Shown in pieces: positions 1 through 41,361 of a stretch of DNA of 41,361 bases; the stretch's first letter is position 1; every line of letters begins with the position of its first letter. The notes under the pieces are model-generated. The model saw only the letters and a list, made by a program, of their open reading frames with translations. It did not search any database and was not told the DNA's origin. Origin of the DNA: a virus (Duplodnaviria > Caudoviricetes). The DNA is taken from IMG/VR virus record IMGVR_UViG_3300012942_000077, positions 1 through 41,361 of that record. One strand, given 5' to 3'. The translations under genes were made by a program, and so were the position numbers.

Positions 1-3000
1 CCACAACATCCCGTATAAAGCCCGTAGAAGGGTTCTGAGGGTCATGAAGCGGAGTATAGCCCTGCGCATCCTCTACCCAATTGTTGACGCTCACTGACAC
101 CATAGAGTTAACCTGATCCCATGTGTTGAATGTCATGGTTTCATTACCTGGAATGATGATCTCCACATCTCCCTTGGCATTGACCAAGTTCCTCTGGTTA
201 ACTGGAGCATTGGTATCCAGCTTGAAGTTGATGATCACACTCTCAATACCTCGAATATTGACCAGCTCTCGAGGGCGGCCACCATCAACACTGGGTTGCG
301 AGAAACGATTGCCATCAACCTTGATATTCGAGGGGTCAGCTTCATCTGCCTCGGTTGTATTACCGTCCACACCATCTAGATCAACACCCGTCCGAGTAGC
401 AATTTCAGCCGAAAGACCAGTTGAATCCCATTCGAAGAAATCCCAGATTCCATCTTGGAACGTGCTGGTGATGATCGTGCCATCAAAACTACAACCCTCA
501 ATCAGGTTGTCGTCATCAGCACGGGTCATACCAGGTAGTGGGCGGTAATTACCAATACGGCTTGCCATACCCATGTCAGGGTCTTGATCCCATCCCACAG
601 ATTCGAATTCAAGCCAATCGGAACCAGACCACATATAGTGACTGGTGTCAGCCAAAACCGTAACAATCGTTCCTGGGCGATCAGGTGTTACTATTCCATT
701 GCGAACCAAGTAGTTACGGTCCTCAATGGTTTCTACTGCTTGGTCATTGTAATAATTGGCGCTTCCGTCGGTAGTTCCAGACCTATACTGGGCTGTCAGT
801 TGGCTCAAAGATCTGTTAGAATTGCTCAATTGGCTATAGACTAAGAGTGATGGATCCCATGGGCTGGTATCCCAACCTTTGACCGTTCCACAAGAGACAC
901 GATCCAGTTTAACACCTACCTTGATACGGCGAACGCCATTCCATGTTGTGTCCCAATCGGAGAGATCCTTGATAGGGTTCTGGTAGTTCTCATACCAATC
1001 CTTCCAAGGGCGATTCAGAGATAGGATCTGTTGATCTGCCGCGTTGGTGACATCTAGAATGCGGTTGGTCTTACCATCAGGATATACTGGCTTATCAAAG
1101 TCGGTCATTGCTAGATTCGCAACGTCTGGCCCGTATGAAAGACGACGCACATATTCGCGAATCTTCACATGGTATGGCTTAACCTCATCTAGGTAGCTGA
1201 TCACATTATCAATCTGATCCTTGAACGCTACTGGGCTCTGGGTTAGCTCTTCCGCATAGCCACCCAAGTAGAGGAACGATGTCTTGAATGCCCAATCGAT
1301 CATCTTGCTCTGATGGAACGCACTCTTAACCATGCTGAAGAAGATCGTATTCTTCTGAATGGTATCGATGAATTCAGTCCTCAGTGTATTGAGGATGAAC
1401 TCAATTTCACGACTGCCATCACGATTGTTGATCAGATCAGCAACCGTTTGGATCTGATCAGGTGTGATATTCTGAGCCAGGAGTGCTGTGACTTCTTTGG
1501 GCCCAAACTCTACGCGAGAATCATCATAGAAGACATCTGAGAGTGCCATCGTGGCATTGTGCTTGGCCACCTGATACTTGGTGGTGCTAGTGTAGACATC
1601 CCAGGTCCAGCGATCATCGGTATCGGTGTGATCAATCTGAACCAAGGTTCCCTTGAGTAAGGTCACATCTAGGTTACCAGCAGCATCACGATCAGCAGTT
1701 GTGGAGAAGCGATAGTTGGGGAAATCCTTGGCTGACCAACCACTGTCATACCAATCAACTAGATTCCAAAGTTCACCTTCCATCATTCTCCACTTCTGGA
1801 GATCCTTAAGGATGAAGGAACGCACGCCGTTATTCTCGACAAGCTGCCAAAGGGTCCAGAAACCGCCAATCTCGGCTGTGTTTTCGATGAATACACATTC
1901 TCCAGGATTGACCATGTTGCGAGCCGCAGGAAGGAGCGTCTTCAGATCCACAAGATCGAGAGCAGTGGTCACATAGAGGTCACTAGATGGCTGAGCCTCA
2001 CCCGTGTTGAATAGAGTATCATAGTCATACCATTGATCAATGAATGGAGCGGATGCCAATACATTGTTGAGGATGTCAACAAACGCCGCACGAGCAGCGC
2101 GGCTAGGCCTCTGGCCACCACTAGGTGAGGCATCGGCGGGGAACCAGGATTGGCGTGGGCGAACCAGGGCTCCAATCTGTTGGGCCTTTGGAAGACGCTC
2201 ATCTGGAATACTAGCTTGAGTGGCATCCCAACCAACTAGCGAATCGCGCATCTTATTCCATAGTGGATCGTCAATCGTATTTCGCTCGTCAGCTTCGCGT
2301 AGAATGATCCACTGCTTATGATGATTATTGTGGATCTCAGCATCCAAGTTCCATTTGACCTTCAGAACGGTGTCTTGCTCATTCAGATACTGTTTGATAC
2401 CACCAACGATAACCTTGTTGGTATCAACAACCGCAAAGAATGGAATATCCTGAGCCGATGGGTTGCTGATAATGTTGCTGACCTGTTGTGCCGAAAGTTG
2501 ACGATCAGGTCGCAAAGGAGTGACTGTTGGATTGAGAACCCAGAAGTAGTAGACCACCTCATCGGCATTCAAATCATCATTCCATTCAGTTGCGTGGATG
2601 AATGGAACATTTGCCGCATCAGTAACCGTGCCAGTTGGCTTGTTATCAATCTTCAGATTAGCCTGGCTGGTGACATAATCAGACCAGCCGCTTGGTGGAA
2701 CCGGGCTTCTGACCCACTCGTAAATGTCAATGGTCGAACCCGGAGCGACACGACCCCAATTCTTCCAGCGGTAATTCACACCATGGCTCGCAAGATCATC
2801 TTCAATCTCATAATCCAGATAGCGAACTGCGCTCTGATCCCACCAAAGCTGACCGACTTGTTCCTTACCCCAGACAGTCGTTGATTCATCATAATTCGCT
2901 GGATCATTGACTAGCTTGAATTCAAGCTCACGATCAGCTGATCCAGGAATGTAACCCTTGGCTGGATCGTAGAGCTGGAGCACCATCTTGAGTTCATTAT

Positions 3001-6000
3001 TGGTAGAATCATAGATAGCAGCATTGGTCAGTAGATCACTGTTGATCTTCCTGGTCTGGATACGGATAGGATCATCAGACCAGCCATTGTTATACTGATA
3101 GACAGCCCACAATCCATTACGATCATCAACCTCAACGACATCACCATTATCCCAGATGGCCGCTGTCTTAGGAATATCATCAAAGGTTCCATAACGGGTA
3201 TGAATCCAAGTATAGAGGCCTGCTGTTCCACCATCCTTACTAGTTGAGATTCCAACCAACTGACCATCAGTCAATGTGGTCAGTTCAAAACCCTTGGTGT
3301 AATGGTAGGTGACAGTAATTGATACCTTGCCTATAGCGCCAGTATTCGAGAGCATGGCGGCCATATACTGAGCACCAATGTCATTCACATCTTGGTTGAA
3401 TGTGAATGGATAGGTTCCAGGAGTCGTTAGATCGACAAAGTTGAGGCCTGACTGGCTGCTTGGTACGACCGTAATGACTTGTTGATCAGTCTGTTGGCCA
3501 TTCATATTGACAGTCAACGTGCCAGTGGTTGACTGACCCGGTGTGACTGGAACCTGAATAACCTGCTGGTAGGTGCCATCAGTATTGTCAGGTGAGTAAT
3601 CGGATGGTCGTAGGAAGGTAGTGCTTCCTTGAGTGGTAGTTCCGTTACTGACCCATACCCAATCAACTACAGTCTCACCACATACATTGGCCATTACACC
3701 AACTCTAACTAGGGTGATATCAGCAGTTGGAGTGGTTGAACCAACATAGTGAGTGTCAGGAGTCTGAACCAAGACTGTTTCACTGGAGTAATTGGTTGGA
3801 TAGATGGTTCTAGGAGTCTCTTGGCGTTCCTGTACAAAGTAGTCATTCTGGTTCTCATGACCAATAACCAATGTAGAACCATCAGCGAACTTCTCAGTCA
3901 CATCTACGATAATCTGATCAACTACCATATGAGGATCAGCCAACATAGTGATCAGAGGAACATAGGAAGCACTAGCATTGGTAAGATCGAGAGTGAATGA
4001 ACCAGTGAACTTAGGAACGTAATTGTTCCTATCGCTGATATCGCTACCAGTCAGATTGGTTAGGATCAACTGCTCTTCAGTATTGATTTGGTTCAAGTAG
4101 AAGCCCTGTGTTCCACCAGCGTTGAGGTTATTGTTAAGAACCGCCACCACCGATTGACCATCAAACGCCGGAGCCTTAAAATCAATTACTTCATAGCCAG
4201 TGTCATTGAACTTGTAGGTCATCCAATCATCGAGCGAGTCTTCACCGATACCATAAACCCACACACGGTCACGATCCTTAAGAGGCTGATCAGTCGCGAG
4301 TTGGTCATTGTAGAGCGTTGTGAATGCTTCCTTGGTTGGAACCGTGAAGCGAACTTCATCTAATTTCACATAGCCAGCAGTTGGCATGATATCGCCCTGG
4401 CCATAATCACGCACCGGCCAGGTGATCTTATTCATGTCAGGGCGCCACTGCCAGCGGGTATCAAAGGTTTCAAGGAGACCATTGCTATCAGTGTAATCCA
4501 CAACCTGGATTGTTCCGGGGCTAACCGTAACACTCGTGCCAGTCTCGGTTTGACCAAAGCTGATCAACTGTGGGTTGTGTTTGAATTCACTTTGACGGAT
4601 CTGGATGTCAAGACTTGGGCTGACTTCCTGGCCACCATAATCACCAACTCGGAATGCCCATTCCTCGAAGAGCTGTAGGCCCTTGTTATTACGGATGAAG
4701 TTGGAACGCAGGAGACGACGCATAGAGGTTGGGCTACCCTTCTGCTGAATCATACCCTGATAGAACTCAAATTGGTTAGTTGGTGTCAAGAGCAGGTTAT
4801 CTAGGTAATCCTTCTCTTCATAGCCAAAGTTCGCACGCGCACGATCCTGTAGAGTCTTATTCTCCATGGATTCAGATGCGAAGAACCTACGGAAGTCATC
4901 AGCGGCCCTCTCAAAGTTTGGTGTGAGTGTATCACCAGTAACAATGAAGCCTGGAGCATCAATACGACCCTGCCAAGCCATGGTTTTGAAACCTTGAATA
5001 CGCAGGCGGGGCTGGTGGATATTGAGCAGTGGATTGTAGATCGTGTCACCGAAGATCGTCTGGTTATTGAATACCAAGACATGCTCATATTCACTCACGT
5101 AGAGTCGCAACCCGAAGATACCCTTGCTGTTTAGATCACAACTAACAGTGAGTTCACCATCACTGCGCACTACATGAGTCTTACGGTTATCAATAGGTTG
5201 ACCGTTCTGATCTACAATCGCGTACAGACCATTCACAATCTGCTCAATAGGCTGAATAGCTCCTTGATCAGAAGAGAACCTAACCAGGCGGCTGCTTGGG
5301 CTGAGGGCGATATAATCGCTAACTACACGGTTCTCATTTTGAGACCATAGGATGAATGAACCGCACGCATCCTTCCAATCCTGAACTGAGACATTGTCTG
5401 TTCCTAGATCACTGAACGACCATCCCCGGCTCTTGAGGTAACGCTCATAACCATTAAGAAAATCGGCTACGTCCTGGGGTGTCTTGAGGATTGTTCCATA
5501 GGATACCTGCTCGACCTGTGGATCGATTTCACTCTCTAGGGCCCAAACAAGACGTGCTCCATCAGCATATTGAGGGCGAGCAACTTGCGTCCAATAGTTG
5601 GGTTGATCTTCATCAAAATAAGCAGAGCTGGTATGGGTCTTCAACGCACGGTAGAAGTTATCCCCATACTTCACTGTGATATTCACACTATAGTAGGTGT
5701 TTGGCCTCCATCCAGGAACTGCCGCACTAGCCGCGCCACTACCAACGGATGTCTTGTTGCCATAGGGGTTGCCAGGAATGATACTGAAATATGGATTCAA
5801 GGCGTCATAGCCATAGATCTCATATCCCTTACCAGTCCAGGATATCGCCACACCACTGTAGACTTCTTCGCGGATGCTTGGTGAACGATAGAGGTTTACG
5901 CTCACATCTTCCCCTGGCACTCGACCAAACGCATCACTGACCACCACCAGCGTTGAAGAGTCTGTGAATCCAGCAGCTTTGTAGCTCAACTGGGTTCCTA

Positions 6001-9000
6001 GTCCTCTAACCTTATCAGCCAGGATCGTATTCACACTAGTGTTGCTGCTGGCAAGGTAATCACTCACCCATTGTTGGATACCGACCTTAGTGACCAGTGA
6101 GAAGTCATCTAGAACTTCACCATGAACCTGGAGTGAAGCATGGCGTGGTCGACCCATGGTATCCTGATCCATGTATTGCTCATTAGGAGTTCCAGTGAAA
6201 TACAGGGCAAGATCCTTGGTGTTCCAACCAAGCTCAATAAACGCGGCAGGCTTCATGAGATATGAAGCAGTCGCGACAGCAAAACCATAAGCAGAACTAC
6301 GACGCCAGGTCTGCTCAACTGGGCTCAAGTCTCCCCAGTTCCATTCTGCGATACGATCAGTTGGAAGAGGAACTGCGGAACAAATGCCACATCCCAATAC
6401 GATATCGCTGACCTGCCAACGTCCTAGGCTTAAATCATAAGCGAAGCACTTCGATGGATCGCTGATAGTTGTATTGGTATCATCCTCAAAACTCTGCGTT
6501 GCGGAATGTGATTGGCGGCAGATGTAAATCAGGTCATTCATAACCACCACATCATCGATGTGATAGGCCTTTGGTTCCGATTGATCATTCACCTGGGTCC
6601 AAGCTGTTTGGAAGCTCTGAGGATCATATTCAAAAGCAGTCATCGCCGCCTCGAAATCCTCTGGTGAATCATAGGCCTGCGGATCAGGTCGGAAGGTCAA
6701 TGTCGTCTGTGGAACCGCAGTGAAAGCCTGAAGGTTCCTTGGGCCAGGATGACGTAGTCGTCCCTGACCATCTACTGGAATATGCTCTGATAGGCCTGGG
6801 CGTGCCCAAGCCGTATTGATACCTTGGCGATCACCCTGATGGATGTAACCAGCCTCAAGATCGTTCCAAAGAACCAAGTTATCACTAGTATAGGGGGCCG
6901 CACCATAACGAGCCTGCCACCAATCCGGCTGAATGGTGAAACCAAGACTCTCCCATGGTGTCATATCAGGTCTTTGGGTCCCAAAGAATTTCTCATAGAT
7001 ACCACGCCAATGACCAGGAACTCCTTGTGAACCCCAGTTCCAGGTCCAAGGATCGTATGTGTTGGTCTGATCGTTAGCCCTATAATCCTGACGGTAAGCT
7101 ACCGTCCAACGCTCGAAAGATGGGCGAAGGATCTGAAGCCATTCATCATAAGAGTAATCATTGGTACGATACTGATCACCATATGCTGTTCCAAAGTCAA
7201 CGATAGGGCGTTCACGATTGCGAATGGCGGCTGGAACGCTATCAAAGATACGCTGCTCAAGAGCCAAGTAGATAGAAGCAACCGTCGAGTCTTCAATCTG
7301 AGAAATTGCTCCATCATGACCACGCACAAACCAGACATCAACCATGGTTCCATCAGTAGTTAGAACGCTATCTTGAAGGCTCTGTGGCTGATAGAGGGGA
7401 TACACACCAAGATAACTCGGTGTAGCGGGGATGAATGTTGGCAATGAGTTGGTCGCATTCCTGGCCATACCAGATAGGTAGAATGCGAAGCTCTTGGTTT
7501 TGCCCTTATTGATCTCATCCAAAGCCGTATCAATCCAGACATCATAGGATGCTGAACCAGATAGGCGACTATTGATCACATAATCCAATACCTTCTGGAG
7601 GAACTTAGCCTTGAATTTCGAATACTCAGAATCCGAATAACGGATGGCAGTTGTGATATCCAACTGGTTCGAACCAGCCAGTAGCATAGTCTTCAGTAGG
7701 CCAGCCGAGTGCTGAATGATGTGAGTACCAAGGTTGGTAGCCTTAGCTGTATCACGGTAATTGTTGTTGGCGTATTCCGCACCACTGAACCCGACCTGGC
7801 TCTTGATGATCTCCGAGAAGTGATCATAGAAGTCACCCTTAGTCAGAAGGCTAACCTGCTCATTGTCTGGGTTGGCCTGTAGGTTCAAAGGCACCTCATA
7901 ATGACCAGTAGCATCTGAGGGTGGATTTAAAGGATTGAAGGATCGGATCTCAATGATATCACCATTAGTAACATCAAAGATCATGATATTCTGACCAACT
8001 CGGATGAAATCCTCATCTTCAACCAGTTCAATACTCTGGAATGACTTGTTGGTTCCAACCCGACCAATCGTAACTGTCAGTTCATCTGCTGGCTGGCTCA
8101 TCTTGAATAGTTTGGTTGAGCCATCGCTAACATAGCGGTCAACCATGAACTGACGAGTCTTCTGAGCGGCCTTATACCAATCATTGCTCAGATTGCCATC
8201 ATCACTGTGGAAGTAGAAACCCTCAATATCAAGGAACTTACCACCCACGACATACTGATAGATCTGCGTGCTGATGAAGTTCTCAAATAGGATCTGGCCC
8301 TGGTTATCGTAAACCAATGGAATACCAAGAATAGCATCAGCAATTCTCGTCCCAGTATCATCAACCTGATAATTGAAGATCTTGCTTCCCTGGAAAGTGC
8401 TGTTTGGATAGGCACCAGTATCTTTGAGGCTCAAGCCGTTTAGGTCATAGAGTTCAAAAAGCGGAGCCTGATTCACCGAAGTCTTTTGCTGAGCTAGAAC
8501 CCAATTACTACCATCCCAATGAAGATTCTTGCCCTGGTAGGTACCCAATCGAACCCTAAACACCTCTCCGAATACACTGTTACCACTTGGATCAGCACCA
8601 TCAGTCTCAAGAATCAACTTGAGGGCGTTACCCTGATTGACTAGAACAAAGATGTTGTCATTCAGTAGATCATTGACAGTATTGCGAACCATCAGGCGAA
8701 TAGATTCAACATTACCATAAGCCAATCCAGTATCAGGATTGGTCGCATAAACTGTGATCTTATTGGTGCCCTGGGTTGTGATCGTTATACCATCCAGAGT
8801 TACACTCTGTGGTGTCAGGTTCAGAGCCGCATTGAGGTCTTCAATAGACTCGACCACGATATCAACGGGTAGACGACGAATGGTTCCGTAATTGTAGAGC
8901 TCAAGCTCACTATTGAACTCAATGATTGGACGGTTCGCACGATGCGCAAGAACGAAATCTGGATCTAGATTCCCTGATAGTGTTGAAGCATGGAACCAAC

Positions 9001-10009
9001 GATTACAAGTTGACCATTCATTCTCATTCTTCGAACCACGGGCTACTACCATGTAGTCTGGTTCGATAGTTCCACCAACCGTCTCTTTGATCAAGTAGAT
9101 GCTCTGACCCACACCCTCAACGATCCATACATCATTCTTAGTGTAGTCGGTGTTGTTATCCAATTGGATGCTGATACGCATACCACTTGAAAGCGAAACA
9201 CCACCAAAAGCCTTAGGATTAGCCGATGTTAGACCAACAGCATTATTCATTAGGTCACTGAATACGCTAATCTGAACCACAGCATCAGTAGCGGGTTTTT
9301 GCGCGAATTTAACCGTCTGACCAACGATCGTGACGCTCTTGGGTTGGCCATCAACTAGAGCAATGACATTGCTATTGGTCACATCACCAAGCTGGTAATA
9401 TTGAGCCAAATCAGGATCAGTTGAACCATAACCAGGAAGGTCATAGATGTTAGTCTGACCCGTGCTGATTACAGTGCTTGTTGGGCCATAGACAGGAATA
9501 GCTGCCTTGAATGCCTGATCATCAGGTATATCACTTAGCGGAAGCCAGACATACTGACGAAAGTTGACTATCTTATCCAGATTAATCGGTGGGCACCAAG
9601 TGTAGTAATCTTGGCTAAACAGCCTATTGTGGTTGTTTACCAGAGCCCCCTGGAATCGCAGTTGATTAATCAGATCAGGATAGGGTAGAAGGTCTGTAAG
9701 TTGACCTTCTGTATTCTTACTAACCATGCTTGCTTCAAGCTGGTAGAAGGTGCGATCGCTAGTCGACTCTTCTAGGTAGTAATCCTGGTCAGGATCATAC
9801 CAAAGCGGTTTCTGACCCACATAGCCATTAATGGGTTTACCCTTGCCTGGATCGAAAAGGTTATCCGCACTGGCACCGAAGAACTTCTGAAGCGTTTCAG
9901 TCTGATGAACAGCCGGAAGCTGTTTGATCACACGACGCTTTTCATGAACTTCCTGGTCCAGAAGTACGGGTGTAAATGCGAAGGGGTTACGGTTGGTCTT
10001 GTTGGCCAT
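1..10009 (-). CDS. Giant virion structural protein (baseplate wedge/tail-associated), >3,336 aa, 3' end outside the window
   Basis: The ATG at 10009 overlaps the TAA of the upstream gp6-like gene (TAATG) and reads MANKTNRNPFAFTPVLLDQEVHEKRRVIKQLPAVHQTETLQKFF. The same frame is still open at the left edge (..GYTPLHDPQNPSTGFIRDVV). The ORF track lists nothing in this frame, consistent with no stop inside the window. Position downstream of gp25/gp6 suggests a baseplate role. Confidence 0.85.
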   Translation of the reverse strand, partial: MANKTNRNPFAFTPVLLDQEVHEKRRVIKQLPAVHQTETLQKFFGASADNLFDPGKGKPINGYVGQKPLWYDPDQDYYLEESTSDRTFYQLEASMVSKNTEGQLTDLLPYPDLINQLRFQGALVNNHNRLFSQDYYTWCPPINLDKIVNFRQYVWLPLSDIPDDQAFKAAIPVYGPTSTVISTGQTNIYDLPGYGSTDPDLAQYYQLGDVTNSNVIALVDGQPKSVTIVGQTVKFAQKPATDAVVQISVFSDLMNNAVGLTSANPKAFGGVSLSSGMRISIQLDNNTDYTKNDVWIVEGVGQSIYLIKETVGGTIEPDYMVVARGSKNENEWSTCNRWFHASTLSGNLDPDFVLAHRANRPIIEFNSELELYNYGTIRRLPVDIVVESIEDLNAALNLTPQSVTLDGITITTQGTNKITVYATNPDTGLAYGNVESIRLMVRNTVNDLLNDNIFVLVNQGNALKLILETDGADPSGNSVFGEVFRVRLGTYQGKNLHWDGSNWVLAQQKTSVNQAPLFELYDLNGLSLKDTGAYPNSTFQGSKIFNYQVDDTGTRIADAILGIPLVYDNQGQILFENFISTQIYQYVVGGKFLDIEGFYFHSDDGNLSNDWYKAAQKTRQFMVDRYVSDGSTKLFKMSQPADELTVTIGRVGTNKSFQSIELVEDEDFIRVGQNIMIFDVTNGDIIEIRSFNPLNPPSDATGHYEVPLNLQANPDNEQVSLLTKGDFYDHFSEIIKSQVGFSGAEYANNNYRDTAKATNLGTHIIQHSAGLLKTMLLAGSNQLDITTAIRYSDSEYSKFKAKFLQKVLDYVINSRLSGSASYDVWIDTALDEINKGKTKSFAFYLSGMARNATNSLPTFIPATPSYLGVYPLYQPQSLQDSVLTTDGTMVDVWFVRGHDGAISQIEDSTVASIYLALEQRIFDSVPAAIRNRERPIVDFGTAYGDQYRTNDYSYDEWLQILRPSFERWTVAYRQDYRANDQTNTYDPWTWNWGSQGVPGHWRGIYEKFFGTQRPDMTPWESLGFTIQPDWWQARYGAAPYTSDNLVLWNDLEAGYIHQGDRQGINTAWARPGLSEHIPVDGQGRLRHPGPRNLQAFTAVPQTTLTFRPDPQAYDSPEDFEAAMTAFEYDPQSFQTAWTQVNDQSEPKAYHIDDVVVMNDLIYICRQSHSATQSFEDDTNTTISDPSKCFAYDLSLGRWQVSDIVLGCGICSAVPLPTDRIAEWNWGDLSPVEQTWRRSSAYGFAVATASYLMKPAAFIELGWNTKDLALYFTGTPNEQYMDQDTMGRPRHASLQVHGEVLDDFSLVTKVGIQQWVSDYLASSNTSVNTILADKVRGLGTQLSYKAAGFTDSSTLVVVSDAFGRVPGEDVSVNLYRSPSIREEVYSGVAISWTGKGYEIYGYDALNPYFSIIPGNPYGNKTSVGSGAASAAVPGWRPNTYYSVNITVKYGDNFYRALKTHTSSAYFDEDQPNYWTQVARPQYADGARLVWALESEIDPQVEQVSYGTILKTPQDVADFLNGYERYLKSRGWSFSDLGTDNVSVQDWKDACGSFILWSQNENRVVSDYIALSPSSRLVRFSSDQGAIQPIEQIVNGLYAIVDQNGQPIDNRKTHVVRSDGELTVSCDLNSKGIFGLRLYVSEYEHVLVFNNQTIFGDTIYNPLLNIHQPRLRIQGFKTMAWQGRIDAPGFIVTGDTLTPNFERAADDFRRFFASESMENKTLQDRARANFGYEEKDYLDNLLLTPTNQFEFYQGMIQQKGSPTSMRRLLRSNFIRNNKGLQLFEEWAFRVGDYGGQEVSPSLDIQIRQSEFKHNPQLISFGQTETGTSVTVSPGTIQVVDYTDSNGLLETFDTRWQWRPDMNKITWPVRDYGQGDIMPTAGYVKLDEVRFTVPTKEAFTTLYNDQLATDQPLKDRDRVWVYGIGEDSLDDWMTYKFNDTGYEVIDFKAPAFDGQSVVAVLNNNLNAGGTQGFYLNQINTEEQLILTNLTGSDISDRNNYVPKFTGSFTLDLTNASASYVPLITMLADPHMVVDQIIVDVTEKFADGSTLVIGHENQNDYFVQERQETPRTIYPTNYSSETVLVQTPDTHYVGSTTPTADITLVRVGVMANVCGETVVDWVWVSNGTTTQGSTTFLRPSDYSPDNTDGTYQQVIQVPVTPGQSTTGTLTVNMNGQQTDQQVITVVPSSQSGLNFVDLTTPGTYPFTFNQDVNDIGAQYMAAMLSNTGAIGKVSITVTYHYTKGFELTTLTDGQLVGISTSKDGGTAGLYTWIHTRYGTFDDIPKTAAIWDNGDVVEVDDRNGLWAVYQYNNGWSDDPIRIQTRKINSDLLTNAAIYDSTNNELKMVLQLYDPAKGYIPGSADRELEFKLVNDPANYDESTTVWGKEQVGQLWWDQSAVRYLDYEIEDDLASHGVNYRWKNWGRVAPGSTIDIYEWVRSPVPPSGWSDYVTSQANLKIDNKPTGTVTDAANVPFIHATEWNDDLNADEVVYYFWVLNPTVTPLRPDRQLSAQQVSNIISNPSAQDIPFFAVVDTNKVIVGGIKQYLNEQDTVLKVKWNLDAEIHNNHHKQWIILREADERNTIDDPLWNKMRDSLVGWDATQASIPDERLPKAQQIGALVRPRQSWFPADASPSGGQRPSRAARAAFVDILNNVLASAPFIDQWYDYDTLFNTGEAQPSSDLYVTTALDLVDLKTLLPAARNMVNPGECVFIENTAEIGGFWTLWQLVENNGVRSFILKDLQKWRMMEGELWNLVDWYDSGWSAKDFPNYRFSTTADRDAAGNLDVTLLKGTLVQIDHTDTDDRWTWDVYTSTTKYQVAKHNATMALSDVFYDDSRVEFGPKEVTALLAQNITPDQIQTVADLINNRDGSREIEFILNTLRTEFIDTIQKNTIFFSMVKSAFHQSKMIDWAFKTSFLYLGGYAEELTQSPVAFKDQIDNVISYLDEVKPYHVKIREYVRRLSYGPDVANLAMTDFDKPVYPDGKTNRILDVTNAADQQILSLNRPWKDWYENYQNPIKDLSDWDTTWNGVRRIKVGVKLDRVSCGTVKGWDTSPWDPSLLVYSQLSNSNRSLSQLTAQYRSGTTDGSANYYNDQAVETIEDRNYLVRNGIVTPDRPGTIVTVLADTSHYMWSGSDWLEFESVGWDQDPDMGMASRIGNYRPLPGMTRADDDNLIEGCSFDGTIITSTFQDGIWDFFEWDSTGLSAEIATRTGVDLDGVDGNTTEADEADPSNIKVDGNRFSQPSVDGGRPRELVNIRGIESVIINFKLDTNAPVNQRNLVNAKGDVEIIIPGNETMTFNTWDQVNSMVSVSVNNWVEDAQGYTPLHDPQNPSTGFIRDVV

Positions 10010-13000
10010 TACCTAATCCTGAGAGTCGTCGGCGTGTTAGCCGTAATGATGTCAATGTCGCTGACCTGTGCCGTCGTGAAGAACAATTCATCTGGATTGG
10101 ATCGAATCTCTCTCAAATTACCAAAATAACTGTCGTCAAGAACTGGAACAATTTCTACGCTCGATATTGCGGTACTCATCTGCCTATGAATGTAGGCGCT
10201 AAGTTCAGAGAAGTAGAACGTCTCACCGAAATCCCAATTACTTACCTCGAAGAAATCTCGTATGGCCGTGATCATCTGGCTCTTAATCTCACCATCACTT
10301 AGGCTCGTTCCAGCTAATGGAACTACCTTGAACTTAGCCTGGTATTCTGGTGCGGCTGATTGACCAAACAGCAATTTGAACTTCACTGGTCGCCAGATGA
10401 TCTCATCACTGAACATCTTGAAATCTTCAAGACCACTGAATGTGGTTCTCAGAGTGAGCTCGCTAGGTGGTTTAGGCATTGTCGAAAGATCCGAACCAGC
10501 ATTGCGCCAACTCGTCATTGCGTCATTGTATTCTCGGGTGAGAACGAAGATGTCAATGATATTGCTGATTGCTGGATCAATACGATGATTGGATGGTGCG
10601 AAGTGTTTCCACCTATAGATCAGATCATTCACGCCCTCTCGAACACTGAATTGCTGATTACCAACCGTGTAACTCACTGGGTAGTAATTGACCACTAAAT
10701 CAGTTGCTATGCGATCGGATGAATCAATTACCGGTATCAGATGATCGGCCTGACCCATGTAAATGTCAACAGTTCGGATCTGACCATTCAGTTTCTCAAA
10801 ATAGCCATAATCACCAGGTAGGAGTTGCGTTGTGAACGCATTATTGACTGCGTCATACTCCAAACGGGTGATGAGTTCATCGATTGGATAACCCGATGTG
10901 TCAAAGGTCTGGAGATGAACAATCGCATTCTGATCAGGGTTGATATTCTTAAGAACCTTGTAGGTATAAGGCACGTCTGGAATATCATCACCATTCCGAT
11001 CATTGAAGCGGACTTTGACCTTACTAGGATCCTGAAAACCATCAGGGTAGAGGAAGGCATCCTCCAACTTAAGAACCAGATCGGTGCTCAAAGGAGTTTG
11101 TAGGGTGGTATCCTGATAAAGACGCAGCCCCTTGAAATTGTTAGGTGCTTTGAGGATAGAAATGGTATCAGAACCGGCCTGACCCGTATTTGGATCAATG
11201 GATTTGTATTCAGATACGAAATAGAACTTACAATCACGTTCAGACTCAAATACGTAATAGAGACCGCGAGAAGTGATTCTCCAGAAGTTGCTGTTGTATT
11301 CGCAATAGATGAGCCAGCTATGAGGTCCCATGCCGTTCTCATCAACCTCATACTGGGCCGTGAGATCAGGATCTACTTCACTACTCTGAAGCACATACCA
11401 ACCCTTAGTAGGATCATTGTTGAAGCCGAGAGCAAAGGTTCGATTTAGATCCAAGTTCTCCTCAACTGCCCGATGAACCTGACTCGTAAGATCATATTCA
11501 ACCGTATAGTTGTTGGTGATATCAATACGGTCATCTGGTAACTGACGATACAGGTAATTGGAGAAGAAGTCCCTCAGGGGAATACTCGCCGCGGCATCGC
11601 TGAGGTAGGTATTCATAATCTCCTCAGTGGTAGCAGTTAGATGACTGACCTCAATTGATTCGGATGATTCATCCAAATAGAACGCACCATCATCAGCGAA
11701 GACATTGGTATTCTGGTAATTGCCTGTTGGATCATTGAGATCAATGTAACGGCTTTGACCCGAATAAACTCGGTTCACCGCTTTCAACTTGACTGCGAGA
11801 TTTGTTTGTACAGGTAGCTCATTGTAATCAGAACCGCTGACCATACGACCCTGAGTACCGTAGACTCGCGATGCTCGACGACGGATTTCAGTATTGGTCT
11901 CCGCAGGAACGCCGTTGTTTACTGATTCCTGTAGATTGAAACTTAGGCTGATACGCTTCTGAGCATTGTTGGGTGCGTAGAACGGAACACTGATTGCCAC
12001 ACCCTGCATGTCTTCTGGGCGGATCGTGAGGTTCTCACCGGAAGAAACTCGATACCATACTCGTAGATTACCGACTGGTGATTTACCGAAACGACCGTCT
12101 CCAAACCTCAAAGAAAGTTGATCATTCTCCTGGGTTGTCACCTGGTAGATTGATTGGATCTCTGGATCGATATTGTTATAGGTAACATTCTCAGTTGTGA
12201 GTAGGATCTTTGTGATGTCATCGGTTGGAACATATCCAACGCGGGTCCAATCACCATCCGATAGAACTGATCCAAGATCATCAACACTCTGAACCCATAC
12301 ATCAGTCTCATTGATGTTGTTGACCGCAATGGAGATCGTCCTATTCTCAATAGGTTCAGTGATACCAAAATCCTGCTTCTCTAGGGTGCCCTGTTTGAAG
12401 TAAACAAAGAACCCAGTATTGACCGAACTATTACCGTTGCCATCTGACCTGTAGATGATATGGAACGGAGCACTTGGATTGGGTGTCTGCTCTACGAAAC
12501 CATAGGTAGCATTGAAGTCAGCGTTACATACATCGAAACTATAGGTCTGGTTATTCACGATAGTGCTGAATGGAAAGTTACCAGCAGTGGTTGGAATGTT
12601 GTTGAACCGATAGAGCTGAGTCTCGATACCATCCAGGTTCTCAGTCTTCAGAGGAACACCGAAAGGATTAGTCGAAATAAGGCTAGCATTCAGAACCAGA
12701 ATCCACTGCTCAAACCAATCAGCATTGTTTGGATCATCCCAACGGATGGCGATATTGTTGAGGTTCTTACCCGTGGAATCATAAACGTCATGCGTGGTGC
12801 GAATCTCATTCAATTTCGCAAGACCACGCGCCGGATAGTTGCGCTTTGCGTTGTAGGAGAGTGAACGGGCCAGGCGGAGAATGGATTCACGACGTCTTGC
12901 CACATCGAGGAAGTTTTCACGTGCGTTGATATCCATCCTGAAGGCCAGACTCTGACCCAGGTAGGATAGCAGATCAATGATCGCCACGAATTCCGATGAT

Positions 13001-13170
13001 TCAATCCAATCGTTGAAATCCTCGGGGTAGTTACGACGAATGTAATCCACCATAGCTTGACGGATCGTGTTGAAGTCAAAGGCGTTAAGGTTGACCTCAG
13101 TAAACGCACGATAGGCAGCCAACCAGTCATTACCGGCGAAGAGTTCACTTTGGCGTTGGCTTTGGGCCAT
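10009..13170 (-). CDS. gp6: Baseplate wedge subunit, T4 gp6-like (1053 aa)
   Basis: The N-terminal 'FDFNTIRQAMVDYIRRNYPEDFNDWIESSEF..IIDLLSY..ENFLDVARRRESILRLARSLSY' and the later 'LRFGDGRFGKSP' and 'QGRMVSGSDY' are gp6/baseplate-J family hallmarks. It lies next to a gp25-like gene. Confidence 0.85.
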   Translation of the reverse strand: MAQSQRQSELFAGNDWLAAYRAFTEVNLNAFDFNTIRQAMVDYIRRNYPEDFNDWIESSEFVAIIDLLSYLGQSLAFRMDINARENFLDVARRRESILRLARSLSYNAKRNYPARGLAKLNEIRTTHDVYDSTGKNLNNIAIRWDDPNNADWFEQWILVLNASLISTNPFGVPLKTENLDGIETQLYRFNNIPTTAGNFPFSTIVNNQTYSFDVCNADFNATYGFVEQTPNPSAPFHIIYRSDGNGNSSVNTGFFVYFKQGTLEKQDFGITEPIENRTISIAVNNINETDVWVQSVDDLGSVLSDGDWTRVGYVPTDDITKILLTTENVTYNNIDPEIQSIYQVTTQENDQLSLRFGDGRFGKSPVGNLRVWYRVSSGENLTIRPEDMQGVAISVPFYAPNNAQKRISLSFNLQESVNNGVPAETNTEIRRRASRVYGTQGRMVSGSDYNELPVQTNLAVKLKAVNRVYSGQSRYIDLNDPTGNYQNTNVFADDGAFYLDESSESIEVSHLTATTEEIMNTYLSDAAASIPLRDFFSNYLYRQLPDDRIDITNNYTVEYDLTSQVHRAVEENLDLNRTFALGFNNDPTKGWYVLQSSEVDPDLTAQYEVDENGMGPHSWLIYCEYNSNFWRITSRGLYYVFESERDCKFYFVSEYKSIDPNTGQAGSDTISILKAPNNFKGLRLYQDTTLQTPLSTDLVLKLEDAFLYPDGFQDPSKVKVRFNDRNGDDIPDVPYTYKVLKNINPDQNAIVHLQTFDTSGYPIDELITRLEYDAVNNAFTTQLLPGDYGYFEKLNGQIRTVDIYMGQADHLIPVIDSSDRIATDLVVNYYPVSYTVGNQQFSVREGVNDLIYRWKHFAPSNHRIDPAISNIIDIFVLTREYNDAMTSWRNAGSDLSTMPKPPSELTLRTTFSGLEDFKMFSDEIIWRPVKFKLLFGQSAAPEYQAKFKVVPLAGTSLSDGEIKSQMITAIRDFFEVSNWDFGETFYFSELSAYIHRQMSTAISSVEIVPVLDDSYFGNLREIRSNPDELFFTTAQVSDIDIITANTPTTLRIR

Positions 13171-13172
13171 TC

Positions 13173-13556
13173 TTAAATCCTCTCAAGAGAACGGCGATCA
13201 AACTCTAGCGAAAAAGTGCCAACAACGTCGAAGGGCACATACTTGAGTTCAATGGCTACCATGATTCCATGGATAGATGTAGATACGTTGGTGCTTTGGA
13301 GTTGAACCCTAGGATCATGACCCACAATCCGAGTCACATCATCAACAACGGCTGCTTTGGTTGAATCAGTAAATGGTTCAAAAAGCAGATCCCAGATAAT
13401 GGTTCCGAAGGTAGGCAGCATCAGACGCTCACCCTTTCGGGTCATGAATTCATTGAGCAGATCACGCTTAACCAGGTCGATATCACTTACCGACCAGCCG
13501 CGCTTGCCTGTCATATCTTGAGTACTGAAACCAATGAATAGTCTGCGCTGAGCCAT
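13173..13556 (-). CDS. gp25: Baseplate wedge subunit, gp25-like (127 aa; true start at MAQRRL)
   Basis: 'DLVKRDLLNEFMTRKGERLMLPTFGTIIWDLLFEP..DPRV' is the GPW/gp25 signature. A GGAGGG SD and a TATAAATA box lie just upstream of ATG 13556, so the longer ORF-track start is unlikely. Confidence 0.88.
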   Translation of the reverse strand: MAQRRLFIGFSTQDMTGKRGWSVSDIDLVKRDLLNEFMTRKGERLMLPTFGTIIWDLLFEPFTDSTKAAVVDDVTRIVGHDPRVQLQSTNVSTSIHGIMVAIELKYVPFDVVGTFSLEFDRRSLERI

Positions 13557-13576
13557 TCTACCCTCCAATGTATGCG

Positions 13577-13584
13577 TATTTATA
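13577..13584 (-). promoter_or_regulatory. T4-type late promoter TATAAATA for the gp25-gp6-giant ORF operon
   Basis: Exact TATAAATA on the - strand, 20 nt upstream of the gp25 start. A gp55-like sigma is encoded in the window. Confidence 0.8.
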
Positions 13585-13658
13585 GCCCTTATAAACCGCA
13601 TAGATAACCAGAAAGCCACATATTGACATTCAGGTAGTAGGTAGTCCAAAGTAGCAAT

Positions 13659-13907
13659 ATGGATAATCCAGAGGTTGATGACGATCCCAAAGCTGTTGCG
13701 GATCGCGAGAAATTCGAGAGCATCTCCAAGGTAGTAACTCATCCGGTCATCGTTAGAGGATCCAGGGGGAAGAGAACTCTGAAGGTGCCTGAGCTTAAGA
13801 GTCCCGATGAGCTCAATCTAAAATGGCACGATGATCCAGAAGAGATCCGGGCGGCCAAGAGAGCGGCTGCTCGCAAAGAGAAGCGCAATTCCAAACCACA
13901 AGATTGA
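13659..13907 (+). CDS. Hypothetical protein (82 aa, charged, basic C-terminus)
   Basis: Fills the gap between the gp25 promoter and the exonuclease, with a protein-like composition. TTGACA lies at 13623-13628 upstream. Confidence 0.55.
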   Translation: MDNPEVDDDPKAVADREKFESISKVVTHPVIVRGSRGKRTLKVPELKSPDELNLKWHDDPEEIRAAKRAAARKEKRNSKPQD

Positions 13908-13938
13908 GAACCGTGTCAATCGGTCGAGAAATGAACGT

Positions 13939-14541
13939 ATGGGTGGTAAACCAGAAATCTATTGTATGACTGACATTGAGGCCGATGGCAAGTGTCCTGG
14001 TCTTTCTAGTATGCTCAGTTTCGCTACGGCAGCCTTCGATGTCGAGAAGAACCTTGTAGGCACGTTTGAGGCCAATTTGGAGTTGCTCGAAGGTGCTGAA
14101 CCTTGTGAGGATACCATGAGGTTCTGGAATGAGAGTGAAGCCAATCGACGAGCCTATCGAGCAACACGTCAAAACATTCAAGATCCAGCAGTAGCTATGG
14201 CTCGGTATGAAGCATGGCTAAAATCACTACCAGGTCAGCCAATTTTTGTCGGTTATCCAGCGGTCTACGATTTCAAATGGATCGACTACTACTGTGTGAA
14301 ATACCTAGGTAATAACCCATTTAGCTTCAGCCGAGCCGTCGATGTTAAGAGTTATGCCTGGGCTATCCTTGGTCGACATTTTCAATCGTGTAGCAAGCGC
14401 ACTATGCCAAAGCACTGGTTCGATGATCTTCCACACACTCATGTGGCAATTGATGATGCGATTGAGCAAGGTGCTATGTTTATCAACATGATGCGCGAAT
14501 GTCGGGGTATGAATCCCATTAAAGGCATTCCAAATCAATAA
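13939..14541 (+). CDS. DEDDh 3'-5' exonuclease (DnaQ/Rv2179c-like), ~200 aa
   Basis: ExoI 'TDIEADG', ExoII 'YPAVYDF' and ExoIII 'HVAIDDA' motifs. The start is placed at MGGKPEIY because the upstream in-frame region overlaps the previous ORF. Confidence 0.8.
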   Translation: MGGKPEIYCMTDIEADGKCPGLSSMLSFATAAFDVEKNLVGTFEANLELLEGAEPCEDTMRFWNESEANRRAYRATRQNIQDPAVAMARYEAWLKSLPGQPIFVGYPAVYDFKWIDYYCVKYLGNNPFSFSRAVDVKSYAWAILGRHFQSCSKRTMPKHWFDDLPHTHVAIDDAIEQGAMFINMMRECRGMNPIKGIPNQ

Positions 14542-14561
14542 GAGGCACATGCCTCTTATTG
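14536..14561. terminator. Inverted repeat between convergent genes; likely bidirectional terminator
   Basis: CAATAAGAGGCA-ca-TGCCTCTTATTG is a perfect 12-bp inverted repeat containing both stop codons (14539-14541 on +, 14556-14558 on -). Confidence 0.65.
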
Positions 14562-16439
14562 TTTCTGATCTCCTGCCTTCATAGCCTTACCGGTAGCAAA
14601 GGGTATTACCTGTGCTGGGTTGATGGGTGATCCACCCTGACGCACCTCAAAGTGGAGGTGTGGACCAGTGACTCTACCCGTGGCTCCCACCTTACCAATT
14701 TGCGCCATCTGGGCGACCTTCTGACCCTTGCTTACCAGGATAGCACTCTGGTGAGCATATAGCGTACTAATTCCATTCCCATGATCGATAATCGTACAGT
14801 TACCATAACCACCCTTTGTTCCAGCAAAGGTTACTGTTCCTGCCTTACTGGCATAGATAGGTGTTCCGACCGGTGTATGACGAATATCAACACCGGTATG
14901 CATCTTCTTAACCTTGAGCACTGGATGGATACGATAACCAAAGGGTGAGCCACCAATACCAGTAACTGGGCAACAAAACTTGGTGCCATCATCCGGAATT
15001 ACAGCTGGCTGGGTATCATCAACTTCACCACCCTGGCCTTCTTCCTCCACACTGTCAGTTCCTTCAGCACCGCTATCACTGCTAGATGTTCCTGATCCAC
15101 TAGCCATGCTTGCTGCTGGGCTCTTGGTTCCAGGATGACCATTATATGGTTCATGAGTAGGCATCCTGGAACAAATACTCATGGTGCTACTATCAGGGTA
15201 TCCAGAGCTTGGGTTGAGTTCGCGATCAGCTAGGCGTGTAGGTTTTGGACCTTGTGCTTCAGTGGCCTTAGTTGGTTTTGGACCATTACCACCATTCTGT
15301 TGGATCTGTGCTCCTTTGAGGAATAGATTGCCGCCTGCCGTTATACCGAAGACTCCTCCTGATTCCACGGCTGCCGTTCCACCAGCCTGGATACTAGCGT
15401 TGCCACTAGCGGTGACATTGGCCGCACCCTTGCTCAATAGATTCATATCACCGGCAGCACTGATGTTACAAGCCGCGCCAGTAAGAACTTCTAGATTCTT
15501 ACCGAATTGCATGGAACCACCACCAGCCCCATAAGCATTCCATGATTTGATGGCATTCATATTGATCTGACCATCAGCATGGAAATTCAAATCACCCTGA
15601 CTCCTCAGACTGATACTCTTTGCGGAATAGGCATCAATTCCATCGTCGCTAACCTCGAGCCAACTGTTACCATTACCAGATATGAGGTAGACGTAACCAG
15701 TAGCATCATTGATATAGATTTGAGCACCGGTCTTGGTGCGAATACGTATCGATGAATCATCACCATCATCAAACACCAGCTGATGACCACCTGGGCTCTT
15801 GAAGCCGTAAACTTTGCTTATCTCGTCACGACGAGCACCAGCATCAGTCGGACCCCTGCTGGTATCCTCATAGAGGCCTTGGGCTTGTAGACCCTCATGT
15901 AGGGGATCGAAGCGAGCGCGGGTGTGATTATCAGAATTGGGGACGTTCGGATCCCAACGATTATATTCAGCGACTGGTGGGTTGGCCCCATCAACGCCTG
16001 GATCGTATGAGTTATTGGTCGGAATGCCAGGCACCATATGATTCATGAAGCTCTGGTAGAGGCCACCAATATAGATGCCCCTATTGGGGTCACCATTGAT
16101 GAACATGACCACTACTTCATTTTCGAGATCGGGCGGAACAGCCCACCAGCCATATGATTGTTGGGTATCGGCGAGTTTCTTACCCTGCTTGGTGTTATCC
16201 TTGGGGTTGGTCGCACCAGCAAAAGGCGAGCAATACTGAACGGTAAGCCATGAAAGTTCATCGTCTGGGTTTGAACTTAATTCAGGTATCCAAACCTGAA
16301 GTCGACCAAGTTTGAAGGCATCCTTGTTATTCTTAACAAAGCCCAGATAGACCTGATTGAGTAGATTGATGCGGCCACCTGGATCCTGTTGATATCCACG
16401 TGGGGTACGAAATGAACGACCAAAGCTACGACTAGACAT
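14556..16439 (-). CDS. gp5: Baseplate hub/central spike, gp5/VgrG-like, with C-terminal M23 peptidase (627 aa)
   Basis: N-terminal gp5 OB fold ('GFVKNNKDAFKLGRLQVWIPEL..VPPDLENEVVVMFINGD'), then beta-helix repeats, then 'PTHEPYNGH'. After a Ser/Gly/Glu linker come the M23 motifs 'HTGVD', 'YAH' and 'GPHLHFEV'. Confidence 0.8.
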   Translation of the reverse strand: MSSRSFGRSFRTPRGYQQDPGGRINLLNQVYLGFVKNNKDAFKLGRLQVWIPELSSNPDDELSWLTVQYCSPFAGATNPKDNTKQGKKLADTQQSYGWWAVPPDLENEVVVMFINGDPNRGIYIGGLYQSFMNHMVPGIPTNNSYDPGVDGANPPVAEYNRWDPNVPNSDNHTRARFDPLHEGLQAQGLYEDTSRGPTDAGARRDEISKVYGFKSPGGHQLVFDDGDDSSIRIRTKTGAQIYINDATGYVYLISGNGNSWLEVSDDGIDAYSAKSISLRSQGDLNFHADGQINMNAIKSWNAYGAGGGSMQFGKNLEVLTGAACNISAAGDMNLLSKGAANVTASGNASIQAGGTAAVESGGVFGITAGGNLFLKGAQIQQNGGNGPKPTKATEAQGPKPTRLADRELNPSSGYPDSSTMSICSRMPTHEPYNGHPGTKSPAASMASGSGTSSSDSGAEGTDSVEEEGQGGEVDDTQPAVIPDDGTKFCCPVTGIGGSPFGYRIHPVLKVKKMHTGVDIRHTPVGTPIYASKAGTVTFAGTKGGYGNCTIIDHGNGISTLYAHQSAILVSKGQKVAQMAQIGKVGATGRVTGPHLHFEVRQGGSPINPAQVIPFATGKAMKAGDQKQ

Positions 16440-16441
16440 TG

Positions 16442-19354
16442 TTATTCCTTAATCGAGGTAGCACCAAAGGCCGCCCAAGTTTGTGATAATTGTGTTGGGT
16501 TACCTCGGACCTTATTCCAAAGATTCTCTGCCAAGGCATCTTGGGTTGCTGGGCTAAATGTCACATTCTGCCAATCATTACCATAGACATCTCGAGCATT
16601 CTCAGCCAGGGTTCCGCTTACAAATTGATAAGCACCGACCGCAGAGGAAGACTGATTACCGTCAAATCCCTTAGTCGCAGGAATCATTACGGTTTTCTGA
16701 TAGTTATACACTTGACCCATGGTCATGCTGGTGAGATCCTGTTGGGTAAGACCCGCAGCATTGTTGGTAGGACTGGTGTTATAGACCAAAGTATTATAAC
16801 CACCCAGATGTGGTGTTCCTTCCGCTGCCTGAATCTTCGCCTTAACATCGGAGAATGGAACATTGGCCTGACCATAGGGTGATAGTTTGTTGTTAGCCTG
16901 AGATGTCGGTTGAGGGGTGCCTTTGGATTGGCCCGTCGTTTGAGGCCCACTCGATGCCGGACTATTGGTAAGTGTAGGACTTTCATCAACACTTGACGTT
17001 CGCCCTTCGATAATATCTTCAAAACTCCAACCAGGAATGCGGTATGCGCTGATATCCTGCGTGAACTGGCCACCGGAGAATCTATTGGTTACCATATTAC
17101 AAGCGTAGAATCCAGTGAAGATATCACTGTTGCCGCCACTACCCTTTGATGTATTGGCATTATCCCCCGAACCGGTGGCCGGGGCCGCATTGGATGACGA
17201 GTTAGGATTCTGATCGGCAGGAAGCGAAACAGTTCCTGTCGCATTGTCGTAACCCTGGGGTAGTTTGAATTTGAAAACAAACATGTGCTCGCCATTGTAC
17301 TGATTAATCCTATCATCAGTACTTGGTGAATCGAATGGTTCACCAGAGTTACCAGGGCCTAGCCAATAAGGATCACCTTTAATCTGAAGTTCTATGGCTT
17401 GGAGATTAGTATCCATTGTTCCATAGAGCTGATTCAACAGAGTACCGTAGACTGTCTTATATGGATCATTATCATTACTAGTGCCAGTAGTCGCTCGAGC
17501 ACCTGGATTACCAGAATCTTGAGTAATTGTAATAGGCATGAAGCTTTGACTACCCTGATCAGCACCTTGGTAGTTCGGATTTTGGGTATTCTCATAAACA
17601 AGATCTTCACCATCGAGGATAGCACCATTTTGACCTGGTGGTAATTTTCTTGGTGGAATGGCGGCTTTCGCTGCGTCTTCACTCTTGCCGGCTATTGTTG
17701 ATAGCTGCTCATTCTTTTTATTCGCAGCATCATAGTCGGCTTGTAGTTTAGCCTTTTGAGCTTGCTGATCAGCTGTCAGAGTTTGTCCAGGTTGGTCATA
17801 TTCTGCGTTGAAATCATCTAGGGCCTTCCTTGTGCTCACTAAATCATCATACGAACTCGATACATCTTGACTCTGAGTTGCCGCATCTTTGGAAGGGTCT
17901 ATCTGAGCTGGAGTTCCAGTGAAGGTGAGTTTACCCTGAACTCTTGGCACGGATACTGCCCAGTTGAAGTTGATACTGATATCGAACTTCAACACTTCAG
18001 TATTCATACCAGTGAAGATGTAATCATATTCCTTGCGAAGGAATGCCTGTTGGATAGCGAATGATGCCTTTTGCTTATTCAATTTGGCATTCTTATCAAA
18101 GTTCTTAGCTAGACCCATTGACGTCAAGAGGCGTAGAGTTGGGTAGGGTCTGATAATGTAGGTGATCTTTCTACTATAATTGCCCTGGACTGGATTGTAG
18201 TCTTTGTATTCCACCTTCGAATCAACACAATGCATGATTGACATGACATCTCTAATTTCTTTTTCATCATCGTCACCCACAGTAGGTGGCAATTCACGAG
18301 AAAGTCTGGCCATTCTGATAGCTGTGTGGCAATGAGCCAAAACCATATCAACAATAGCAGGAAAGTCAGTACCAGAACTAAACTGACCACCTTGAGTTCC
18401 ATAAGTTGGATCAGAACCCTGGTTTGCGACCGTAGGAACACTTGATGTGAGTGGATGATCAAATGGATTCTTGATTCCTACTTTCGTATCAAAAGGATAG
18501 TCTCTAGCTTCAACCGCATATTCAATGAAAGGAACAGCCGTCTTACCGTACTTTCTTGGCACATCGTTATTCATAGCGGTGATGACATTCTTAAGTGCCT
18601 CTCCAACAGTATTGCCTGTCGCATTAGCGGTACTTGGTAGAATACCATATTGGTTATCCAGAGCCGTCTCATTTAATGGAACGGCTGTAATAGTGTGCAT
18701 AGATCCTGTTTCATTGATATCAGATTGAATATCAACAAGGGTTAGCTGCCAAATCCAATTATCACCAATTTTAGCCATGTGGCCATCTTCATCATAGCCC
18801 CACAGCTTTAGCTTAAGAAACCAAGGTGCCTTAAGGTAGTTGTAAATCTGTTTGGTGACAGCAGCTTGGTATAGAAGATCTGGAAGCATTGCTCCATAAG
18901 GTTCATAAATCCTGATAGTCACGTTAGTTGTTAGAGCATTTTTGGTACGAATGTTAGGGCCGATTACAGAATCAATAGTTACATCCTGGATATTCATACC
19001 AGTCAAACCAGTTTCAGCAATCACAAATTCATTACCCTTACCCTGCTCCTGGGGGAACTCACTATCAAGATAGAAGGAGAAATGATAAGATGGTTGAAAC
19101 ACTTCACTCATAGGATTCGGTACTGGTTCAAATCCTATTTTATTGAGTACATCCTCCCCTGTACCGTCACCATCTCGGATAACACCAGGATCTTGTTTGG
19201 GTGAAGGTTGATCTGAAGGCTTGGCGTTTGGGTCTTTGCTTCCAGAACTACTGGTAGTCTTACCACCAAGATCCTCATCCTCTGAGGGTGAAGCTACTAA
19301 ATCCGTGACCTTCTTAACCAGGTTCTCTGCTAGATTAGGAAGAAGAATTGGCAT
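16442..19354 (-). CDS. Baseplate hub protein with C-terminal lambda-R-like lysozyme/transglycosylase domain (970 aa)
   Basis: Lies between the gp53- and gp5-like genes. 'IKGDPYWL..FTGFYACNMVTNRFSGGQFTQ' is hub-like. The C-terminal 'AAEGT..GGYNTLV..SSAVGAYQFVSGTL..FSPATQDALA' matches lambda-lysozyme-type motifs. Confidence 0.65.
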   Translation of the reverse strand: MPILLPNLAENLVKKVTDLVASPSEDEDLGGKTTSSSGSKDPNAKPSDQPSPKQDPGVIRDGDGTGEDVLNKIGFEPVPNPMSEVFQPSYHFSFYLDSEFPQEQGKGNEFVIAETGLTGMNIQDVTIDSVIGPNIRTKNALTTNVTIRIYEPYGAMLPDLLYQAAVTKQIYNYLKAPWFLKLKLWGYDEDGHMAKIGDNWIWQLTLVDIQSDINETGSMHTITAVPLNETALDNQYGILPSTANATGNTVGEALKNVITAMNNDVPRKYGKTAVPFIEYAVEARDYPFDTKVGIKNPFDHPLTSSVPTVANQGSDPTYGTQGGQFSSGTDFPAIVDMVLAHCHTAIRMARLSRELPPTVGDDDEKEIRDVMSIMHCVDSKVEYKDYNPVQGNYSRKITYIIRPYPTLRLLTSMGLAKNFDKNAKLNKQKASFAIQQAFLRKEYDYIFTGMNTEVLKFDISINFNWAVSVPRVQGKLTFTGTPAQIDPSKDAATQSQDVSSSYDDLVSTRKALDDFNAEYDQPGQTLTADQQAQKAKLQADYDAANKKNEQLSTIAGKSEDAAKAAIPPRKLPPGQNGAILDGEDLVYENTQNPNYQGADQGSQSFMPITITQDSGNPGARATTGTSNDNDPYKTVYGTLLNQLYGTMDTNLQAIELQIKGDPYWLGPGNSGEPFDSPSTDDRINQYNGEHMFVFKFKLPQGYDNATGTVSLPADQNPNSSSNAAPATGSGDNANTSKGSGGNSDIFTGFYACNMVTNRFSGGQFTQDISAYRIPGWSFEDIIEGRTSSVDESPTLTNSPASSGPQTTGQSKGTPQPTSQANNKLSPYGQANVPFSDVKAKIQAAEGTPHLGGYNTLVYNTSPTNNAAGLTQQDLTSMTMGQVYNYQKTVMIPATKGFDGNQSSSAVGAYQFVSGTLAENARDVYGNDWQNVTFSPATQDALAENLWNKVRGNPTQLSQTWAAFGATSIKE

Positions 19355-19665
19355 TAGGAAGCCTTCGAAAGTGTTGAAAGACGATTCAAAGTTGGAATGT
19401 AGAGACTCATTCCAGTCTTCATATCATAGATAGGATCTTTGATCACATTAGGGTTTAGGATCATGAAGATCCACCAATAATTGGGTGTGTTGTATTGGTC
19501 ATATGATAAGAGATCAGGTCGATTCTCATACTTACTAGCAAGAGCCGGAATGAAGATATCCGTACTATCTCGGGGGATAGATCGGTATGATAGATTACTC
19601 AGAAACCAACTGGTCTGCTGGGTTGTGTAATAGGGGCTTGTTGGGCCATATTTGACTATACTCAT
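19354..19665 (-). CDS. gp53: Baseplate wedge gp53-like LysM protein (103 aa)
   Basis: 'YENRPDLLSYDQYNTPNYWWIF..N..IKDPI..G..LYIP' is the gp53/LysM pattern. Confidence 0.8.
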   Translation of the reverse strand: MSIVKYGPTSPYYTTQQTSWFLSNLSYRSIPRDSTDIFIPALASKYENRPDLLSYDQYNTPNYWWIFMILNPNVIKDPIYDMKTGMSLYIPTLNRLSTLSKAS

Positions 19666-21198
19666 TTAGATCCACCCCTTATCTGCGGCTCCACTAGTTG
19701 CTGAGCCATGACCAAACATTTTACCATTCACAAAGTCAGCCAGGTTAAATTCTTCTTTCTGTTGTTTCGGCGTCTGCTGAACTACACAATTGACAGTCAT
19801 AGTAGTCAGACTAGGAACCCATGCGAGAGTGCCATCACTCATAGTTACCTCCAAGTAATTCACGTTATTTGGAAGATTCATGGAGAAATCGGTGAGAATG
19901 ACAGTGAGTTCATTAAACATGAACTCACCATAACCACTTAGAACCAAAGGTGGTGGTGGAAGACCTGCCGTGCCTTGTTGCCTTTCATATTCACCAAAAT
20001 GCATCTTGGTGGCGCTGCGGAAGAAATGCATACACGCAAGCGTGTACCTTGCTTCATCGAGGTTCTGTGCGCTGAATTGGCCTTCTATCTGGATCTGTAC
20101 CGCTGGTGTGTTGGTGTAGGTGTAATAGTCAGTATTCGCGTGGGTCGGCGTCATTTGGCTATAATTAACTTTGTGCTGTAAGGTAATGGTAGGCGTGTAG
20201 GGGAAGAACGCTCCATTAGTCTCATTGAGCATGTAGAGAACGCTATCCTTATCACCGAAGAAAGGATAGGTTGTACCATTCCGCTCTTTGGGTCGAAGGC
20301 GAACTCTCACATCTATCTTGTGACCAGTTACTGTAATGTCAGGTGATGTGCCATCAGGCGGCGCGTCACTTGACGGCGTGGTGCCTAGGGCCGCATTAAG
20401 TTGATTATTCTCATCTGTTAGATCCAACGAAGTCACTGGATCTACTTCTGGATTGATATCAGTATTCAAGAGATCATTAGCAACCGCCTGGTCTGATTGG
20501 CCCAATGAATCCTCAAAATCATCCCTAGCAGATTCATAGCTGGTTTGAGCGTCTATTAGATCAGCCTTAGCTGAAGCATATTCTGGACTATCGTAGCCGA
20601 AGTTTTCAAGAGCGCCATCTAGCGATGCCTGGGCATTCACAACTGATTGGTTTGCCGCAACCAATAGATCACCAGTTACTTGAGTATCTCTGGTTAAGGG
20701 CACCGGAGTATTGGTATTTACGAGTGAGGCGTTGCTGGAATCCAAGTTATCCTGAGCATACTGACTCGCTGGAACAGAAACAGTAGTAATTGTTGATTGA
20801 CCAGAACCACTACTTACAGGTTGAATTGGGTTCTGTGTTGTGGCATTAATCGGTGAGGATTCATCAACAGCATATTGTGATTGTAAGTTCTCGAAGTCAT
20901 TATACGAGGGATCCACGTATTGCTGTTGATAATTAGTAGCATCTATCGTGTGTTGGTCTCGGCTACTTTTGGCCTGAAAGATCAAATTAGTCGTTTGGTT
21001 CAGTTCTGCGTATAATTGATCAGTGTTTGTGCCAGACGGCGTGTTATTGATCTGATCTTGAATGTCTTGATATTGCTGTTGTAGATCAAGAATATCCTGG
21101 TTATCGGAATCAACCAGACTCTGCATATTGGCAAGAGTTTGCTTATGATATTCCCAAGTAGATTCAGCGTTATTAACTTGTTCCTTGGTGACTGCCAT
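19666..21198 (-). CDS. Baseplate/tail-tube initiator-like protein (gp48/gp54-type C-terminal domain) with long Q/N/D-rich N-terminal extension
   Basis: The C-terminal ~210 aa ('FFPYTPTI..THANTDYYTY..HFFRSATKMHFG..GLPPPPLVLSGYGEFMF') is tube-initiator-like and precedes the gp53-like gene. The N-terminal part looks helical and low-complexity. Confidence 0.55.
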   Translation of the reverse strand: MAVTKEQVNNAESTWEYHKQTLANMQSLVDSDNQDILDLQQQYQDIQDQINNTPSGTNTDQLYAELNQTTNLIFQAKSSRDQHTIDATNYQQQYVDPSYNDFENLQSQYAVDESSPINATTQNPIQPVSSGSGQSTITTVSVPASQYAQDNLDSSNASLVNTNTPVPLTRDTQVTGDLLVAANQSVVNAQASLDGALENFGYDSPEYASAKADLIDAQTSYESARDDFEDSLGQSDQAVANDLLNTDINPEVDPVTSLDLTDENNQLNAALGTTPSSDAPPDGTSPDITVTGHKIDVRVRLRPKERNGTTYPFFGDKDSVLYMLNETNGAFFPYTPTITLQHKVNYSQMTPTHANTDYYTYTNTPAVQIQIEGQFSAQNLDEARYTLACMHFFRSATKMHFGEYERQQGTAGLPPPPLVLSGYGEFMFNELTVILTDFSMNLPNNVNYLEVTMSDGTLAWVPSLTTMTVNCVVQQTPKQQKEEFNLADFVNGKMFGHGSATSGAADKGWI

Positions 21199-21730
21199 CA
21201 GTAGCCTCGCGAATCATTCTAGCAATATCCGCAAGATCAGTATGTGAGAGTTCTGGCATGTGGTGAGCAAACTCAACCATATTACCATCTAGAGCCGCTT
21301 GGCGCGCCGCAGTAGCCGAAATACCATCTGCTTCACCGGCCTCACGATCCACCTCAAACACCTCGCAATCTAGTTTTTCGCTAGCCACGAGCTTGCGGTA
21401 GTTGGAAGCACGATCCGAACCAGCAATCCAAGCCTTTGGTTTCAACCCTTGTAGATCCAAAACCTCTAAAGCTTCATAGGCCGATGATACAACATCAACC
21501 ATAATACCAGGATAGAGCTTCCTGGTGAGTGCTAGACGCTGCTCAGCAGTCAAAGGGTTCTTTGTTTTATCCTTGCTGCTCTTCTCACCATCCACAATGT
21601 ATAGGATGGGGCGAGCACCAAGACGCAAAGCAATCTCCCTGAGCCTACTGATCAGAATACCATGACCTCTAGTTGGAGGATTTAGCCGACCAACCATAAG
21701 AGCTACCTGATTATTCTGGCCTCCAGCCAT
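21173..21730 (-). CDS. Cytidyltransferase-like nucleotidyltransferase (HIGH superfamily)
   Basis: 'GRLNPPTRGH', 'KNPL', 'AGSDR' and 'ISATAAR' motifs, typical of the T4-like phage cytidyltransferase family. The start is placed at MAGGQNN, with GGAG 8 nt upstream. Confidence 0.75.
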   Translation of the reverse strand: MAGGQNNQVALMVGRLNPPTRGHGILISRLREIALRLGARPILYIVDGEKSSKDKTKNPLTAEQRLALTRKLYPGIMVDVVSSAYEALEVLDLQGLKPKAWIAGSDRASNYRKLVASEKLDCEVFEVDREAGEADGISATAARQAALDGNMVEFAHHMPELSHTDLADIARMIREATDGSHQGTS

Positions 21731-21746
21731 ATTTACCGCTCCATTA
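21728..21746 (-). repeat. 19-bp motif TAATGGAGCGGTAAATATG, copy 1 (contains a TAAATA late box)
   Basis: Identical to 33195-33213. Both copies head a minus-strand structural operon. Confidence 0.75.
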
Positions 21747-21790
21747 ACCACTACTATTTGGATCTATAGATTCAAGAAGTCACACCAATA

Positions 21791-21819
21791 GTGACATTCA
21801 GGTGACGATCCGTTAAAAC
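21791..21819 (+). promoter_or_regulatory. Putative sigma70-type promoter for gp55 (GTGACA-N17-TAAAAC)
   Basis: AATAGTGACAT is shared with the gp47 upstream region (~22782-22792), and TGACATTCAGGT is shared with 13624-13635. Confidence 0.4.
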
Positions 21820-21906
21820 AACTAAGTGCTAACCAATAGCGTACTACCTATGTGGGGCACAATATAGAAACCGCTAAGAACAGAACAAAAAGGAGCGGCC
21901 CCCGGA

Positions 21907-22782
21907 ATGGCTCTACCACCAAAAGTGAACTACCTCACCAATAAGGAACTCCTAAGTGAGATCCACAAGTCCAAGAATTCCTACAGCTATTTCATCGACA
22001 AGGCTTATGAGAATTACGACGCGATTGCGGAATCCGTTGAAGCTATCGACGATGATCTTATTGCGCAAACCAGAGCTATCAAAGCCAAGAAGATGATTCA
22101 GGCCCAAAAGCAGGCACTCAAGGATCAGGGCTATAAGAATCATCAGATCAAAATCGATGACATCGATCCAGATAGTATTCCCCTAGAAAGCCTCGTCTTC
22201 CGAGTAATGACTCATGATCATATTCCATTGGAAGAAGGTCGGGTCAAGAATCCAAAGAGTGTTGCCGATCATCACGTTCGCCTGAACTTTCCCCCATTCA
22301 AGCATTTTGCTATTCTGGATGATCAGATCACAGAGGTAGGTCGTTCACATTGGAAGGATGCTTTGGATAATGGCGTCTTTTCACAGGATCATGGTAAGAT
22401 TACCAATCGCCTCGCCCTCATGTTTATGAAACTAGTTGAGCGATATGGTCAGCGTGGCAATTGGAGAGGTTACACCTACCTGGAGGAGATGAAATCGCAG
22501 GCATTGCTCCAGTTGAGTCTCATGGGTCTACAGTTCAATGAATCTCGTTCTGACAACCCATTCGCCTATTACACCGTGACTGTCAGTAACGCTTTCACTC
22601 GCGTGTTGAATCTTGAGAAGCGTAACCAGAATATTCGAGATGACCTCCTAGTCATGAATGGTGTCACACCTAGTATGACCCGGCAGATTGATAATTCGCT
22701 AGCACAGCGGGCTATTGCGAATGGTGAAGTGCCTGAGCAGAAGAAGGTAGTGCGAAGAGGGGCTCCTAAGAAGTCAGCCTGA
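21907..22782 (+). CDS. gp55: Late-transcription sigma factor, T4 gp55-like (291 aa)
   Basis: 'NYLTNKELLSEI', 'NWRGYTYLEEM' and 'SDNPFAYYT..NAF.R.L..EK' motifs. The gp55-gp47-gp46 gene order matches T4-like phages. AAGGAG SD. Confidence 0.85.
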   Translation: MALPPKVNYLTNKELLSEIHKSKNSYSYFIDKAYENYDAIAESVEAIDDDLIAQTRAIKAKKMIQAQKQALKDQGYKNHQIKIDDIDPDSIPLESLVFRVMTHDHIPLEEGRVKNPKSVADHHVRLNFPPFKHFAILDDQITEVGRSHWKDALDNGVFSQDHGKITNRLALMFMKLVERYGQRGNWRGYTYLEEMKSQALLQLSLMGLQFNESRSDNPFAYYTVTVSNAFTRVLNLEKRNQNIRDDLLVMNGVTPSMTRQIDNSLAQRAIANGEVPEQKKVVRRGAPKKSA

Positions 22783-22836
22783 ATAGTGACATCTGGGTAA
22801 CCAGGTATCTACGATCAGAGCAAACTAGGAGACCAT

Positions 22837-23865
22837 ATGAGCAATCAGCTCTTTCAGAAGGCGGCAGTTTTTACCGATATTCATTTCGGTAAGAAGAACA
22901 ACGACCGCCAGCATAATCAAGATTGTGAGTCATTCGTAAAGTGGTTTATTGATCAGGCCAAATCATTTGGTGCTGATACGATCATCTTCACCGGAGATTG
23001 GCATGATAATCGTCATGCCATCCATGTATCAACTCTCAACTATTCGCTCAGCAATATGGAGCGACTAGCCAACGAGTTTGATAACTTCTACTTCATTCCT
23101 GGTAATCACGATCTCTACTATAAGGAGAAACGTGAGATATCCAGTATCGCCATTGGTAGAAACCTCAAAAACATCACCATCATCAACGACTTTCTGACAG
23201 TTGGTGGAGTGACATTCTGCCCATGGCTTGTGGGAAATGATTACAAGCAGATCCAGAAACTGGCGAAGAAGTCAGACTACATGTTTGGCCATTTTGAACT
23301 ACCGCACTTCATGATGAATGCGATGGTTGAAATGCCAGATCATGGTGGTCTGAACGCTAGCCATTTTGATGATGTGACCTATTGGGCATTCAGCGGCCAT
23401 TTTCATAAACGTCAGGCCAAGAACAAAATCTGCTACCTGGGCAACCCTTTCCCCCATAACTTTGCTGATGCGTGGGATGATGATCGTGGTATGATGCTGT
23501 TGGAATGGGGGAAGGAACCCGAATTCAAAGCATGGCCTGGTGCTCCAAAGTATCGCACCTTCAAAATGACAGATTTGTTGGAGAATCCAACTACTCTGAT
23601 TGATGAGCTCACCTATGCCCGCATTACCACGGACGTGGCGATCAACTATGATGAAGCCCAATTCATCAAAGAGACATTCAACGCACATTTCAGCCCACGT
23701 AAGATTGATGTCTTGCCAGGTACCAAATCGGATGATGAGCAGTCATTTGGTGAGGATGTGATCTTCCGATCAGTTGACCAGATAGTCATTGAAGGGCTTA
23801 ACGCCATCGACAGTCTAACGGTTGATAAGAACCTATTGATTGAGATCTACCGAGGGCTTGCTTGA
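22837..23865 (+). CDS. gp47: Recombination endonuclease subunit, Mre11/SbcD-like
   Basis: Metallophosphoesterase motifs 'DIHFG', 'GDWHD', 'GNHD', 'GHFE' and 'SGHFH'. Lies upstream of gp46. Confidence 0.92.
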   Translation: MSNQLFQKAAVFTDIHFGKKNNDRQHNQDCESFVKWFIDQAKSFGADTIIFTGDWHDNRHAIHVSTLNYSLSNMERLANEFDNFYFIPGNHDLYYKEKREISSIAIGRNLKNITIINDFLTVGGVTFCPWLVGNDYKQIQKLAKKSDYMFGHFELPHFMMNAMVEMPDHGGLNASHFDDVTYWAFSGHFHKRQAKNKICYLGNPFPHNFADAWDDDRGMMLLEWGKEPEFKAWPGAPKYRTFKMTDLLENPTTLIDELTYARITTDVAINYDEAQFIKETFNAHFSPRKIDVLPGTKSDDEQSFGEDVIFRSVDQIVIEGLNAIDSLTVDKNLLIEIYRGLA

Positions 23866-24233
23866 TGGTATTCGAACCTTGGCAGCTTGATATGTTAATG
23901 ATGAGCCAGGATGTCACGCAGGTTTGTCATGCCTACTGGTTTGTGAAGAACAACCAGAAGATGACTAGTGCGGATTTTATGAAAACGGTTAAGGGCATTC
24001 GTGACATTCTGGGCGATCAGAATGTAGAATATGCCATATTGATGATGGCTCATGGTTTCTACGTCTTTACTGACAAAACTCTAGCCATAGATCCAGTTAT
24101 GACCAAATTGGCTACCGGCATCAACTTCGAAGGTGAGATAATTGATGCTAGGAGTAAGGGTGTAATTGATCAGGTCAACAACACCTTAGCAAGGCCACTA
24201 AAGTTTCTCACTTCAGCGGGAAAAGCAAAATGA
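23862..24233 (+). CDS. Hypothetical protein (~123 aa)
   Basis: Start and stop overlap the gp47 stop and the gp46 start (translational coupling). Confidence 0.65.
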   Translation: MMVFEPWQLDMLMMSQDVTQVCHAYWFVKNNQKMTSADFMKTVKGIRDILGDQNVEYAILMMAHGFYVFTDKTLAIDPVMTKLATGINFEGEIIDARSKGVIDQVNNTLARPLKFLTSAGKAK

Positions 24234-26014
24234 TAAAGATCCGCACGATAACGATGAAGAACTTCCTCAGTGTTGGTAATACGACTCAGGCAGTTCAATT
24301 GGATGAACATGGCCTCACTTTGATTCTTGGTGAGAATGTGGATCAGGGTAGTGGTGGCTCACGCAACGGCGTGGGTAAGACGACACTGGCCCAGGCCATT
24401 TGTTATGCGCTATATGGTGAAGCGTTGACGCAGATCCGCAAGGATAACCTGATCAACAAGATCAACCAGAAGCAGATGTCAGTATCTTTGGATTTTGACA
24501 TTGGTAACAAGAGCTATCGCATCGAACGAGGTCGCAAACCGAACTTTCTTCGCTTCTATGTCAATGATGGTTTGGTGACACAGGATGGTGATAATGAAGC
24601 TCATGGAGAGAGCAAGATCACCCAGGAAGAAATCGAGAAGACTATCGGTTGCTCGCATACACTCTTCAAACACATTGTCGCCCTTCACAGTAAGACTACA
24701 CCCTTCCTGGAGATGAATGCCAAGGACCAGAGGGTGGTTATTGAAGAGCTCCTAGGTATTACCCAGCTATCGAGCAAAGCAGAGCAGCTCAAAGTCTTGG
24801 TCAAAGAGATTAAGGATGAGATCAAAGGTGAAGAGCTTAGGATCAAGATCCTAATTGATAACAATGATCGTATCCAGAAGACGATCAATGATCTCAAGTT
24901 CAAAGGAACCATCTGGGATAAGGAGCACGCCAAGAAATTGGAGAAACTCCAGATGGCTATTGATCAACTCAAAGAAATTGACATTGAGACGGAGATCAAT
25001 AACCAACGTCTCCTAACGGAATTCAACCGTATTTCACAAGAAGTGATGAGGTTTGAACGCGATGCTTCTCGCGTGGAGAAGACCTATAATTCAGCTGAGT
25101 CTTCCATCCAGCGTCTTGATTCACAACTGGAGACGGCTAATGAGAAGAAATGTCATACATGTGGCCAAGACGTTCATGATGATAAGCACCAGGAGATTCT
25201 TGCTGATCTAGTAGCCCAGCGTAAGCACTTTGAAGAAGAGCGTAGCCAGGTTCAGGAAGAACTCTTTGCTGTAGCAGGCGATCTCGAGAAAGCTATTGGA
25301 GAACTCAATGAGTTAGGTGAAAGGCCACAGGTCTCCTATCCAAATATTGAGCAGGCGATGAACCATCGCCATACACTTGATAAATTGGAAGCTGATCAAC
25401 AGCGTGAATCAGCTCAAGATAATCCATTTGTTGACCAGATAGCCAACCTGAGCACTTCAGGCCTTCAAGACATCTCCTATGATTACCTGAACGAATTGGT
25501 GAGGTTGAAGGAACACCAGGACTTCCTACTCAAATTGCTGACCGATAAGACATCATTCATTAGGAAGAAGATCATCGATCAAAACCTCAGCTACCTGAAT
25601 GTGCGACTCAATTCATACCTGGATAAGATCCAGCTTCCACATGAGGTAGTCTTCCAAAGTGATCTATCCGTTGAGATTACTCGACTAGGACGCGAGTATG
25701 ACTTCGCACAGTTGAGTAATGGTGAGCAGAACCGAGTAGTGTTGGCTCTCGCATGGGCATTCCGTGATGTCTGGGAGACAATGAATAAGCCAATGAATTT
25801 GATCCTGATTGACGAACTGGTAGATGCTGGCATGGATAGTAAGGGTATGGACCTGGCCCTAGAGATCCTCAAGAAGAATGCCAGGGATCGTGGTAAGAAT
25901 ATCTTCCTCATCAGCCACAAAGATGAATTGACGTCAAGGGTACCAAGGGTGCTATTGGTTCAATACGAGAACAATTTCACCACCTATATCACGGATACTG
26001 AGCAGAATGACTGA
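24230..26014 (+). CDS. gp46: Recombination ATPase subunit, Rad50/SbcC-like
   Basis: Walker A 'NGVGKTT', coiled coil with zinc hook 'CHTC', signature 'LSNGE', Walker B 'ILIDE' and H-loop 'ISH'. Confidence 0.93.
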
Positions 26015-26891
26015 GATCCTTTACAGCAATGAGGATGCCAGTGTGAACTTTGTAACGCCTCACCCTTTGGGTGGGGCGTTTGAGTCTCGGTATGTCAGGC
26101 GTGAGCAAGACTATTTCATCACCTATCTGAGCAGCCATAGTGGTTGTAATAAGGCTTGCCGTTTCTGTCATCTTACACAGACCAGACAGACAATGATGGA
26201 GCCGGCTAGCCCTGCTGACTATGAGCAGCAAGCCTTGGATGTTTTCCGCCATTACCGTCAATTCGATGATGCCCTAAGGGTGAATTACAACTTCATGGCA
26301 CGTGGAGAACCCTTGGCTAACCCTAGCGTGCTAAACGCATGGCATGACGTTCAGAGACCCTTACAGAGCTTAGCAGAGCAACATGCCTTGGTAGCAAAAT
26401 ACAACATCAGTACCATCATGCCAGAAGAAGTATCAGATCGAACGCTCTATGAGGTGTTTGGAGACACTGGAGCACAACTCTATTATTCACTCTATAGCCT
26501 CAGATCTGAATTTAGAAAAAGGTGGCTACCCAGGGCCATGGATCCCCATAAGGCTCTTTGGAAGCTAACTGAATGGCAACAGAAGACTGGAGAATTGGTA
26601 ACTCTCCACTGGGCTTTCATCGAAGGTGAAAATGACGACCTCGAAACACTCGAGGAGATCATCATGGCAATCTTATTCCGCGGTCTTAAGGTGAAGTTCA
26701 ACCTTGTGCGGTATAACCCCTACAGCCCAGCCCAGGGTCAAGAACCCAGCGAAGAGATCATCCAGAGAAACTTCGACTATTTGGCTGAGGCTTTCGGCAA
26801 CTCGAAGTCTAGGATTGTGCCCCGCGTTGGCTTTGATGTCAAGGCGAGTTGTGGAATGTTTGTGGATGACCCTGCCCAAAACTCTATCTAG
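26007..26891 (+). CDS. Radical SAM enzyme, RlmN/Cfr-like (294 aa)
   Basis: CxxxCxxC '[10 protein letters not shown]', 'MARGEP' (compare MGMGEP), 'FNLVRYNP' and C-terminal 'DVKASCG' (compare DIDAACGQL). Confidence 0.8.
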
Positions 26892-27099
26892 TGATGTTTG
26901 GACCTGGCGACGACAAGGTATAGGTTTCTTCTCAGGCTTCTCCTTTGATCTCACTCCTGAATGTAGAGAATGGCTCAACACTCATGTGGGTAATGCTCCT
27001 GAGCGTTGGTGGTGGGATCATTTCACTGATGAAGGTGAGACATCCATCATGTTTGTTGACCCCACAGACGCAATGCTCTTTAAGCTGACCTGGCTATGA
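26866..27099 (+). CDS. Small protein, 'DAMLFKLTW' family copy 1 (~77 aa)
   Basis: Ends [15 protein letters not shown], with an ATGA overlap to the next gene. The start is estimated at ATG 26866. Confidence 0.65.
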
Positions 27100-27362
27100 G
27101 CGGTTGGGCTGTAGAACTTTTCCTACCCTATCACGATGAGCGCCTGTTTGGGCAGAATTTCTGCGATCCGAATGGCAAAGAGATCAGACAGTGGCTTATA
27201 GATCGGTTAGGGCCTATTGACTATAAGCGTAGTGCTGGAACCTGGCGTTGGACCATCAAGTATGAGCGTTCGATAATGGAAGGTGATGGCCTTACGTTTG
27301 GTGCCTTTGCTTGTTTCAGAGATCCTAAGGACGCAATGTTGTTCAAGTTAACTTGGTTATGA
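27096..27362 (+). CDS. Small protein, 'DAMLFKLTW' family copy 2 (88 aa)
   Basis: Ends [15 protein letters not shown], with ATGA coupling on both sides. Confidence 0.75.
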   Translation: MSGWAVELFLPYHDERLFGQNFCDPNGKEIRQWLIDRLGPIDYKRSAGTWRWTIKYERSIMEGDGLTFGAFACFRDPKDAMLFKLTWL

Positions 27363-27610
27363 TCTGGGTAGCTATAGATTCCTATGATGCCGGTTACGCT
27401 ATCAAAGGTCTGATGATTGATGAGCAACATGCCAGTGGTCAGCGACCAGGGTATGGCGGTGGCTGGGTGATCAGGGATGATGTACATGAATGGCTCACAT
27501 CACGAACTGACAGTTATCAGCTCGTTTGGAGCGAGATCAAGCATGGTTTTTGGCATGTAGGCCTTGAGGATTCCAATATGGCCATGTTGTTCAAATTGAC
27601 GTGGGTCTGA
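27359..27610 (+). CDS. Small protein, 'AMLFKLTW' family copy 3 (83 aa)
   Basis: Ends [18 protein letters not shown] 27359 overlaps the previous TGA. Confidence 0.75.
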   Translation: MIWVAIDSYDAGYAIKGLMIDEQHASGQRPGYGGGWVIRDDVHEWLTSRTDSYQLVWSEIKHGFWHVGLEDSNMAMLFKLTWV

Positions 27611-27858
27611 TGTTTGATCTGATCATTCCTCGACCGAAACATCGCAAGATGCTCAGCTGGGCACATAGGACCGCGCGTTTTCGGACCAAGTTCCAGCTAT
27701 GGTGTGAAGCATTTATTGGTATCCATGGTGTGGATTGGCACATTGTGATGATACGGAATGGTCCTAACCCACCCGATTACGCTTTGCGTTGTCGCACCAA
27801 ACAACATGCCATCCTCTTCCACCTTCATCACAAACTCTATTTGGTTGACTCAGACTGA
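27610..27858 (+). CDS. Small protein, divergent member of the same family (82 aa)
   Basis: TGATG coupling. 'WCEAFIG..DW..CRTKQHAILFHL' echoes the W..G..W..AMLFKL pattern. Confidence 0.6.
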   Translation: MFDLIIPRPKHRKMLSWAHRTARFRTKFQLWCEAFIGIHGVDWHIVMIRNGPNPPDYALRCRTKQHAILFHLHHKLYLVDSD

Positions 27859-27888
27859 TCCTGTGCTAGATTCATAGAAGGTTAAATA
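27845..27888 (+). promoter_or_regulatory. Tandem sigma70-like (TTGACT-N16-TAGATT) and late (TAAATA) promoters
   Basis: TTGACT 27845-27850, TAGATT 27867-27872 and TAAATA 27883-27888 lie upstream of ORF 27900. Confidence 0.45.
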
Positions 27889-27899
27889 CGGAGTGCGCG

Positions 27900-28265
27900 A
27901 TGAGCGGCAATAGGCTTGAGATTCAAAAGGTCAATCGGTATGAAGCCGATTGGGATGCCAAGACGATCTTTTCAGGCTTTAACATCCGGGCGGTTCTCGC
28001 AGGCACACAGGACGTGATTACTCGAATCTCGGAACGTTCGCGCCTAGCAAAAAGGCTGCGTCGAGAGATTGGCGAAGAGGACGTGGACTGGATCCTACAG
28101 GATCATCCAAGGTCGGGCGAGGTCGAGCTCTACTTGAAGAGCTCTGGACCCCTGATCATGTGGAAGCTTCAGGATCACGAGGCCTTTAACAAGCTGTTCG
28201 ACCGGGTGGAACAGCACACGGATACCCCACTTGATGAAGTTCGAGACCCGGAAGACCAAGAATAA
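27900..28265 (+). CDS. Hypothetical protein (121 aa)
   Basis: GGAG SD and promoter boxes upstream; protein-like sequence. Confidence 0.7.
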   Translation: MSGNRLEIQKVNRYEADWDAKTIFSGFNIRAVLAGTQDVITRISERSRLAKRLRREIGEEDVDWILQDHPRSGEVELYLKSSGPLIMWKLQDHEAFNKLFDRVEQHTDTPLDEVRDPEDQE

Positions 28266-28455
28266 TCCAGGATACCAGATTGAGTTTAAATCAGCACAGC
28301 AAGCATGGAATGCTGGAGACTGGCTCAGTCAGCTAAACCTTACTAATTGGTCAGGTAGAGGTGGGATGATCTCCACCTCTGATTTAGAAGTAGCCTATAA
28401 GCTACGAGTTCATTTTGACCACCAGATCAAATTGATCAGGCGTCTAGAAGTTTGA
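28234..28455 (+). CDS. Hypothetical protein (~73 aa)
   Basis: Fills the space between 28265 and the convergent gene; overlaps both neighbours slightly. Confidence 0.5.
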   Translation: MKFETRKTKNNPGYQIEFKSAQQAWNAGDWLSQLNLTNWSGRGGMISTSDLEVAYKLRVHFDHQIKLIRRLEV

Positions 28456-28750
28456 TCTTGTAGATCTTGTGGATCTTATCCGAGTGAACCAATTTGATTA
28501 GTGCTAGATCCATCGGATTCGAAAGATACAGATGGGTATAGACACGTTTGCTCCTCCAATTGAGTTCATAATCCAAACGGTAATGCCCCACACAGGTATT
28601 ACGGAGGAGATCACGCATCTTCTCAATTTCACCTGCGTTGCTTTCACATTGAACGATATTATGGATATTCCGACCGAGTAAGACCTGATAAGTGAACCTA
28701 CCATAAGGTAGCTTCTTCAACTTCAATGTCTTGAGAGACAGGCGACTCAT
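28436..28750 (-). CDS. Hypothetical protein (104 aa)
   Basis: GGAG SD upstream. 'LYLSNPMDLALIKLVH' resembles the family C-terminal motif. Confidence 0.65.
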   Translation of the reverse strand: MSRLSLKTLKLKKLPYGRFTYQVLLGRNIHNIVQCESNAGEIEKMRDLLRNTCVGHYRLDYELNWRSKRVYTHLYLSNPMDLALIKLVHSDKIHKIYKIKLLDA

Positions 28751-28803
28751 AGGATCTCCAGGAGTTTAGGAAGTCTCTATCTACATCCTAGCTTAGGATG
28801 AAA

Positions 28804-29343
28804 TCAATCTTCAGAACCACCAAGTTTACGCACCGCACCCTTGTTCTGCTTGAAGAAGTCTTCATGACTCACAATGATATAATCGCAAGCTTCAGGAGTT
28901 CCAAAGGCCTTCCGATAGGTCACATAACTCAAGCCAGTCAGATCCAACTGAGGCAGAAATTCAGCTTTGAATGCTACCCAGGAGCCTTTGCGTGTGATCT
29001 TGAAGATCGTTAGTGAGAAATCATTAGCATCAGCTGGTTCCTCAGTCTGATCAATCCAGTTATCAAGCTGTTTACACTGGCCGTCAATGATCTGGTGGAA
29101 CGCGATATCACCATAATTCTTAGCCTCAAGGTTCAGATATGGTAGATCATCTGGTGGAATGATGTCACCCTTAGCTGCTCGCTGTTGGGTGTCACTGAGG
29201 AACTCCTTACGGAAGACGTTCTTGCCACCCATATAGGCTCCACTGTTTGGAACGCGCTGAAAGTTGCCACCCAGGGTCTCACCAAGAAAAACGCAGATCT
29301 CGCGTTCCCATGAATTGCCCTTCGCCTTAGCCTTCGATGTCAC
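28804..29343 (-). CDS. Holliday junction resolvase-like PD-(D/E)xK nuclease (179 aa)
   Basis: 'KAKGNSWERE..RVPNSGA..GDI..NLEAKNY..W..Q' matches the Hjc-like phage resolvase pattern. GTG start with AGGAG SD, and TAAATA at 29371-29376 on the - strand. Confidence 0.75.
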   Translation of the reverse strand: MTSKAKAKGNSWEREICVFLGETLGGNFQRVPNSGAYMGGKNVFRKEFLSDTQQRAAKGDIIPPDDLPYLNLEAKNYGDIAFHQIIDGQCKQLDNWIDQTEEPADANDFSLTIFKITRKGSWVAFKAEFLPQLDLTGLSYVTYRKAFGTPEACDYIIVSHEDFFKQNKGAVRKLGGSED

Positions 29344-29442
29344 ATTAAACTCCTGGTTAACCCTTCGCCCTATTTACCAAGTTTTGAAATTGACTCCTAG
29401 AGGGCAATGAACGCATCGTAGCTCTGGATAAAGGAGTTCAAT

Positions 29443-30273
29443 ATGACATCAGGCCGGCGTTATCAGGATCTATCACTAATGGTTGATGTATCGCCCAGTG
29501 ATAAGACACGCTTCAAAGAATTCATGAAGCAAGAGCTCCACTACTATAACGCCCTCATTGAAGGGCTTGGGCCTAGAGCGAGGGCCTTCCCCGAGACCCT
29601 TCTAGCCCTCCACAAGGATTGGGAGAACCTTTGGTCAACTTTGGCCCAAGGAGGCCACAATCTAAAGGCCTATGAGAAGGCACCTAACGACGTTCAACTT
29701 CCAAAGGATCTTGAACCACATCGCAAGATGCTAGTTGGCCGAGATTCAAAGGGTGAACGGTTCCTTGATGATCGTATGTTTAACATCATGAGCATCGCCA
29801 CTACTCAGGCCCTAATTCATCCATTGGTGCGGCGCAATATGGCTAACCAAATGCTTGAATTCTACAAGGATCAAGCAGCAAAGCTCGTGAAGCGAAATGA
29901 TGAAACCCTAGGTGGCGAAGATCTCTATTCCAAGCCAATCGATCTGTTGGTTAAGCAGGATCTAACGACTAAGCGGCACCTACAGATTCCACGTAATGCT
30001 CTGAATGCGGTCTACTATTATGAAGACCGAGAGCTGACTGAGATCTACACCCCATATAGTGATAACCCTCTAGTGGTTCAGGGACATGATCTCGAGCACA
30101 ACAATCATTGGAATATGATCATCCTTCATCAACAACCTGGTTTGGAACCTATGCCCAATACACCTTGGGTTGTTGACATCAAGTATAACCAGAATGTATA
30201 TATGATCAAATACCAGGATGTTGACGCACCCAAGACTGGTAAGATCTTCGCAGCAATGAAGCGGAGATACTAA
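29443..30273 (+). CDS. TnpB/Cas12-like N-terminal (WED/REC) domain protein lacking RuvC (276 aa)
   Basis: Strong AAGGAG SD. By-eye colinear similarity to the TnpB N-terminal half: strand plus helix ending 'ELHYYNALIE', helix 'HPLVRRNMANQMLEFYK', 'RHLQIP', 'IYTPY..PLVVQG' and 'MIILHQQ..WVVDI'. The protein ends where RuvC-I would begin. The ORF itself is well supported; the fold call is inference. Confidence 0.5.
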   Translation: MTSGRRYQDLSLMVDVSPSDKTRFKEFMKQELHYYNALIEGLGPRARAFPETLLALHKDWENLWSTLAQGGHNLKAYEKAPNDVQLPKDLEPHRKMLVGRDSKGERFLDDRMFNIMSIATTQALIHPLVRRNMANQMLEFYKDQAAKLVKRNDETLGGEDLYSKPIDLLVKQDLTTKRHLQIPRNALNAVYYYEDRELTEIYTPYSDNPLVVQGHDLEHNNHWNMIILHQQPGLEPMPNTPWVVDIKYNQNVYMIKYQDVDAPKTGKIFAAMKRRY

Positions 30274-30304
30274 CCAGAAAGATCGATCAGATGTAGCTGA
30301 ATCG

Positions 30305-30324
30305 CATTATCCAGGCGGATAATG
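30305..30324 (+). other. Perfect 8-bp hairpin CATTATCC-aggc-GGATAATG
   Basis: Lies 31 nt after the stop of the TnpB-like ORF and just before a TAAATA box. No U-tract follows. Confidence 0.6.
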
Positions 30325-30339
30325 TCTACGTGCTAAATA

Positions 30340-30910
30340 GGCCAAAGGGACCTACCCGTAGATTCTACTTTATAGCTCATACCTAGCCCCACAGACACCT
30401 AATATAATCAAATGAGTCCGGGACGAGCATCAGGCTCCAACCCGGACCATATTAGCTCAACAGCCTAGATTCTAAAGAAACTTCGCCCGGACGACTGACG
30501 GGATGGTAGCTGCTAGGAGCGAACTGGGTCCTACATTAGTAGGTATGGGTATTACCCTGCGACACACCAGTATAAACAAAGCCAGTGGAGAAAACGCTGG
30601 TGGTGATCCGAGAAGCAACTTAGGGGTGTAAAACAGACTTTCCCCTTAAGCTCTGGTTCTTCGTAGGAAGCGAGGGAAAACCCATGACTGGGAACCTCGC
30701 AAGCGACCCATGCTACTTGAAAGGTGTGGATCACGCTACCGCCATATTCCAGAGTTCCTAACTGAAAAGCCGACAGGATGACCCCGGCGCTGATAGTAAT
30801 ATCAGTGTTAGTTTCAAGATCTTGCGACAACCTCTAACAGCAAGACCCTACTCCCCCTTATTGAATGTTATTTCAGTGAGGGGGAGTAAAGATCCGTTGC
30901 TTCCTACCTA
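30340..30910 (+). ncRNA. Putative large structured non-coding RNA (~570 nt, possibly extending to ~31200)
   Basis: A ~970-bp gap in an otherwise gene-dense genome, with TAAATA at 30334-30339. Helices: 30376-85/30540-49, 30416-22/30441-47, 30603-09/30728-34, 30619-26/30642-50, 30670-75/30695-700, 30787-95/30800-08 (GUAA tetraloop), 30820-25/30840-45 and 30849-65/30872-88. The mismatches are G-U on the + strand. Confidence 0.6.
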
Positions 30911-31242
30911 CAGCAAGTCGTCACTTCACTCACAAGTTCGTTCATTCCGGCTGCGCCATTTCAGGTCTGCTTCGCCTTTTAATCCAATTAGTTCTCCTAC
31001 CAAGCCGTTCAGAATCAATGAGTTCAAAGAGAACTTTCGCAAAGAATCGTGAAGATTTCGTACGAAATTCGTAAGGAATAGCCGCTCTCAGAGATCTGAC
31101 AGAAATACCTATTACTATCGCTTAGTCGTCGTTCGAAGAGATTTTAAACCTTCCTCTGATCATCTATTTGACTGAACTTCTTCTCTCTCGCTGATCAGTT
31201 AGCCACTAGATAAATACTGCTATAATGGGCAATAGGTGATCT

Positions 31243-31731
31243 ATGCGTCAGAAGTTCAATCAGGAAGAGTTCATTGGATGGAAGTTCAGTCGCACTGAAG
31301 CTGCTCACCTATCATCACATCTCATGCCTTTAGTGAAAGCTTCTACCCATAGGGAGAAGAAATTCATTCAACACATGACCAATGAGTTTCTTGAAGAGAT
31401 GCCCTTTCTGTCGATCAAGCAGAAGGAATGGCTAGATATCATCATAACTCGCCAAGGCTTCTCCAACTTATCTCACATCTGCGAGCAAGTAAAAGCTATT
31501 CGATGGTCTGGTGATATCGACTCATTGATCAGTTTCATCCAAAGCCTCACGCCTCTTATGGATGGTGAATTCATCTGGTTCTATGAATACAATCCTAGTG
31601 CCCTGGCCTATGGTAAGACACCGGTAGAGATTCTCACCAGCGATTGTGATGCCTATCTTGGATTTGAGAATCGATCAGATGCCAGAATGGTTATCAGTGA
31701 GATTACGCATAAACTTCAGGCGATAGTGTGA
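31243..31731 (+). CDS. Hypothetical protein (162 aa)
   Basis: TAAATA at 31211-31216 and an AGGTG SD upstream; coupled to RNase H by TGATG. Confidence 0.7.
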   Translation: MRQKFNQEEFIGWKFSRTEAAHLSSHLMPLVKASTHREKKFIQHMTNEFLEEMPFLSIKQKEWLDIIITRQGFSNLSHICEQVKAIRWSGDIDSLISFIQSLTPLMDGEFIWFYEYNPSALAYGKTPVEILTSDCDAYLGFENRSDARMVISEITHKLQAIV

Positions 31732-32111
31732 TGGAGATCTATTTTGATGGCGGTTGTGCGCCCAACCCTGGTCGTATGAGTGCTTGTATTGTAGTTTGCC
31801 AGGATGGTCAGAAAGCTAGAGCCCATACTATCAAGGATCTAGGCCAGGGTACCAACAATATTGCTGAATGGTCAGCTCTCATCTGGGCTGTTCTTTGGGC
31901 CAAAGACAATGGCATTAAGCAATGTGTCTTTATCGGCGACAGCCAGTTGGTCATCAACCAGGTTAGTCGAGTTTGGAAGGTCAATGATCAGATGTTGGCC
32001 GACCTGTTCAAACAATTCCAAGAGATCTCGGAGGGACTTGATCTTGAGTTTCGCCATGTACTTCGTGATTCCAATCTAGCTGGCATATACCTGGAATATG
32101 GTGCTCTCTAG
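31731..32111 (+). CDS. rnhA: Ribonuclease HI-like protein (126 aa)
   Basis: 'YFDGG..PNPG', 'TNNIAEW.AL', 'GDSQLVINQV..WKV' and 'HVLRDSN' motifs. Confidence 0.85.
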   Translation: MEIYFDGGCAPNPGRMSACIVVCQDGQKARAHTIKDLGQGTNNIAEWSALIWAVLWAKDNGIKQCVFIGDSQLVINQVSRVWKVNDQMLADLFKQFQEISEGLDLEFRHVLRDSNLAGIYLEYGAL

Positions 32112-32344
32112 TGCATCATCACACCAGTCTTATTGGTGCGTTCGATGTTTTCCTCAATGAGTTCCAGAGCATACTTTCGCTGTCTAGGTGTCATGGCAAA
32201 AGCCTGATCCAGTGGTGCCCCACCACGCATGTAGAAGCTGATCTGGATAAGTTGTTTCTCTAAGGCCCTTGCGTCTTCGATATATGACTGAAGGAATACT
32301 GGGATATCTTCAGCCGATAGACCCAAGAGCCTTATTCGAAAAAA
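32108..32344 (-). CDS. C-terminal extension of the gp26-like chaperone reached by -1 frameshift (or a separate small gp51-like chaperone)
   Basis: Lies in the -1 frame relative to gp26 and begins at the slippery T TTT TTC (32344-32338). It has no convincing start or SD of its own. Reads FFRIRLLGLSAEDIP..YMRGG..AFAMTPRQR..IEENIE. Confidence 0.6.
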   Translation of the reverse strand, partial: FFRIRLLGLSAEDIPVFLQSYIEDARALEKQLIQISFYMRGGAPLDQAFAMTPRQRKYALELIEENIERTNKTGVMMH

Positions 32345-33174
32345 CGCGAAGCATCGAAGATCATACCGGCGGCCCATTTATGTTTACATTCTTCCTTCGG
32401 GCATTCCACTTCTAAGGTTTTAGGGATTCCAGACTCACTGAGGTTCTTCAACTTCTCGGTGACCTTCTGAATCGTCGCTCTATCAGTATTCTTGATGAAT
32501 TCACCGATATACTTGATATCAGTTACCTTACTCTCTGGGACTGTGATGGATCGGATACAATGACTCAGGAGATCCAAATTCAATTCAGCCATGCGTTCGA
32601 AGGCCGAATTGAATTTCGATTGCCGTTCATCCTCTGTCAGCTCACTATCTGTGAGATACTGGAGTGCTTTGGTCTCCTGGAAGGTCTTAATATCCAGAAT
32701 GGTCTTGCTCTCAAAGTCATAGGGTTTGAGTTCAATAACCATGGTGTCATTGACTCTGAGAACCGTATCTTCATCCTTCACTGGAACGATACTACTGAGT
32801 AGACCCCTGATGCTCGTTTCAGTCGAGAACTCATTCTCACATTCTGGGCAAGTGACATTGACTTCCAGGTTATCACCATAGCTAGCCAGTTTGATTGCCA
32901 GGAGTAACACATCCATATCGGGTACGCTGATATGACGGGGGTTCTTGATTGCTGGAACGCATGATTTGAAGAGTCGTTCTAGAGCCTCACCATTTAGTAG
33001 CGCATCTGGATTCTTGAGGATGATTTCGTCACTGGCAGTCATAGGAAGAACTGCCACCTCTCCGTTCAGTGCTAGATCAATTTCACCTTCTTCGAAGAAT
33101 TGACCACCAGTTGGTAGAGCCTGATGAACTGTAGCTGATCGACAATACTGGGATAGTGGATTGGTGGTATCCAT
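32332..33174 (-). CDS. gp26: Baseplate hub / tail assembly chaperone, gp26-like (280 aa)
   Basis: 'NPLSQY.R..LPTGG.F..VLPMTASDEI.LKNPDALLNG..D.D.LLLAIKLASYG..CPEC', with a second CxxxxC near the end. Confidence 0.75.
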   Translation of the reverse strand: MDTTNPLSQYCRSATVHQALPTGGQFFEEGEIDLALNGEVAVLPMTASDEIILKNPDALLNGEALERLFKSCVPAIKNPRHISVPDMDVLLLAIKLASYGDNLEVNVTCPECENEFSTETSIRGLLSSIVPVKDEDTVLRVNDTMVIELKPYDFESKTILDIKTFQETKALQYLTDSELTEDERQSKFNSAFERMAELNLDLLSHCIRSITVPESKVTDIKYIGEFIKNTDRATIQKVTEKLKNLSESGIPKTLEVECPKEECKHKWAAGMIFDASRFFE

Positions 33175-33194
33175 ATGAACTCCTATTCTATACG

Positions 33195-33240
33195 CATATT
33201 TACCGCTCCATTATCTACCCAGATAATCACCCTATAAATA
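33195..33240. promoter_or_regulatory. Divergent late promoters; includes copy 2 of the 19-bp motif
   Basis: TAAATA on - at 33197-33202 within TAATGGAGCGGTAAATATG (33195-33213), and TATAAATA on + at 33233-33240. Confidence 0.75.
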
Positions 33241-33256
33241 CTCAGAGCTATAGAGG

Positions 33257-35662
33257 ATGGCCATGTCTGACTTTACTTTTGAGCAGTTGAAATCGCTGTT
33301 TGAAAACCTTCAGGATCGTCTTGATAAGACTGCGGGTGATAAGCTGAGTCTTGACGAGCTCGAAAAGATCCGCCAACTTCTGGATCGCCAAGCCAAAGAA
33401 ATGAAGAAGGCTTCTACGACAAGTGGAAGCAAGGATACTGACGCTTTCATTAGGAAGTTTTGGGATTCTTGGAAGGCCCAGCAGCCCCTAAAGGCTATCC
33501 AAGGAGATAGTCGTCAACCTAAATCATCTTCTACTGGTGATGATGGTCAGACCTTTATCCGCCGAAAGCAGCAAGAATTAGGTAATGCCACTGGTGATAT
33601 TACAGATTCACTAAAGCAATCGGCCAGATCTCAACGTAATGCTAGTAAGAAAAGAGAGACAGCCCTTAGTCAGTTTACTAGGAACTTGGATAAGGCGACT
33701 TTCAGGCTTACTAGTTGGACTAGCGCCCTTAAGAGCGGTTCGCTTGCCGCTGTAGGTACCGGTGCTACCAAGAAAGGTCTAGGGGCGCTACAAACCCGCA
33801 TTGACGCATTTAGGGATGTGATCAACTCGGGTGGCGGTCAGATTAAGAATATGACTGAGATGACCAATGTGGTCAATCAGGCTCATATGTCGGTTACTGA
33901 GTTGGCTGATGCTCTAAAGGATCAGAGATCGGGTGCCCGTATCCTGGGTGGTTCATCCTATGCTCAGTTGACTGGTAATCTAACCAAAGCAACCAATTCC
34001 ATTGGCAACATGGGAATGAGTTTTGCCCAGCGACAGGATGTAATCCAAGATTATTTGGAGATCCAGCAGAAGCAGGGGACCATCAGGAAGCTCAGCCAGG
34101 ATCAAATGGTTAGTGGTATTGAGAGCTTAGTAAAGAGTTCTAAAACCACTGCCACTATCTTGGGTCAGACCCAGAAGGAAGCCCGTGATGCTAGGAAGGC
34201 TCAATTGGCTGATGCTAATTGGGCAACCTTCTTAAACACTATGGGTCTCAATCCTGATCAAAAGAATGACCTTATAGGAACTGGCACCATAATCAAAAAT
34301 ATCGGTGGTGATCAGGCTGAAAGTGCTTTCAAACAATTGACTGAAACCGGCGTAGTTACCGGTGATAATAAAGACTTCCTATCCAAGAACCCTGAGATCT
34401 TCAAGATGTTCCAGAAGATCGCTGATGCTGCTAATAGCAAACATCCTATGACGCAGGAAGCAGTATCAAAGATGTTTCAGGATTACAGCAAAACCCATGA
34501 TGTTGCTAATGAAAGACTCCGAGCTCAATTAGGAGGTCTGGGTGATGCTGGATTTACTGCTGGTAACGCATTTAGGATAAATGCTGCGAATCTGAAGAAT
34601 GGCCCAGTAGATCAATTGAATGATAAAGGTGATGTTGCTGAACTAAACGCTGAAGAAGCAATGCGAACTGCCGCCAGTGCTGTGGCGACGTCATTTGATA
34701 CCCTACATAACAGCTTGAAGGCCGAGTTCGGCCCAGAGATGTATGCGTTCATGCAGAAGATCATCAAAGCTGGTGACTCTCTTATCCAGTTCATAACCAA
34801 GCTTCAGGGTTATCCAGCTATTATGTCAACATTTGGTGTGGCTGCTCTAGCGGCTACAGCTGGTCTTTCTGCTGTTAGCGGAGCGGCAACTGTTTTATCC
34901 TTGGCATTCAAGGCATTCAAACTACCAGGCATCCTTTTGAATCTAGCAAAAGGCGGTGGTGGAGCGGCTGCTGCTGAAGCTGGTGTTGCGGGTGCCGCGA
35001 AGAGTGGAGGCGGAAGCCTCATCAGTCGCTGGCTGGGTAGAGCTGGTGGTGCTGTAGAGGGTGCGGCAGAAAGCGGAGCGGGTAAAGCAGTTCTAGGAAC
35101 GGCAGCCGCCGGCCTAAAGCGCAATGCTCTGATCGGTAGCCTATTTGAGAGTTTTGGTTACCTGACTGGTCAGAAAGATCTGTCACTTAAGAATCTTGCG
35201 AAATCAGGTCTTCGTATTGGTGGCGGTGCCCTTGGTGCTATTGGTGGTGGTCTCTTGACTGCCGGTATGGGTGGTGAGTTTGTTGGTGGTGCCGGTGGAT
35301 ATATGGCCGGGGATAAGCTGGGTGATTGGCTCCTTGGTGCTGATGACACACCACAAACCGATGCTGCCAACAAGAAGGCAACGCAGGGTAAACAAACCAA
35401 ACCTAATCCTGCCACGAAATCAGCTGATGCTACCGGTCGTCAAGGCCCTGGGGTTCTTACACCAGAGCAAATGAACCAGCGAATCATGGAAGCCAGTGAG
35501 CGAGCGACCAATATACTTAAGGGCCTTAAGGATAACTCAGATAAGCAACTCGAGATCATGAGAGAAGAGATTGTCATGATGCGGAGAGCAAATGATCGCA
35601 CTCATCGCCTCCTCGAGGATGGAAACAAGAATACCAAGGCCATTATGGACAATTCCGTATAA
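33257..35662 (+). CDS. Tape-measure / gp29-like tail protein (801 aa)
   Basis: Long helical Ala/Gln/Lys-rich protein with a hydrophobic Gly/Ala-rich stretch. It is divergent from the tail chaperone and under a late promoter. Confidence 0.55.
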   Translation: MAMSDFTFEQLKSLFENLQDRLDKTAGDKLSLDELEKIRQLLDRQAKEMKKASTTSGSKDTDAFIRKFWDSWKAQQPLKAIQGDSRQPKSSSTGDDGQTFIRRKQQELGNATGDITDSLKQSARSQRNASKKRETALSQFTRNLDKATFRLTSWTSALKSGSLAAVGTGATKKGLGALQTRIDAFRDVINSGGGQIKNMTEMTNVVNQAHMSVTELADALKDQRSGARILGGSSYAQLTGNLTKATNSIGNMGMSFAQRQDVIQDYLEIQQKQGTIRKLSQDQMVSGIESLVKSSKTTATILGQTQKEARDARKAQLADANWATFLNTMGLNPDQKNDLIGTGTIIKNIGGDQAESAFKQLTETGVVTGDNKDFLSKNPEIFKMFQKIADAANSKHPMTQEAVSKMFQDYSKTHDVANERLRAQLGGLGDAGFTAGNAFRINAANLKNGPVDQLNDKGDVAELNAEEAMRTAASAVATSFDTLHNSLKAEFGPEMYAFMQKIIKAGDSLIQFITKLQGYPAIMSTFGVAALAATAGLSAVSGAATVLSLAFKAFKLPGILLNLAKGGGGAAAAEAGVAGAAKSGGGSLISRWLGRAGGAVEGAAESGAGKAVLGTAAAGLKRNALIGSLFESFGYLTGQKDLSLKNLAKSGLRIGGGALGAIGGGLLTAGMGGEFVGGAGGYMAGDKLGDWLLGADDTPQTDAANKKATQGKQTKPNPATKSADATGRQGPGVLTPEQMNQRIMEASERATNILKGLKDNSDKQLEIMREEIVMMRRANDRTHRLLEDGNKNTKAIMDNSV

Positions 35663-35664
35663 GC

Positions 35665-35670
35665 TAAATA
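35665..35670 (+). promoter_or_regulatory. Late promoter box TAAATA for the portal gene
   Basis: Lies in the 35-bp gap upstream of the portal ATG. Confidence 0.65.
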
Positions 35671-35697
35671 TCTGGAATTCATCCGATAAGGATCCAG

Positions 35698-37458
35698 ATG
35701 TCTTATAAGAAGCACGTTCAAGTCGTTCCAGTAAACCAGATGCTGAAGAAGCAACTGGCCCGAAATCGTGATCTTATCGATCCATCATCGGGTGGTTCAA
35801 GTGCGAACTATTCCTCTCCCCTGCCTGAGATCTATGAAGGCTCACCTATGCGTATTGACCGTTATGGTCAGTATGATGACATGGATAATGATGCCGAAGT
35901 CAATGCGGCCCTAGATACGATCGCCGATTTCAGCACTCAGAAAGACTCGAAAACTGATGAGGTCTTCGAGATCAAATACCGTAAGGAAGCCAGCGATACT
36001 GAGGTTGAGATTCTTAAGACCTGCCTAATGCAGTGGAGTAAGGTCAATGATTTCAAGAAGCGCATCTGGCGCATGTTCCGCAATACGATCAAATATGGTG
36101 ATCAGTTCTTCATTCGAGATCCTGAAACCCTACGTTGGTATTGGGTTGATCCAGCCAAAGTGGAGAAGATCCTAGTCAATGAAGCAGAGGGTAAGTCAAT
36201 TGAAGCTTACATCTTCAGTGATCTAGACGTAAATCTAGAGAGTTTCACGGCTACAGCCCCTGATACATATGGTCAAAACCTGACTGGTGGCACGAGCCAG
36301 ATGGTCTTCCAGTATCCTAGCCGAGACACTAAGCGTTGGGGTCATGGGAAATCTAGTGGAAGTCGTTTCGAGGGCGATCAGAGCATGACTGCTATTGAGG
36401 CAACTCATGTGGTTCATCTTTCACTAAGTGAAGGTCTCGATGCCAATTGGCCCTTCGGAACATCAATCCTGGAGAGCGTCTACAAGGTGTGGCGTGAAAA
36501 GGGCCTGCTTGAAGAAGCAATCATCATCTATCGAATCCAGCGTGCTCCAGAACGTCGTGTCTTCTATGTCGATGTTGGTAGTATGCCCCTCCATAAGGTT
36601 GGTGGTTATCTGGAGAAGGTCAAGAATGAGATTCACCAGCGTCGTTTCCCCAGCAGAACTGGGGGCGGTGGTAACATCACTGATGCGACCTATAACCCTA
36701 TGTCGATCATGGAAGACTTCTTCTTCGCACAAAGCGCAGAAGGCCGTGGAAGCCGAGTCGAGACTTTACCTGCTGGTGAGAATCTAGGTCAAATTGACGA
36801 CTTGAGGTTCTGGAATAACAAGCTGATGCGTGGTTTGCGTGTTCCATCGTCCTATCTACCAACTGGTCCAGATGACGGAGTTCAGAGCTTTAATGATGGT
36901 CGGGTAGGAACAGCCTATATCCAGGAGTTCCGCTTTGCTCAGTATTGTAAACGTCTCCAGAACCTGATCTGTAATGTGTTTGATGATGAGTTCAAGCTGT
37001 TTGTGCGTCGTCGTGGTTACAACATTGACAGTTCGCTCTTCGAGTTGAGCTTTAACGAGCCTGAGAACTTTGGCGTGTATGCCAAGATGGAGCGCGATTC
37101 CGCTGCTATCAACATCTACCAGCCACTAGCTGAAATGAAACACTTCAGTAAGCGCTATTTGATGATCAACTACTTGGGTATGTCTGAGGAAGAGATCAAT
37201 GAGAATGAGCGCATGTGGCGTGAAGAGAATCGTGATCTTACCAAGAATACCAAAGCCGATGATAGTTTCGCAGGTGGTGCTCCAGCAGGTCTAGATGCCG
37301 TTGGTGTAAGACCACAGGATGAACTTGATATGGGTGATGATCTGGAGGGTGGAGAAGAGCCAGATAGCGATATGGATTCTGGTACGGCTAGCCCAATCTC
37401 CGGGGATGAGGGTGATACTGGAACTGATGAAGGTGGGGGTGAAGATAATGCGCTATAA
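35698..37458 (+). CDS. gp20: Portal vertex protein, T4 gp20-like (586 aa)
   Basis: 'LLEEAIIIYRIQRAPERRVFYVDVGSMP', 'MEDFFF..EGRGSRVETLPAGENLGQIDDL..LRVPSSYL' and 'EFRFAQYCKRLQ' motifs, with an acidic C-terminal tail. Confidence 0.93.
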   Translation: MSYKKHVQVVPVNQMLKKQLARNRDLIDPSSGGSSANYSSPLPEIYEGSPMRIDRYGQYDDMDNDAEVNAALDTIADFSTQKDSKTDEVFEIKYRKEASDTEVEILKTCLMQWSKVNDFKKRIWRMFRNTIKYGDQFFIRDPETLRWYWVDPAKVEKILVNEAEGKSIEAYIFSDLDVNLESFTATAPDTYGQNLTGGTSQMVFQYPSRDTKRWGHGKSSGSRFEGDQSMTAIEATHVVHLSLSEGLDANWPFGTSILESVYKVWREKGLLEEAIIIYRIQRAPERRVFYVDVGSMPLHKVGGYLEKVKNEIHQRRFPSRTGGGGNITDATYNPMSIMEDFFFAQSAEGRGSRVETLPAGENLGQIDDLRFWNNKLMRGLRVPSSYLPTGPDDGVQSFNDGRVGTAYIQEFRFAQYCKRLQNLICNVFDDEFKLFVRRRGYNIDSSLFELSFNEPENFGVYAKMERDSAAINIYQPLAEMKHFSKRYLMINYLGMSEEEINENERMWREENRDLTKNTKADDSFAGGAPAGLDAVGVRPQDELDMGDDLEGGEEPDSDMDSGTASPISGDEGDTGTDEGGGEDNAL

Positions 37459-37702
37459 GGAAATCGTCACTGAAGACGTTCAGCAGGTTAAGGATGAGAA
37501 AGACATCCAGACCAACCGCTTTGATCCCGGTGAAGATAAGTTCGATCATCTCTCACTTGGTGATGATAGAAAGCCTAAGCTGACTCTGAAGATGATCAAT
37601 AGGCTCAAGAAGATCCGCTCTACCAAGAACCTAGAGATGGTCAAGAAGCAAGAGCTCCTTGGTATCATGTATGGTAATGGTGGAGATGAGGAAGAGTCTT
37701 AA
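37448..37702 (+). CDS. Small head-module hypothetical protein (84 aa)
   Basis: ATG 37448 overlaps the portal end. Reads MRYKEIVTE..RKPKLTLKMINRLKKIR..MYG. Confidence 0.65.
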   Translation: MRYKEIVTEDVQQVKDEKDIQTNRFDPGEDKFDHLSLGDDRKPKLTLKMINRLKKIRSTKNLEMVKKQELLGIMYGNGGDEEES

Positions 37703-37989
37703 GCAAAGAGCTTATCAGAGATCTTCTTAATCTGAGAAAGCTCAGACTCATCTAACTTTTCGATTCTCGATTCAAATTTGGCTTTGAATGCTTGTGCTTC
37801 TTGCCCTGTGAGGGTCATGAGATCAAAACCAGAATCTTTAAGGTGTTGGTAAATCGCGACTGCGAAAGTGGGTGATTTACCCATATCTCTAACCATTACC
37901 TCCGCAATAGCTTCCGGATTGTCTTCTCCCCTGGTAACAGCCTTAGCCTGAGCCACAATGGCTTTGATCTTATCGGTATTCATACTCAT
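37699..37989 (-). CDS. Hypothetical protein (~96 aa)
   Basis: AAGGA SD before MSMNTDKIK. Shares a TTAA stop with the convergent gene. Confidence 0.6.
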   Translation of the reverse strand: MSMNTDKIKAIVAQAKAVTRGEDNPEAIAEVMVRDMGKSPTFAVAIYQHLKDSGFDLMTLTGQEAQAFKAKFESRIEKLDESELSQIKKISDKLFA

Positions 37990-38041
37990 CTGGTATTCCT
38001 TACGCACACCACTATATTCTAAAGGTATTAGGCTGGTGGAA

Positions 38042-38503
38042 TCAACCACCTCTTTGAATACCTATAACTCGTTTCAGACGATCACTAGCACCGGTAGTAT
38101 CAATATCAGAGTCAGGCACCACCTCTGATTCCATTACTGGCTTTGGCTTGCGGGTTGGTTTCTTAGGTTTCTTCTCGGCCACACCTTCTGGTCGTGGTGT
38201 TGGAACCACTACGACGCATTCATAGTCGAAAGCATCCTTGATCAGCGAGAATGTCACCGCTTGATATTCCGATGGATCGCGTTTGGCCCGCTCAGGATAT
38301 TCGGCGAATAGATGATCCAATGCTTCCGAGAAGCCGCTGTTTGGTGTGAAGGGCCAGTGCTTGAGTTGGATGAGGTATCTCACAACGGCTTGGCCCTCAA
38401 TATTGTTTCGATCCAACCCCATCAAGAGATCCAGAAACCCTCGATCTCCTGCCTCTAAGAATAACTTCACACCCTTAGCCAGGTCGCTATTGATCATAAC
38501 CAT
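38042..38503 (-). CDS. Hypothetical protein (153 aa)
   Basis: AAGGAG SD and a sigma70-like promoter upstream. Confidence 0.7.
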   Translation of the reverse strand: MVMINSDLAKGVKLFLEAGDRGFLDLLMGLDRNNIEGQAVVRYLIQLKHWPFTPNSGFSEALDHLFAEYPERAKRDPSEYQAVTFSLIKDAFDYECVVVVPTPRPEGVAEKKPKKPTRKPKPVMESEVVPDSDIDTTGASDRLKRVIGIQRGG

Positions 38504-38523
38504 AATGAACTCCTTCCTTGCCT

Positions 38524-38572
38524 AACCTAGCAGACTGAACCGTTATGTCAAATAGGATGGTCTGGGTAAATA
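38524..38572. promoter_or_regulatory. Back-to-back sigma70-like promoter (-) and late promoter (+)
   Basis: On -: TTGACA (38551-38546), N16, TAGGTT (38529-38524). On +: TAAATA 38567-38572. Confidence 0.55.
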
Positions 38573-38627
38573 GATAACATGAATACGAGTGGCTTTGACC
38601 ATTCCTCCCTTTCGCGAAGGAGACAAT

Positions 38628-39578
38628 ATGAAAATCAATCTTATGGATATCATGGAATCGCTGAATAGCGATAACGTGGAAGATGCGCAGGCTGCTCTAC
38701 ACGAGTGGTTTGTTGATCAAGGCAAAGCAGTTCAAGCAAGACTAAGCGGCCAGGCTGTTGATGAGGAAACAATCAACGAGGCCAATTCTGATACTTTGGT
38801 TCTACTTAGAGATCCGAATGACGGTTATGATGAAGTTTGGGCTTTTCAGTCTGATAATGATGCCCAGAAGTTCATTCAATTGAACCAAGAATATTACGAG
38901 GGTGGCCGTTATGATGCGGTAGCTGGTGATCTAGCCCGTATCATCACTCCGGAGGAGATGGGGAGATTTAGCCCTCCAACACAGGCCGCCCCTGCTGGTA
39001 TCCTGAATGACTTTGAACCGGATGATGAAGATGACTATGATGGTGGGGCATTTGACCAGTGGTTGAACGCCAATAGAGACAAATATTCCGTTGACACCCC
39101 TGATCTATCCTGGGGTGGTGAAGATTCTGAAGACGATGATGTCGAAGAGTCTGATGAGGATTACACTAATACACAGGAAGCAACACAACCAACCTTAGAA
39201 GCTGATCTCATCGCAGAACTCAATGAAGCTTTCGCGGGTCTAGAGACTGTTTCAGATAAGCTTCAGAATGTTGAAGGCGCGGCTGTTGGTGAAGAGGGTA
39301 AGCTACCCGTAAATACCAAGGATACTGTTCCACATCACAAAGCTGATAGCCGCCAGGGTGGTGAACCCGTTGAAATCAAGTCAGATGACCATAAGGGTTA
39401 CGATCTTGAGAAGGCTCCAGCGGTTAAGGATGCTCCAGTAAAGCATCACGTTCAGAATTCCAAGGACGATCCGAAGAAGGTTAGTGCCCAAAAGGGTGCT
39501 CTCCTAAACAAGATGGATGGTTCGGTGAATACCCAGTCGCCAATTAGCGGCAAGGGCGCAAAGGGTCTCAAGAAATAA
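38628..39578 (+). CDS. Acidic prohead core/scaffold-like protein, paralog 1 (316 aa)
   Basis: AAGGAG SD before MKINLMD. Very acidic, lies between the portal and the protease, and shares N- and C-terminal blocks with the next gene. Confidence 0.65.
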   Translation: MKINLMDIMESLNSDNVEDAQAALHEWFVDQGKAVQARLSGQAVDEETINEANSDTLVLLRDPNDGYDEVWAFQSDNDAQKFIQLNQEYYEGGRYDAVAGDLARIITPEEMGRFSPPTQAAPAGILNDFEPDDEDDYDGGAFDQWLNANRDKYSVDTPDLSWGGEDSEDDDVEESDEDYTNTQEATQPTLEADLIAELNEAFAGLETVSDKLQNVEGAAVGEEGKLPVNTKDTVPHHKADSRQGGEPVEIKSDDHKGYDLEKAPAVKDAPVKHHVQNSKDDPKKVSAQKGALLNKMDGSVNTQSPISGKGAKGLKK

Positions 39579-39588
39579 GAGACTGGAG

Positions 39589-39616
39589 AGGGTGGGGAGA
39601 ATCATCTCCCCACCCT
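39589..39616 (+). terminator. 12-bp hairpin; probable terminator or mRNA stabiliser
   Basis: AGGGTGGGGAGA-atca-TCTCCCCACCCT, 10 nt after the stop, with only a weak U-tract. Confidence 0.6.
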
Positions 39617-39690
39617 TCTAACATTTGACGTCGTTTGATTCAAAATCGCGCCTTTTGACCCGTTTCTGACTATCAAGAAGAACTTCTGGT

Positions 39691-39696
39691 TAAATA
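39691..39696 (+). promoter_or_regulatory. Late promoter box TAAATA
   Basis: Lies 50 nt upstream of scaffold paralog 2. Confidence 0.6.
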
Positions 39697-39745
39697 CAGC
39701 GTGAACAGAGCCCGGCGATGTTCAAAAGAACAAGGAGAGCAACCT

Positions 39746-40735
39746 ATGAAGACGGTAGACCTGAGTAAGGTTCTCGAGATGCTCATCAATGAGGAGCAAA
39801 CCGAGGCTACTGGCCTTCTGCATGAGTGGTTTGTTGAAACTTCGAAGAAGGTCAACGCGGATCTCATGGCAGAGGACAATTCGCTTTCCCAGGACATCGA
39901 GGATGACCAGGAAGCAATTAAGTCTGAGGAGTTCTACAGCGAAGCTGAAGGCGACGATGAAGTTGAAGCCGATGCTGACGAAGTAGCCACAGACGATGTT
40001 GATGGTGATGACACAGACGCCGATCTCGAGCCAGGTGCCGAGATTGAATCGCCTGAAGAAGTCGACGCCGAGGTAGCACTAGGCGATACCATTGAAGACC
40101 TAGAGGCAGTGATGGCACGCCTTAAGGCTGAATTCGCAGAAATCACTGGTGCTGGCGCTGATGAAGAGCCAGTAGCTGACATGGACGATATGGATGGCGA
40201 CGACGTTGCTGAGCCAGTCGGCATGGATACTGACGATGTGACGGATGAGAGTCTGGCATTTGAGTCGGCAGACGCAGAGGGTGATGATGCGGATGGCGAA
40301 GACGAGGATGCTGAAGAAGTTACCGAGTCTGAGGACGATTTCGCAGATCTTGAAGAGAGCTGGAATCTAGAGCCAGTCAAGGCAACTGACCTAGTTGACG
40401 GTAAGGAAATTGGCGCTGACGGTAAGAAGTTTACCGGTAATGACAAGAGCCCACTTCCTGAGCACGATGCTGATGGCCGTGTCGGTGGTGAAGCTGTTGA
40501 GATTCACTCCGAAGACCATGTCGGCTACGATCGTGAAGCCGCTCCAGAGGTTAAGGCAAAGCCACTCCTGAAGAACCAGGTTAAGAAGAGCACTGATGGC
40601 CGCACCAAGGTCAGCAAGGAAGGCGACAAGTCAGCCAAGCTGAACAGCAAGGACGGTTTCGGTTCGGATAGCCCAAAGAGCCCAATCGGCGGCGGTGCTG
40701 CTGATCTTCGCGGTTCGGACTTCAAGAGGAAGTAA
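39746..40735 (+). CDS. Acidic prohead core/scaffold-like protein, paralog 2 (329 aa)
   Basis: AAGGAG SD before MKTVDLSK. Asp/Glu-rich and directly upstream of the prohead protease. Confidence 0.7.
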   Translation: MKTVDLSKVLEMLINEEQTEATGLLHEWFVETSKKVNADLMAEDNSLSQDIEDDQEAIKSEEFYSEAEGDDEVEADADEVATDDVDGDDTDADLEPGAEIESPEEVDAEVALGDTIEDLEAVMARLKAEFAEITGAGADEEPVADMDDMDGDDVAEPVGMDTDDVTDESLAFESADAEGDDADGEDEDAEEVTESEDDFADLEESWNLEPVKATDLVDGKEIGADGKKFTGNDKSPLPEHDADGRVGGEAVEIHSEDHVGYDREAAPEVKAKPLLKNQVKKSTDGRTKVSKEGDKSAKLNSKDGFGSDSPKSPIGGGAADLRGSDFKRK

Positions 40736-40737
40736 TC

Positions 40738-41361
40738 ATGGCATTGATTCTCACCGAAAGGATGAACTTTGACGAGGCCAGGTGCGTCGTTGAAGCCGGC
40801 GAGCAAGGACCTGATGGCAAGTCGAAGGACTTGTTCATGCGTGGTATCTTTGTTCAGGGTGGAGTCAAGAATCATAACCAGCGCGTCTACCCAGTCAACG
40901 AAATTCGAATGGCGGTAGAAAGCATCAATGAAACTCTGCGTAGGGGTGAAAGCGTTCTTGGTGAAGCTGACCATCCAGAAGAGCTGAACATTAACATCGA
41001 TCGTGTGTCTCATATGATCACCGAGATGTACATGGACGGCCCTAATGGTATGGGTAAGCTCAAGATCCTCCCTACCCCAATGGGTAATATTGTTAAGACC
41101 CTTCTGGAGAACGGTGTGAAACTTGGTGTTTCATCTCGTGGATCTGGTAACGTAAATGATCGTGGTGAGGTTTCGGATTTCGAAATCGTAACCGTTGATA
41201 TCGTTGCCCGCCCATCCGCTCCAGAGGCCTACCCAAAGGCAGTCTACGAGGCACTTAACATGCGCCGTCGTGGAGCAGTCATTGAAGACCTGGCACATGC
41301 CGTGAAGCATGATCCGAAGGCGCAGGGGCATCTCGCAAAAGAGCTCCTGAACTGGATCCAC
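40738..41361 (+). CDS. gp21: Prohead protease, T4 gp21-like (3' end outside window)
   Basis: My translation reads MALILTE..GIFVQGGVKNHNQRVYP..LGEADHP..RVSH..GKLKILPTPMG..LGVSSRGSG..DIVARPSAPEAY. It is missing from the ORF track because no stop falls inside the window. Confidence 0.92.
   Translation, partial: MALILTERMNFDEARCVVEAGEQGPDGKSKDLFMRGIFVQGGVKNHNQRVYPVNEIRMAVESINETLRRGESVLGEADHPEELNINIDRVSHMITEMYMDGPNGMGKLKILPTPMGNIVKTLLENGVKLGVSSRGSGNVNDRGEVSDFEIVTVDIVARPSAPEAYPKAVYEALNMRRRGAVIEDLAHAVKHDPKAQGHLAKELLNWIH

What the first reader, a model, noticed from the sequence alone, without database searches (positions are those of the whole stretch)
30334..30910. Multi-domain ncRNA with strand-specific G-U pairing, a GNRA loop and a possible switch or pseudoknot
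Seen: TAAATA (30334-39), then nested domains. CUCAUACCUA/UAGGUAUGGG closes 30376-30549, and GUGAUCC/GGAUCAC closes 30603-30734. A 9-bp stem is capped by GUAA (30787-30808), and a 17-bp stem spans 30849-30888. The non-Watson-Crick positions in these stems are G-U on + and would be A-C on -, which indicates selection on a + strand RNA rather than DNA cruciforms. GGUAGC (30505-10)/GCUACC (30735-40) crosses the first domain like a pseudoknot. GUAGGAAGC (30663-71)/GCUUCCUAC (30899-907) partly competes with the GCGAGG/CCUCGC hairpin. Inference: a ribozyme-sized or scaffold-sized RNA, probably expressed late. I cannot assign it to a known class.
Basis: partly seen in the sequence, partly recalled or inferred. 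Interest (0 to 1): 0.8.

Follow-up and report, generated by a model that had tools for sequence, protein, structure and literature searches.

The report
Jumbo-phage RNA, candidate replication primer
A giant phage carries a conserved gene-free stretch predicted to fold into an intricate RNA of about 490 bases, with no match in the RNA family catalogue, that recurs at two sites in related phages and ends in a hairpin between two repeats that change together, so it likely serves as an RNA primer that starts DNA replication, perhaps helped by a neighbouring protein predicted to fold like the nucleic-acid-gripping half of TnpB/Cas12.

Summary
The stems are real, but the element is two modules. (1) A ~490-nt body (30460-30950, 'type A'): 9 homologs, 23 of 42 pairs of its 3' domain compensated, an overlooked pseudoknot, no Rfam match. 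It also stands alone, with its own promoter, at a second site in 5 related jumbo phages. (2) A ~170-nt 5' piece (30280-30450) seen only behind ORF276 (29443-30273), whose model (pLDDT 94.6) matches the WED+REC lobe of TnpB/Cas12f without RuvC. At this site type A is swapped for an unrelated EGFOA-like RNA in a 98%-identical phage. Five cultured relatives lack ORF276; four keep the gap. Three sequence-unrelated RNA types (a fourth weakly) end alike: direct repeat, C/G hairpin, direct repeat, and the two repeats change together. That is the signature expected if nascent RNA re-pairs with template DNA, as in ColE1. Best reading (45%): R-loop primer origin; an RNase H gene lies 0.8 kb downstream. 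No transcript or origin activity is shown, and skew gave no support. The scan noted the half-TnpB/RNA pair before on other DNA (e1-5683721, e1-5595606) and the multi-copy RaK2-type RNA; the free-standing copies and co-varying repeats are not in the summaries I saw.

The parts
29443..30273 (+). ORF276: 276-aa protein predicted to fold as the WED+REC lobe of TnpB/Cas12f/Fanzor, without RuvC; optional partner
   Evidence: AF2 pLDDT 94.6; top 28 rows of VIA-align are all TnpB/Cas12/Fanzor, best Z 9.5, rmsd 3.8, 167 aligned to AsCas12f residues 0-208; profile hit to Fanzor1 E 0.0024; 194 family representatives
30280..30450 (+). 5' module seen only at the ORF276 site: CAG[AUGUAG]CUG stem, sequence-variable hairpin 30305-24, TAAATA, CUACUUUAUAGC 30365-76, hairpin 30412-50; likely the RNA piece that ORF276 binds (inferred)
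   Evidence: shared by type A and type B loci while bodies are unrelated; hairpin after GAATCG differs in sequence but folds in 11 of 11 loci; absent from free-standing copies and from Phosso
30334..30339 (+). TAAATA, likely late promoter
   Evidence: 13 copies in the window, most shortly before gene starts incl. portal, tape measure and hub
30460..30950 (+). type A RNA body, about 490 nt
   Evidence: 9 homologs aligned; free-standing in G001-G004 and G010
30464..30517 (+). 5' domain closed by CCUAG 30464-68 / CUAGG 30513-17 (partner read by eye from the alignment), with hairpin CCCG/CGGG
   Evidence: 11 of 23 predicted pairs of the 5' domain with a double change
30670..30818 (+). 3' core: helices 30670/30700, 30708/30729, 30758/30811, 30769/30788, 30789/30806 and pseudoknot 30716-22 with 30812-18
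   Evidence: 23 of 42 pairs with double change, 96.8% of cells paired, 0 of 500 shuffles, slid controls 2-10 pairs; pseudoknot 100% paired, 3 of 7 pairs compensated
30663..30907 (+). long-range helix GUAGGAAGC/GCUUCCUAC that covers the middle of repeat 2; possible switch (inferred)
   Evidence: duplex -15 kcal/mol or better in 6 of 9 homologs, weak in 3
30816..30844 (+). direct repeat 1
   Evidence: repeat similarity in the window p 0.0005 against shuffles
30849..30888 (+). terminal hairpin, C-rich 5' arm and G-run 30880-84
   Evidence: like hairpins end types B, C and D
30889..30917 (+). direct repeat 2, co-varying with repeat 1
   Evidence: own-copy against other-copy permutation p 0.0005 in 9 sequences; two single positions concordant 9 of 9
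30920..30976 (+). conserved tail TTCACTCAC..GTTCGTTCATTCC and GCTTCGC; resemblance to primosome/single-strand initiation sites is recalled, not tested
   Evidence: alignment A6
31728..32111 (+). RNase H gene, neighbour of the site in this clade and in phage Phosso
   Evidence: PF13456 E 7.8e-12, phrog_531

Best explanation
This is a conserved, co-varying structured element that likely acts as a transcription-activated replication origin, in which the folded transcript would stay paired to its own template DNA (an R-loop) and be cut by RNase H to give a primer, as ColE1 RNA II does. Shown: the conserved fold, the two-module build, the swap between unrelated RNA types at one site, several copies per genome, and the repeat-hairpin-repeat end whose two repeats change together. 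Inferred steps: (1) a host-type promoter early, and TAAATA late, drive transcription; (2) the body folds and presents repeat 1; (3) as polymerase passes repeat 2, RNA repeat 1 pairs with the template strand of repeat 2, looping out the hairpin, and the G-run helps hold the hybrid; (4) the 30663/30907 helix competes and would release the RNA, making a switch; (5) RNase H trims the hybrid and the displaced strand with the conserved tail loads helicase/primase. ORF276 would be an optional, nuclease-free helper at one origin that binds the 5' module and steadies the R-loop.
For: Co-varying direct repeats: type A p 0.0005; type D p 0.0026; single-lineage double changes in the window (ACAG), G010 (ACC), XaC1 copy L129 (ACGTCAA) and an E. 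coli island copy (CGTCAG in both); type C L010 against L016/L017 (p 0.34 with 3 sequences). No complementary 7-mer inside the RNA in 4 of 9 type A elements. ColE1 needs an RNA rG stretch paired to a template dC stretch, RNase H then makes the primer, and T4 has several promoter-driven R-loop origins (PMC4412123 passages). Several diverged, dispersed copies per genome suit a cis role: 2 in G001-G004 and G010, 4 in PBECO4, 5 in XaC1. Types A and B replace each other between 98%-identical flanks. The gap persists without ORF276 in 4 of 6 cultured phages inspected. RNase H is the near neighbour. Free-standing type A and type C run into convergent genes. A gene-free 1-kb replicon containing the ARRPOF motif is a precedent (PMC5737381 passage).
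Against: No transcript, R-loop or origin activity was observed. GC skew has no switch at the site and third-position skew shows no replication-strand signal. TAAATA looks late, whereas T4 origins use middle promoters. No plasmid carries type A or type D. Atu_ph07 has no gap here and SCTP-2 none behind its resolvase. Part of the repeat can be explained inside the RNA: AGAUCU is palindromic in 3 of 9 elements, the long-range helix covers the middle of repeat 2, and in type B the short repeat has an RNA partner. Gene conversion or a DNA-binding protein would also make repeats change together. The permutation p values ignore relatedness, and the repeat windows were anchored on a shared motif. Co-orientation of copies is weak evidence, since 121 of 150 and 112 of 139 long genes lie on that strand. 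PA5oct RNA-seq lists no ncRNA at its gap (PMC7318152 passages), which fits a scarce primer but shows nothing. An earlier agent read the tail repeats of the RaK2-type element as RNA hairpins, not an origin (e1-240482).
Confidence: 0.45

Rival explanations
1. A free, trans-acting ornate RNA like ROOL, GOLLD or EGFOA: an abundant phage RNA that folds or multimerises and acts as scaffold, decoy or counter-defence factor; the repeats are a terminator or processing switch.
For: Size and elaborate compensated fold; late-type TAAATA; type B scores 35-37.5 bits against EGFOA, just under the 37.7 cut-off, and EGFOA RNAs form trimers and dimers (bioRxiv 2026.07.01.735769 passages); a type D copy sits in an E. 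coli island beside DUF4326/DUF488/dual-OB genes.
Against: A diffusible RNA does not need 2-5 diverged dispersed copies or wholesale swapping of unrelated folds behind one shared 3' module; co-varying direct repeats have no conserved RNA partner in type A.
Confidence: 0.27
2. The whole RNA is the scaffold and guide of ORF276, a nuclease-free RNA-guided DNA binder.
For: Fold match to TnpB/Cas12 lobe; RNA directly behind the gene in most loci; invariant-like residues E31, N36, K177-H179, Q181.
Against: Type A stands alone in 5 genomes; type B occurs in Phosso without the gene; the same protein sits before A or B; L013 has the gene with no RNA behind it; no part of the site matches elsewhere in G003, G004 or the window above chance.
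Confidence: 0.1
3. A ribozyme or selfish mobile RNA element that self-processes and spreads, at times with an HNH-like gene.
For: Invariant core motifs and a pseudoknot; wholesale swap; HNH-like ORF (motif by eye, no Pfam hit) behind the RNA in L001 and L002.
Against: No Rfam ribozyme or intron match; fixed intergenic sites with own promoter; the ORF is absent from near-identical L019; no reverse transcriptase seen nearby.
Confidence: 0.1
4. A cis-acting nascent RNA that makes RNA polymerase read through terminators, or a DNA-level packaging or recombination signal.
For: Multi-copy, co-oriented, promoter-proximal; direct repeats could be protein sites.
Against: Free-standing type A and type C are followed by convergent genes; G-U-tolerant covariation points to RNA.
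Confidence: 0.08

Closest known systems
ColE1 RNA II preprimer
   Same: Several-hundred-nt transcript (about 555 nt, recalled) whose G stretch pairs with a template C stretch to give a persistent hybrid cut by RNase H (PMC4412123 passages); here G-run, co-varying direct repeats, RNase H neighbour.
   Different: No sequence match to any plasmid; repeats are about 29 nt and flank a hairpin; several interchangeable folds; no antisense RNA I counterpart looked for or seen; priming not shown.
T4 oriF/oriG R-loop origins
   Same: Several promoter-driven R-loop origins in a T4-like genome.
   Different: T4 uses a middle promoter plus an unwinding element; no large conserved fold is described in the passages read; here TAAATA plus a host-type -35.
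TnpB/Cas12f/Fanzor with omega RNA; dCas12f and TldR
   Same: WED+REC fold; RNA right behind the gene.
   Different: RuvC lobe absent altogether rather than inactivated; no transposon ends or guide target found; the RNA body exists without the protein.
EGFOA (RF02955), ARRPOF, ROOL, GOLLD
   Same: Large conserved RNAs in long gene-free regions; type B scores near the EGFOA cut-off; ARRPOF lies in a region needed for Rep-free plasmid replication.
   Different: Type A matches none of them at E up to 10.

Membership tests
Any Rfam family (introns, RNase P, tmRNA, GOLLD, ROOL, OLE, HEARO, ARRPOF, EGFOA) | cmscan match at gathering score | tested here: not met
   0 matches in window; only 4 chance matches of 13-15 bits at E up to 10; no tRNA or tmRNA
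EGFOA (type B RNA of relatives) | score at or above 37.7 bits | tested here: inconclusive
   37.5, 36.1, 35.1 bits in 3 of 5 loci; 20.3 bits in G007; none for Phosso at E up to 1
ColE1-type primer origin | promoter followed by a long structured transcript | tested here: inconclusive
   structure met; promoter motifs by alignment only, sigma-70 scan found none on +; transcript not seen
ColE1-type primer origin | RNA segment able to pair with a downstream template segment | tested here: met
   co-varying direct repeats; sequence signature only
ColE1-type primer origin | persistent RNA-DNA hybrid, RNase H cleavage, DNA synthesis from the RNA end | not testable with these tools
   needs DRIP-seq, nascent-strand mapping or in vitro transcription
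ColE1-type primer origin | sequence homology to ColE1-like replicons | tested here: not met
   no plasmid match for type A or type D
ColE1-type primer origin | antisense RNA I control | not tested
   not examined
TnpB/Cas12 (ORF276) | WED+REC lobe | tested here: met
   Z 8-9.5 is modest, but the top 28 rows are one superfamily
TnpB/Cas12 (ORF276) | RuvC nuclease lobe | tested here: not met
   model ends after WED; 150 best family members are 96-345 aa; none among 605-2000-aa proteins (weak)
TnpB/Cas12 (ORF276) | guide with a target elsewhere | tested here: inconclusive
   none above chance in own genomes; host and other phages not searched
TnpB/Cas12 (ORF276) | binds the adjacent RNA | not testable with these tools
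   needs pull-down

The most novel reading that the evidence does not exclude
T4-like jumbo phages start replication from several interchangeable, elaborately folded primer RNAs that share a repeat-hairpin-repeat template-capture module, and one lineage has domesticated the nuclease-free half of TnpB as an RNA-bound R-loop loader at an origin: a CRISPR-ancestor protein turned replication initiator.
Probability: 0.18. Interest if true: 0.95.

Novelty: new variant of a known kind. Interest (0 to 1): 0.8.

Why it matters
How T4-like jumbo phages start replication was not addressed in any paper my searches returned. If these RNAs are primers, the origins of a whole group, including cultured E. coli, Klebsiella and Sinorhizobium phages, become mapped and testable at once, and large phage RNAs of unknown function (EGFOA-like) gain a role. 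A RuvC-free TnpB lobe kept as a single-copy gene would be a new exaptation of the Cas12 ancestor and a compact RNA-bound DNA-opening module. Even if the origin idea fails, this is an undescribed ~490-nt RNA family with a testable compensatory-mutation design.

Tried and rejected
Rfam, ARAGORN, Pfam and PHROGs for the element and ORF276: nothing. BLAST of the region and of ORF276 or two homologs against cultured phages: no match. ESM Atlas: no hit above 0.77. GTDB genomes: no ORF276 relative. Sequencing runs: no RNA holder listed, so no reads were laid. Guide-target search: chance level. Cumulative and third-position skew: no origin signal. Pattern scans of IMG/VR: of 10, 12, 6 and 16 stretches, all that matched an RNA type lay behind an ORF276 homolog; the rest (7, 3, 1 and 10 contigs) showed no RNA or protein match; these scans missed the free-standing copies, and BLAST missed the G002 copy (against 112). 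Type A not found in G007, G011 (both incomplete), Phosso, Atu_ph07, PBECO4, PA5oct, SCTP-2. Automatic repeat finder picked wrong windows in several rows; searches used anchored windows. Coding role of 30552-30830 and 30822-31052 rejected. Literature searches with no relevant result. The supplement of PMC5737381, which describes EGFOA, could not be read and may bear on novelty; subscription papers are not in the library.

Full report
Setting. The window is a T4-like jumbo phage contig: portal, gp46/47, late sigma factor, baseplate hub; relatives are 416-465 kb. The finding lies in a 970-bp gap between ORF276 (29443-30273) and a 162-aa ORF that precedes RNase H (31728-32111).

Observation. The + strand folds better than shuffles (z -4.9; - strand -2.25). 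There is no Rfam, tRNA or tmRNA match. The two small ORFs are not conserved in frame across 9 homologs.

Two modules. Homologs of ORF276 brought in 17 viral and 7 metagenome loci, partly redundant. Behind the gene, L001/L019, L002 and L007 carry the same RNA as the window (type A, 73-84% identity). L003-L006, L008, L024 and L040 carry an unrelated body (type B, 43 of 108 predicted pairs compensated; near the EGFOA cut-off); L009 a B-like one; L010, L016, L017 a third (type C). L013 has none; its near-twins L014 and L015 were not printed. A and B share only the first 190-200 nt. L019 (A) and L021 (B) are 98% identical on both sides and differ only from just after CAGATGTAGCTGAATCG to the RNase H start.

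The body stands alone. A profile of type A found a second copy in the complete genomes G003 and G004; G001 and G010 have it too, and G002 shows it on inspection although BLAST missed it; G007 and G011, both incomplete, gave none. These copies lie on the same strand, about 124-132 kb from the ORF276 site in four genomes, near an IF3 gene, have no ORF276, and carry a TTGAC-like box (5 of 5) and TAAATA (4 of 5). With 9 sequences the 3' domain gives 23 of 42 pairs with double changes and 96.8% of cells paired, against 2-10 pairs for slid controls; a pseudoknot 30716-22/30812-18 is fully paired with 3 compensated pairs. The structure was derived from this alignment, so the controls flatter it somewhat.

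The site outlives the protein. Of 6 cultured phages inspected, Phosso, PBECO4, XaC1 and PA5oct keep a 0.8-1.5-kb gap behind the resolvase; Atu_ph07 and SCTP-2 do not. The ORF276 profile finds nothing in 5 of these genomes (it finds one copy in 4 of 4). Phosso holds a type B RNA (E 4.6e-10). The PBECO4 gap sequence (type D) matches 73 phage records, mostly with 4-5 places each: 4 dispersed copies in PBECO4 and 5 in XaC1, each set on one strand, and one in a small integrase-bearing island in 2 of 5426 E. coli genomes.

The shared end. Types A-D are unrelated by profile search, yet each ends in a C-arm/G-run hairpin flanked by direct repeats. In type A the repeats are 30816-44 and 30889-917. Three blocks change together: AAGATC against AAGGTG-like, ACC against GCC (9 of 9 concordant), ACAG (window only, both copies) against ACTG; permutation p 0.0005. 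Type D gives p 0.0026 and the island copy changes both repeats to CGTCAG. These p values ignore kinship and use motif-anchored windows; the count of separate double events (about six) is the better measure. In 4 of 9 type A elements no 7-mer of the repeats has a complement in the RNA; in three, a palindrome allows some RNA pairing; in type B the repeat is only 5 nt and has an RNA partner.

Mechanism. Two same-strand copies that must match are expected if the upstream RNA copy pairs with the template strand of the downstream copy. ColE1 works so: an rG stretch pairs with a template dC stretch, the hybrid persists and RNase H makes the primer; T4 has several promoter-driven R-loop origins (PMC4412123, passages; that the ColE1 stretches lie far apart is recalled). 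Dispersed multiple copies, interchangeability, the RNase H neighbour and the ARRPOF precedent (PMC5737381, passages) fit. Against: no skew signal, late-type promoter, no plasmid copy, absence of the gap in two relatives, and gene conversion or protein binding as other causes of matched repeats. I put this at 0.45, a free ornate RNA at 0.27.

ORF276. A 150-sequence alignment gave a model of pLDDT 94.6. The top 28 structural matches among 48,161 chains are TnpB, Cas12 and Fanzor N-terminal lobes (best Z 9.5, rmsd 3.8, 167 residues); Foldseek agrees weakly (best E 1.6e-3). There is no RuvC. Its likely RNA partner is the 5' module, present only where this clade has the gene; distant homologs lack that module by sequence, so the partner is unproven. 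No guide target was found.

Prior knowledge. Searches returned nothing on this element (listings only). Read: bioRxiv 2026.07.01.735769 (abstract, outline, 11 passages: EGFOA oligomers, no function or protein partner in those passages); PMC7318152 (7 passages: four PA5oct ncRNAs, none at the gap); PMC6102473 (1 passage); PMC13282480 (7 passages, no mention of TnpB, Rak2 or R-loop in the main text); PMC5737381 (6 passages; supplement unreadable). Earlier agents of this scan reported the half-TnpB/RNA pair on two other genomes and the multi-copy RaK2-type RNA many times; I had reached the TnpB fold and the multi-copy result before seeing them, and took the island lead from them.

Verdict. A real, undescribed RNA family with a specific, testable mechanistic signature; function inferred, not shown. 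Interest 0.8.

Noticed in passing
window 1-10009 (-): One reading frame without any stop codon over 10 kb, running off the contig end: a giant virion protein missed by the ORF list.
   Followed up: no
window 31243-31731 (+): 162-aa ORF between the RNA and RNase H, seen also in L007 but not in the other loci printed; only weak profile hits.
   Followed up: no
L001 4665-5102, L002 4600-5061: HNH-like ORF (motif by eye; L002 copy has no Pfam hit) inserted behind the RNA, absent from near-identical L019; another HNH-like ORF lies before ORF276 in L007.
   Followed up: partly
L141 12001-12539 (E. coli NZ_CM130020.1): Type D RNA in an about 11-kb island at ffs with an IS3-interrupted integrase, DUF4326/DUF488/dual-OB genes and no annotated replication gene; both repeats changed together.
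   Followed up: partly
L116 3260-4273 (phage Phosso): Type B RNA in a cultured phage without ORF276; a ready test system.
   Followed up: partly
L120 2668-4180 (PA5oct): 1.5-kb gap annotated with four tiny ORFs; ends in a CCCC/GGGG hairpin; matches none of the four profiles.
   Followed up: partly
L008 and L040: ORF276 homologs at 41-43% identity beside RNAs that are close to L006's, suggesting relaxed selection on the protein while the RNA is kept.
   Followed up: no
L013 2863-3687: Distant ORF276 homolog followed directly by a terminator-like hairpin and a convergent gene, with no RNA behind it.
   Followed up: partly
BFVD entry A0A345MN37: 280-aa viral protein with the ORF276 fold (E 2.5e-16, TM 0.74); its phage was not identified.
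   Followed up: no
window 27096-27858: Run of short ORFs ending in a similar 'AMLFKLTW' motif, repeated in related loci.
   Followed up: no
window 26007-26891: Radical SAM protein of phrog_27142 next to gp46.
   Followed up: no
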